Source of the DNA: Orbicella franksi
Taxonomy: Eukaryota
Assembly (NCBI GenBank): GCA_964199315.1
Contig: OZ116702.1
Span: 16,554,001-16,618,000 of the forward strand
Reading direction: 5' to 3'
DNA: 64,000 nucleotides
Of the stretch, positions 1 to 64,000 are shown piece by piece; position 1 is the first letter of the stretch; every line of letters begins with the position of its first letter. Below the pieces are notes generated by a model. That model searched no databases. It was not told the DNA's origin and saw only the letters and a program-made list of their open reading frames with translations. Position numbers and translations under genes: made by a program.

Positions 1-290
1 TGACTTTTTAACCAGTCTTGCAGGGGCTCTGTTGTCTCGTAAGACTCCAAAGGTAGGGCGTAGCTGTCCATCACCTAGCACACATTCCCACTATGGGTCC
101 AAAGCACCAGCCAGTGTCGGCCCGGTCTATCGTGTGGATCCGTGTTCACAATGTACCCACAAGGTTCTTTCTTGATCGGTCGACATGGCAATCGATCACA
201 AGCCACTGTCCCATAAAAATAGGGTTTCAGGATGGCATCTGCTGTCACCAAATGATCCAGTTGTACGTTATTCAGGGGTACTTTCTCCAT
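1..290 (-). pseudogene. Polinton adenain-like cysteine (maturation) protease, N-terminal part
   Basis: From ATG 290: MEKVPLNNVQLDHL...CGYIVNTDPHDRPGRHWLVLW, containing the NTD..G.HW motif of Polinton/adenoviral proteases. In-frame stop at ~75; the reading frame continues to the window edge. Confidence 0.85.
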
Positions 291-329
291 TAGCGTTGGT
301 AAATGTTGTACAACACAGCATTGTTCTTG

Positions 330-1202
330 TCTATTTCCAAGAGACCCCATCACGATAGGTTGGGTAAGCCACTATGGTTCTCTTGACATTCATTTTCGTC
401 ATCAACTCTCAGTAGACGCTGGGGTCGAGCCTTACTTGACACAGGTACATTCTTACTTTGACCTCTTCATGCGTCAATCTGCCAGCTACATTCACACCAT
501 TCAAGAACAAATTGGGAGAATTAAAATACATCTGGATTCCAATCCGCATGCCAGGTGCCAACAATTTGTTCAAGTGAAACACCTAGATGTGGGGTGTGAA
601 CCTTAGCACGTGTCATTTTCCATCCGTGTAATTGCCTTGTTCTGCTTTCATGAGTCGCACTGAAGCTTGTTGGTTGGAGGACAATGCTTGGAAAGCGTCA
701 TGTCCATCTCCTTCCGTGTTTGTGTTGTACGCAGTCAATGGCATTGGAAAGTCCAGGGCATTGTACCAATCTTGAAGTTTAAGCACGGTTTCTCCATCAT
801 CTCTGTTGTAGTTAAGCAATGTTTCCAAGTATGCCTTGTAATGATAGGTGTCGGTTTGAGGACTGATAAATGTACCATTGAGTCTCACACTGACCTGTTC
901 AAACAAAGTTTGGGCTAAATTGTTCACGGGCCATAGCCTCGGGGCCTCCACAACGTTATCACCATTCGCCAGTTTGAGTGCCAACTCAATCTCAAACTTC
1001 AACTGAGGACCACGTAATCTTCTTGAGGATCCACTTGGAATTCCATGGGGTTGATGCCTGTCGTGTAGGTCTGAACAGGTACGATGCAATAACGGGACAT
1101 GCTGAGATCAGTGGGTGGAACGGTGAACAGGCTCAGTTGAGGATTCGGGACTAATATGGAACCCGGATGTAACAACCCACCGTCCATCAAAGTATCCGTC
1201 AT
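330..1202 (-). pseudogene. Polinton major capsid protein, internally deleted and frameshifted
   Basis: ORFs 999-1202 (LSLFTVPPTD...PMEFQV) and 613-1089 (PVNNLAQTLFEQVSVRLNG...YHYKAYLETLLNY) match the Maverick PY/hexon N-terminal pattern. A further piece (KVRMYLCQVRLDPSVY) lies near 400-450. The C-terminal half is missing. Confidence 0.82.
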
Positions 1203-2292
1203 TTTTTCTTCTTCTTCTCCTTTCTCTTCTCGCTAAGATGTGATCCCAGTCGTAGCCAACAGGTTTACTGACCTCAGGACCAATCCATCTGCCTTTTTGT
1301 ACCTTTTGTTGACGTTTCGAGGTTTGTGGGAACCCTTCAAAACGTGACGTTGACAACCCTTTTCTAGATTTGACGACTCTCGAGCTCCTGGAGTAGACAG
1401 GATTTATTAGTCGCCGAAGATGTCGTTGAATTTTCACTTGATGTTTCTATCTAGGACTTTATAAGTTTTACGTTTCACTGCTTGTTTAGTGCTCCGTGTT
1501 GCACCCTCTTTCGCCTCTTGAATGCTATCTCGAACACCGCAACCGTTTTTTAACCCTTTCAGACCTCCCTAACACTTGCTTTCAGCAATTCTTGAACAAA
1601 GCCACCTCCGTCTTGTGGGTCAGGTTTGAAACGTGTTAAACTTCCACCTTTCATGCTCGTTTGAAGTGAAGGGTGAGAATCATGTTTCCTTCACCAAATT
1701 CAGTCAATTCACCTGTTGTCTCCGACACTTGCGTCTAAATAATGTCCAACTGGGCCTTGCGTAACAGAATATATTGAACGTGGAGTGGTTCAAAATAGTG
1801 ACTTCCATCCCCTGTGTGTCGATAATTGACCTCTCGCAATAGATCCGTGACTTGATTTCTAACCATTGAACTTCCTCCCACATTGGAATAAATGAACAAG
1901 GAACGTGATGTCGAACCCATCAGTTTTGAAAGGTTTTGTTGAGATTCGTGATGCGCCAATCGCAAGTAATGCTCAGCAAAAAAGGTCTCCTGCTATCAGC
2001 CTAGACAGAGGTTTAACCCTGTTGTTTTTCAGATCGTGTGTCCTCGTTTCTAAGTTGGGAACCGTGTCTTTAAAAAACTCTTGACGTAAATTGGGTCCGA
2101 AGTCATAATTTTCAGGGCTTCTCTTCTTCAACCATCCCATCTTGAAGGCTAACATCTTATTAATCTTCAGTGCTGGTGAGTAATTGGAGCGTACGTGTGT
2201 CGCTTTGTTATCCGTCAGCAGATCATCTCTATCCCAACGAAATTTCACCTACATTCTCTTTCCATCGACGCTGTATAGCTGCTACCGTGATG

Positions 2293-4002
2293 TAGCCTGA
2301 TTCTCAGACGTCCAAGATCGTTCGCAGCCCCTCTCTCCCTCTCCCGTCTGACATACTCTGTGCAAGATCATGTTCATGATGTCAAAGCACCTATTGTATA
2401 GTAAGGGCCAGTCACAACGCTCGTAAGAAATGAAGCATGGAAAAGTCAACAAATCAATTTCACGAGGGTTCTTCCTTGATCAGATTTTGGCAAAGCGAAG
2501 ATTTCTTAGCAATGTTTTTAACTTCTACGCTGAAGAAAGCTGTCTTATCTCGGACAAACTCAATTCAGTGCTTGTTCTGCGCTGAATTTCTCAAAACAAG
2601 CGGTAGAATAGCGGTTTTTGGGTGCTTTGCGTGGAACTCTGCAAGATATTTAGGCGGCGAGTTACAAACTCCAAATGAGGACTTGCGATATTGCAAAAGA
2701 AAATTTTACCCAAAGTTGAAAAAGATCGAAAAAAATGATGTGAATTCTCAGAAGTCTCGAGGACAAGTTGAGGGCAGAAATGCCTAAAAACAACGTGGTT
2801 CGCATAAAGCGGAGATTGAGTCGAGATCAAACTCAGGAGGTATCTGTTGTGAGATCGCTGGAAGCGAAGCCTGTGAAGAAAGCTCTATTTCCTACAAATC
2901 CACCTCAAGATCAAACGAGGTTTCCTTCAATCACCAGTATTAACGGTGAGGGAGATTACAAGTCTGACAGAGTTACCTCCTACTGTTTCGATGGTTGGAT
3001 ATAAAGCAGTAAGGCACTCAGGTGTTTGTGTAGTTGTGCGGGCATTTCCAGCATGTGTAAACATTGGGAGGAATTTCTTCTCACCTTCACCAGACGAACT
3101 TGATTCAGTGTCCAAAAGCTTTTGTACAGGTGTGGTTAATTCCCATATTGAAGCCCCTTTCTGCGTTTTTTAAGTTAAATAATATTCACATAATATTCGA
3201 TCATGGCTTGTTTTGTTCGAAAAGGAATAAAGAAAATGGTACATTTTTGTGACATAAGTGAATATGAAATGTTCCTCCTTAAGTATCATTATAATTAACT
3301 TCATTTAGTGATGTATTTGGCCGTTAAGTGTGAGTACATAATGAATTTGTGAAAAAACTGTCTTATACACAGAATATTTTGACAAATACTTTTCATACAA
3401 AGGTCTGGTTTTTCCAGGAAATCTTCGCCACCGACCATTTCCTAGTAAGGACTCCGGTGACGAAAGTATCACGGAGCACTCTCCTTTCTCAATCTTCAGA
3501 TCCAGAGCCTTATCTTGTCCTATCGAGTGAGCTGATATACCAAATTTCCGTAAGAAATTTGTTTGATCTTCCATAAGGCTCACTAGAGGGGATATCACAA
3601 TTATCATTGGGTTTGCTTCAAATCCATCGTGGCCTAGTGATCTCGGCCTGAATTAAAGGAGCCATCTGGAACACGAGCAACTTTCCAAATCCCATTGGCA
3701 AGCTAAGAAGGACATAAATACCACAAACAAACGTTTTGAGCTCTTTGAACTGTTTAGAGAACAGTTTTTCCACACCAAAACTTGGCAAACATTCAAGTTT
3801 GCACAGCCGATTCGAAACCTTTTTGAATAACATTCCACAAATTCCACACTTCTCGGGATGTGGTACATTCGCTCTGATTGGTGAAAATTGACAATGGCTC
3901 TGACGTCATGAACACAACCTCGCACAGAGTATATCAGACGGGAGAGGAGAGAGGGGTAGCGAAGGGGCCGTGAACGACCTCGGACGTCTGAGAATCAGGC
4001 TA
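2293..4002. mobile_element. AcademH-like DNA transposon, non-autonomous 1710-bp deletion derivative
   Basis: Imperfect ~75-85 bp TIRs begin TAGCCTGATTCTCAGACGTCC (2293) and end GGACGTCTGAGAATCAGGCTA (4002). Perfect 9-bp TSD ACCGTGATG at 2284-2292 and 4003-4011. Contains an internal RecQ helicase remnant. Confidence 0.85.
3305..3833 (-). pseudogene. RecQ-like SF2 helicase N-terminal fragment (AcademH cargo)
   Basis: VLLSLPMGFGKLLVFQ (degenerate motif I, consensus LPTGxGKS), IIVISPLVSLMEDQ (motif Ia) and ILSSPESLL (motif Ib). Frameshifted and truncated. Confidence 0.85.
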
Positions 4003-4387
4003 ACCGTGATGGGGTCCTTGGTAATTCAGGATGCACCACTGCTTGAAATATGTCACCATACTTTTCATGAAACCAACATCATCAATGTACTCTACCATGG
4101 TTCAGAGATCTTTCGGATCATAGTGGGCCCTACCAAAGTTTAAGGCACTGGAAGGGTATTTCATGATCCAATCCATAGTAAACAGGATTACGTTACCGTC
4201 GACCAACTTGGGGAGATGCACTTTCATATCTGATAACAAGATGCTAATCAATCCCACTTTCTAACTCGATCCTTGCAATCTGATGGGGTGGGGTAATCGA
4301 ATCTTGATATAATTGCGTTGGTTCTGGGGAAACTGCACGGTTGCCGAGACTAGGCAAGGTGATGTAAAACTCCTCAGTCATCCTCAA

Positions 4388-5461
4388 AGCTTTTTCACGT
4401 CCTTCTTGTCAATCCAACTGTCCTATTAATCTGACCAACCTTTTCAACATACAAACAATTTATTCCCTTTTCGTTTCAGCACTTTTTCGACTGGATACAA
4501 ATCGTTGTCAGATACGGTTACTTTCTGTAGGTCTTGAGAATAAAAGGTACCTTCCAAAGGCGTGTCATCCATCTCTTTGATTTTGTAAGTGACCACACTT
4601 CCAGGGATGACTCTGGATACTATAAACACTTCTTACGTCCAGCCCAGTAGGTGACCTTTCTTAAAGGTTCTTAACTTCTTATTGAGTCTCACGCAATCAT
4701 TTACTTTAAACTTTGGCTTGAGATGCTTGGCGTTCAAATGTTTGGCGTACAAGTTATTCCACACTTCTTCTTGACTACTTGCAGTCACTTTGTTGGGGGC
4801 CATCTTGATGCTGCGATGATACGATTGATTGTAACCCAAGACCAAGTCCTGCAACACGGGTAAGAAGGTCAATGTATTCTTGATTGTAAAATATTGATAA
4901 TCTTTCTTTCAAGGTGTGATTGAATCGTTCCACGATGCTGGCTTTGGTGTCTCCACTTGTAGAGAAGCGATGGATATTTTTCTCTTTGATCAAGGCTTGG
5001 AAGTATTTGTTGTAAAATTCTTTGCTGTCATCCATTTGAAGATTCTGTGGTTGCCAGCCTTGACTTCGTTTCAAAATCTTCTCGAAAGCAGTCATCACGT
5101 CTTGTCCACTCTTGGACTTGACGGGCTGCACCCAGGCGTACTTGGAAAACATGTCAACCACTGTCAATAGATACCTGTAACTACGATTGGATTTGGCAAT
5201 GTTGACCACTTCGATCAGATCTGCTACCCATTGTTCATCGATACTAAACACCATCACAGGGAGGGTTGGAAAATGTCGTCTTCAGGGTTTGTGCAAGATA
5301 TAACCCAAATCACACTCCATTATCTCTCATACTTTTCCGGTGGGTAATTTTTGAGCTCGTGCGAAATGAGCCATACCTCCCAAACTACCAGGTGCGCTCG
5401 GATCTCGATAGGTCATCAACAGAGTCGCATAGGGATTCTTCTTTTTCTTTTTACTCTTCAT
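4388..5461 (-). pseudogene. Polinton rve-family integrase with C-terminal chromo-like end, frameshifted
   Basis: IDEQWVADL, YLLTVVDMFSKYAW, LQMDDSKEFYN, KASIVERFNHTLKERL, YNQSYHRSIKMAP, LEGTFYSQDLQKV, YPVEKVLKRKG. N-terminus MKSKKKKKNPY... at 5461. Confidence 0.92.
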
Positions 5462-6414
5462 AGCACCGCCAGTCTGTAAAGACATTGCCTCCAGAGGTCT
5501 AGGTAACGTTCACGAATGGTCAGAAACCACTCGAATGACTGAGATTGATGTTTCAACCACAAGATAAAGACCACGAAACGAAATACGTTTTTGCTCAGAT
5601 CAACGACTTCGAATTCTTTCAGGGATTGTCAACAGGATCTGTAGGAAAGGCTATGTCCTTTCCGTATTTGTTAATGATACGCTCGCATCTTTCACCTAAC
5701 CTAGACCAATACTCACGACTAGACCAATAATCACAACCAGACACATTGAATCAAATGAAAGATTTTATTGAACAACACTTCTATTTACGTTTACAAGTCA
5801 AATCACATGATCAACAACGAAAAGTACTGATCAGACAAAAAATACAGCTATGTAATATTTACATCGGCAAGTAAACGACGCTGATTAGTGTATCCATTTT
5901 GACCTTATATGATCACAATTTGTTACGATTGGTCAGATTCTAGATCATGCATAAGAAAAGCACTCAATCACGTGAAAGTCAAAGGTCGATCATGTCATTT
6001 TCCGTACATGGTTATGAAGTGATGTGATTGGTCAGCTCACAGATCACACAACTGGATGCTGAATGGTTCATCTCACAGCATATAAGTCCGTCACCCGTTC
6101 ATTCTCATCACTCGCAAACAAGTGTTTGGTCTGAGCGTTTGAAGAAAAAGAAGAGGAATGAAGCAAGTACAGCCAAGTCCTGAAGAATCACCCACCAGAT
6201 ACATGTTACCTCATCAAAGTTCAGAGGAGAAATTCACTTCCATGATAGATTATTCGTACAATCCCTATTCTCCAGCCAAATATCCAGCAGTATGGCAAAA
6301 AAGAAAGAGGATGAACAAAAAAGCAGAAAAGAAACCAAAGACCAAGAAGATCAAGCAGGAAACTGAAGGAAAGACATTTAACAAACTCTCCCGATTGTAG
6401 AGAATGGGGAAATA

Positions 6415-6897
6415 GTGGAAGTGCAAGTCCTGGAGGAAGGAGAGATCTTTGACCCTGACATCTTTTTGGATGGGCTCGCACAGCAATGGCAACCCCTACC
6501 ACCTAGTACTCCTCAAACCTCTACAGAACCCTTTAGGAATCTGTTACCACAGACCCGAGGGAGTGCAGAGATCCTGTACTCTTGCCCTGTACATCCAAAT
6601 GATACTTTACAAAAGAAAGAGACTAACACTCAGTACGGCCATTGGGAGTGTTACAAATGCCCCGTCCAAAATTGTTATGTCAGCTGTGCTGTGGACAATG
6701 TAGAGAATTACGTGGAGTCAACAAATCGTCAACTTCATAACCTCTACCTGAGCAAACCCGTACACATCATGAAGTGTTACTGTAAACGCCAATTGATCAT
6801 GTCCATGTCTCAGTCAGAGAAGAATCCAGGGAGATTATACCTAAAATGTTCCAAACGTTGGTGCAATTTCTTCCAATGGGTGGATCAAGAACCCTAA
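6415..6897 (+). CDS. GRF-type zinc-finger protein (Polinton accessory gene)
   Basis: CYCKRQLIMSMSQSEKNPGRLYLKCSKRWCNFFQWVD follows the zf-GRF pattern (C-x-C...NPGR...C...C.FF.W). A second Cys/His cluster lies upstream. The true start is uncertain. Confidence 0.7.
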   Translation: MEVQVLEEGEIFDPDIFLDGLAQQWQPLPPSTPQTSTEPFRNLLPQTRGSAEILYSCPVHPNDTLQKKETNTQYGHWECYKCPVQNCYVSCAVDNVENYVESTNRQLHNLYLSKPVHIMKCYCKRQLIMSMSQSEKNPGRLYLKCSKRWCNFFQWVDQEP

Positions 6898-7250
6898 GGC
6901 AAAGCCAAAGCTTGGATTGAAGGGGGTAGAATCCAAGAAGGGTATCCACGACCCCAAGCGTTGTTCATACCCCAGCAAAGAGACTTCGAAAGGAGGAAGG
7001 CCGAAATTCGAGAAAGAGAAGAAAAAAGAAAGAGAAAGTATGCTGAACGACAAGAGAGGGAACGTTAGTATGCAGAGAAAATGAGAAATGGAACCCTTGA
7101 AGAACGGGAATGAGAACGCGTTTATCAGCAGGAAAAGAATAGGAATGGAGGATTGATCAATGACGTCATGGAAAGGTGACTGTGGGGGTTGGTAGGCTCC
7201 CCTGAAGGGAATTGGATCTGGGACGAGTAAAGTGACGTAGCAAGTTTTGA

Positions 7251-7865
7251 TTGGTCAACCTATCTCATAAAGACCCATTTGCAAGTGAACATTCATTCAT
7301 TTTTAAACATGGAGGTGTTCAGGATGAACTCTGCTTTATTTTGGATTTAGAAGGTTTCTTTCTCAACAAGACATTTCATGTCAGAGAATTAGCTTACTAC
7401 ACTTGGAATGGAGAAGAGGGGCGCCATGCTTTCTTCATCCCTGTACCGTACAAGAACTTGAGCGACAAAGACAAATGAACTGTGAATTTTGTGAGAAGGA
7501 AAACACATGGATTGACCTATCAACCCCTCAAGGCTGAACATTTCCAAAAACCTGAAGTCCTCAGCAAACTGATCAAGGACATATACTCGATGTACAAAGA
7601 TTGCAGTAATGGCGAGAGAACCGTGGTGGGATACAAGGGAGGTCATGTGGAGAAAGATCTGTTAATGAAACTGAACATTCCTTGTTTCGATCTAGAAACT
7701 TTAGGATGTCCTAAATACGACAAACTCAAACACATCATTCCACAAGAGAAATTGTTACCCAGCTGAGGTTCTCATGCCAATGACACTGCTCATCATTGTC
7801 CTATCACTGAATGTCATGCTTTTTGGTATTGGTACAGTTTCATTGCAAAACATGCAAACACGTGA
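7251..7865 (+). pseudogene. DEDD/DnaQ-like (Maelstrom-like) exonuclease-fold protein, two in-frame stops
   Basis: FILDLEGFFLNKTFHVRELA, VGYKGGHVEKDLL..LNIPCFDLETLGCP and C-terminal HCPITEC. Stops at 7476-7478 and 7764-7766 lie within one reading frame. Confidence 0.6.
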
Positions 7866-8599
7866 TTAGAAAAATAGTTTTTTCTTTTTTCAATTCTGTG
7901 TAATCAATGACTTTCAGGGGTAACCCCTTCCTTTTTCATCTCTAACAAAAGATATTTTGTTTTGTGAGCGTTTTGCTCATTTAAAGGGAGGGGACTGGGG
8001 AAGCCGAGCTGTAAGTACTTTAATTCACTCTGATTGGTGTCTGATGGGGTCATCGTCCCATGATGCTCTGTCTCTCAGTCTTCACCATGGCCACTTGCCG
8101 GACGGACTTCTGTCGTTTAGGGCCACAGGACACTGCAAGTATCGAGTTTGAAGTTGCATGACATTTTTGGCGTGACCTTGGCGTGATTTGTGTCACCATG
8201 GAAATCCATGAGACCGATCCCAGTCCTCTGTCGAGGCTAGTGGGCTGTTTTCCAACATGGCTGACTTTTGTGGGCACCGCCATCTTGAATTCTTAATTCG
8301 GCTTGTGATTGGTCCGATTTTTCAAGGTGCCATCTTGGATTTGGAAAACAATAGAACTTATTTTTCTCCAAACAATAGCCTATTATCTTTCTTGGTCCCT
8401 GATTGGTTACAGCCCATTTGAGCGTGCATTACTACTGGCATCCAACTGCGGAGATTGGGGAAACCTTCCTTCACTGCAGCAACTGGGAATCAACACAGCA
8501 AGACCTGGTACTTCCTCGACCCAAGGTAAGCTGCAAAGAAATGCTGCAAACCAGCTGACAATTGCAGGGAAGCCGAAACCTAAAGTCTGGATTTAAACG

Positions 8600-9645
8600 T
8601 GTCGTTTTCCTAGCCCATTTCGAAGATCAAGAAATAGTCAAAAAACCCTCAAAAACCGAGAAACTGATGATGGACTTTTTGCCAAGAAAAGATTACGTGG
8701 TTCATTACAAGAATTTGCAGTATTATCTGTCTCGCGGAATGAAGCTTCAAAGGGTCAAAAGCGCAATCGAATTCAACCAAGAAAAATGGATGAAAAGTTA
8801 CATTGACATGAACTCAGAACTTCGGGCAAAAACTGAAAGCGACTTCGAAAAAGACTTTTTCAAACTGATGAACAACGCGGTTTTTGGGAAAACGATGGAG
8901 AACAAGAGGAACAGGATGGATGGATTTCCAGATTTTCAACCAAAAAACGCAGAAAAAGAAAATTCTTCACCAGATCGCAAGCCCGTTCTTTGAAAAGCAA
9001 ATTATTTATCCTCAAGGCTTTGTGGGCATTGTAAAAAGGCATAGCGAAGTGTACCTTAACAAACCAATTTACACCAGAATGACAATTCTCGACAATAGCA
9101 AGATCGTGATGTATAGAGATCACGAAGATCGAAAGAAAAAGTATGGCGACAAAACGGAAAGCATGTACAGAGATACAGACAGCGACGTCGTTCAAATTCA
9201 AACAGAAGACATGTACAAAGACATGGTTGGCGATGACAGGTTTGACACAAGCAATTACCCAAACGAGCACCCCCTTTACTCAGAAAAGAACAAAAAGGTT
9301 TTGGGCAAAATGAAAGACGAAATGGGCGGCATGCCGATAAGAGAATTCTGCGGAATAAGGGCAAAAATGTATAGCTTCTTGACTGAAGATGGTACAGAAA
9401 GAAAAAAAGCCAAAGGTGTCGCAAAAGCCACTTTGCAACAAATTCAGCATGAAGACTTCAAAAACGCTATATTCAACCAAGAGCAATACTTTCACGTAAT
9501 GAGAATGATAAGGTCAGACAAGCACGAAATCCACACCATTGAGCAGATGAAGAAAACTCTGAACGCAATGGACGACAAAAGATACATCTTGAAAGATGGA
9601 ATAAACACTCTGGCATACGGGCATTTCAGGATAAAAAAAATATAA
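8600..9645 (+). pseudogene. Protein-primed family B DNA polymerase, C-terminal third
   Basis: FEKDFFKLMNNAVFGKTMEN (motif B), MYRDTDS (degenerate YxDTDS), LGKMKDE, FCGIRAKMYSF and KKAKGV. Frameshift at ~8930. Confidence 0.95.
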
Positions 9646-9664
9646 AACATCATATCTGCACCTG

Positions 9665-9964
9665 TTGAACAGAGAAAAGAATAAGCAAATGGCTCTGGAA
9701 ATGCTAAAAGAGCCCGCCAAGTACGTGGAAGGTGAGCTGCCTTTCTGGGGCGGGAAACCCCCCTCGGTTCAAGACGTCGATCCAAGGCGTTTTCTTCAAA
9801 AGCAAATCAATGTGTTTGACATGCAATTTTATCCTGTCTCAGGAGGACAGACAACTGAAAAGTCTTTTGAAACAATGGATAAAATCTTAGAAATAGCAAG
9901 AAAAGCCGGCAAAAAAGTGTTATATTCAGGAGAGGATTCTTTGCGCATGGGACGATTATGCTGA
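9665..9964 (+). CDS. Small hypothetical protein of element B
   Basis: Open 99-aa ORF directly after pPolB; no recognised motif. Confidence 0.4.
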   Translation: MNREKNKQMALEMLKEPAKYVEGELPFWGGKPPSVQDVDPRRFLQKQINVFDMQFYPVSGGQTTEKSFETMDKILEIARKAGKKVLYSGEDSLRMGRLC

Positions 9965-10142
9965 CCCAAGCTTGCCAAGAGACCATCACCAAATTCAGAT
10001 ATTTGTGGCGTGCAAAGAAGAGTAACTGGAGAACGGGTTTTGGCCCCGCAATTACTCCAAGTTAATAATTGAATGGTTTCACGCCAAAGTCCATCGGGAG
10101 GCGTAGAGGTCTAGGGCGAGCCGTCTGGAACCGTAGTGAGCT

Positions 10143-11000
10143 TCAAACCGACGGAATGAAGCCGGCGGACGACTTCCTCCTCGGCAATGTCCTCCAGGGA
10201 AGAACTCTGGGGAGCATGGTTGAAAGGAGGGGGGCGGCGAGGCGCGGGAGTGGGAGGTCGGCGAGGGAAAGAACGGGCGCTCTTGGCAGCAAACTCCGGC
10301 GTAAGGGGTTCTGTAGGAAGATCGCGGCGGTACCGGACCTGGTCTGCCCGCCATCGGCGTTCTGCTGAAAGCTCACCTCGCGAGAAAAGCTTTTTTTCTG
10401 CCGGCGGCTTGGCTTGCGGTGGAGTTTGGCTCGGACGTGGTTCTTGAGGGACTCATAATTGTCGATCTCAGCCTGGATGTCGGCAAACTCTTTGTCAGAA
10501 ACTGTTTTGTCTCGGTTTGCGGCGAGAACCATGTGGTCAACAGTGTTTTTCTTGGCGAGAGCGAGGGTGGTGATCTCTTGATGTTTCTTGATCTTTGAAT
10601 CGATTTTGCGCAAGCACAGAACAAGACCTGATGAGCACAGAGCGAAAAGCCCTCCAGTACCGCCGAGAGGCACAGCCGCAGGGAGGCCAACGACAGAGAG
10701 AGCTGAACCCAAGCTTGCGCTTGAAAGAGCCGCGGAAAGCCCGCTGCAGATCGCCGTGGACCAATCAACAGCCTTTTTGGCTTTTTTGTATTTTTTGGCG
10801 ACCTCGCGGTACTTGTCAACTTCGGTTTTCAAGAAGCGCATCCTCTCGTTGATGATTTGCAGCTGAAAGTTCTGCCTGCCCTTGTCGTCAGAAGGAACGG
10901 CCGGATCGATACGGTGGTTTTGCAGCTCAACATTTTCCTCAAGAGATGGATAAATAGACAGAGGAGGTGCGGAAGGCTGCGTGTTAACTTCCACAGGCAT
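10143..11000 (-). CDS. Hypothetical protein with a central Gly/Ala/Ser-rich hydrophobic hairpin flanked by basic/coiled segments
   Basis: KKYKKAKK followed by STAICSGLSAALSSASLGSALSVVGLPAAVPLGGTGGLFALCSSGLVLCL and KIKKHQEI. The C-terminal ~70 aa look like frameshift read-through. Confidence 0.65.
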   Translation of the reverse strand: MPVEVNTQPSAPPLSIYPSLEENVELQNHRIDPAVPSDDKGRQNFQLQIINERMRFLKTEVDKYREVAKKYKKAKKAVDWSTAICSGLSAALSSASLGSALSVVGLPAAVPLGGTGGLFALCSSGLVLCLRKIDSKIKKHQEITTLALAKKNTVDHMVLAANRDKTVSDKEFADIQAEIDNYESLKNHVRAKLHRKPSRRQKKSFSREVSFQQNADGGQTRSGTAAIFLQNPLRRSLLPRAPVLSLADLPLPRLAAPLLSTMLPRVLPWRTLPRRKSSAGFIPSV

Positions 11001-11041
11001 TCCAGCTATATAAAGAAAGTAAAAGAAAATTTGGGGGTGCG

Positions 11042-11713
11042 CTAAAGAATTTCAAGCTCAAAAAGTAGAGGATAACCTTCAAAATCAAAGGGCTTTCCTT
11101 GTAAATCTTTTACAGAAATCTGGATTGTTGAAACTTCATTTCTTTTTAAACAGTTTCTGAAAGTTATTTCTCCAGAAACTCCATACTTCACAAACTCAAA
11201 AGGTTTTCCTGAAATTGGAAAGCATGAAAGACGTTCTCCGTTAAAAAGGTTTGAATCTCTGTCAAGAAGGCTGCAGTGAACAAAATATTCTCTTTTCATG
11301 TTAAGCATAATCCTTGTTTTGTCAGATTTTTCTATTTTGCTGAAGCCAAGTATTTGAGCCATACTGTCAGAAAAATAGTAGGATTTAGAAATTTTTCCAA
11401 TAAAAATTTCCGCACGATGCCCTTGGAAGGAAATAAAAGGATTTTCGCCGGCCCCTTTGAAAAGATTGGCAATTGCATCACGAATGCACGAAGGGGTATA
11501 ATTTCCTGCCTCAACAACGTTCGAACCGTAAACAAAAGCGCTCGAAGAATTAACATTTTCATTTTCGTACTTTATTGTGGCGTTTTCTTTGAGGGTTTTC
11601 CAGCTGTTGGGGATGACACAAGAGATAAGGCAGACCTTCGAGACTTTGTTGATAGGAGAATCAAACGTAAACGTTTGCCCGTTTTTTTCTGCGCGTAAGG
11701 TCAACAAAACCAT
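11042..11713 (-). CDS. Minor capsid (penton, single jelly-roll) protein of element B
   Basis: 223-aa intact ORF with EAGNYT, YFVHCSLLD and the C-terminal penton signature IQISVKDLQGKPFDFEGYPLLFELEI. Confidence 0.75.
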   Translation of the reverse strand: MVLLTLRAEKNGQTFTFDSPINKVSKVCLISCVIPNSWKTLKENATIKYENENVNSSSAFVYGSNVVEAGNYTPSCIRDAIANLFKGAGENPFISFQGHRAEIFIGKISKSYYFSDSMAQILGFSKIEKSDKTRIMLNMKREYFVHCSLLDRDSNLFNGERLSCFPISGKPFEFVKYGVSGEITFRNCLKRNEVSTIQISVKDLQGKPFDFEGYPLLFELEIL

Positions 11714-11754
11714 CGCGAAGAATATAAAAAGACAAATATATTCTTCATCTTTCG

Positions 11755-13307
11755 ATGGACATCAAGTCGAAGGCTTGGAAGAAGTTCATTGGCGAATTTC
11801 CTCGAGCTGACAAAAAAGGTTCCTCGTCCAAGAAGAAGACGACAAAGACGGCGTTGCACTGAAAGCAGAAGTTTTTTTCAAAAACACAGCAGATGACTGG
11901 GTAAGCGTTTATGGCTCACAAAAAAAATACTGGAGCGATGAGATGAAACAGGCTCTTGGTATCGGAGAGTTCGATGGTTTTCCATACCAGCTGGCACCTG
12001 TTGGAATAAAGACGGGCTTGCCGGTTCCAGCTGTTAAATTCTGAGAAACTCCTGCAAGCCTGCGTTCGATATTTGGCGGCAAAAACCGCTTCTACGCAAC
12101 AGATACGGACTTTTTTAAAGCTAAGCTTCGGGACATTTTCAAAGAAACAGTTTTGAAACATACTAGCGCAAAAGAAAGCAAAAAATGGCTCGCAGGCCCT
12201 GACATGAGCTATTGGCCCCAACAGCTTAATTTCGCAGTTTTTTGCGCGACACAGGCCTGCGGCGTGTCAAAAGAGATTTTTGACAATGGGGTTTCGATGC
12301 CAGCGCAAATAAGGTCTTTTTACCAGTTCCACGTGTACTTCACAATACGGCGGATTTTGTACGAAATGGGGGGCATACAACAAGAAAGCTCTTTGCCTGG
12401 AGACCCCTCTTTTAACAAATATAACAACCCTTATGACAAAGCCTCATACCAAAGAATTTGCGGAGAATTCGGTATTGACCCTTCAACTGACTTCAGGTTT
12501 CTTTCAGGGAAAAACAACGGTCTTGGTGATCTGTACATTTACGTGTCAAACCACGGTCCGATGAAAACGGGAGCAAAATACCCAGGATTTTACAAGTTCA
12601 GCGACGAAGGCGGAGGAGCGTCAAAAGGCAACGCAATTTACGAAATCCAGCCGGGCTCAGAAGCTTCAAGACAGTTTGACTGGTTTGTTCCAAAAACAGC
12701 CAATGGCCTGACACAAGCAGGCCTTGGGAGAATCAACCAGTGAATTGAGGCTTACGTTTATTGTTTTCTTGGAGCTCAGACCAACATTATGAGCAGCATT
12801 ATTGGCGAAGGGGGACGAGCAAAAGAGGTGCAAAGAGACTTCTTGGTACTTTTAGAAGATTCTATCAGAAAGTTTGACGAGGCTTTGAGCGTTCAGAGAT
12901 ATCAGAACGCCCTTGATAAAGCACGGGCTCGTCTGAATCTTGCCGTTGCCCCTATGGCCTGGCTCATGCCAGCAAGTATGATAATCAACACATCCGGAAC
13001 AGCAAAGTACAACAATAAACTGAAACAAGCCACAAACGGGGTCGTTTTTGGAGTTAATAATTCTTTGAATCCGGCTGTGGAAGCTGGAGGGGGCGCCAAA
13101 TCTTCTACAAAAAATATCGTAACACCAGTTTCTTCAACACAGACACAAAAAGAAATTCATGGTGACGATCTAAAGCCAGAATCTGAAAACAGCGAAAAAA
13201 ACATTGTTAGCGCTGAAGAGCACGAATCTAACAAAACAGCTACGCTTATAGGAGTTTTGGTTCTTGCAGGTTTTGTAGGCTTTGCGGTAAAAAAGCTTTC
13301 GAAGTAG
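11755..13307 (+). pseudogene. Uncharacterised ~510-aa protein of element B with C-terminal TM anchor
   Basis: One gene is reconstructed across a frameshift in the A-run at ~11815 and stops at ~12044 and 12741-12743. It contains PQQLNFAVFCATQACGVS, FHVYFTIRRIL and a terminal LIGVLVLAGFVGFAV hydrophobic segment. Confidence 0.6.
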
Positions 13308-13311
13308 TTTG

Positions 13312-14634
13312 TTAGCTTCGCTGCTTTCTCTTTTTTGAAAGCTGCTCGTAAGCGAACCATACGGCTGCCACAATAAGTAGCCAGGTGTTTTTGGCTAAAA
13401 AACCAACAACGCTGGCGGCGGCCTTGAACAGGAAAGAGGCAATTGCCCCGATCAAACCTGGAAGAAGGTTCGCAAGTTTGCCTCCAAGCTCTTTGAGACC
13501 ATTCCCTATTTTTTCGAGACCCTGCTGCATTGCTTTACCAGCGGCTGCTGAGGCGTTTTTTGCTGAAGCCATAAGAGCGGCTAAAACTGCTGAAACTGCC
13601 AAGCCAGCTGCTGACAAAATAGCGGTTATCGTGAGACCGTATTTTCTGAAAATTGCCTTCACCCGAGTTGACAGGCGAGGGTCTTCTCTTTCTTGAATCG
13701 CGTTTTCCCAAAAAGCCTCTTCAAGCTCTCCAGCTTCGAGGTTTTCTCTTGCTTGCTCTCTTTGGCTTTCGCTTGCTTCCTCGTCTTGGATTATTTCTCG
13801 AAAAGATGCGTTTTTTGTCTGGGCCTTTCTTTTGAGATCTTTCATTTGTTCAAGGCTTGTGACGTCCGCTTTTTTCTGCAATATCTGTTCACTTTCTGCC
13901 CCATCTTTTCGAATCTCACCCATTTGAAATTGTTCTTTTTCTTTCTTTTTGCCTGTTTTGGGGTCTTTTTCTTCTTCTTTTTCCAGATTTTCTTTCCAAT
14001 TAGCTTTCCACAGTTCTCGTGCAATTTCATCAGCTGACGGCCCCATCTCACGCCTAAAATAAGCTGTTTTGTAAAGCTCTTTCATAAGCCCTTTGCCGTC
14101 ATCACGGACAACCTTGTATTCTTTTCCTTTGTCGCCAACAACTACAATATCGTATGGGTTTCTTTTTGCATCTGTTGTGAAACGCACGCTTCCAAGCAGT
14201 CTTTCTGAAACATTTGGGTGTTGTATTTTTAAGTATTTTTTTACCCTTTCAATCGCTTCCGCCCTATCTTCAAAAGAAAGCTCGTTTTCTTTCCCTGAAG
14301 AAGGGAATATGGGAAGCTCAGTTTCTGTATTCGTTTTCAGAGCTATTAACCTTTTTTCGATATCTTCGGCGCTTCCATCATGCTCGTCTTCTTCCATGAA
14401 AGATGGAACTTTTTCATACCTTTTCCCGCCAATCAAGTGTGTTTTTGGAGTTGAAGAAGATTTTGGGCGTTCAAAAGAAGGACCCGCTTCATGCATTCTT
14501 CTCTGTCTCCGATCTTCTTCTTCTCTGTCTCCTGAATCTCCTCCAGAATCTTTTCCTTTGGTAAAAGAAGTTTCCTGCTCGTCTGACCAAGGTTCCGACA
14601 TTGCTTGTGATGGTAGACGCAGATATATAAACAA
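13312..14634 (-). CDS. Coiled-coil protein with a multi-helix hydrophobic/amphipathic C-terminus
   Basis: 440-aa open ORF. Charged N-terminal two thirds, then FRKYGLTITAILSAAGLAVSAVLAAL...LANLLPGLIGAIASFLFKAAASVVGFLAKNTWLLIVAAVW. Confidence 0.7.
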   Translation of the reverse strand: MFIYLRLPSQAMSEPWSDEQETSFTKGKDSGGDSGDREEEDRRQRRMHEAGPSFERPKSSSTPKTHLIGGKRYEKVPSFMEEDEHDGSAEDIEKRLIALKTNTETELPIFPSSGKENELSFEDRAEAIERVKKYLKIQHPNVSERLLGSVRFTTDAKRNPYDIVVVGDKGKEYKVVRDDGKGLMKELYKTAYFRREMGPSADEIARELWKANWKENLEKEEEKDPKTGKKKEKEQFQMGEIRKDGAESEQILQKKADVTSLEQMKDLKRKAQTKNASFREIIQDEEASESQREQARENLEAGELEEAFWENAIQEREDPRLSTRVKAIFRKYGLTITAILSAAGLAVSAVLAALMASAKNASAAAGKAMQQGLEKIGNGLKELGGKLANLLPGLIGAIASFLFKAAASVVGFLAKNTWLLIVAAVWFAYEQLSKKRKQRS

Positions 14635-14650
14635 ATTTTTTTCTAAAGTT

Positions 14651-15952
14651 ATGCCGCGCCTTTTATCTGGTCGGATGGAATACTCAAGTGGAGTTGTTGT
14701 CCCAGATTATCTTCATCCTGGTTTCTCTGCAAAAACCTTTCACGCGATGAAAGTGGAAAGATTCATCAACAGGAGCCCTTTTGATCCAACAACGGCCCAT
14801 CCAGGAGAAACTCTTCTTGTGAAGCTTCCAAGAATGCCTGAAGAAGCCTTAATTGTCCCCGGGACGATTTCTTTGGTTTTTAAAATTGATCTTACGGCTG
14901 AAAAGCATGCGAACAACTTTCTCGTTCAAAACGTCTCCCGAGGTCTGGTTGAAAAACTTACAGTCAGGTTCGGAAGCACAGTTTTGAATGACATCTTGCA
15001 TCACAACATCTTCAAGACGTTTGAAGACCTGTTTCTTGAAGAAGAAGCCCGAAAACATGTATCTTGAAGGCATCCAAACAGAACAGCTTTGCAAGATACG
15101 TTCAGACTCAGGTGACAAAGCAACTTCGGGAAGTGGGGTTGATGAGGACACCATCCTTAACAGAGTTTACCAGAATTACTACAAGATACGTCTCGATGAA
15201 GACCTGTTGACAGGAAACGGGTGCTTTTACCCGAAAGCTTTCACTGATAACCTAATTTTTGATATTTCCTCGCTCCAGGGGCAGACGTCGTCAGAGGTTC
15301 TGATACAGACAAGCTGTTTTACAAGCTCACGAACATTGAGCTTGAGTTTGAATATATCATCAGCAAAAAGCTTGTTGGCGAGGCTCAGCTTGTTTACTCA
15401 TCAGGGCGAGCTTTCGCTTTCACACAAGTCAGTTATAGGGATGGCGGTAAGCTTGACAAAGCCACAACAACTGACTTCACAATCAAGCTTCCTCACCAGT
15501 CTTTGAAAGCCATCGTTGTCCTTTTCAAAGACATTGAAGCCGCGGGGGCAAAAAATACTGAAAAGTTTATCTCCCCCAACCTAGAAAAGGCATCAATCAC
15601 CATCAAAGGCTCGACAAACAAAATTTACAAAAATGGTCTTCTCTCTCGTGATATGTGGCAAGAGGCCTACAGGGTCTTTTCAAAAGACCGCACAAACCCG
15701 ATCTACAACACCCCTGAAAGGTTTTACTCCAAAGACATGTTTGGTTTTGTTGTCGACTTCAGGTCAATGCGCAACGAAAACATGCATGGGAGTGGAGTGA
15801 GCATTCAGAACTCGCCAGAAGGAATCCAGATAAGTATTGACTGGAAGATCCTTTCTGACCAAAACACAGGAAAAATGGATTATTACGTCTTCTCTGTTAA
15901 CGACGCTCAAATCAACATTGCAAATTCAACTTTTCTGGGGCTTACAAAATAG
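14651..15952 (+). pseudogene. Putative major capsid protein (double jelly-roll) of element B, frameshifted
   Basis: About 430 codons across ORFs 14093-15067, 14988-15506 and 15503-15952. Beta-rich pattern (ETLLVKLP..LIVPGTISLVFKIDL, NVSRGLVEKLTVRFG, LKAIVVLF, FGFVVDFRS) and position immediately before the packaging ATPase. The fold is inferred. Confidence 0.62.
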
Positions 15953-15960
15953 AGCGCCAG

Positions 15961-16564
15961 ATGGATCCTGCAAACATCCCGTTCAATGCTCTCATCGTTG
16001 GTCCTACAAAGTCGGGCAAATCGCGCTTCATTGTTGGGCAGACTACGGGGCCTTTCCGCTTCAAATTCGCAAACATTGTCCTCATATGCCCCACCTTTTT
16101 TAAAACAAGACTTTCTTCCGTTTTGGCGAAAAAGACCCCCGCTTCCACGTTTACGTATGCAAACAGAACAAGGTTGAAATGTGGCTCCGTTTCGTGCAGT
16201 GGCTTTTTGCCAGCACGAACACTCTCATCATTCTTGATGATTGTGCTTCTTCGAAAGACATGAAAGGGAGGGCAAATGCTCTTGTCGAACTCGGTTTCCA
16301 CGGAAGGCACTCGATGCTTTCTGTCTGGGTTGTTGCACAGCACCTTACCGCAGTTTCTTTGTCTTTCAGGCAAAACCTTGGAGCAGCCGTTGTTTTTACA
16401 GCCCTTCTGCCGATTCAATGAAGGCTTGTTTTGACCAGTTCGGGTTCGGCTATTCTTTGAAAGAATTCAAGGACCTTGTCTCCCAGCTCAAGGAAAAAAA
16501 ACATTCTTACCTGGTTTTTTCTAACATTCACCCTTTTTCTGTTTCTTTGCATACTACTTCGTGA
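15961..16564 (+). pseudogene. A32/FtsK-HerA family genome-packaging ATPase
   Basis: Walker A NALIVGPTKSGKS, Walker B TLIILDDC and the A32 signature GFHGRHSMLSVWVVAQ. Two frameshifts. Confidence 0.9.
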
Positions 16565-17190
16565 TGGCCTTTCGCGAAGCGACGAAAGTTTCTCCGCCCG
16601 GAGGGCAGATGTCTTCTGAAGAATTTGCAATGGCGAGTTTCCAGCTCGATTCCATTGGCGATCTTCATGTGCCGAAACAGAACGAAGGTTTCCAGCCGCC
16701 TTCTCATCTTGAAAAAATGAGAGAACACGTCTCTGTGGTTGTCGGCAAAGGCAAAAGCAAACAGGTTTTTGGTAAAACCCTTTCGCAAGACGACGTTGTA
16801 AATCTTGATGAAAAACATCTGATCTCAATGGAGCAAAAATACAGGGCTTTCGTTTCGTCAAAAATGGCTTCATCTTTGAAGAAAGCCATCGTTTCTTTCG
16901 GCGCAAAGATGCTTTCGCAAGTTCTTGTCATCAAAGACATCGAGTGTTTCGAAAAAGAGCTGAACGAAGACTATCTAATCAATAACGAGCTTGAAGGGCT
17001 TTTTTCTTCAATCTCTGTAGAAAACACTTCTTACGCTTGCAAAGCCCTTTCTTCGGCAAATGCAGCTTTGATAACTCTTAATAATACAGACCTTGAAGGA
17101 ACTTTGAAGTGGTGGTCTTCTGAAAAATCTTCAACTACTTCTGAGGTTTGCTCAACACCTGATGAAGTTTGCTCAACACCTCCTGAGTAG
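16561..17190 (+). CDS. Hypothetical protein of element B
   Basis: Open 209-aa ORF overlapping the ATPase stop (GTGA); no recognised motif. Confidence 0.55.
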   Translation: MMAFREATKVSPPGGQMSSEEFAMASFQLDSIGDLHVPKQNEGFQPPSHLEKMREHVSVVVGKGKSKQVFGKTLSQDDVVNLDEKHLISMEQKYRAFVSSKMASSLKKAIVSFGAKMLSQVLVIKDIECFEKELNEDYLINNELEGLFSSISVENTSYACKALSSANAALITLNNTDLEGTLKWWSSEKSSTTSEVCSTPDEVCSTPPE

Positions 17191-17993
17191 TTTCTCAACA
17201 CCTGCTGAGGTTTTCTCAACAAATGATGGGTAGTTTATCAAACAAATAATTTTGCTCTTTCGTAAATTTTTGTTTTTTGTGTAATTATGGAAAACTCACC
17301 TTCTTCGTAAGAAAGCCAAGGTGCCAATAATTCAACTTTGGCCCTGACAGCAGACCAAAAAAATTCAGTTAACCTTTGAGAAGCGACGAAAATTTTCTCA
17401 CATCCGGAGGACCTTTCTCCGGAAAGGCATACAGCAGATACTCCCCCCAAAAAAGTAAAAAACCCAAATAAGGTTGCTGCTGGAAGAGCTTCAGCGGCAA
17501 AAACACAGCAAAACAGAGCGGTTCAGAAAGAAAAAGCTAAAAAGTGGGATGATTACCAAGCTTCTCTTTCAAAAAATACAGAGTCTTCTTCACCAGCCAC
17601 TGAGTCTCCTGTTGCCGGAGAGGCCCAGGCACAAAAGTATTGGACTCCAAGCTTCAACCAGGTAATTTCTGTTCTTTCGCTTGGAGTTTCAGCTGGGGTT
17701 TTTCATTTTAAAGTTAGGCCATGGTTGGCTTCTCGTTACGGAGAAAAACCAACAATCAACGGGATTGCTATAAGGGCAATGGTTGACAAAGATGTCACCC
17801 CCAATCCTGCAAAAAGCGCAGCCAACTATGCCATGACCAGCCTTGCTTTCGCTGGTTGGCTTTGGGGATACGACTATCTCAATGATGAAGGACTAATACC
17901 AAAAAACTCTTAAATTAAAAAAACTCAACAGACTCGCGACATTAGGAAAACCAAAAATTTCTTCGTTTGGAGAAGTTTGTTTACTAAGTATAA

Positions 17994-18413
17994 ATGGCTA
18001 CTATTGCTGTTATGGTTGGAGGAGCCATCCTTAACGCTGCTGCTTTTACTGGAGGGAATTACCTGATGCATGTGTTGAGCGGAAGCGATAAGGCAGAAGC
18101 TGAAAAAAACCGTCATGATCTTGCTGAAGAAGCTTTTGACCATGCCAATGAGAAGTATCAGAGAGAACGCACCAAGCTTCTTGACTGGATCGATCAGCAA
18201 GAAAAGGCAAAAGAAAAGGCCGATCGTGACTTCAGCGTAACTGACGCTTCTTTGCAGAGGTATGCCGACGCTCACCCAGAATCTCCTCAGCTCAAGAAGC
18301 CAGATTTCTCTGACTTTTACACACCTTCCAAAGAGCAGCAGTCCAGTGAGCTCCTTTTCGTTGGCGGAGGTGGTGCTGTCGTCGGGCTTGCCGCAGCTTA
18401 CTTCTTACTGTGA
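17994..18413 (+). CDS. Small protein with hydrophobic N- and C-termini and a central coiled coil
   Basis: MATIAVMVGGAILNAAAFTGGNYL...EKNRHDLAEE...LLFVGGGGAVVGLAAAYFLL; intact and preceded by TATAAATG. Confidence 0.65.
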   Translation: MATIAVMVGGAILNAAAFTGGNYLMHVLSGSDKAEAEKNRHDLAEEAFDHANEKYQRERTKLLDWIDQQEKAKEKADRDFSVTDASLQRYADAHPESPQLKKPDFSDFYTPSKEQQSSELLFVGGGGAVVGLAAAYFLL

Positions 18414-18445
18414 AAGCGATGATGATGGTGGTAATGATTTTTTTG

Positions 18446-19324
18446 TCAATAATACGTGTTAAAGTCTTCACAAAATTCTGGTAGCTTTGATAAAAGCTCT
18501 TCATGCAAGGCTTGCCAACCAAAATGAGGTCTTCGAGCAAAGTTAATCTCAAGAAATTCGGGGTATTCTGGGGTGAGATCTTTAAGTTCTTCGTGAACAC
18601 AGCACCACCCCATTCTCATTTTTTGCAAGAATTTTACAGCAATTGGAATATCCTGGTGAATCCGGCAAAAGCCCATATCTCTTTTTTGTCGGATTTTTGC
18701 AAATATGAACTCTTTCAAAATCTTCTCGCGAAGCTCGATAGGCAAGCTTTGGATAGCTTCCGAAAGATAATCGGGGGCCGCCATCTGACAGTAACCCACA
18801 GATGTGTTTGTCTAAAAGGGGTGCATGATGGCTCAGTGCTTCAAAGATTTCCAAATGTTCAGAGGTCTTTCGGGGAACCTGCGGCAATATGTATTGAAGT
18901 TTTGATGGAGGTGTTTCAGGAATTCTCTGGGGTCACCTTCGAAACGCTTTCTTGCAGATTCGAAACGCTGCAAATTCTCAGTTTTCAGCTTTGCCAGGAA
19001 ATCAAGGTTCTCCTGGTTGGTCATCCCAATGTCGAGCCAGTCTTTTTCGACGAGACTTTCTTGGAAAATATCCAAGACCTCTTTGACACGCCAGTCTTGC
19101 GAAGGTGTGATGAAAGCGATGTTGATTGCCCTTTCGAACACTTGCGAACCCGCCATCGAGCAGATGCCCATCTGGCGCATTTGTCTAACTGGGCGTTCAA
19201 ACTGTCTCAGAGTGCACATGACCCCAACTTTACCATTCGCACCACCCAGTCCAGACATAGGGTGCTGTACAGAATGCAAGCTGAGCCAGTACGGACACTT
19301 TTGTAAACTACTCATGCTGTCCAT
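18446..19324 (-). CDS. Two hypothetical accessory ORFs (18833-19324 and 18446-18799)
   Basis: Both are open. 18446-18799 has an F-box-like LSEAIQSLPIELREKILKEF segment followed by a short repeated motif. Confidence 0.45.
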
Positions 19325-20787
19325 GCTTGGCGCTGATACATGGTATGTACAGATTAACTACAATACTCAAATTGAAGTATAAATACGGCAAAGTATCGAT
19401 TTTACGGTTTATTGCAATTTACAAATTGTATCCGTCCTCGGCCGTTCGAAACATGAGGATTTTGTATTTTGATTCGAAAAATAATCACTAAAAGTTTAAA
19501 TTTCAGGCAACCTGAGCAGTAGATAGGACAAATATTGATAGAAAGTAGCTTTTTAGCTCGTGGAGAGCTATCGGGATGGTTGGGAAACCAGGATGTCACG
19601 CGTAAACAATAGAAAATTTGTATTCGATTTCCGATCGTCTCAAGTTCGGCAGGCGCATTCATGCATTCGTTAAATGGTCGTTAAGAATGCTCTTATTCGG
19701 CTACCAATGAAAGATGTTCAATGTGTCACGTGATATTTCAGTGTTCAATTCATGTCTTCGGCAAATCAGCACATGTTGGAGTAGCCATTTTCTGAGGAGT
19801 GTTATTGACCTGGTGTTGGATTGATTTATGGAGTAGAGGTGAGTTCGTCGTCATTTATTGTCTTTTACTGTGTCATTATTTCTCTGAATACTACTTTTTG
19901 TCCTTGGATTGAAAGACTCAATCCGAAATCACTGGTTTGTAAGACACAGCCAACAACTGTAAGGCCAAAAGACTTGGTCCACAATCCATTAAAGCAAACA
20001 TGAAAACCAAAGCAGAAATCCAAGTTAATTATTCCTGGTACCTATTTTGTCACTTTAGGTTACCAGGAGAAAGCGGGAGAAAGCCATTTACATCTCTCCT
20101 AAGGTGAGAAGTGAAATAAATATAAGCTTATCTACTTACGAGGACACATCGCTTTGTTATACGCTACACATCGCTTTGTTGTATACGCTAGTGCTCGGTT
20201 GCATCCTTTGTCGTTATGCTGGCGTACTTTGCAGTGCTTTGCAGCATTGTGGCGTTTGTTTTGATTACTATATTATTTTTGTACCATTCAGTCAAGATAC
20301 ATGTATATAAGCAGATAGAAACTTCGAGGATTGAAATATATGCGCACGTGTACGAATCGCCATGTCAAAGCAAACTTGACAAAGCGCCAGTCACAGATAG
20401 TCGATCTCGATACGACAAGTTTATCACGGGTAAAGCTAGGCCATGTAGGTATCGAATCCATTGTCACACGTTTGACCGTGAACCAAGCAGATTACCTGTT
20501 AAGAGAATTAATCGTTTATTAAACAAGTCAAGAAAAACAAGACGAATTATTCGTAAACATATAGCTAAGGAATTTCCTAAATCGTCCAGAATCCATGAAT
20601 GGACACGAAAAAGCAAACAGGGAGACGACTTAAAATATCCCAGGCAAACATTCAAAACCAGAAAATTTTACTTCAAACACACACAGTGTTTCGTTTCTCG
20701 AAAAAAGAAAAGTACCAATAGTTTTACAAACAGGAAAAAGAAAAAAGATTATCCAATCTGGCTGATGTTTGTGTAAGAGAAAAAACT

Positions 20788-23700
20788 ATGAAACAACAAT
20801 TACCCATAGAAAGAACAACTAAATTAAAAGTCTTTGGTAAGTCTTACCTATTTTACCCATCAAGTCCCCTTTCATGCAAAGTAGGACAAAATGAGAGGTT
20901 TTGTCTATCTAGGGAAATTTTAATCATGTCTGGAGATATTGAGCTTAACCCTGGACCAAACGAAATAGAAAACACCAGGAATTCTCCACTTGAAACGCTA
21001 CAAATCAGGTTAGCTGAAAATGGATTGAGATACTTAGATTGTGGAGGCGAAGGAGATTGCCTTTTTCGAGTTATCTCTACAAAGTTATATGGATCACCTG
21101 ACAATCATATGATCGTGCGCCGTAGTGGTGTCAGCTTTTTAATGAACAACCCAGAAAGGTTCATTGAAAGTAATACAGACATTCTGTGGGCATCCTATCT
21201 TAGTAACATGTCGTCCCAGGGTACCTGGGCTGATCACTTAATTATACAAGCAGTTGCTGATGCTATCCATCTGATAATACAGATATTTGAATCAAATGAG
21301 ACCTTTTCTCCAGTGACTATTATCAGACCACTGAATAATCAAGGTAATCCACCACTGGCTCTTACCATTGGTCACCTAGGTGAAACGCATCATGTTTCTA
21401 CTGTTCCAATTTGTCATGACATGAACAATGTAAGAGGTTCATCTTCTGTCAACGGGAAAAGCACTTATGAGACAGATACTATTACAAACAACCAAGTCCA
21501 GTGTAAAAATTTACACAAAACTGATGACAAATGCACGAAGAATACAGAAAGAAAAACCTATATTCAAGACTATATGAGAAAAAGAAGATCAAATGAGAAA
21601 TTAAAAAGTCATGATAATCAAATAAGAAGGTCTCACAGAATGACTAATATTGAAAAGACCAGAGAAAATAACAGAATTTATCAAAGAAAATCCAGAGAAC
21701 AGAACAGATCAACTAAAATGGGACATGAATTGAAAAGAAAATCATGCCAGAATGTTCTTCCTGTTGAGCCAAAGAAGCAATGTATGGATGTCAATGGTTG
21801 TTTTCATCCTGTAGGAGATATTAACAAAATAATTGAATCTTTTCATTGCAAAATCAGCTCTGGTCCAGAATATTTATGTCTCTGCTGTGAGCAAATATGG
21901 TACAAAACATCTCTTAAGAAATTCAATGTTCATAATTATAAATCATGTAACCAAAATGTGTTGTCTAAGTGCAATTTAATTGATGATAAGGTCACACTTG
22001 ACAATCACTGGATTTGCTTCACATGCAATTCATATCTTAGGTGTGGAAAAATCCCTCCTTGTTCAAAAGCAAACAAAATGGAATTTCCTAATAAACCTGC
22101 CTGCCTGAATCTTACATCTCTTGAAGAAAGATTAATTTCCCCCAGAAATCCATTCATGCAAATACGTGAGTTACCAAGGGGTGGACAGTTGTCTATTCAT
22201 GGTGGTGTTGTCAATGTACCAGCTGATGTAGGCTCCACTGTTAACACTTTACCTCGATCTCTCAGTGATTCACAGACAATTCCAATAAAACTGAAGCGAC
22301 GCCTTAGCTATAAACATCACTACCAATTTCAACACATTCAACCTCGCAGAGTGCTAGAAGCAATCAGATACCTTGTGCAAACAAGTGAATTATTTAAAAA
22401 AGAAGGGATTAAAGTGAAAGAGAGTTGGATTAACAATATATGTTCTGAAAATACTGATAAATGGCATGAATTTTTGAGAGATCCTAAAGCAAACACAGAA
22501 TGTTCTTCTGATGAGTCTCAAGAAACTCTCAGTGAAACCCAACAGATTTTGTCTAAAAACAGTCCTAGTGATGTAAATGTTAATGGAGACAGCCTTGAAA
22601 GTGCAAATACATGTAGTACTGACTCTGTTGATGACAATGATGACTGGTGTGAAGTCGAAGAACGTTTCTCAGGTTCATTGGACACTTTGCTACAACCCCA
22701 AGAAATGATTAATGGTGTTGACAAAATTATAAGCTTTGCACCAGGAGAAGGGAATAGACCTCTTGGAATATTCATGGACACAGAGTCTGAATATTTGTCA
22801 TTCCCTGCTATTTTTTGTGGAAAACAAAGAGCTTCTTCCAAAGAGAGAGAAGTGCCTGTCTCCTATAGCACTATATGTAAATGGGAATTGAGAAGCAAAG
22901 ACAGGAGAGTTGCAGAGTCTGTGCCAAATATATTTTACAAACTGAAAAAATTGCAAATAAAGCAAATTCAGGATACCGCAAGAATATCATTAAGAAAATG
23001 TAAGACAAAGGGAAAAATATACACAGCTGGTGAACTTAAATCTGATGATTATCTTTCTAAACTTATAAATCTCGATGAGGGCTATAGAGTTTTAAGAAAT
23101 TTAAGAGGTTCACCCCCATACTTTGAAAAGTCCAAAAAAGATTTGTTTGCAATGATACATCAACTAGGTAATCCAACTTGGTTCTGCTCATTTTCTGCAG
23201 CCGAAACAAGGTGGTCTCGCCTTTTGAGGATATTGGGAAGAGTTGTACATCAGAAAGATTATAGTGATCATGAGATTGCAAACATGTCTTGGCAAGAGAA
23301 GTCAGACCTTATTCAAAACGATCCTGTTACTTGTGCCAGAAATTTTGAACACATGGTCCAGTTGTTCATAAAAGATGTCTTGAAAAGCACTGCAATGCCT
23401 TTGGGAGAGATAGCAGATTATTTTTACAGAGTTGAATTTCAACAAAGAGGTTCTCCTCACATTCATGCTTTATTTTGGGTTAAAGGAGCACCAGCCTATG
23501 GAGAGGCACCTGATGATACTGTTGTACATTTTGTGGACAAGTATTGTAACATGTAAAAACAGTCAATCTGATGAAATGAAAGATTTAGTCAATTTACAAT
23601 TGCATAGGCATGCTAAAACTTGCAAGAAACTAGGGCACAATGTTTGCCGATTCAATTCTCCTTTGCCTCCAATGAAAGAAACTCTTATCCTTCAACCTCT

Positions 23701-26700
23701 TGATGAATTCATGCATGAAGAGAGTCAGCTTAAGATAATTAAAGACAATTATACCAAAGTCAAGGAACTACTTGATGATATGAAATATGGAGAAGATATA
23801 ACATTCCATCAATTTCTTCAAAAACTTCAATTATCAGAGTGTGATTACATTACAGCTATAAAGTATTCCTTGAAACGCCCAACATTATTACTTAAAAGAT
23901 CACCATCAGAAATAAGGGTAAATAATTATAATACTAACTTATTAAAAGCATGGCAAGCAAACATGGACGTACAATTTGTACTAGATCCCTACGCATGTGC
24001 TGTTTACATTTTGTCTTATATAACTAAAGGCCAAAGGGGTATTAGTAAATTGTTAGACAAAGCAAGCAAAGAGGCAAATTCGGGCAACAAAGATATTGTA
24101 AACAGAGTACGGCACATAGGAAATGCTTTCTTGAATGCTGCTGAAATTAGTGCCCAAGAAGCAGTTTATCTAGTTTTACAAATGCCTTTGAGAAGATCAT
24201 CTAGAGAATTTCAGTTTATTAATACTTCCAACCCAGATGAAAGGACATTTCTGCTGAAAAGCCATGACAAAATTAAAGAACTACCTGACAAATCTACTGA
24301 TGTAGAATCTGATAATGTTCTCAAACGCTATGGAAGAAGACCTAAACAGTTAAGTGATGTTTGTCTTGCAGATTTTATTGCTTGCTTCAACTGCATCAGA
24401 GATAAAGATAGTTCTTTTGATATTTCAAATCTTCAGGATGAATATCTTCCTGAAAGTGATTTTCATGAAAACACTGATGATGATCTTCACAGTAGTGATG
24501 AACATTTAGAAGCATCACTTGAATATCAAATGAGAGGGGGATTTAAAATTGTTAAGCGTCGAAAATCTAGAATTCTCAGATCTATAAGATTTCACAAAGA
24601 CAAAGACCCTGAAAACTATCATCGTGAGCAACTCATGTTGTATTACCCTTGGAGAAATGAACGTAAAGATTTACTTGGAAGTTCCCTTTCATATGAGGAA
24701 AGGTACAAGCAAGTGGAACATATAATAAATAAAAACAAAAAGAATTATGAGCACCACTCAAATGTCCTTGATGCAGCTGTTGATGACATACATGTACAGC
24801 ATCAAAATAATGAAGAAAATTCTCGACCTGTTGCTCCAAACGCCCAACATATCAATGACCAAGATCTTGCTTGTAAGACAAAACCAAGTGAACTATTTGG
24901 CTGTTTTGACCCAGGTACTAGTAAGGAATATAGTCAATGTGACATTTATAATGATAGTGGAATTTTGCCAAGGTCAAATGATGAAGAAGAACTGCAACAA
25001 AATAGAATAAGTGATAGTGATTACAGGAAACTTGTGCGCTCCTTAAAAAAAAAACAAAGAGAATTTTTTTACTATGTACTGCATTCTATCAAGACCAAAG
25101 ATGAACCTTTGAGATTATTGTTAAGTGGTGGAGCTGGAGTTGGGAAAAGTACAGTAACTAATGCATTATACCAAGTACTTGATAGATATCTTAACACAAT
25201 CCCACAAGAAAATCCTGACAACATTAAAGTCTTGAAAGCAGCACTTACAGGAAAGGCAGCATTTAATATAAAGGGGAATACATTGCATTCTGCATTCAAA
25301 ATACCAGTAAACAGAGGTTTTAGTTACTACACATTGGACAGAGATCGACTGAATACCATTAGAACACAATTAAGAAAGTTGCAAGTTATATTTATTGATG
25401 AAATCTCAATGGTAGGAAGTGGTATGTTTAATTTTCTCAATCTGAGACTCCAACAAATAACAGATACCAACAGACCATTTGGTGGCTTAAGTATAATTGC
25501 TGTAGGAGACTTATATCAACTGCAACCAGTTTTTGACAAGTGGATTTTTGAAAGAAGTAATGATGTTTACAGTGCATTTGCTACCAACATATGGAAAGAA
25601 TATTTTTCCATGTTTGAGCTAACAGAAATAATGCGCCAAAAGGATGATAAAGATTTTGCAGAACTGTTAAATCGTTTAAGAGAAGGGAAGCAGACCCAAG
25701 ATGATATCACAGTACTTAAATTAAGACTTCTGAAATCAAAACCAGGTGAATCAAATTATCCAGCCTCCCTGACACATGTATTTTCAAGCAATGCATTAGT
25801 AAACGCCAACAATGAAGCTGTGTTCAATTTGTCCCAAAGTGCAAAAGCTCAGATAAATGCTATAGACATTGTTATTGGTGATATATCCGATGAATTGAAA
25901 GATGAAGTAAAGAAAAAATCCCTGATGATCCTTCAAAAACAATGGGCTTATAGAAAAAACTTAATATTACAGTAGGATCAAAGTATGACTTGACTATAAA
26001 TGTTGACGTAAGTGATGGACTAACCAATGGAGCAGAATGTGTAGTGCAAGATATTGACTATAGAGTCGCAAAATCTCAGAGACCAAGCATTATTTGGGTA
26101 ACATTCTCAGATGGAAGTATAGGCAATAAGCAACGCAAAGAATATTCTTTTCTATTAAGAGATAAAATGGAAAACATGACACCAATTTTCGAAATAACGA
26201 GACAATTCAAAATATCCAACAGAAATCAACTTCAAGTTCTAAGAAGACAATTTCCTTTGAGACCAGCTGCAGCAAAGACTATCCATCGTTGCCAGGGTGA
26301 TACACTTAATGAATTAGTTGCTGACCTCCCCTCAACAAGTAGGGATCACATGCATTATGTTGCGCTTAGTAGAGCTCGTAATATTTCAGGATTACATATA
26401 CTTAACTTGAATGAAAAGAAAGTCTCTGTCTCCCTTAAAGTCAGTGAAGAAATGCACAGACTAAGAACACAACCATTAGAACCTTGTATTCCATCATTAT
26501 ATGAACAAACCTTGACAAATACCTTTAAAATCATTTTTCACAATGTAAGGTCTCTCCACTTGCATCATGAGGATGTTGCATCTGACTTTAATGTTCAGGA
26601 AGCTGATATAAATATTTGTGTTGAGACCTCTCTTTGTTCCTTAGACTCATCTTTCCATTACCAAATTGATGGTTTCAAGTTGTTCAGGAATGACTACTGC

Positions 26701-27198
26701 CCAAACAGCAATATTAGAACTTGTTATGGGACTGCAGTTTATGTAAAAGACACATTAACGTGTCTGACCACACCAACTAGGTTTAACATGAATGATGTAG
26801 AAATAACTGTTACAGTACTAAAAGACCCAATTCCAAATTTACACATAATAGGGATATATCGTTCAAAAAATAAAGTTCCACTGGAAGTCTTAATTAACAC
26901 ACTAAATCTGTTGTTGGATGCATTGCTACCAGAATCTTCCAGCACTACCCCAGTAGTAATACTTGGTGACTTCAATGTCAATCTTCTAGAGGAATCATCA
27001 AGCAAGAAGAAGCTCCAGAAATACTTTCAACAACAAAGACAGTCTACACAAATTATTTCTCAGTGCACAACAGATTACCATTCCCTCCTTGATCATATTT
27101 ATACTAGTATACCAGCTCAGGTAGAACACTCGGGTACTCTAGAATCCTATTTTAGTGATCACAAGCCAATATTTATTTGTTTGTCCCGTGGCAAATAA
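20788..27198 (+). pseudogene. Helentron polyprotein: 2A-like motif, OTU protease, Cys cluster, HUH Rep, Pif1 helicase, AP endonuclease
   Basis: OTU: GEGDCLFR...GTWAD...GHLGETHH. Rep: YRVEFQQRGSPHIHALFW and YILSYITK. Pif1: SGGAGVGKST, FIDEISMVG, VGDLYQLQPV, TIHRCQG, YVALSRA. APE: FHNVRSL, VETSL, LGDFNVNL, LDHIY, SDHKPI. Only two frameshifts (~23545 and ~25915). Confidence 0.95.
20935..20958 (+). other. 2A-like (StopGo) peptide core DIELNPGP
   Basis: REILIMSG-DIELNPG|P fits D-[V/I]-E-x-N-P-G-P, in frame 50 codons into ORF 20788. Confidence 0.8.
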
Positions 27199-28261
27199 AA
27201 CATCATGCGATTACTTTTCCTTTACAGTTGTAGCAATGGCTTCCTCAAGCCCTGCATCTTCACCCTCCAGTGACACAACAAGTAAGAACCTCTGATTAAT
27301 TTCCATTTTCTTTGCCTTTGAAAAATGAAGTTTCCACTCTTGTAACCCTTTAGCTCATATACCAAGTGTACAAAAGTAATAAACTGAAAAAAACTTTGAC
27401 AAAAATATTTACACAATATTCAAAAACTAACAGCACCACATAAAAGTAATTCTCACTAGCTTTCCAACAAGTGATAATTTCGATGGTTTTGTTCAAAGAT
27501 GATGAAGTTAGAACCACCTCGTTCAATGAAAATTTTACTTCAGTAGTCAAAGAGATAAAAAGAAGTTGAAATCCAGATAATAATACTGTTACTAATAATA
27601 ATAATAACAAAAAAAACAAAACAATATTCTTGTTAATATTTATACACTCTCTGGTGATCTGTTGTTATAGGGCAGAGCATAGGACTGCCCACTGGCCTTT
27701 TGAGCCCAAAATGTATGAAATTTGGAGGATCACCACCTTGCTCACCCAGCAAGATGACAGGTAAGATTTGATTTTCTATGTATTCAAGCATCTCTATGTA
27801 TTTAACAAATAGATTCCATTTTGCAGTACTCTTATAATACGCAGATAACATCAAAACGTGGCAAGAACAAAGAACAAAGAAGTACAGGGTGTGTATGCGA
27901 TGACCCACAGCCAAGTACCGTGACTCACATTCTTTCCACATTTTGATGTCCTCTGTGCATTATAAGAGTACACATGCACTGCCAAATGGAATCAATTTGT
28001 CTTATACAATGATTTTAAAAGCAAAATATTTTGAGATGAAAACCTTTCTGAGCGCAATTCATGATGTCAATCCTGCATCCATACTCTGATCAAAAACTCC
28101 CATAGGCCAATCAAAATGCACTCTACCATTTGCTACTACATGTATAATCAACACAGGTAAACAAGACTGGTCTAAAAGAGATTAAACAATGTTAATGTTG
28201 TAGGACAAGCCCTAACCATATATGATACAAACTCTTTTTAACATGTATGTTTTACCTTGCA

Positions 28262-29440
28262 GATTTGGTAGGGTATGTGCAACTCTGTACTGAAATACAG
28301 AAGAGTAGTCAGTCATCCAACACCTTCTTTGATGTCCATTTGCAAGTAGCACAAGAACAAAAAACAGTCTTCAAAGTAATGGTGAAGGCACACGAGTTTT
28401 CAAAACGCCAACTGTTTCTTGATGCCATGGTTGCACAAAAACCAATTATGGTAAAGCACTTACAAGTATCAAGCACTGGAACTCTTTTCTTCAATTACAG
28501 CAGTGAGGTATTTGATGCACCTCCACATGATGTGGACTTCAAATTTTCTCCACCAACAAAGGAAGTAACAAAGATTGACTCTTTGCTCACAAGCCTGACA
28601 TCTGGTATATTTACAGTGAGTGGAATGATTAAATGGAACGGCCCTGAAACTACTACAGAAAAAAATGGGGCTGTGGTGAGAGATGCGCTTCTCTACGATA
28701 GCACTGGCACAATCGAATTGTCTGTATGGCAAGATCATATCAAGCAACTGGATGAAAATAAATTTTACACCGTAACAGACACCAAACTGAGATATTATTA
28801 TGGCAAGTGTCTGTCTACAACCAAGACAACACAGATTATGAACGCTGAGCCACAAGACTTGTCTCAATGTGCCATAACCAAAGACAACACCCAATGGCTG
28901 TGCTGCCCAAGCATAATGAATGTAGCCATAAATGCCAACCCAGTTTGCAACAACGAAGACTGTTCAAAAAAGATCACTCTCAACACAGCAGGATCACAGG
29001 TAATCCACTGTCAAAGCTGCAACAGGGCAATGCTGTTGAAGCAATGTTACTATGAAATGAACATAAACTTCCACTTAGAGAAAGATGACACAATATACAA
29101 GGTTACTGCTTTTCCCAAAATAATCAGCGCCTTCCTATCCGAAGATATATACAGTTATAAACAAGACACCGACACCCTGATTGAAAAAATGCTGCTGATC
29201 GAAAATGTCGACTTCCAACTTTTGCCTAACCAAAGGCTTGTAACTAACATGAGACAGCACCCTCAGGAGGAAGTAACAGATGAACAGCTACTGAAATCCA
29301 TACCCAATGTCAGCAGCCAGGAGCAATCACAGGAATCTCAGCAAGGACAAAGAAGCAAACAAAGTACACCAAGACAAAAGGACAGAAACGCAACCAAGAA
29401 AACAAAGGACAAACCACTAAAATCCAACAAAGTTAACTAA
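28262..29440 (+). CDS. RPA1-like OB-fold ssDNA-binding protein with C4 zinc finger (Helentron accessory; probably last exon)
   Basis: VRDALLYDSTGTIELSVWQD (OB fold) and PVCNNEDCSKKI...HCQSCNRAML. A polypyrimidine/CAG acceptor lies at ~28250-28262. Confidence 0.8.
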   Translation, partial: DLVGYVQLCTEIQKSSQSSNTFFDVHLQVAQEQKTVFKVMVKAHEFSKRQLFLDAMVAQKPIMVKHLQVSSTGTLFFNYSSEVFDAPPHDVDFKFSPPTKEVTKIDSLLTSLTSGIFTVSGMIKWNGPETTTEKNGAVVRDALLYDSTGTIELSVWQDHIKQLDENKFYTVTDTKLRYYYGKCLSTTKTTQIMNAEPQDLSQCAITKDNTQWLCCPSIMNVAINANPVCNNEDCSKKITLNTAGSQVIHCQSCNRAMLLKQCYYEMNINFHLEKDDTIYKVTAFPKIISAFLSEDIYSYKQDTDTLIEKMLLIENVDFQLLPNQRLVTNMRQHPQEEVTDEQLLKSIPNVSSQEQSQESQQGQRSKQSTPRQKDRNATKKTKDKPLKSNKVN

Positions 29441-29474
29441 AAACAAAGATCAACAAGCAGTGGAACATTTAAAG

Positions 29475-29780
29475 GACAAACAAACTTTAATCTTTTCTGG
29501 TACAGTTCCCATTGATAGTGTTTCAGCAGTAAAATTGAAATGTTCAGTGTTGTTGTATTTAAAACAACCGCAAAATAGGATCAATTGCATTTTAACGACA
29601 AACAAACTTTGATCTTTCCTGTTGCAGTTCCCATCGATAGTGTGTCACCAATAAAATTGAAATGTTCACTGCTGCTGTGTTTAAAACAACTAGAAAAGAA
29701 GACCAATCACGTTTAAAGAAAAAGAGGATCAAGCACGTTCAAGGGACAAACAAACTTTATTCTGTCCTGTTTCCATTGAT
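29475..29780 (+). repeat. Tandem repeat, two ~122-bp copies plus a partial third
   Basis: GACAAACAAACTTT starts at 29475, 29597 and 29745. Confidence 0.8.
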
Positions 29781-29923
29781 ACTTCAAAGTACAATAGTAT
29801 GTACGCACTGACATTCAGTTGTGCAGTACAGTTGCGTTTACGAATAAATGTACCTTTACAGTTATTGTTAATAAACTGTTACTTGCTATTACAGTATTTC
29901 TTGAATAAACTATTCTTCTACTA

Positions 29924-29942
29924 GGGTGGTTTCGAAACTCCC
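29924..29942 (+). terminator. Candidate Helentron 3'-terminal hairpin
   Basis: GGGTG-GTTTCGAAAC-TCCC: a perfect 10-bp palindrome closed by GGG/CCC, just after AATAAA (29904) and followed by CTAAG. Confidence 0.5.
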
Positions 29943-30782
29943 ATTCAACTAAGTATATTAATCAATGAGCAAGACTCGAGATACAATGACTACAACAAAC
30001 GAATGAAATCGTGCGACAGAAAATGTATTACACTGCATTTGCAGCCACTCTATAGGCTTGATAATCTGCTATATCAGCTCCCTGACAGTATCTTACTTAC
30101 TCCACGAGCTTACCACAGGATGCCTTTGATTATTCCGAATAGTAACGATTTTATGCCACAAAACTGGCCTATTGTCTTTTCCACAAGTGGATTGTTGATT
30201 TTTCACCCCTAATTGCGTGACAAGGAATGGCGTGTTTTGTCCTTTGTGCCACTTTTGTCTGGCGCCCTAAAATTTTGCATTTTTAGTCGCCCAAAAATTT
30301 TATTGCGGTTATTTGAAGAAGAAACCCTGTTCTTTCACTGGATTAACTTGATGTAACTCCATGCCATGTACCAAGGTGCTATTTTACCCTGTCAATTTTG
30401 CCTTTTTTTTGTCCACCAAAATGAGTGAAATATTGAAGAAAAGCAAAAATTGCCCAAAAATTCAGTTTGCGATGGAATCGGACAAATAATATTTCAGACT
30501 GTTCGTAAACATGTGTTCTTTTCATTAAGATATTCAATGGCCAGATTTACCGTTTTGTTTATTTTTAAGCAAAGCTCAAATAATGCGTTGTTTGGAGCTC
30601 GTGAAACTGATGTGAAAGCCGCCAAACCGATTTTGTCGCCGTTCGCGTAAAATAAAAATCTAATCGAACTTACAGTATTTTTTCTAGAAATAGTTCATCC
30701 AGACCTATATCCTGGCAAAGTTTGGGGATTTTCGATTTTTTCATTTTGCATACCTCTAGGCGAAATTTTGGGACGATTGCTC

Positions 30783-31971
30783 TTAAGTTTTGGTAAGTGT
30801 ATATAAAACTATTACCAAAAAATAATAAAATATGACTAAGACTGTCACAACCAAATTATTTTTAGACAAAAGAAAAATACCTTTTAGAGAAAAAGAACTT
30901 GCAAAAGCAGGTTTGCTCTGGCCTGTGACTGCTGACTGAACCCCTTGAGTTAATGTATCTGAGTTTGCTTCTGTCTCAGCTGTGGCTATGTTGCTTGTAG
31001 CTGTCTGGACGGTGCAGTCTGTGGATGTGTTGGTTGTCAGGTTGTCTGTGACAGCGTGGTTTACCCTAGGCCTCCCAGTATCTCCTTCACTTTCTGTTTC
31101 CTGTGTCATTTTCATCAACTGCAATAAGTATGAAAACTGACCCATTAATCATTATTGCTACATCAAGCAAATCTTTAACCCTTCAGATATTCAATTTTTT
31201 GTATGAGCTATATAATATGCAGCTTAGGAGGAGGGACTGTTAAAGTACTAATCAATCAAATACCAGAGCCCATTGACTACCACATACAATTTACTGTAAT
31301 CTAAGGCAGTAAGCCTTATTAAAATGTTTTTACATCTTCGTAAGTAGGCAAATCAACGTCACTTTCATCACTGTTGTATGATTTCATAAACAGGGCATCC
31401 AAAATAGCTGTTTTCTTTCAAAGGTATAAGGTAATCCGGTTGTAAGACTTCCCAAGTTCCTCTTTGTATCGCTGTAGTGTAAATGGTTCCATTCCCCCTG
31501 GAAGGTACTTCACTTTGGTTCTATCAGGATACAGCAATACAAAACTGGTGGCACCACATAAACTTAAATCGCTGTTGAACTTCACAATCTTCTTGGTTCC
31601 TTAGCACCAATCGATGGCAACACTTTAAGCGGCAATGTCGACCCGTGGATTACTTTCAGCTCTCCGTCTTTTAACCTTATCAGGCCGATATGTATGGTGA
31701 CTTCACTCTCGCTGTTTTCCTTTCTCGCTTTCTTCACAGACTTCCTACTAACAAACCGCGAGCTTAGTTCCTTTCCTCTTCTTTCTCTATATTCCTCAAA
31801 GGTGACTGGAGTACTTTGATTTCGCTTTCTTTTTGAAGATTCCATTTCTAATTCAGCAACACACAAAGAATCGTCATCTTTTACTCCTATAGTTAACCCA
31901 CAACCATGACAAAATTTCGCCTCAGTGAGTAATCGTGAGCCACAACCCGAGCAAAACATGGCGAACAGCAA
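30783..31971 (-). pseudogene. 5' fragment of a transposon-borne double-zinc-ribbon gene (G2E3/HECT-like family, inferred)
   Basis: MFCSGCGSRLLTEAKFCHGCG, EVTIHIGLIRLKDGELK..GSTLPLKV and, after a frameshift, LYPDRTKVKYLPGGMEPFTLQRYKEELGKSYNRITLY. No HECT domain is present in the window. Confidence 0.5.
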
Positions 31972-32064
31972 AATTTGCGGGAAAAGCTGACCTGAACCTT
32001 AAGCTCTGGAGAGTCTGAAGACGAATTTGCCCAGTCCCTTTAGCCAAGTGCAGTGCATGATGTG

Positions 32065-32360
32065 TTCTTTTTTATTTGCAGTGTAATTTTTACTTGCAGC
32101 GTTCGTTTTTTTTGTTTGCAGCGTCTCTGGTATTTGCAGCATAAGTCTTTTATTTACAGTGCTCATTTTTTATTTGCGGCGTACTTTTTTATTTGCAGCA
32201 TTTGCTTTTTGTTTGCAGCGTTTCTTTTTTGTTTGCAGCATTTCTTTTTTGTTTGTAGCGTTTCTTTTTTGTTTGCAGCGTCTCTTTTTTGTTTGCAGCG
32301 TTTCTTTTTTGTTTGCAGCGTTTTTTTTTGTTTGCAGCATGTCCCTTGTGGGCCGTCGTA
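32065..32360 (-). repeat. ~21-bp subterminal tandem repeat ending in a TAC terminus (IS3EU-like end, tentative)
   Basis: Roughly ten copies of TTTTTTGTTTGCAGCG-like units, ending at GTCCCTTGTGGGCCGTCGTA (32360), which reads TACGACGGCCC on the minus strand. Confidence 0.6.
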
Positions 32361-32398
32361 CTATTGTGCAAGCGCAGTTCACCTCTCAGGAATCAAAG

Positions 32399-32525
32399 AT
32401 GGCAGATAACAAAGTCGAAATTGGATTGTTGCTACTGTTAAGCTGTAGAAATCGAAGAAAAGTTATGCAAAGACAAACACAAAAAAAAACCAAGAAAGGT
32501 CTGGATAAGAGACTTTCATTGTTAA
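32399..32525 (+). pseudogene. PIF/Harbinger transposase N-terminal stub
   Basis: MADNKVEIGLLLLLSCRNRRKV followed, after a slip in an A-run, by RKVWIRDF. This is the typical LLLL..RRR..VW.R start of Harbinger nucleases; nothing further follows. Confidence 0.45.
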
Positions 32526-32611
32526 GGGCCACTGCTATTTTACATAAATAATTTTGTTCTGATAACCAAAAACAAGCACAGTTTTCAGTCAAGGCATTAC
32601 ATGTGCACAGT

Positions 32612-34017
32612 ATGGATCTTTTATCCCAGTATGAAAGTTCAGAAGACAACGAGACCTGTGGTGGCGAGGATAGCCCGGGTGTACAGTATATTTAATTACA
32701 TACAGCCAAGCAGATAACAGAGCAATACCAACTAGACAAGGTTTCGCAGATATAGTGCTGGAAGCTGTCAGAGCAACAGATGCTTCCAAGGTGCTGTGGG
32801 TGTGCACCCAGGAAAGGCATCAATCTGGCCAAACAGAGGGAAAGTTTGGAGTTCACTTTCACGTTGTGATAAACCTCAACAAAGTAAAACGCTGGAATAC
32901 AATGCGGTGTTACATCAAGGAAAACTGGAGAATTAATGTTCATTTCTCTAGCAAACACTGCAATTATTATTCTGCCTGGGTATATGTGACAAAAGCGGGT
33001 GACAGTTATGTCGAGTTGTCAAATCACCCAGATCTAACAAACGAAGGACACCTCGGACGTTGACTGCCAGTCAAACCTTGGTAAGCCGCACACATGTGCG
33101 AGAGCCGGGAAGTGACAAAGAGAGCAGTGGTGGTGATTCGGGTGAAGAGGGCAGTTCGAGTTGAGCAGACAAGAATCTAAGCCGTTCACGTTTGAGTGTT
33201 TTTGAGGTCTCGGACAAAGGTATTAAAACTCGCACTGAGCTGCTGGCTTTGGCAAATGAACAAAAGCAGGCGAAGACGGACTTGGCAGAGTTTATCCTTA
33301 ACAGGGGACCGAAAGCTGTTGCAGAAGTACTAAGTACATGTACTGGCTGGGAAATGGCGGAGTCTAACAAGAGGCTTCAAAGAAGCAGGTTATCTCAGCT
33401 GGAAATCTTAGAAAAAGCCAAGGAAGGCACTTGTCCTGATGATTGCAATGGTATCTGGTTTAATTGTGCCCTAGAGGTATTGGAGTGGAACGGAATTTCC
33501 CACCAATCGTTTGCGGAAGCAGTCATGAACCTACTAGAGAAAGGCTGTGGTAAATTTTACAATATTCTTCTTGTTACAGCCACTTACTGTCAACTTCGAA
33601 ACCTTTTTGAATCCAGCAACCACTACCTTCGCATGGGTTAGCGAGGAGCAGTCAGAAGTCATTTTTCTAAACGACTTTCGTTGCAGCCCCCAAATAATAC
33701 CGTGGCACGATCTTCTTCTAATGTTAGAGGGACAGCCTGTACACCTACCAACCCCGAAGTCACACATTTGCAAAGACATTGTGTTTGATAAGAACACGTC
33801 TATATTTGGCACTAGCAAGCACGAGTTAGTTTTTGTACAAGGGGGTGTGGTCAATGAGAGGGAAACTGAGATGATGCGGGTACCATGGCGAATTTTCCAT
33901 CTTAGCCGCCCAATTCTACAGCAAGACTAAAAAGCAGTACCACCGTGTGGAAAATGCTTTCCACATCTAGTACTCAGTGAAATCATAAGGGCGTCTAGTG
34001 GAGAATACGAGGACTGA
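32612..34017 (+). pseudogene. HUH endonuclease + SF3 helicase Rep (CRESS/parvovirus-like), intronless, degenerate
   Basis: Motif I VYLITY (32686), motif II VHFHVVI (32851), motif III YVTK (32983). Helicase part: KFYNILLV, [Walker A missing], QPL, AWV, Walker B VIFLNDF, LLLMLEG, motif C IFGTSK, ETEMMRVPW, PPCGKC. Several frameshifts and stops. Confidence 0.85.
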
Positions 34018-34133
34018 ACACTTTATAGGGACTATAACCAGGCAGAGGGCTAAAATTATTTTATTTTCTTTGAAATTGTGACCATTTCCATATTCCTCGA
34101 AAGCAGTTAATAGGACAATCACTGTCTTTTGGA

Positions 34134-34233
34134 GGGCATATAGTTTAACTGTGGCCCAAGCAGTATCATTTGCACCCAAGTGGAGCAAGGGTGCAAAATG
34201 ATGCTATGAGGGACATAAATAAACTATATGCCC
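34134..34233. repeat. 100-bp imperfect palindrome (hairpin)
   Basis: Outer arms GGGCATATAGTTTA / TAAACTATATGCCC (14 bp, perfect); inner arms ATCATTTGCACCC / GGGTGCAAAATGAT; 11-nt loop. Confidence 0.85.
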
Positions 34234-37200
34234 GACAGAAGTCATTTGATTATCATTATTATCAATACACAAGGCCAAATTGTACAAATTCATTTAAATT
34301 AATGAGAAAAAAATGTTTGACAGAGATGTCCCATGAAACTACGATATGGACAGTTGTTGCCACAATACGATCAGCTAAACAAGAGCCAAATAAAATTCTT
34401 CTGTTTACAATAAAAGTCAAATATAATCTAGTTTTAAAAAGATTAGTACAGTAACAACGATTAGAAAAAATCAACTGACCGCCCTGTAAGCTTCCGCCAT
34501 CCCTCTCTGCCGTGGCAAGCAAAATGAAAACAACAAAAGCCGAATAAACTCAGCTAACTTCTCTGCACCTTTCCAAACGTAGTCCGTGTTCTGCCCTTCC
34601 ATGAGGTATCGATTCAATTTCTACCTGTCTCCTGACTGAATAGATGATTAATTTTGTGTTCTGGTTTTGCCGGCATCTTTTTCTTTCATAAATAGCTAAT
34701 TATTCGCACAAGTAAGATTAATACAACTAAGTCTGCCCTTGCATGTTCACTGTTTTTTTTGGGGGGGGGGGGTGATTTCTACCGTCCCTTCATAAGAGCA
34801 TAGCTGCCTTGTGAGTGCCCGATCTCCAAAAAGCAGAATCAGCGGTCTCCATGTTAGGTACCAGGTTCTCTCGGTTCTCCTGTCATTAACCATGAGGAGC
34901 TTTACCCAAGAAAAAAATTCTCAGCAGGATGCGTAAAATGAAACCTTGGCTTGTCACAGTGAGGCGAGAGATCTCAGTTATCACACGGCCGAAATTAATT
35001 ATCTTTTTTTGATCCTGTCATGCAACAAAATAAACCAGACGCCACAATCCACGCGCGAGTCTTAATTTAAACACGAGAAGACTATGGCAATTTTCTTTCG
35101 CAAATATGCAACAAGTGAAGATGTGAAATCGAACCGACTTTTTACTTGCGGTTCTCTGATTGCTGAGCACTTTTATTGAACGCTTGCTGTTTTTGGATTC
35201 GCCGAATTTAGTCAACGGCAGAGGAAACTAAAAATAGTGACAGTAAAAGAAGAAGTGACGTTATGAAACTAAGTTTGAACGACATGGAGATAGGCTTCGT
35301 TTCTTTGTTTGTTTTCTTTAATCAGCTAAAATTTGTTGAAGCGTGCGTTAAGCATAGGTAAACTCAGTGTCGTCGGTCACATAACTTGCGTGTAACGCAA
35401 ACGGTTAGTTTCCAGTACCTCGCTTGTGTCCTGGCTATTGTTTTCGGATGTCTGCAGAGGATTTGTGTACTTGCTTGTGATCGCTATTGTGTGTCAAAGG
35501 TAATTTCTTACTAACTGGGTAATATTCTACTTTGGCAGGACTTTCAAGTTTCAAAAGCATCATGTTTTTGATTTGTAACTCACTTGAAGCATCAATATGG
35601 TGGGAGACGAACTGTCGTCCTCCTCCGCGTTTAACGTTTCCAGTCTTTCAAGGGTTACAAGTTCATCGCTTGACCCTCGAAAGCATTGGTATGTCCTTAC
35701 CAAAGAAGTTTGTCGAGGTTACCCGAAGGATTTCGCCAGGAATGAAATTTTTAAGTCATTTCCAAACGAGCCTCGAAGTGTGGCTCCGCAGGAACCTCAG
35801 CCCGCCAAATCGGCATATTCAAGCGACTAAACTCCATCGCCTTGGACATGGAGCACCACGATGCCATGGACTTCGCTTTTGGCGGGAAAGCGTGCCCAGT
35901 TATTCAAGCCTCTGAGGAACTCCAAGCAGAACTGGCGGAAAAATCACGGTCAATTGAATTCCTTGAACTCAAACTAAAAAACCTTCAGGGTCAGGTTGTT
36001 GATCTCGAAACGAGTTTAAGTGATTTTTCTTCTTCAGAGCCAACATGCTGTTCGACTCCTGTCAACTCTCGTTCACCATCATCATGCTGCAGTTCGATCG
36101 AGGAGACAAAATGCAGCCCAGACCTCGGATCGACGACCATAAAACGACAAGTTGTAGCCAAGTGCAAGGAAGTGCTAGATTCAATCAGTGACGTCTCTGA
36201 AAAATATAAAGAATCAATTGCTTGCGTTCTAGGAAGCAGTCTTATTTATGGTGATGATGCTCAGAGAGAAAACGTGAGAAACCACATCTCGGAGGTCATA
36301 AATATTGTAATGGACTCAAAGGGGTCGAAGAAAGGCTTTTCTGAGCTTCTGTCCTCAGAAACACACGCTCATGTTTTCCAGAGCATGAGAGTTCCGGATT
36401 GGGTGCTGTTGTATTTCAAGCTGCACACAAAGTTGCCTGATTCAGCATGGCAGACGCTGCTCAATTTGACCCAACTTGGAAAGACCGGGGTGAGTGCACT
36501 TCTGGGTAATGATGAGTGACATGAAAAGCTTTCGTTCCCTTTTTCTATTTATTGTTCTTAGTTTTGTTTGCATGCTGCTACTTTTCATTCATTGTGATTT
36601 GCTCAATATAATGGTTATGTATTCTCCAAAAAATAAATTACCATCATTACTTTTATCAAGGCTACTTCCCAATAAAAAATGTGTGTCTAGTATAATTTAT
36701 CAGTTTCACAATGTATTGAGCATTTCAATTTTACTCAGAGTGATCGCCAAAGACAACAAATCAAATATCGTAATAGCATAAGGAACTAGCTAGAAGCAAG
36801 GAAACACAAGTGACCAAATCACATATGCCAAATCGCAATTGGTTTTTTTTTGCATCTGATTGGCTGAGAGGGAAGCACGACCAACTTGACTTGATAAGAG
36901 ATGACTGTATATAAGAGTTAAATTTATGCCTCCATTAATAGTTTCCTTCTATTTATCCTTAGCGATCCAGTGATACACCTTTACTTCTTTCAAAAAATGA
37001 AATCAAGGCTGTAAAGAAGTTAGTATTTTCTGTTGTGCGGAAAACGCTGAAAATTGGTAGAGTCAATGATGCTGACTTTGAAGCATGCGATGTGGACCTA
37101 CAATCTGTTCTTGTCTGGGCCATACGAGAACAGCGCCTTCATTGTTGTGACACTGAGGACCTGGAATTCAATGTTAAACTTGATGGCCGTCCTCTTGGTG

Positions 37201-38194
37201 GTGAGTGTATCAGTAACATATTTTAACTGGGTGTTTCATTTGTCTGCCTAACAGTATCTACTGCAGTATTTTTGATAAGATTGTGTCATTCTATGGGTTA
37301 ATAATATGTTATGAATAGTTGGTAATAAAACTATTTATTTTTGGTATTTTGTTTTCAAGGGAAAAATCAAGTGGCTGTTGGTCTGGCCCCCATTGACTTT
37401 GCCAATAAAAGTTCTGAGAGCGCCTTGTCAGTCTACCCTATTGCTATAGGGAATTGTAAAGAGAATAGGTCAGTGACTACTGATTGTGCAATCATGAACA
37501 ATTTTTTGCATTTGGATAAGAAAGTAGGCATTGAGATGTTGCTGTAAAGAAAAGAAACATTTATACATGTATTTCTCAGTCAGTTATTTAAGATGTAGTA
37601 GAAACTCTAGATAAAAAGAGTTCCCTTTCTTTCATGAGCAGCTTTAGTTGAATTTTGTGATGAATACATTTTTTTCTGTTTATTACCTTCTTTCAATTAA
37701 GGTGACGTTTAACATTTTTTATTTTTGTCCCTATTCTTATATTAGGGCAAATCTAAAGCAATTGATTAGAAATCTTAATTGCCAGAAGATTGTGATAAAA
37801 AAACATGGCATTGTTGTGGATGGAAAAAAGTACAACATCTCTTTCACAGGTACATGTAAATAGTGATTTAAACCAGACTGATGAGAAAGGGAATGAATTT
37901 TGAAATGCTGTTATTTATTTAATGGGACATTATTTGTGTTTATTTGGGAGAAAAACTAAGTTAAAGCTATCTCATAATTTTTTACAGGGATCAATTAATT
38001 GTGCAAAAAAAGCGATGGCAAATACTGTTTGGTAATTACCTTAATATTTATGGCACTGTTCAGTACCTTTAGTAACATTTTGCTGTTGTTCTAAATATCA
38101 TAACAATCCTGCCATTAAATAGGGTTATATCAACATTAATACCACTGGTTCATAAGGAAATTGGACAAACTTATACAGTATGTGAAATGGTCCT

Positions 38195-41100
38195 TGTAGT
38201 GTATGTCCATATATGGTATTTCCTTATTTGGAAGTGACCATGTGCTTGAATAGAAGAGACCATCTAAAATGGCGGATTAAAACGTTGTGTTGTCAAATCC
38301 AGTCTCTGTTTGTTCCGCAAACACCACATTTTGGCGACGAGGATGGTGGTCACATTAAGTGGATTACCGTGCATATCTCCCTTCGACTGCATTGGGGAAC
38401 CAGCCACACTGGCTCAACGCTGGGACAAGTGGAAAGCTGAATTCGAACTATTTGTGGCAGCTTCGGGGGTTGAAGACAAAGTGCAAAAGCGAGCTCTACT
38501 TCTACATCTCGCAGGACCTGGAGTCCGTGAAATTTTCAAAACGTATTCAGCTGAAGTGCGAGGAGACAACAAAGAGTTCGATAAAGCGATGAAGTGTCTC
38601 TCGGACCATTTCAAAGTGAAGAAGAACGTACCTCTAGCGAGACAAAAACTGCTTGCCAGCCAGCCGAATCCGGGCGAAAAGATCAATAACTTCATTACGC
38701 GTTTGAAAAGTTTAGCGGAACACTGTGACTATGGTGAAGAAGAAGATAACCAGGTGAGAGATATTGTGATTTCGCATATCACGAATAAGGAACTGAAGGG
38801 CAAATTCTACCGCGAAGAAAACCTTAGTCTGACCAGACTTCTGGAAATCGTGAGCACCTATCACCATAAGGATGCCTTGGTTCTCGTAAGCGAAGAAACT
38901 GTGAATCGTACCTGGGAAGACCGAAGTAAGGGCGATAAAGGAGCGAAGAGCAAGCAGCCATGGCAAGGCAAATGTTGGAGATGCGATAAGACAAGTCACA
39001 TGGCGAAAGATTGTAAAGTTTCTCGTAACCATACTTGCAGCAAATGTGGAAAACGTGGGCACATGGAGGTCTGTTGTCACACGAAACAGGATAAACATGG
39101 CAAAGGAAGAGGCAAATCTGGAAGAAAACGAGAAGGCGTACAAACCATAGGCGACCAGCCTGACCAAGATGACGTGGAAGGAAGCAAAGTCAGTAAAGAT
39201 GATGGATTTTATGTCTTTAGCACCTCAGATCGTGAGTCAAACACTTTACCTCTTATGATTGAAAGTGAACCTGTCAATGTCATCATAGACTCAGGTGCTA
39301 CCTGCAACTTAATGTCTGAGCAAGTGTTTGATAAAGTGTCCAATGGAAAGCTAGAGTTGTTAGAGACTGACAGGAAAGTTTATGCTTATGCATCTCAGCA
39401 GCCGTTAAAGCTTAGAGGAAAATGCATGTTGAACATTAGTGTACCTAATACACAAACGTCGTTGAAAGCCGAGTTCTTCGTAATGCCAGGCTCCGCAGAC
39501 ACATTGCTGGGCAGGAGCTCTTCTGAAGAATTAGGTGTCTTGAAAGTGGGTGTTTCTGTGAATGCTTGTCAACTCAAAGATGTTACTGATAAGAAGGCTG
39601 CCCTTAAGGCAAAGTACCCTCAAGTGTTTACTGGTCTTGGAAAATTGAGAAATTTCCAATTAAAACTGCATGTAGATGAAAGTGTCACCCCAGTTGCTCA
39701 AGCTATGCGAAGAATTCCGTTCAGCAGGAAACAAAAGGTTGTTGACAAACTAGAGGAACTTGAGAAGCTTGATGTGATAGAGAAAGTGAACGGTCCAACA
39801 AGTTGGATTAACCCCCTTGTTAGTGTCAAAAAGCCAAATGGTGATGTTCGCATATGTTTAGACATGAGGCAAGCCAATCGAGCGATATTAAGAGAAAAAC
39901 ACCCTGTGCCTACCATTGAAGAGACACTGCAAGAAATTTCAGGGGCAAAAGTGTTCTCCAAGTTAGATTTGAACATGGCATTTCACCAAGTAGAACTTGC
40001 TCCAGAGTCAAGAGACATTACCACTTTTGCAGGACCTAATGGTCTTTACCGCTACAAACGTCTGATATTTGGTGTCAATATGGTCACTGAGAAGTTCCAA
40101 CACATCATCTGGCAGATACTCAAAGATTGCCCTGGCGCTCACAATATTCATGATGATATCCGTGTAGTTGGCGCTTCTGAAGAAGAACATGACGAAAGGT
40201 TGAATCAAGTCATGAAGAAATTAGAAGAGAGTGGCTTAACACTGAATTATGAAAAGTGCCAGATCGGCGTGAATAGCATGGAGTACCTTGGTAACGTGTT
40301 AACTGACGAGGGATTACAAGTATCTGGTGACAAAGTTGAAGCCATTGTGCAAGCACCAAGACCAAAGGACCAGTCAGAGCTGCGAAGCTTCCTTGGTTTG
40401 GCACAATATTGTTCAAGGTTCATTCCAAGCTTCGCGATCATTGCCAGCCCACTGTGGGATCTAACCAAATCACATGCCAAATGGAAATGGGGCACTGCTG
40501 AAGAGAAGGCTTTCCAAGCAGTCAAAATGCAGCTGACACAGGCACCAGTCATGGCATTCTTCAAACAAGGAGCGGAGACCCGTGTCACCACAGACGCCTC
40601 ACCAGTAGGTATCGGAGCTGTCTTGGAACAAAAGCAAGCTGATGGCCTGTACAGACCTGTACACTATGCTAGCTGAAAACTAACTCCACCCGAGAGCAGA
40701 TATTCTCAGTTTGAGAGGGAGGCACTGGCGGTGAAGTGGGGCTGTGAGAAGTTCTTCCTGTACATCCATGGAAATGAGTTCGAAATTTGCACTGACCATA
40801 AGCCGCTGGTCACTGTGTTTGGTCCACATTCAAAACCACCTTCAGCCAGAATTGAAAGATGGTTGTTATACATGCAGCAGTTCAAGTTTAGCATCAGACA
40901 CATCCCTGGCAGAGAAAACGCCGCTGACGCATTGAGCAGATTGCCAGTAGATAGTACTCCTGATGCAGCCATCAAGCAGACAGAAGAATATGCACGCAGC
41001 ATAGTTGCTGATGCCATACCTGCAGCATTAGCACCCCGCCAAGTTGAGAGAGAATCAGAGCGAGACCCTACCCTGCAACTGGTTCGCCATGCCATAACTT

Positions 41101-42271
41101 CTGGTGATTGGTCGAAACTCCAAGGAACAACCTACAAAGCTGTTAGAAATGAACTCTGGATAATGGGACAGCTGGTTATGAGAGGAAACAAAGTTGTCAT
41201 TCCAGAAAAGTTGTGGAACCAGACCATTCAACTGGCTCATGAGGGTCACCAAGGGATGGTGCGAACGAAATCTCGATTAAGAGAGAAAGTATGGTGGCCA
41301 GACCTTGACAAACAAGTTGAAAAGTTAATCCGAGCCTGCTACCCATGCCAGCTGGTTGGACCCAGACCAAAGCCAGAACCAATAAGGTCAACACCACTGC
41401 CTCAAGGCCCATGGAGTGAAATTGCTGTGGACTTACTAGAGATTCCAAAGAAGGGACACTTGCTCGTTGAAGTTGACTATTATTCTAAGTGTCCAGAAAT
41501 AGCTTTTCTGACCAAGACAGACGCAGGAAATGTGATCAAATGGAGAGCATGTTTCGCACTCATGGTTTGCCTGAAACCCTCAGAAGTGATAATGGTCCAC
41601 CGTTTGCTTCACGAGAATTTGAAGGATTCCTTGAGTACTTATCGATTGATCACAAGAAGGGCATCCCGTATTGGCCTCAAAGTGATGGCGAAGTAGAGAG
41701 GCTCAACAAAACCCTCCTGAAGGCAATCCGAATAGCACAACTACAAGGCAAAGATTGGAAGAGAGAAGTACAAGACTTTCTTTTCCAATATCGCAGCACT
41801 CCCCATACAGTCACTTCACTATCTCCAGCTGAGCTCCTTATGGGCAGAAAGTTAAGAGATAAGTTGCCACAGGTTAAACCTTCTCGTGATCAGGCTACTG
41901 AAGCAGAGTGGCAAATTCTTCTCAGAGAAAGGTATGCTCGCAGGAAGCTAAGAGAGAAAGAGTATGCTGACTCAAAGAGACATGCCACAACAAGTGACAT
42001 TGCAGAGGGCGACATGATCCTGCTACGTCAGAACCGCGAGAACAAGTTGTCACCAACATTTGAGCTCAAGCCATATCGAGTAGTAGAGAAGAATGGAAAT
42101 GCAGTTATCATCGAGAATTCTTCTGGCCAAAGTAAAATGAGGAATACTGGTCACATGAAGAAGTTTGTAGACCCAGGTGCTTCAGGAACTGAGCCCCCGG
42201 CTCCATCTAAAATGGCAGATTAAAACATTGTGTTGTCAAATCCAGTCTCTGTTTGTTCCGCAAACACCACA
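38195..42271 (+). mobile_element. Ty3/Gypsy LTR retrotransposon inserted in an intron of the transposase gene
   Basis: 5' LTR TG..CA at 38195-38328, PBS-like TGGCGACGAGG at ~38332. The 3' LTR remnant 42203-42271 matches 38260-38328 with 2 mismatches. Flanks GTCCT/TTCCT are a near-match 5-bp TSD. Confidence 0.93.
38343..42223 (+). pseudogene. Gypsy gag-pol (Gag, two zinc knuckles, protease, RT, RNase H, integrase)
   Basis: RWDKWKAEFELF, CWRCDKTSHMAKDC, IIDSGATCNL, VRICLDMR, IHDDI, TDASPVGIG, TDHKPL, HEGHQG, SDNGPPF, GEVERLN. One stop (40674) and one frameshift (~41540). Confidence 0.95.
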
Positions 42272-44203
42272 TTCCTTGGATATTGTTTTGCCTCATTAGC
42301 ATGTGTTATGAATTGTTTCCCCTTATACGACCTTAAGTGACTCTGGACTACAAGGCTTTGCTGCTTCTCCTAAACAAAAAAGACGATGAGGATTTCCTCC
42401 TTGGTGGCAAGGGCTATGGAGTGCAGTGTTGTGCATTTTGTGATGCAATACGGGTAAGGTTTTATATATTTACATGTAGTTTGATGGTAACTGCATTAAT
42501 TAACACTTACTTGAATTGTAAACTGCATTTTAGTATAGGGTTCAGTGACTATCTGTATCAATCATGTCAGTTATAAATTAGTACTATTATCATCAATAAA
42601 ATACTTTTATTTTTGCAATCCTAGTAAACACTGAATGTTAAGACAAGGAAAATAGATATCATTATCTAGTAGCTCTTTAGCTCTTTGTGGAAAAATTTTA
42701 TGTTTTTTCCAGCATTCTAAATGAGGTCAATATTTCTATTGTCCATAACTTTATTTTAGGCTTGCACTTGCCATGGAGTTGCTGTGGATGAGACATGCCT
42801 GGATTGTTTAAGATCAAAAGCTAACATTGGAAGGTGAGGGTGTTGTGAGCACAACTGACTGGTAAATATAAAATAATGGAAATTTCCAGGTTCAACGTAA
42901 GCCACTGAGTGTGTATTTTTGCTCTTTTTCAGGGATACAGGCCTTCGGGATGATCTCAATTTTCTTCTGGAGGAAGACTTGAGCAGCATAAATCTTTGCT
43001 CTCTTCATTGTGAGATGCGAAATTGTGAGCAGCTTCTAGGCTCATTGGGTTTGTTTGCCTATCGAGTTGGAACCCTGGACAAGTTGAATGGTGCCTTGTC
43101 TGATTATGGGCCTGAAAACTGTAGAGGTTTTCCTAGAGTAACAGTTAAAGAACGGAAAGGACAACAAACAGCAATAGAGAGACAAAATATACATGTTGCA
43201 TCTTTTTCAGGTACTGTCATCAGTCCTTTAATCTATTGTTCATCACCAATGTAATGCTGTCAGGAATATGCCAAATGAATGAACCCATTTACAGAGTGAA
43301 CATAATTTATAACTTTGTGAACATAATTGCATACAGTCTTAGGAAACAACTTTTTCAATTTTTACTCCGATTGCAATGTGAAGGTCATGGAGTAGTATAC
43401 ATACTTGTGCCATTTTATGACACTGATGCAAGTTTGGTGGTCGGTATTTAAAGTCAAGGTAAATTCTTTATCAGGTTCGATGGAGAGAGAAGTTCTTAAA
43501 AACTTTGAAGAAATTGTAGCAAGGTCACTCCCCCTTTAGAAAGTTGCCCATTACTATGAGGAATGTTCTGGAGCTGCAAGAGACGTTCTGCTAAACTATG
43601 TCACCTTTTTTGAACAGAGGATATCGGTGGGTTAACTCATACATGTAGCAAGATTTTGAATATCTTACATTACTGAGCAGAATTTAATGCTTTATATCAT
43701 TTTAATACACATAATTTCAGGTTGGGTTGAGATGACTTGTAAGGGAATAAATAATTATGTTTTACAATAAAAATTTACAATGTAATTAACAATGTCCTTA
43801 TTTGTAGTTTGTAGATGAGATACTCGACCGGGGAACCTTTGTTAGAGACTATGGTGTGCGGCAAGAAACAATTGACCTCGATGACACAAAAGGTGAAAGG
43901 ACATCTCAACGAAGCTCATTAGCTTACTATATTTATAAATTGTTCACTTAATAATTTTTTATTTACTCATCAGCCTATTCAATATTCATAACTTTCTCAA
44001 GATCTGAAATTGTTCTTAATGGAGCTACAGTTCAGTCAAGGCTTCTTTGCCTAAATTTTCAAGTTTCTCATTTCATTTGTAATCAAATTGAATTTCCCTC
44101 ATGCTTGACCACCTATGTCTTGGATTACTCCTACCTATTTGATGTTTGTTTACCCTGGGAAACTATTATTTTAAGGTTTCCTTACCAGTTGGGATTCTTA
44201 ATA

Positions 44204-44644
44204 TAGTTGAACCTCCTGTAAGCCACCACCCAAAATGTGAAGCCTAGGTGGTCGTTTATGAGAGCTTAGACCATAATGGGTCAAAAGTTTTCCTCATTAG
44301 AATATGATAACTGCCGAGACTTAACCCATGAACGAATGCCGATGCAATGTTTTATTCATGTGAAAGTCAATTTCGAGAAAAACATCTGGTTCTTCCCATT
44401 GAGAAATTGAGATAATGCTACAACACCTTATCCAATTTATGCTCTACTATCTGTCAAATGGTTGCTTACCGGAGGTTAAAAACAAAGGAAAATTTCAAAC
44501 TTTTAGCTCTAAAAGTAGTCGCACTCACTATAAAGAGGTTTCAAATATACCGATTTGACTTGGAAACTTTTGGTATTTTGGAAAACTGGTCGCTGAGGAG
44601 AGGTGATTGCTTACGAGAGGTGGTCGCAACCAGAGTTTGGACTG
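44204..44644. mobile_element. Tc1/mariner-pogo-type MITE (intronic)
   Basis: TA|TAGTTGAACCTCCTGTAAGCCACCACC ... GGTGGTCGCAACCAGAGTTTGGACTG|TA: degenerate TIRs with TA duplication. Confidence 0.6.
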
Positions 44645-45393
44645 TAGTTTATGTTACATTTGAAATATTTGTTTATTTATTTACAGTGGCCCCAATTAGC
44701 ACATTTAATAGTGCTAAATACATTTGACACTTAAATAAAGTTATTATTATTATAATTATTTAAAGTAAATTTCACACATTGTAATCTTGATGTAAATCCT
44801 TTATGCAAGAACCTTTACCCACATAAAGTCATCTGTCTCTCAACCCAAGGCTATGAATGGCTGGAAACAAACATAATCAGGGAAACCTTGGGTTGCTCCA
44901 GACTACAACAAATTGGTCCATTATATTCCCATTAAATGCTTACACTGACAATCTGTTGGATTCTTTCTGTTTTTGGCTGTAAGAACTTAAAGTGTTCTTG
45001 GAGAACCTAAAGGAGAACTGGATTAAAAGACAAAAAGAAGTCGAAGAAAGATTCCTGGAGCTGGAAGAACAGTGTGGCAATGAGGAACCCCTACCCAAGA
45101 ATAGGAAAAGAGGGAAGAAGAAAAAACTCATGGAAGACCACACTGATCCCTTCGCAAATTATGCAGCCCAACTTCAAATTGAATTTTTTGTCAAGGTAAA
45201 CTTGTAGCTAACTTTGACATGCAAGTAGGTTGCATACACTCAATTGAGTCATTCACTTATAAAAATGCCTGACTGGAAAATCAGTGTTGTTCAATAACCA
45301 ACATTGTCAACTGAAAGATTAGCAGTTTTATTTGTGAAGAAACAAAAAGTTTAACTGCAGCAGTTGTAACTTTATTTGACTAATACTTAACTG

Positions 45394-45656
45394 ATGAAAG
45401 AATGAAGGATGCGAATACAGCCATAACACTACTGGAAAAATTAGCTGAAAAAATTTCAGGCTCTAAATGGGACTCGAAACCATGACCTTTGCATTACTGT
45501 TGCAATGCTCTACCAACTGAGCTGTCAAAGCCACATGAGAGCGGTCGTGTGTGGGTTGGGCCCTATATGTTCAGTGGACGTAATACTCAGCTGAAATTTT
45601 TTCATGTCATTTTTCCAGTAGTGTTATGGTTGCATTCGCATCCTTCATTCTTTCAT
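45394..45656 (-). repeat. tRNA-derived sequence enclosed by 65-bp inverted repeats (intronic)
   Basis: Minus strand 45532-45459 has A box AGCTCAGTTGG and B-box-like GTTTCGAGTCC. Segments 45394-45458 and 45592-45656 are reverse complements with few mismatches. Confidence 0.75.
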
Positions 45657-48600
45657 TATTTAATTGCTACTGTTGGACATCTATTACCATGTAATACTTG
45701 TCAGGTTTGCTGTGATTGGAGGGAAATTGCCCACACAATGCGTGACAGAGTGTTCGAAGACCATGAAGAGCAATTGATTGATATCCATGATGTGAAGGTA
45801 TTATTTTTTATATTGAAAACAATTATTATTCTCTTACGAAGCTGTTGTGGCCATAGCCCTTGGTCCATATACACACTTGCTTAAACTTTTCTTGAGTTTG
45901 TTTGAATTAACTGAAAATGGTAGGATATCACCTTTATGAACTAAGTTATTCAATACATACAGTGGTTTAAGTCCATTTTTGTTTTAAGCATTGCATCTAG
46001 ACTTGACAGGTATGAAACTGGTTTGTGCAGAAATATTCAGGAATGTTCAGTTACTCTTACTAAATCCAACAAGGTTAATAGGCTGATAGAAAATAATTTC
46101 AACCATAGCTTTTCTACACTGGAATGCTAAAGCTGTATGTTACTGTCAAAAACTACATGCTTTTCTGTAGTGTCAAAATTATTGTGTATACAGTTAAAAA
46201 TTTTACAGGTAGAGAGGGTTACCCATCTTTGATAATTTAATTTCTTATTACATTCTTGTTTTCTTTTGCTATACTCTCTAGTGCAAGGAGTGGGGCTTTT
46301 TGTTGAAAATGCTATTTGGACTACACCTTGGCACTGGTGATTATGGGCACCTTGTCATAGATCACAGTGCTATGCTCCTACGGCACTTTAGGTCCTTCTA
46401 TAAATATTCTGGCCAAGGATTTGAGGCTTCTCACAAGCTACACAGACAATTGTATTCTAAGGCAACAAATCATGATTCATCTGGACCTGGCCAGTCATGT
46501 GAGTTACAAGATACTGTATTATTATCATCATCCTTGTCGTCATTATCATAACTGTTATCAGTATTAATTATAGTTATTTTACTTATTATAGTACAGTCAC
46601 ACTAGTTTCAGTCACTTTTATTTCTGAATACTCCCTAGAGTGTCTGTTGAGGCCATAATGATATAGAATCAAGTTTAAATGAAAGTAAAATAAATTGTAA
46701 TATCAAATAAATTGGGTTTGAAAACATTTTCTCTTCCTATAGTGAATCAAATTCTCACGCATTGGTATGCAACCATGCTGCTGTCGTTGAGATATTCATT
46801 CCAACAAGCTGAAAATTGCATTATGGCCAGTAAGTATTAAAAACCAAATTATGTGCCATGGATATTTTGTAATACTACATCAATAGATTAACTCCTTGTG
46901 TGCATTTTACACATGGAGATAAAAGGAAACCAAGTAAATAAACACTGAATTTAATTACACGTATATCTTAATGCAAAGTTTGTGACATAATTGTGTAACA
47001 TTAGCATTTGCTAGCATGCAATGTTAATTCGAAACAGGTATGGTTTTCACTCCCTCAAGCACTATCTTTTCTTTTGTTTTTTGTTTTTTTTTCATTCTTA
47101 GGAAAGAAAACATTTACCTACCGTGGATGTGGCTGGAAAAGTGCTGGTCATGAAATGAGATCTTGGACAGGAGCTATGAAAACTTGGGTTCAAGTAATCA
47201 ATAATTTATTTGAGCAAATGTTTGGAAGTGACTTCCTTACATACTGCTATGATAAAGACCATGGCACTAGGGTTGAGGACACGGTGACATCCAGTATTTT
47301 AGAATACTGCCATGATCACTGGGAAAGTCAGTATGGTGTCCACATCAGTCCACAGCCACCACAAGATCTTTCTGGTAAGTGTCACCCAGTAGCTACCACC
47401 TTGGTTTCAGATACTGACATGCTGACTGAGCCAACCCCACTGCAAGATCTTTCTGGTAAGTGTCACCCAATAGCTACCAACTTGGATTTAGATTCTGCCA
47501 TGCTGAATGAGCCAGCCCCAATACTCATTCCAGAATCTGAACCAGCTAAATGTAACTTGGAGTCTGTCACTTCTCATTCATCTCCTCAACTAAAAGCTGC
47601 AGTTGTCATTGAGGATCAAGGTGAGACCATCCTGTCACAGCAAACTGCCTTGCAAGTTGCTATGGCCAAAGCTAGCACAAGAGGTGAAGAAGCTGCTCTA
47701 CACAGTTTACTTCCACCTCTGGCATCAAAATTTCCCTTGGCACTCCAGCCAGTTTATGGTAAAACCTTGAATGCAGATCCCTTCTCATTAACAGAGCGTC
47801 CCTGTAAAAGTGACATCCAGAAGGCTCAGAAAGTTCTGCTTGATGCTAAAAAAGCAGGCATGAATCCTACTGGTATTGACATTGAAGGCAAGGGTCAGTT
47901 TTCTGAGAGTGCCCTCTGTATCCTAAAACGCTTCTGCACACTAGCTGACACTACTCGCAAAGTGTCTGCAGAAGCTAACTGGCTATCAAAAATGAAATGC
48001 TCACCTGAAGATCTTGTACGATTACAAGATGCCCTTTGGCATCATCCAACAAACCACCCAATACTAAAGTACGGTAAGAAGGGATTGAATTCCACGTCAT
48101 TTTCTGATCTTGTTGAGGAACGATATATCGATAGCTTTGTCATTGATATATGCATCGGTAAGTTTTTGGATGACGCCAGAGAAAATGGTAAGAATGACAC
48201 TGTGTACTTTCCCACAGAATTTTATGATTGAATGAGCTGCAACGACAAGAATTTCCAGCAGCTGCAATTAAATGAAACAACAAAGCACCTCTCAAACATC
48301 GATGATTTGCAGCAAATTCTAGTGCCAGTTTACATGCCTAACCATTGGGGCTTAATCTTTGTTGATTTAGCCCAGAAAGAGATGTACTTTGATGATGGCC
48401 TGCAGTCAGCAGTTCCTACCATGTCCCTTCCATCAGTCAAGTTGTCATTAGAGTTACTCTCTGAAATGTACCCACACCATCCACTTTTTCAAACAAGGTT
48501 TTGGAAAAACTATCCAAGGTTTCGGCGCTTTGGTATGCCATCTCAGGCACCGGTTAACTCAAAAATGATCGGCATTGGAAGCTGTGGGATTGGTGTGATC

Positions 48601-48818
48601 ATGGCTGCAAGGGATATGATTCAGAATGGGTCTTCATGCATCAACAACTTCCTGTGGAGATTTTCTGATATGGATCAACACAGGAAAACTTTAATGTTGC
48701 AGATCCTTGACTGGAGTACTCCATAGAACCAAGGTGTCCTACACTACTATTCTTCCTGTCTTGGCTAGCCAGTCACATGTAGACTCTGGTTATTTGAAGG
48801 CAGAAAATCTTCATTTAG

Positions 48819-50565
48819 CTAGTTCTGCCTCTCTTGGGTAGTCAGTCCTATGTAGGCTGTTGTTATCTGAAAGCAGAACTTCTATTATTCATTTTTCTTT
48901 TTTTTTTTTTCTACCCAGTTCTGTCTCTCTTGGGTAGTCAGTCCTATTTAGACTGTTGTTATCTGAAGAACAGAACTTTTATTTTCACCTAGTTCTGTCT
49001 CTCGGGTAGTCAGTCCTATTTGGTCTGTTGTTATCTGAAGAACAGAACTTTTATTTTATTTTATTATTATTTGCTTAGTTTTTAATTATTTATTAACTTT
49101 TGTCAATTTTTTTGATGATTTTATTTTCTTTTTTCTTTTCTTTTTTATTGATACTCATTTCTTTCATTTATTTTGACCCAGTTCTGTCTCTCTTGGGTAG
49201 TCAGTCCTGTTTGGGCTGTCGTTACCTGAAGAACAGAACTTTTACCTCATTTTAGTATTCATTTATTTTTAATTCTATTGTTATTATTATTATTATTATT
49301 ATTGTTTTATTATTATTTTTTTTGTTTATTTTTTTTTTTGGACCCAGTTCTGTCTCTCTTGGGTAGTCAGTCCTGTTTGGGCTGTTGTTATCTGAAGACA
49401 AAGACCTGTTTTTGTTTTTTCCTTATCCCCCCACTGTTTTTCCACCTCATGGTCCGTACCTTGTCGTGGTGAGGTGGCTTGTGTGCCTCAGTGACCTGTT
49501 TGAAGCAAATCCAGTGAAAGATACAGTTTCTTGATATACTAAATCAATTGAAAGGTAGAGGCCAGACTAAAACGGACCATCCTTTCTTAAATGCCTTTGA
49601 GTAAATTTCAGACAGATTTTAATCAGTTGGAATTCTATATGCCCTGGTCTGAAGTGGACCTATTTATAACATCCGACAATCACTTCAAACCATTAACCTG
49701 ATAAGAGGATACCAAGGCCTTTTTATAAGAGATGTCAGAATTGAAGCCTGGAATACCTGGCATAATAGACCCAAACAGAAGGAGGTATGATAGTTTTTTT
49801 CTGCTTTCCCTTTCACAAACATTTAATGTTCTGTTTGTTTAATTTATAACAATATTGTGATTTCTTACTCTGTATTGTTTCTATCGAGCGGTTTGTTATA
49901 CTTGGGCTGTTGTTATTTAAGGGCATCATCATCATCATCACTATCATCATCATCATCATTTCTTTTAACCCAATTCTGTCTCTCTTGGGTAGTCAGTCCC
50001 ATTTGCATGGGCTGTTGTTATCTGAAGAACAGAACGTTTCTTTATTTTATTTTATTTTATTTTTTTTACCCAGTTCTGTCTCCCTTGGGTAGTCAGTCCC
50101 ATTTGCATGGGCTGTTGTTATCTGAAGAACAGAACTTTTCTTTATTTTATTTTATTTTTTTTACCCAGTTCTGTCTCTCTTGGGTAGTCAGTCCTGGTTT
50201 TTGGGCTGTTGTTATCTGAAGAACAGAACTTTTCTTTATTTTATTTTATTTTTTTTACCCAGTTCTGTCTCTCTTGGGTAGTCAGTCCTGGTTTTTGGGC
50301 TGTTGTTATCTGAAGAACAGAACTTTTATTTTATTTTATTATTTTATTTTTTTTTATCCAGTTCTGTCTCTCTTGGGTAGTCAGTCCTGGTTTTGGGGCT
50401 GTTGTTATCTGAAGAACAGAACTTTTATTTCATTTTATTATTTTATTTTCTTTCCCCAGTTCTGTCTCTCTTGGGTAGTCAGTCCTGGTTTTGGGGCTGT
50501 TGTTATCTGTTATTATTACTATTATTTTATTTTCTTTCCTCAGTTCTGTCTCTCCTGGTCAGAAC
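48819..50565 (+). repeat. Tandem array of a ~62-bp partly palindromic unit separated by variable A/T-rich spacers
   Basis: About 12 copies of CCCAGTTCTGTCTCTCTTGGGTAGTCAGTCC...GGGCTGTTGTTATCTGAAGAACAGAAC, interrupted by unrelated sequence at ~49430-49900. Confidence 0.92.
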
Positions 50566-52176
50566 CTGTTACATGCAGCACTCTTTAGTTTTATAATTTA
50601 ACATTTTGTGTCCATTTCAGTCATTTTAATAATGCGGCAACTCTTTTAGGTCGCAAAGCAATGCAAAGTTGGCTGTTGTTAGCAAGAGTACTTATGAGGT
50701 ATGAGAGCTGTTGGTATATATTTAAAGTTTTATTTTTGACAGACAAATGTTCCCTTAATCTTAAATTGTGTGGAATCCGGTAGAAGGAGACTGCTCCTTT
50801 CTGGATAGGTATTTTCAATCAAACTTGCACTTGCGAAACATAAAATCTGAGTGTCAACTTTCCGTGGTTATTGCTCGCAAACAGTTCATGCCACCAGACG
50901 ACCCCAAACTCTCTGGTTGCTCTTCCTTCACCAGGTCCGACAACCATTTGAACTGGACAAAAAGTTGGCCGTCCCACGTCTTGCTCTCTCTTTGGCTGCC
51001 TCTAGTGCTTCTCTAGCATTTTGCGGTTCGTGTCTTTCCTCTACCTCCTTGTTTCGCAGGTAAGTCTTCTTAAGGTTTAAAGGAATGGCACTTTGTTGAC
51101 CGAGGGCAGGTTACAGTATCATTCAGGTCGTGGTCTCTGTATTGGAACACATTGAACTTTTCCCTCCAAACGGGGGGACGTAGGTGCCTCTTTTCTCTGC
51201 CGCTGTTATAAATGCATTTGGCATGTTAGCTAACAAAATTTGGACGTACTCTTCCAGTACATAGTACCTTTCAACGCGACTCCATTTCCCTTAAACAAAT
51301 ATAGATATTGTACAACGCTATATTCATCATTTTCTCTGGTAACATCATTGGTTCTTGAGAACAAAACAATTTACCGCTTCAATCCTATTCGCTAGTTTGG
51401 AAGTTTCTCAGTCAAGAGAAGTAAGATAATGATAGTAAAACGTAGTCACTCCATTGCCACAGAAATTTTGCGATTCCGTTGTAAAGATTGGAGAAACAGA
51501 GGGGAAGTAAATGCAAGCATACTTACCGGCGGCCTTTGGATGTACCGGTAGACAGGAATTAATACTGTCCACAATGCCACTTATCCCCTGTTTGTAGCTT
51601 GAAGACCTTCACCCTCTTCTAATCCTTGAAGGTAGCCGTATGACCTCCTGACCATTGTAAAACGGCAGAAATGTCACCGAATGTGCATCGATATGATGTT
51701 TTGCCTTTCTGTGTCGAAATAACGCAGTAGTGGTATTAAATTCGGACGGACAAATCGTAGCGCGTTTTAAAAACAGCCACAGAAACAGCCATGTTTGCAA
51801 GAATGGTGAGAATCTCTGCGACTTAAAAACCTTGTAATAGCTTTTCATCATGCTTTTCATTAACTTATTTACACATAGGCTTGCTGTGATGGAACAAAGC
51901 TCTTTCAACAATGATCAATCGGTGAATAGCTGAATAGTGTGTGAAATAGGGGATGGTTTTCCGGCAAATATAGCTGCTTCCTGAGTTCTTTTTGCTCCAC
52001 CAATCGTATACATTTAATATCCATTACACGTGCTTGCCAAACGCTTTCCGTCTCTCACTTTGGAAAGATCGCCCGTGAAATCAATTTTTCAACGATAGCT
52101 GTGAATAGTTTTTCATCTTGCAAATAACCGGTTCTTCCACTTATTGCTTCGTAAATTTTTAGTGTATTCATCCTTA

Positions 52177-53301
52177 ATGGCTCGAAACAAACGGAAAACG
52201 ATCAAAGATCCAGAAAAGTTGAAGAAAATTCAGAAAGAAGCAAAGAAAAGGTGGAGACAAAAGAAGGCTCAAGAAAAAGCTTTGAAAGCAGCGGCAGCCA
52301 TCGCCGGCAACTCGGCAACTATTGGCAAAAAGGAAGAACAAGTGGTTAGGTCTGTGCGAGAAGTAGCGGAGCGGAAGGTTGAAGAAAAAACCATGAAAAC
52401 AGCGGCAGCCATCGCCGGTAACTCGGGAACTATTGGTAGAAAAGAAGATCGAGTAGTAACGTCTGTGTGAGAAGTAGCGGAGCAGAAACATGGCGAACCT
52501 GCCAACCCGCCGCGAAGACGAGTCGACGTCCAACACCACGTTAAAGAGATCAATCCCTCGTTAGTCGTGCGGACAGAAAAATTTCTTGGATCAGGAACAT
52601 TTGGAAACTGTTATCTCGCTTATTACCGAGATCTGCTTGTGGCTGTAAAAGAGTTCAAGTCTGTGAAAAAGTGGAGCACTAACGACCTCAAAAAAGAAGT
52701 ACGCCAGGAAGCGAGAATGATCAGCTACCTCGGAGATCACAGTGGCGTGCCTTTGCTATTTGGTGTAATAACTAAGAGCGAGCCGCTTCGGCTTATTACA
52801 AAGTTTCATGGCCGAAAACATAGAAGCCTGACCTTGTCCAGTGCCACTAGAAAAAAAAATTATCTGGACAAACCTGGTTGGCTCGGTGTGTTAACAAAAA
52901 TCATCGAAGCGCTCATGCACATACATTCGTGCGGTATCCTGCACAACGATTTGAAAGCGAACAACGTCCTGCTCGAGGAACGAGAGAACGGGTCAGTAAA
53001 CTCGGTAATTATAGATTTTGGCAAAGCACGCTTTGCGTCTGATACAAAGCCTGCGGTGGCTGTAACAATTTCCAAAAGAGAGGAGTACCAGAAGCGCTAC
53101 CCTCATATTGCGCCCGAAATCGTGTGTGGAACTGGGATGCAAAGCTATAAATCAGACACATTTTTATTTGGAAGAATCGCCCTTGCTGTACTGGATTTGC
53201 TACCCACAGCAACTGCTCGATCAATTAAGATGGCCAAATCGGCTTTAAACGATGATCCTGAACAGCGTCCCTCATTAAAGGAACTGCTTAGCGTCCTTTA
53301 A
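52177..53301 (+). pseudogene. Intronless Ser/Thr-type protein kinase with basic, repeat-containing N-terminus
   Basis: LGSGTFG, VAVKEF, EARMI, HNDLKANNVLL, IIDFG, HIAPE. One TGA at 52468 joins ORFs 52144-52470 and 52567-53301 in the same frame. A 35-aa tandem repeat (AAAIAGNS.TIG.KE..VV.SV.EVAE) lies in the N-terminus. Confidence 0.9.
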
Positions 53302-56300
53302 AGATTTGTCAATTGAAGTAAAGAAACTCAGTCGTTCTCAAATAGTTAAACAGGCCAGTATGAAGTAATTTTGTAAATATGTCTTATAGTGCCCTCGTTA
53401 GTTCACGTTTTCCTTTTTAGATGAAGAACCTCATATTGAAAATGTTACCGCTGGAATAGTGATATTTACGGATTATCTGTGTTTCTCTTCAAAAACTGTA
53501 CTTTCAGTTTAGTGTTGCGAATAGAGAATCATCACGTTACTATTAAGTTTTTTCGATGAGCAATGAAAGTACTGTTTCCGGTTATTTAGAATTCAACTTG
53601 TAAAGATATATATTCTTTTTTATCAGAGAGCGACATGCTTTTAATACCACTAGTTGTATATGTCTCCAAGGAACAGCGGCATTAACAAATTATTAAAAGT
53701 GTTTTTAGAGAGTAAATAATACGTGGTTTATGAGAGTTTTATCCAGTGACACTAACGCCGCGAAGACAAACATGACCAAATTTCTCCTCGCAACATACAG
53801 TTACAGCCACGCGTGTTGATGTCTGGAAACCATTTGTTTTCATGTCATGAGATACTTAATTAAATTGGTTCGTGTTTCTTTCGGCATGCATTTGACCGCC
53901 GATAAGTGCGAAAAAAGTAATTACTGGAAATTCCTAGGGGACACCAAGAGCGTAGTAAACGTGTTAAATACGGTGTTCTCTGTCAGTTAATGATAAGCCA
54001 TGGAGGAGAATTTCTCCTTCTTAGCCTAATTTGCATATTTTTTTTCGGAGGGCAAAGCTCGTCATGTTTTGGCAGTTCATTGGAACTTACATCAAATGCG
54101 AGCTCTGTTTTAGCGGGCCAAAATCCAATCTACCTTCACTTCGTCACCGTGCACAGTTTTAAGACAAAGTTTTCCATTACCTAGAAGCTGAAGATAGTGA
54201 TTACAGGCAACAACAACAACAGGTAAGCAATTTTTGCATAAATTGAACGAGTAGAGTAAAGTAACGTCAAGATACATTTCGTTTTGCCTTTGGTTGTGAA
54301 TATGTCATTATCAAGGAGAAGTTACATTGCTTGTGGAATCGACTTTGGTGATGTTTACCTGCCGTGCATAAAGAGCTTATTATCTGTTATTATCTGTTCT
54401 CGATAACTGAGTAAGTGCTTGCAGCATTTGTTATTGGCTTATATGCACCTTATGATTCCTTCTGATGCATGCTCTTGTAAGGTTATGTTGCCCTCTGATG
54501 TGAATGTTAGTAAGCTAAAATGTAGTGTGCCAGCTTCAGCAGAGAAATTTCTCTTATGCTAGTGTAAGTATTCTGAAGTGTCTACAATGGTACCTACATG
54601 CAAGTTACAATATGCTGTTGTACACAACTGTACATGGACATTGCACCCACTGTTACTGATAGTAAGTTAAATGTTGTGGAGTTTTCTTTCACAAAAAAAA
54701 ACTTAGTTACTTTATAAAGAGGTATACATGTACCTCAAACTGTCATGAAAACTACACAGGACTTGAAGAAAAGGAAGAGCAACTTGCCCAGGCAGGAAAA
54801 TCTACTTGTCTTGGATGACATAGTATAGTCAATCGATTATTTGATAACAATAGAAATTAGTCAATGATATCAGAAATCAATGAAAGAATTTGTCATGAGT
54901 AATCAATTGTGATCAAATTTTCAATAAGCATTATTGATTTTGCTGATACTAGCTTATCTTTTAAGCAACATTTAATAAGAAAGAAATGAACAAAAGATAT
55001 AAAGGGAAATATGAAATCATGAATACAGTTGCATAAAAACAAAACATTGTATCTTGTAAACAGAATATTTTGCTGGCATACATGTATTGGGGACTATGTT
55101 TTGGGGGTCTTTGGTAGTGCCTTTGAAATCTACATAAAAAAGTTTCAATCACACGTTTTTGAGGGACACAGTTTTTCTACAGTTTATGTAAACTAACAAA
55201 GAGAGACCAACTTTCAATTGATCTCTAACGACTGATAAATGTGGTAAAATCAAATTGATTACTTGAAACTTCTCTAGCATGTGAGTATGAATTTCCTTTC
55301 AATTGATTGATAACACTGATAACACTTGCATTAATTCCAATTTATTGATTTACATCAATCTATGGATCAATTTCAATTGATTATCTTACCCTGGGATGAC
55401 CAGACAGCACTTTAGAGCCATGTTACAGCTGTACATTTTACTGGTATGAAATTGGGCTCTTACCAAATACATGTAGGTTTCATGTGCCATGCATCTGTTC
55501 ATTAGTAGGAGGGCAGGAAAAAATTGTAAGTCACTTGCCCAGTGGGCCAGTCAATTTCAGTTTTCACTTGCCCCTACTTAAATATTAGTTGCCAATGTGG
55601 TGGCCAGTAGGAAATCAGAGGACAAATGCAAACGAAGTACGCTCAGATTCCTAACTAATTCTTCCTTTCAACCTAATAGTTAACTAATCTTTAGGTCTTA
55701 AGTTTTGAAATGGAATGACTGGAAATTATCATTTACCAAGCTGATATTTTTAGTCAGACTCACAAGACTACTGAGGCTACATCATAATTTCACTTGCCCA
55801 CCGGGCCACTGAGCTTCTATTTTCACTTGCCCAAGTCATAGACCGTTTAAAAATTGGCTTAATATTTTTCTGAACTGATTTAACCCCACTCGTTCAAATG
55901 GCATTTCTATTGATCTTGAACGCATGACAAACAGCAAGCGAATGGCTGTTCAAACAGATATGCGTTGGTGTATGTTTTTGTGAGAGGTCATAATAAAAAA
56001 GAGATTAAAACTCTCAGATTTACAGTTGGGGATTTGATTGTTAATTCAAGAATGAACAACGTGACCATCTCAACATGGCATGACTGGTCAACATGACCGG
56101 CGAGTGAAGTTATTGGCCTGTCAAGTCACCATTCTGGCCAGACATTTCCCATTGACCGGCCATTATTTTAAGCCCTGAATATTCATCAATCAAACAGATC
56201 TTACATCTACATCTGTAGCTGCTGTGTGACAAAAACTTTGCATCTCTGATTGGAAGGCACTGAATGTCAGAGGATGTAGAAGAACTAAACTCAAAATCTG

Positions 56301-57522
56301 TGGCAGTAAATAATCAATGTTCATTATCTTCTACACTGTAATATTCATGCACAATAAATCAAACTCCTATCAAACAATGTTTAAATAATTAGTCAAGTTA
56401 TTTGCAGGCACAATTTGATTGTTTCTTACATGCACTTATGCTCTATTGGTGGACAAAGGTACAGATGATGTCATAAACATTTGTTTTTGTTTCTTTGTTA
56501 TGTATTACAAGGCAGATAGATTCCATGTTGCCATGCATCTGTTCAGTAATAGATCCCAGAAGGCAACAAAATGTGGTAAGAACAACAGTGACTCACTCGG
56601 CTGAAAAAATTTACAGATTCTGTGACACACTCTGGTAATGGCTTATGTGAATACTTTTTTGTTTTTACCACGTTTTGATGTAATCTGTACTCTACTCAGG
56701 GCAGAAAAAAACCCAGGTCTGATTTCCTCAGCCAAGTAAATTTTGCTCTAAACGGTCTAGCAATGACTGGAACAAACAAATTATATTTGTGGGTTTAATT
56801 AGGCTAACATTACATGTACTTGATTTTTTCGTAAATATCTTGACCAGTCAGAAACGAGACATGGCTGAGCCTTACTCTGGCCGGTCAACATGAGCAGCTA
56901 CAGTCCGATTTCAAAGGTCACAGTATAAATTGGAATGATAAGAAACAAAATAATAACTCCAGTGTAAAATTCGCTGATTGATATCATACACAGAATTTGC
57001 TGATTCATACACAAACATAACTTATCTTATTTAACGAGATGTTTTATGTTACTTGTAGGATGAAGTAAAATTGAGTGTGGTCAACACATGCATACTCCTT
57101 GGCATTGATGCTTGAACAGGAAAAAAGGAGCAACTGAGAAGTCTGCAGTATTTATGACTCTATAGGGGGTCCAGGGCCCATTTCTTGAGGGCCCCGGAAA
57201 CTTTTTGGGCCGGCAAAGCCATCTTTAATTGATCTGTGTCTTAAAACTAAGAGCTGTACATGCCTGAACATCAACTTTGATATGCTCTGGCAGCTTTATG
57301 GCATAAATTGAACCACTTTCAACATTATGTTTAATGCTTTGAGGTATCACCTACCTGTGTTAGTGAATTAGCATTAAATTTAAATATCTTAGATTGCTAG
57401 GTTGATACTTATTGTTCAATACAGCAGCAGAAATTAAAATCCTTATTAACGTCATCAAATATGATGTCATAATTTGACATTTTCACTTTCTTGCAAAGCA
57501 TTGAACTGTGCAACGACACAAG

Positions 57523-57675
57523 ATAGACCGTTTTCGTATTCTTGGGTTGGACTGGAACTGGCTTGCAGCTGAAGCTAATGCAAATGACATGAATCTCTTT
57601 TTAACGATATTCCCCACATGCGCCTCCATTGCAAGCTCGTTGCAGTCCAAAAGCGAGAATACGGAATTGGTCTAT
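57523..57675. mobile_element. Short MITE
   Basis: TIRs ATAGACCGTTTTCGTATTCT / AGAATACGGAATTGGTCTAT; superfamily not determined. Confidence 0.55.
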
Positions 57676-58518
57676 TAGTTTATCAGCCTCTTGTGATCGG
57701 CCGTTTGGCACCAGGCTAGCCTGCATATATAGTTGTCTTTTACGCAACCATTCGAAAGCGTTAAGACCCTGCTTTATATTCGCAAGCTAGCCCAATGTAA
57801 CCTGGCAATGCCTATGCCTTTGTTTCCCTTCAAAACCAGAACTGCTTGGATGTTGACTGTCCTCTTCAGCGCCTCACTAATTTGGCTTCAGCTCATATTC
57901 TGCCTCGCTTGACAAGGTATTTTGCCAAGCTTTGAAATCACCAGTTTCTCTTTTCACCAGTCCATATATCGCTTTTCCTACCTCTTGTTCTATCTTTTGC
58001 TGGTCTAAAAGATCGATAGGCCTTAAGATAAGACAAACATCTTATAAATGCAATACAACAGCGCACGCTCTCCCTGCATAATCCCCTGCTTCCTTAAAAT
58101 TATTTCATACATGGTGAAAGTCGCCGAGGCAATTTCCCTCCTTCTCCCCCGATCTGAAAAGACTTAATCAGAGCACACAATGTAAATTCATAACTTATAT
58201 ATTTATTAGTTTCAAGTGTCAGGCATTTCTTCAAAGCAAATAGGGGGTTTGCTTTCATGCGTATCTGGAGAAGGGTGAGCGGAGGGGTCTTTGTTATGTG
58301 TAAGCTAAAAGGTATGGTTGAGTCACCATCTGAGAATCAACGCAGATTTCGCGATTTTGGTCTGAAACAGAATATCGTTCAGCCTTTTCATCTTCAAACG
58401 ACAAACAGATTTCACCCAAAATATCATGTGGAGCGATTTGGCATCTCAGATCCACAAAGTACCAATGGGTATGGAAAATGTGTTCATGTCAGGACTTACA
58501 ACACTAACACTCTCGGGG

Positions 58519-61500
58519 TGTGGTATTTAAAGTGTGTCGCAAGTAGGGCTAGGTGTCAATAAACGAGTCGCCATCTTGGTCATGTGAAACACGTTCTCTT
58601 GTTTTCTCCGGCTAATAGTACATGATGGCAGCGGCAAACAGTCCATAAAACGCCATACCTAAACATTGGAGGCACTGAAGAAGCTCCAGAGGCAGTTCAT
58701 CCAAATCATTTCACAGAACCAGCAAGCTAAACCAAGCCGAGTATTCTTTCTTGGCGAAATCAAAAGCGCACGCCTCCATGGATTATTGGACAGCCCAGAA
58801 GTGACCGGCCATAATACTCTCTTAAAACTTGACGCAGGAGCAGCTGTAACAGTCCTCAGAGACAGTGTCCAATGGCTTCGAAGTATTAGCCTAACGGAGA
58901 CATCTCACACCCTTCGTGGGCCCGGGAATATCCGCCTGCCAGTTAAAGGTCAGTTCCATGCAACGTTAAAATACGGTCAAACCAGCATTACTGAGCCTGT
59001 CCATGTCTTACACAATCATACATGTTCACTACTCAGCAGAAATGCATGTGTTGAACTGGGGCTCATAATGCGTGCTGAGAAGGATGTAGGGGAAGTGAAT
59101 TCTGGACCAACAGATTTTAAAGCAGAGTTTCCAGCACTCTTCATCGGCCTTGGCCGGCTAAAAAGTGAATGCCATATAACACTTCGCGCTGATGCTAAGC
59201 CATTTTGCCTATACAATCCGAGGAAAATCCCTCATCCCCTGTTACCAAAGGTGAAAAGTCAGATAGAGGCAATGCTTGAACAAGGTGTCATCTCCCCTGT
59301 GACAGCTCCAACTGAATGGTGTGCAGGAATTGTCCTAGTTGTCAAACCAAATAGCAAGATACGAATCTGTGTTGACCTGACCAAGCTTAACAAGCCGTCC
59401 AGCTGGAAGTTCACTCCATGCCTTCTGTCGATGAGAGTCTTGCGAAGCTAGGAAACTGCAAAATATTTTCCAAACTTGAAGCCAATAGTGGGTTATGGCA
59501 GATACCCCTTGATGAGGGGTCCCGACTGCTTACAACCTTTGTTGTTCAATGGTCTACCATTCCGCACAGCTCCGCACCAGAAAGTTTCCAGCGAACTTTG
59601 TCTAGAATCCTCAAGGACCTGGAAGGGACAATCTGTCAAATGGACGATATTCTTGTTCATGGCGCTGATCGATCACTGCATGACAGACGCCTAAGAGCTG
59701 TTCTTCACTGCCTACAGGAAGCTGGACTAACCCTCAATAACAAGTGTGAATTTTCCAAACCATCCATCAGGTTCCTAGCTCACAACATTGATGGTTCTGG
59801 GCTCCACGCTGACCCTCTCAAGTCAAGTACCATCACCCAATGCCTGGAACCCTCTGATGTTAATGGATTGCAACCATTTATGGGAATCGGGTAAACCATC
59901 TTTGCAAGTGCATGCCCAGTGTAGCTGACCTCAGCGAGCCCCTTCGCCAGCTCTTGTGCAAAGACAGCTCCTGGGTGCGGGAAGAGCCTCAACAACAGGC
60001 TTTTCAGCAGATTAAAGTAGCTCTATTGTCCTCAGAAGTACTAGCCCACTATGACCCAAATCGACCTACTGTCATCTCGGCAGATGTTTCCAGTACAAGA
60101 ATCGGCGCAGTGCACACTCAGGTCCAAGAAAATGGAGAACACCACCCGATATGCGATGCATCCAGGTCTTTAAGTGAAACAGAAAAACGCTATGCAGTCA
60201 TCTAAAAAGAAGCCCTTGCAGTCACATGGGCCAGTGAGAAGTTCGCAGACTACAATCGGCGACATGATTAGTTGACACATTGTCTTGCAATAGTACTTTT
60301 AGTGCACCAAATAACACGACTCTTTTCGCCGCACAGTAAACTGTGGGAAAGACCCCGCTCCCCCATTCAATGTTGCTTCTTTGTAGCTCAAGTTCACAGC
60401 AGTTGTCACACAACATTGTTTGGGGGTGAGGGAGGTTGAAAGGACAAGCTAGGAGGGCAAAAAGGGATCACAGTGATGAAATAGGGGATTGAAAGTGTGA
60501 ATGTGTCAACAATTTTGTCACTGATTGTATGTGCTTGGGATACCCTTTGTTCTTGAGACGGATCATAAGCCACTTACTGCGCTCCTGAACTCTACAGAGC
60601 TCTCAAAGATGCCTCACCACATCCTAAGTTTCCGTCTGAGACTTAGCGATACACATATCAAGTTCAGTATGTTCCTTTGAAACACCATGCTGCTGCTGAT
60701 GCCCTCTCTCGTGCACCTGTTGGTACCCCAGAGCAAGCAAAGGAGTTGTTTGCAGAAGAAGTAGCAGCATTTGCAACTCAGGCAACAGCCAGTCATCCTG
60801 CCACAGCCATGAGACTACAAGAAATCCAAGAGGCACAGAAGGTGGATGAGGAATGCAGCCAAGTAAGAGTTTACTGCTTGCAAGGATGTCCTGCCTACAT
60901 ACCTCATCAGCCACTCCTTCACCCATACTGGGAGAGTAGAGGCCTCCTCTCTGTTGTAGATGACTTACTCGCGTATGATGACCGCTTAGTAATCCCAGGG
61001 CCCGTGCATCAGTCTGGTGGCCAGGGCTATCAAAGCAAATAGAGGACCTCGTGGCCCAGTGCGTCACTCGTACCAAAGATCGATCAACGCCCAAAGAATC
61101 TTTTATGTCAGCCTCTTTTCCACCTCGTCCATGGAAAAAGATTGCAACCGATCTGTTTGAGTTGAACAGGAAAGTTTGCTTCATTGTCATAGACTATTAC
61201 TCCAGATGGTTTGAAATTAAGGAACTTCGCATTGAAACATTCGCAGTTGTTATTCAAGCACTCGAGGAACTCTTTGCCATCCACGGCATTCCAGACTTGG
61301 CAATAGCTGACAATGGGCCCCAGTGCAGTGCAGATTCCTTTCGCGAGTTTGCAACCAAATGTGGCTTTGTACACACCACAAGTTCACCAAGATACCTCCA
61401 AGCAAATGGCGAAGTTGAAAGAGCAGTCCTTACAGCTAACTCCACATGATATCTACAATGCCCTTCTGACTTACAGGTCAACCCTCCTACAGAATGACCT

Positions 61501-62386
61501 TTCGCCGAACGAATTACTAATGGGGTGTCGCCTGCGAACACAACTGCCCATCCACCCAAACAATTTGTACCTAATGTAAAGTCCAAAGAACACCAGACAG
61601 TGGAAATGAAAGAAAGATCTTATATATTGGACCAGCAGCTCAACTTTGACAAGCGGCATGGTGCTGTTGAACTTCCAACGCTCCATCCTGGTGACCATGT
61701 GTGGGTAAGAGATCAAGATCGCCATGGCCTTACTCTAGGGAAAACCATACAACCTCCCCCCTATCTCGAGGGTACTAACAAGGGAACACTCCAATGAAAC
61801 CGCTCTGCCTCGTTGGTCGCAACCAAACACCCTGTGACGGAATATTCCACAGAAGATCTGCCTTCAGAAACTACTACTGCCCCCAATCCAACCCTGCCAT
61901 CACCAATACCACCATCACAGCAATCACCGCAGACACCACAGAAACCAACGGCAAGACCAGCGATGTTGACTACCCCAGAGACAGCCCCTGCTGCAGAGTC
62001 TTCACATAGCCCATGTACTACTCGTTCAGGAAGAGTTGTGAGGACATCAGAGCGCCTGGATTTATAGACATTGAACATTAGTCAATCTAGGACATTGTGT
62101 TTGAAACCTTTAGAATGGCCTTGAAATATTGTTGAACTCTGGACATTAAGGTGCGATGTCAGGCTAGAATGTTTGGAAGACTGAACTTTCTCGTACTTTG
62201 AACATTTTGTTGATTTGTTGTTGCTGTCTTCCCTCCCACCCATTGTCTTACATTTTTTGGGACGAGATGTAAGATTATCACATAACTGTTTAGTGTCCCA
62301 ATGCATGCTGGGACCACGTGCAATAAACAAGTCGCCATCTTGGTCGTGTGAAACATGTTCTCTTGTTTTCTCTGGCTAATACTGCA
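58519..62386 (+). mobile_element. Second Ty3/Gypsy LTR retrotransposon, gag deleted, pol heavily frameshifted
   Basis: Protease LDAGAAVTV, RT KIRICVDLTKLN / QMDDILV, RNase H SADVS / ETDHKP, integrase PWKKIATDLF / DNGPQ / NGEVERAV. PBS-like TGGCAGCGG at ~58626. LTR 3' halves are shared between 58557-58622 and 62323-62386. Confidence 0.88.
60253..60527. mobile_element. 275-bp Tc1/mariner-type MITE inside Gypsy RNase H
   Basis: TIRs CAATCGGCGACATGATTAGTTGACACATT / AATGTGTCAACAATTTTGTCACTGATTG with TA TSD (60251-60252, 60528-60529). Removing it restores GAC TAT GTG CTT GGG (DYVLG). Confidence 0.88.
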
Positions 62387-64000
62387 ATAGGGTCAAGAAA
62401 ATGCCTGAAAAAATAACAACTCAATAAGCATGATGTACTTACACAACTTCGACTCTTGCGTCTTTTAAGATTGATAATGCCTTTGCCTTCAGATTGGTGG
62501 GAGCTAGGAAATAGAGGTTTTCAACTTTTGCCTGCATTTACAAGAAGAAGGATAAAAACGTATAAATAAACAAGCTTCAAAAAAGCTTATTTTAAACCTT
62601 CAGTTACAAAGGAGGCGTCGGCAAGGAATAACGACTATTTAACAATTACATTACAGAATAGATAGTGAGTAGCGTAGTCAGTAATTGAACAGCATTCGTG
62701 ATAGAAAGCTAGTAGCTTTATACTAATAACTTTTAGTAGAATTCTACTAGTATACTAATGCAAATGCTGCAATCTGATTGGCTGAGCTGCTCGTATACTA
62801 TCAGCCATTACAGTGCAGTGGCCGGAGGTTGTCTACGAAATGGCCACGTTTTTTTATTTTTTAGCAAAGCTTTAAGGAACGTTTCGTTGCAAATGGATAA
62901 ATAAATTCCTGGGAAGACATTAATTAGAAAACATTTATGGTTTCTTGACTTGAAAAATATTGAAATTATTGATAAAAACAATGGTGCGCACGCACAACTT
63001 CAGTTTCAAATCAGAGCGATCTTTCTAAGGCACAAAGTTGAATAACACGTCGAGAACTGATTGGAACCGTTCTTTGAAATAAATCTCAGTTAGAATTCTA
63101 CTAAAGCAATGAAATTTCTATGAGAGGATAGTTGATTTGGCCTTCGACCTCATCAACTATTACCTCAACTATCACGAATGCCATTCTATTACTAGCTACG
63201 CTACTCATTATCTATTCTGTTGTTGATAGTAAGTGGCCCAGCAGTGTGTGGTTGTCAACAAAATAGCAGCCGTGTCTTTGCGTTTTCCAATTGTCTGTGA
63301 AGATGAATTAGATAACGTTTTGAACGACTAGTAGACTCTTATCCAACAATTATACTATTAATTCACTTTCGATTTCTATGCGTGATAGTTGACTCGGGCT
63401 TATGCTCGATTTCGGCCGTTTTCTCGAGTCCAGTCTCCTTTCCCGAATAGCAGCTGGTAATCGAGCCTAACTTGGGCTGCACTCTTGTCAAATATCATGC
63501 AGAAATCTCGAGCTCATAATCTAATATTTGTTAACTAGTGCCTTAGTTTCATTGAAGAGCAAGTTAGTTAGTTACCAGGGTTAATTGCGATAGGCACAAA
63601 GAAACTTCGGCCCAGTTCAGACGTTGTGCTTCTGCCATGCCGAACGTAATTGCAATTAGGTTCGACTGTAGCACGGCAGAAACACGACTTTGACTCAGAC
63701 GTCGTGCGACAGTCGCACCAAATTCAGGATTTACTGAAGCAACTTCCATAAATAAATGTTGGAAGAAAATAGTCAATATTTTTGCATTTTACTTTGGAAC
63801 TTTTTCACCACAAAATGTAAACGGTCTATATCCCGGTCTAGATGGGAAAATCTAGACCGCTTTCAATATCGATTTCGCCTGATCAAATTCCTGAATTTGG
63901 TAGTTCCCAGTCCTTGTGAGGTAGAGCCATATAATAATTTAGAGTCTTGCCACCTCTTGTTGATAAATACTAGATACAGCTAAATACGCAGAAGAAAACG

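Follow-up and report, generated by a model that had tools for sequence, protein, structure and literature searches.

In this study, we found that a decayed replication initiator (Rep) gene in a 64-kb stretch of the Orbicella franksi genome (hereafter the window; C5:16.55-16.62 Mb in a 497-Mb assembly) belongs to a coral transposon with two genes, and that the window locus itself is a dead orphan fragment of that transposon. Complete copies, 4.0-4.3 kb in length, are organized as LTDR-Rep-spacer-transposase-LTDR, the LTDRs being direct terminal repeats and the two genes lying tail-to-tail; this architecture was observed directly and leaves us in hardly any doubt. A search with the SF3 helicase piece of the window Rep, of the kind that the initial annotation had proposed, gave at least 47 matches in the genome. 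At two loci, the Rep frame is open over 489 codons and contains GPANTGKT, the intact Walker A motif that the same annotation had thought worth seeking, and at these two loci an open frame for a 359-aa Tc1/mariner transposase lies 850 bp downstream on the opposite strand. Given that the two open-frame copies are 99.4% identical, the family has been recently active in the O. franksi genome.

The linkage of the two genes is not confined to these copies. Within 10 kb around each of the 20 best non-self Rep matches, a transposase (36-100% identity) was present downstream on the opposite strand at 19 loci, five of which represent one duplicated segment on C8. Among 13 weaker loci, five had the transposase and the other eight were short, decayed, and without it. 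Conversely, all five fetched transposase loci that had no nearby Rep match were without Rep, and two of them have LTDR-like ends. The transposase matched PF13358 and PF01498, both above the cut-off, and the catalytic triad in 121 homologues was DD34E in 92 and DD33E in one, with 28 not parsed. The Tc1-type HTH, the DD34E triad, the TA duplication, and the inverted outer ends place it in the Tc1/mariner superfamily. The region C8:20.98-22.89 Mb (L045-L049, L235) contains five or more nearly identical segments of 7 kb, two of them in tandem. In each segment, a decayed Rep-transposase pair lies next to another transposon, an arrangement that may reflect segmental duplication or capture.

No third ORF of 130 aa or more was present in the complete units, and no capsid family was found among 23 flanking ORFs, whose matches were host genes or other transposons. 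The initial annotation had viewed the locus as a capsid-less mobile element, and this view holds: the complete copies have no linked capsid gene, no relative was confirmed in IMG/VR, and the element is not an ordinary single endogenous virus. Its further suggestion of a third, Rep-only type of rolling-circle transposon has to be given up, as the complete copies encode a Tc1/mariner DDE transposase and have TA duplications and direct repeats bearing terminal inverted repeats (TIRs).

The window copy is a remnant of the internal region of a D-family element (32510..34112, plus strand, as are all the Rep features below), 87-90% identical at the nucleotide level to L094, L095, and L132. It retains neither LTDR and has lost the transposase and the iteron-like array, and no LTDR or transposase match was found within the 64-kb window or nearby on C5. 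The Rep pseudogene (32612..34017) starts with MDLLSQY at 32612, has its stop at 34015-34017, and matches the natural open ORF P0001 by tblastn in three pieces with 41-54% amino acid identity. Its HUH nuclease domain (32686..32994) contains motif I VYLITY (32686-32703), a conserved E-x-H (32809-32820), motif II HFH (32854-32862), and motif III YYSAWVYVTK (32965-32994), and matches PF23343 weakly, at an E value of 0.004 that is under the cut-off. The central helical region 5′ of the helicase (33189..33560), delimited by alignment to P0001 and corresponding to helices 215-332 of the structure model, is by this model likely an oligomerization region. The remainder of the SF3 helicase (33574..33960) includes Walker B VIFLNDF (33658-33678), motif B′ (33739-33765), motif C IFGTSK (33802-33819), and a C-terminal CxxC (33946-33957). 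The first part of the Rep-transposase spacer follows (34018..34112) and is cut just 5′ of the iterated palindrome known from relatives: homology stops at L094:2047, and the repeats of L094 begin at L094:2068. That at least 47 genomic matches and 653 database homologues exist means that the match of the window Rep is not due to chance.

Motifs I, II, and III, Walker B, and motif C were thus all recovered where the initial annotation had placed them, and the small deletion to which it attributed the missing Walker A is real. Compared with the three D-family relatives, 32 nt are missing after approximately 33567-33571, exactly at the Walker A site (deletion site 33567..33575), with a shift of the frame, and no GxxxxGK[ST] occurs in any frame between 31000 and 36000. 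The same annotation was right about the frameshift but understated the decay, since five further indels (after 32680, 31 nt; 33048, 1 nt; 33214, 12 nt; 33266, 3 nt; 33333, +6 nt) and two in-frame stops (33162 and 33928) are present. As it had also stated, no capsid ORF adjoins the window Rep.

The neighbours of the remnant are separate repeats. A 5′ stub of a Harbinger transposon (32361..32516, plus strand), not part of the element, has 37 matches in the genome including the window, and the relative L067 carries the DDE domain of Harbinger. The stub meets the Rep remnant at a 4-nt microhomology (32513-32516), which makes the junction a deletion joint rather than an element end. The Harbinger stub that the initial annotation saw at the start of the unit is therefore real but its link to the Rep incidental, and Harbinger as a mobilizing partner is ruled out, the stub being a separate 37-match repeat fused at the microhomology. 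On the right, the remnant is truncated by an unrelated high-copy repeat (34103..34697). Just 5′ of the Harbinger stub lie a tandem array with about 12 copies of a 20-bp unit and a minus-strand zinc-ribbon ORF (32065-32338 and 31582-31998). Elsewhere in the window, a helicase C-terminus fused to an endonuclease/exonuclease/phosphatase domain and then an RPA-like ORF (25954-27198 and 28226-29440) likely represent a Helitron/Helentron, and a Gypsy-like gag-pol with stops and a frameshift occupies 38268-42223.

The Rep gene has been maintained together with the transposase. The residues of the catalytic motifs are conserved in 96 to 98 of the 98 aligned top matches, Walker A, B, B′, and C are conserved among relatives, and intact Rep ORFs of different families are only 40-50% identical. 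The dN/dS ratio was 0.15-0.19 in five of the six measurable pairs and 0.53 in the pair with a dS of 0.02. The two genes were compared at the 44 loci where a single segment covers 140 aa or more of each; across these loci, Rep and transposase distances were strongly correlated (Mantel r 0.84; none of 2000 permutations reached it), and the correlation was 0.63 among pairs with a Rep distance above 0.3. The two trees have 22 of 40 splits in common, and the transposase tree reproduces 13 of the 16 strong splits seen for Rep. On these sequence comparisons, we consider that Rep is an obligate functional cargo under purifying selection that co-diverges with the transposase. Some Rep genes contain GT-AG introns; six loci (L151:2280-3058, L157:2868-3535, L152, L163, L164, and L167) have one at a common position near residue 265, and L148:2136-2481 has one as well. 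The intron-bearing loci look like those of other hosts. Contigs from RNA libraries (four runs, three studies) cover both genes, a coverage that may not reflect transcription.

Structure modelling of a natural relative (pLDDT 86), with the nuclease domain also modelled alone, gave two affinities for one protein. For the helices and the helicase, the best matches are AAV Rep40/68, B19 NS1, and papillomavirus E1 (Z 17.6-15), helices 215-332 align with AAV Rep40 and E1, and the fold of the whole protein is closest to AAV Rep68. The nuclease alone is nearest to vientovirus Rep (Z 10.8, rmsd 5.7, 124 aligned residues; and Z 10.6, rmsd 2.9, 105 aligned residues), followed by geminivirus (8.8), nanovirus (8.8), and circovirus (8.6) Reps, with AAV5 (6.8) and MVM (5.8) below these CRESS Reps. 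Sequence identity to the fold matches is 10-23%; sequence searches of the PDB gave nothing under an E value of 0.08 (E1 at 0.76-0.98), and Pfam searches with Rep gave sub-threshold matches alone, including a weak one to PF00519. As modelled, the coral Rep combines a CRESS-type nuclease with a parvovirus/papillomavirus-type SF3 helicase, so that, compared with the Reps of CRESS viruses and parvoviruses and with E1, its two halves point to different virus groups. It also differs from CRESS viruses and parvoviruses in that the element has no capsid and is integrated by a DDE transposase.

Self-comparison of the elements revealed that the terminal repeats are direct rather than inverted, and all 27 elements with at least two LTDRs have them in direct orientation. 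Each LTDR is 146-374 bp long, has inverted ends of its own, starts with CAA(T/C), and finishes with (A/G)TTG. Outer TIRs (CAAT...ATTG) are therefore present, but they lie inside direct repeats that each hold both TIRs. The common ends and target-site duplication to which the initial annotation had directed attention are these LTDRs and TA: the outer flanks are TA, with a target preference of A-x-C-TA-G-x-T (C before TA in 36 of 37 and G after TA in 32 of 33), and for two elements that sit inside a different repeat, the empty site of that repeat runs uninterrupted through TA. On the inner side, the LTDRs are flanked by TC(T/C)GA, mostly TCAGA across divergent families. Each LTDR is built as TIR, C-run, CAATGTTG, loop, CAACATTG, G-run, TIR, and folds as one long hairpin in all eight tested (z -5.5 to -9.0; -2.6 to -7.9 in the same eight when the TIRs are left out). 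The C8 family, L039, L050, and L228-L230 yielded no LTDR pair. Elements of the divergent families A and C occupy nearly the same position in one other repeat (L031:1921-2072/6408-6631 and L042:3799-3941/7945-8165), which may hint at an insertion hot spot that goes further than the 8-bp preference.

The LTDRs occur in several arrangements. The LTDR searches scored 40 of 167 and 40 of 211 candidates. The 60 scored LTDRs of families A and B comprise 18 solos flanked by TA on both sides, 16 TA/INT, 15 INT/TA, one INT/INT (INT being the internal region), and 10 other or imperfect ones. One genomic dimer was seen in total, at L248, with the structure TA-(LTDR-INT)2-LTDR-TA and internal regions 99.9% identical. 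In 12 young elements, all three shared non-CpG LTDR variants were common to both ends of one element and none to the same end of different elements, which is the outcome predicted if the two ends descend from one template, although the sample is small and local gene conversion gives the identical outcome. Head-to-tail LTDR-LTDR dimers with no internal region were also seen (C13:20804867-20805170, C7:16512734-16513032, and C7:15492327-15492625; L180, L266, and L191), with a joint that is exact or lacks 1-2 nt and with TA at the outer ends where these were seen; they could represent products of excision followed by end joining.

Where the two genes converge, the spacer contains short repeats in inverted arrays on either side of an AT-rich core, a pattern most evident in families A and D and in L139. 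We counted 41 occurrences of ACGGTT/AACCGT, where 8.5 would be expected, spread over 15 of the 23 spacers; this motif, picked post hoc, is absent or weak in the other eight. In an ungapped scan for inverted repeats, only 10 of 18 spacers scored above all 20 shuffles, and a looser count of 5-mer motifs found 121 where 63 were expected, the orientation being mixed in several families. Non-autonomous derivatives (six complete copies in family A, 9-10 in B, and two in D, with seven copies mapped) keep the ends and the palindromic spacer; those of A and B have lost most of both genes and the D type most of Rep. Since the middle would not survive a simple deletion of internal sequence, the spacer appears to be needed in cis. 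On its sequence, this iteron-like spacer is a candidate origin for Rep; its motif could also be a terminator or a transposase site.

Taking these data together, we think it somewhat probable that Rep copies a circular form from the spacer and that the transposase then cuts out units and inserts them at TA. Recombination between the two LTDRs would release the internal region together with a single LTDR as a circle, and a solo LTDR would stay behind. Rep would bind the inverted ACGGTT-type repeats of the spacer, nick, and unwind, producing (LTDR-INT)n concatemers. The transposase would cut such a concatemer at one LTDR's left end and at the right end of an LTDR further along, and would insert the monomer or dimer between them. 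If units are cut from concatemers in this way, both LTDRs of an element descend from one template. Cutting at the inner ends would be disfavoured by the TC/GA flanks found there, which are conserved and differ from TA. Several points count against the circle model. Concatemer ends would be flanked by TC/GA and not by TA, so a transposase tolerant of TC/GA is required; the five Rep-less transposase loci, two with LTDR-like ends, speak against it too; and parvovirus-type Reps are described as having no joining activity (PMC6668415), and the parvovirus type is the one to which the helicase half of the coral Rep belongs.

The strongest rival to this circle model, which we regard as unlikely but far from negligible, is plain cut-and-paste transposition in the manner of KolobokP, with Rep only nicking or re-replicating the chromosomal copy in place and thereby provoking unequal crossover or conversion between LTDRs. 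The pattern of LTDR-INT-LTDR, solos, and multimers matches that of KolobokP, for which induced unequal crossover has been proposed (PMC9587614), and both the dimer and the shared LTDR variants would be explained with no circles. The DNA contigs of four runs, which cannot phase across an LTDR, yielded neither an informative joint nor a sign of strong over-representation. However, an SF3 helicase is unneeded for a nick, yet Walker A, B, B′, and C are conserved; multimers are rare (the single INT/INT among the 60 LTDRs); and the dispersed derivatives retain the spacer.

Two further readings are each decidedly improbable. In a rolling-hairpin scheme, the palindromic LTDRs would act as parvovirus-like terminal hairpins and the excised element would be copied as linear single-stranded DNA, in keeping with the hairpin fold of all eight LTDRs tested, their conserved C-run/CAATGTTG...CAACATTG/G-run core, and the closeness of the whole Rep fold to AAV Rep68. 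Terminal resolution in rolling-hairpin replication should yield flip and flop ends, whereas the LTDRs are direct in 27 of 27 elements, and the nuclease is CRESS-like (Z 10.8 vs. 6.8 for AAV and 5.8 for MVM). To the same degree we doubt that the element is a satellite or integrated form of an ssDNA virus, with Rep replicating, the transposase integrating, and a capsid supplied in trans. A viral-type Rep, a wide marine spread, and a 4-kb unit, which suits a small capsid, would fit such a satellite, but the lack of a third ORF of at least 130 aa, of a capsid among the 23 flanking ORFs, and of any confirmed IMG/VR match, the GT-AG introns in some Rep genes, and the co-divergence with the transposase all speak against it.

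It is very improbable that Rep is a passive viral cargo of a Tc1 element with no role in its spread: the Rep-less transposase loci and the spread of derivatives and solo LTDRs that have no Rep gene of their own would allow it, but the dN/dS of 0.15-0.19, the near-invariant catalytic residues, and the congruent trees largely refute it. Least probable of all is a rolling-circle transposon in which Rep itself is the transposase, since the copies with Rep and no transposase (the window copy, L040, and eight of the 13 weak loci) are truncated or interrupted, L040 retaining an LTDR, and the TA duplication and TIR-bounded ends typical of Tc1/mariner contradict it for complete copies.

The element is not limited to this genome. 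Rep has 653 protein homologues, and clustering at 50% identity gave 4912 representatives, essentially unnamed, of which 895 have an E value below 1e-30. One cluster member is from Porites lobata, coral metagenomes are among the holders, the nearest Atlas cluster is mostly from Cnidaria, and presence in marine data is wide. Among the best 80 of 166 confirmed metagenome stretches, 42 have the transposase, including 25 of the 27 in which the downstream sequence reaches 1200 bp or more. Terminal overlap suggesting circularity in three of the 80 contigs, and INT-LTDR-INT joints in several, can both be produced by assembly collapse. Scans of IMG/VR with one protein and with an alignment gave two and 41 pattern matches, none confirmed. 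In prokaryotic genomes, one of 46 pattern matches was confirmed (L268), a broken Rep amid non-genic DNA on a MAG contig, which is probably carry-over or contamination from a eukaryotic host. With somewhat more doubt than conviction, we propose that these elements form an ancient and widespread self-amplifying class, in which a Tc1/mariner integrase is permanently tied to a viral-type rolling-circle replicon with a CRESS-like nuclease, a parvovirus/papillomavirus-type helicase, and an iteron origin, the Rep lineage falling between CRESS viruses on one side and parvo/papillomaviruses on the other. If true, this would be a DNA analogue of LTR retrotransposons, with both terminal repeats regenerated from one circular template. 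To our knowledge, cut-and-paste transposons are not thought to bring their own replication machinery.

Comparison with known systems sets the coral family apart. With Tc1/mariner elements it shares PF01498 and PF13358, DD34E, the TA duplication, and TIRs starting with CA; it differs in ends that are direct repeats each with a TIR pair, in a conserved second gene, and in the palindromic spacer. Neither Tc1/mariner elements with LTDRs nor any with an HUH+SF3 gene were found described in the literature searched, with Repbase and subscription journals outside its scope; such a lineage, whose ends are composite-like and whose viral-type replication gene is obligate, is apparently undescribed, and Repbase may hold it unlabelled. 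Helitrons are defined by a Y2 Rep, an SF1B helicase, and no target-site duplication, whereas we found an SF3 fold and a TA duplication; replitrons are defined by an HUH transposase alone with no fused helicase, whereas we found SF3 motifs and a linked DDE partner. According to Craig (2023; PMC10288648), replitrons likewise place an HUH domain, a one-tyrosine CRESS-like nuclease, in a eukaryotic transposon, but in replitrons and Helitrons the HUH protein is the transposase and the helicase is none or SF1B, in contrast to the SF3 helicase and separate DDE transposase found here.

Among known systems, those nearest to the coral family are KolobokP and a truffle repeat that carries Rep and a transposase. 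The latter, a geminivirus-like transposon of Tuber melanosporum, has Rep and transposase ORFs (Liu et al., 2011; PMC3198968), but as described there its ORFs are interrupted, it has 37-bp TIRs and no obvious target-site duplication, and its Rep falls in the geminivirus clade. The same paper reports virus-like repeats in cnidarians and flatworms. DENSOV_HM, PIVE, and an acorn-worm parvovirus-like repeat hold a viral Rep inside a eukaryotic repeat and, in the descriptions given, are virus-like and lack a transposase or direct repeats (PMC3198968). Judged by its description, the cnidarian DENSOV_HM groups near papillomavirus helicases (PMC3198968), like the weak PF00519 match of the coral Rep. 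The coexistence of a CRESS-like nuclease and a parvovirus/E1-like helicase in one Rep bears on the evolutionary path from CRESS viruses through parvoviruses to papillomaviruses that has been proposed (PMC6668415).

KolobokP elements, described by Kojima and Bao (2022; PMC9587614) as composite-like DNA transposons, share with the coral family the LTDR-INT-LTDR plan, TIRs on each LTDR, solos, multimers, and a DDE transposase with a second nuclease gene. Their autonomous units are 4.0-4.7 kb and the non-autonomous ones about 1.8 kb, and their hosts are marine invertebrates, with no cnidarian in Table 1 of that paper (PMC9587614). A later account still calls the KolobokP case unconfirmed (PMC13565253). 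KolobokP LTDRs are about 450 or 660 bp, against 146-374 bp in the coral, and KolobokP has a Kolobok transposase plus a nuclease of the His-Me finger type (PMC9587614), whereas the coral element has a Tc1/mariner DD34E transposase, an HUH+SF3 initiator, and a TA duplication. KolobokP is the sole composite-like eukaryotic lineage that we found in the literature, and the coral family would represent a second, independent origin of this layout, in which, because the biochemistry of the Rep partner is well understood, the question of how the LTDRs stay identical becomes directly testable.
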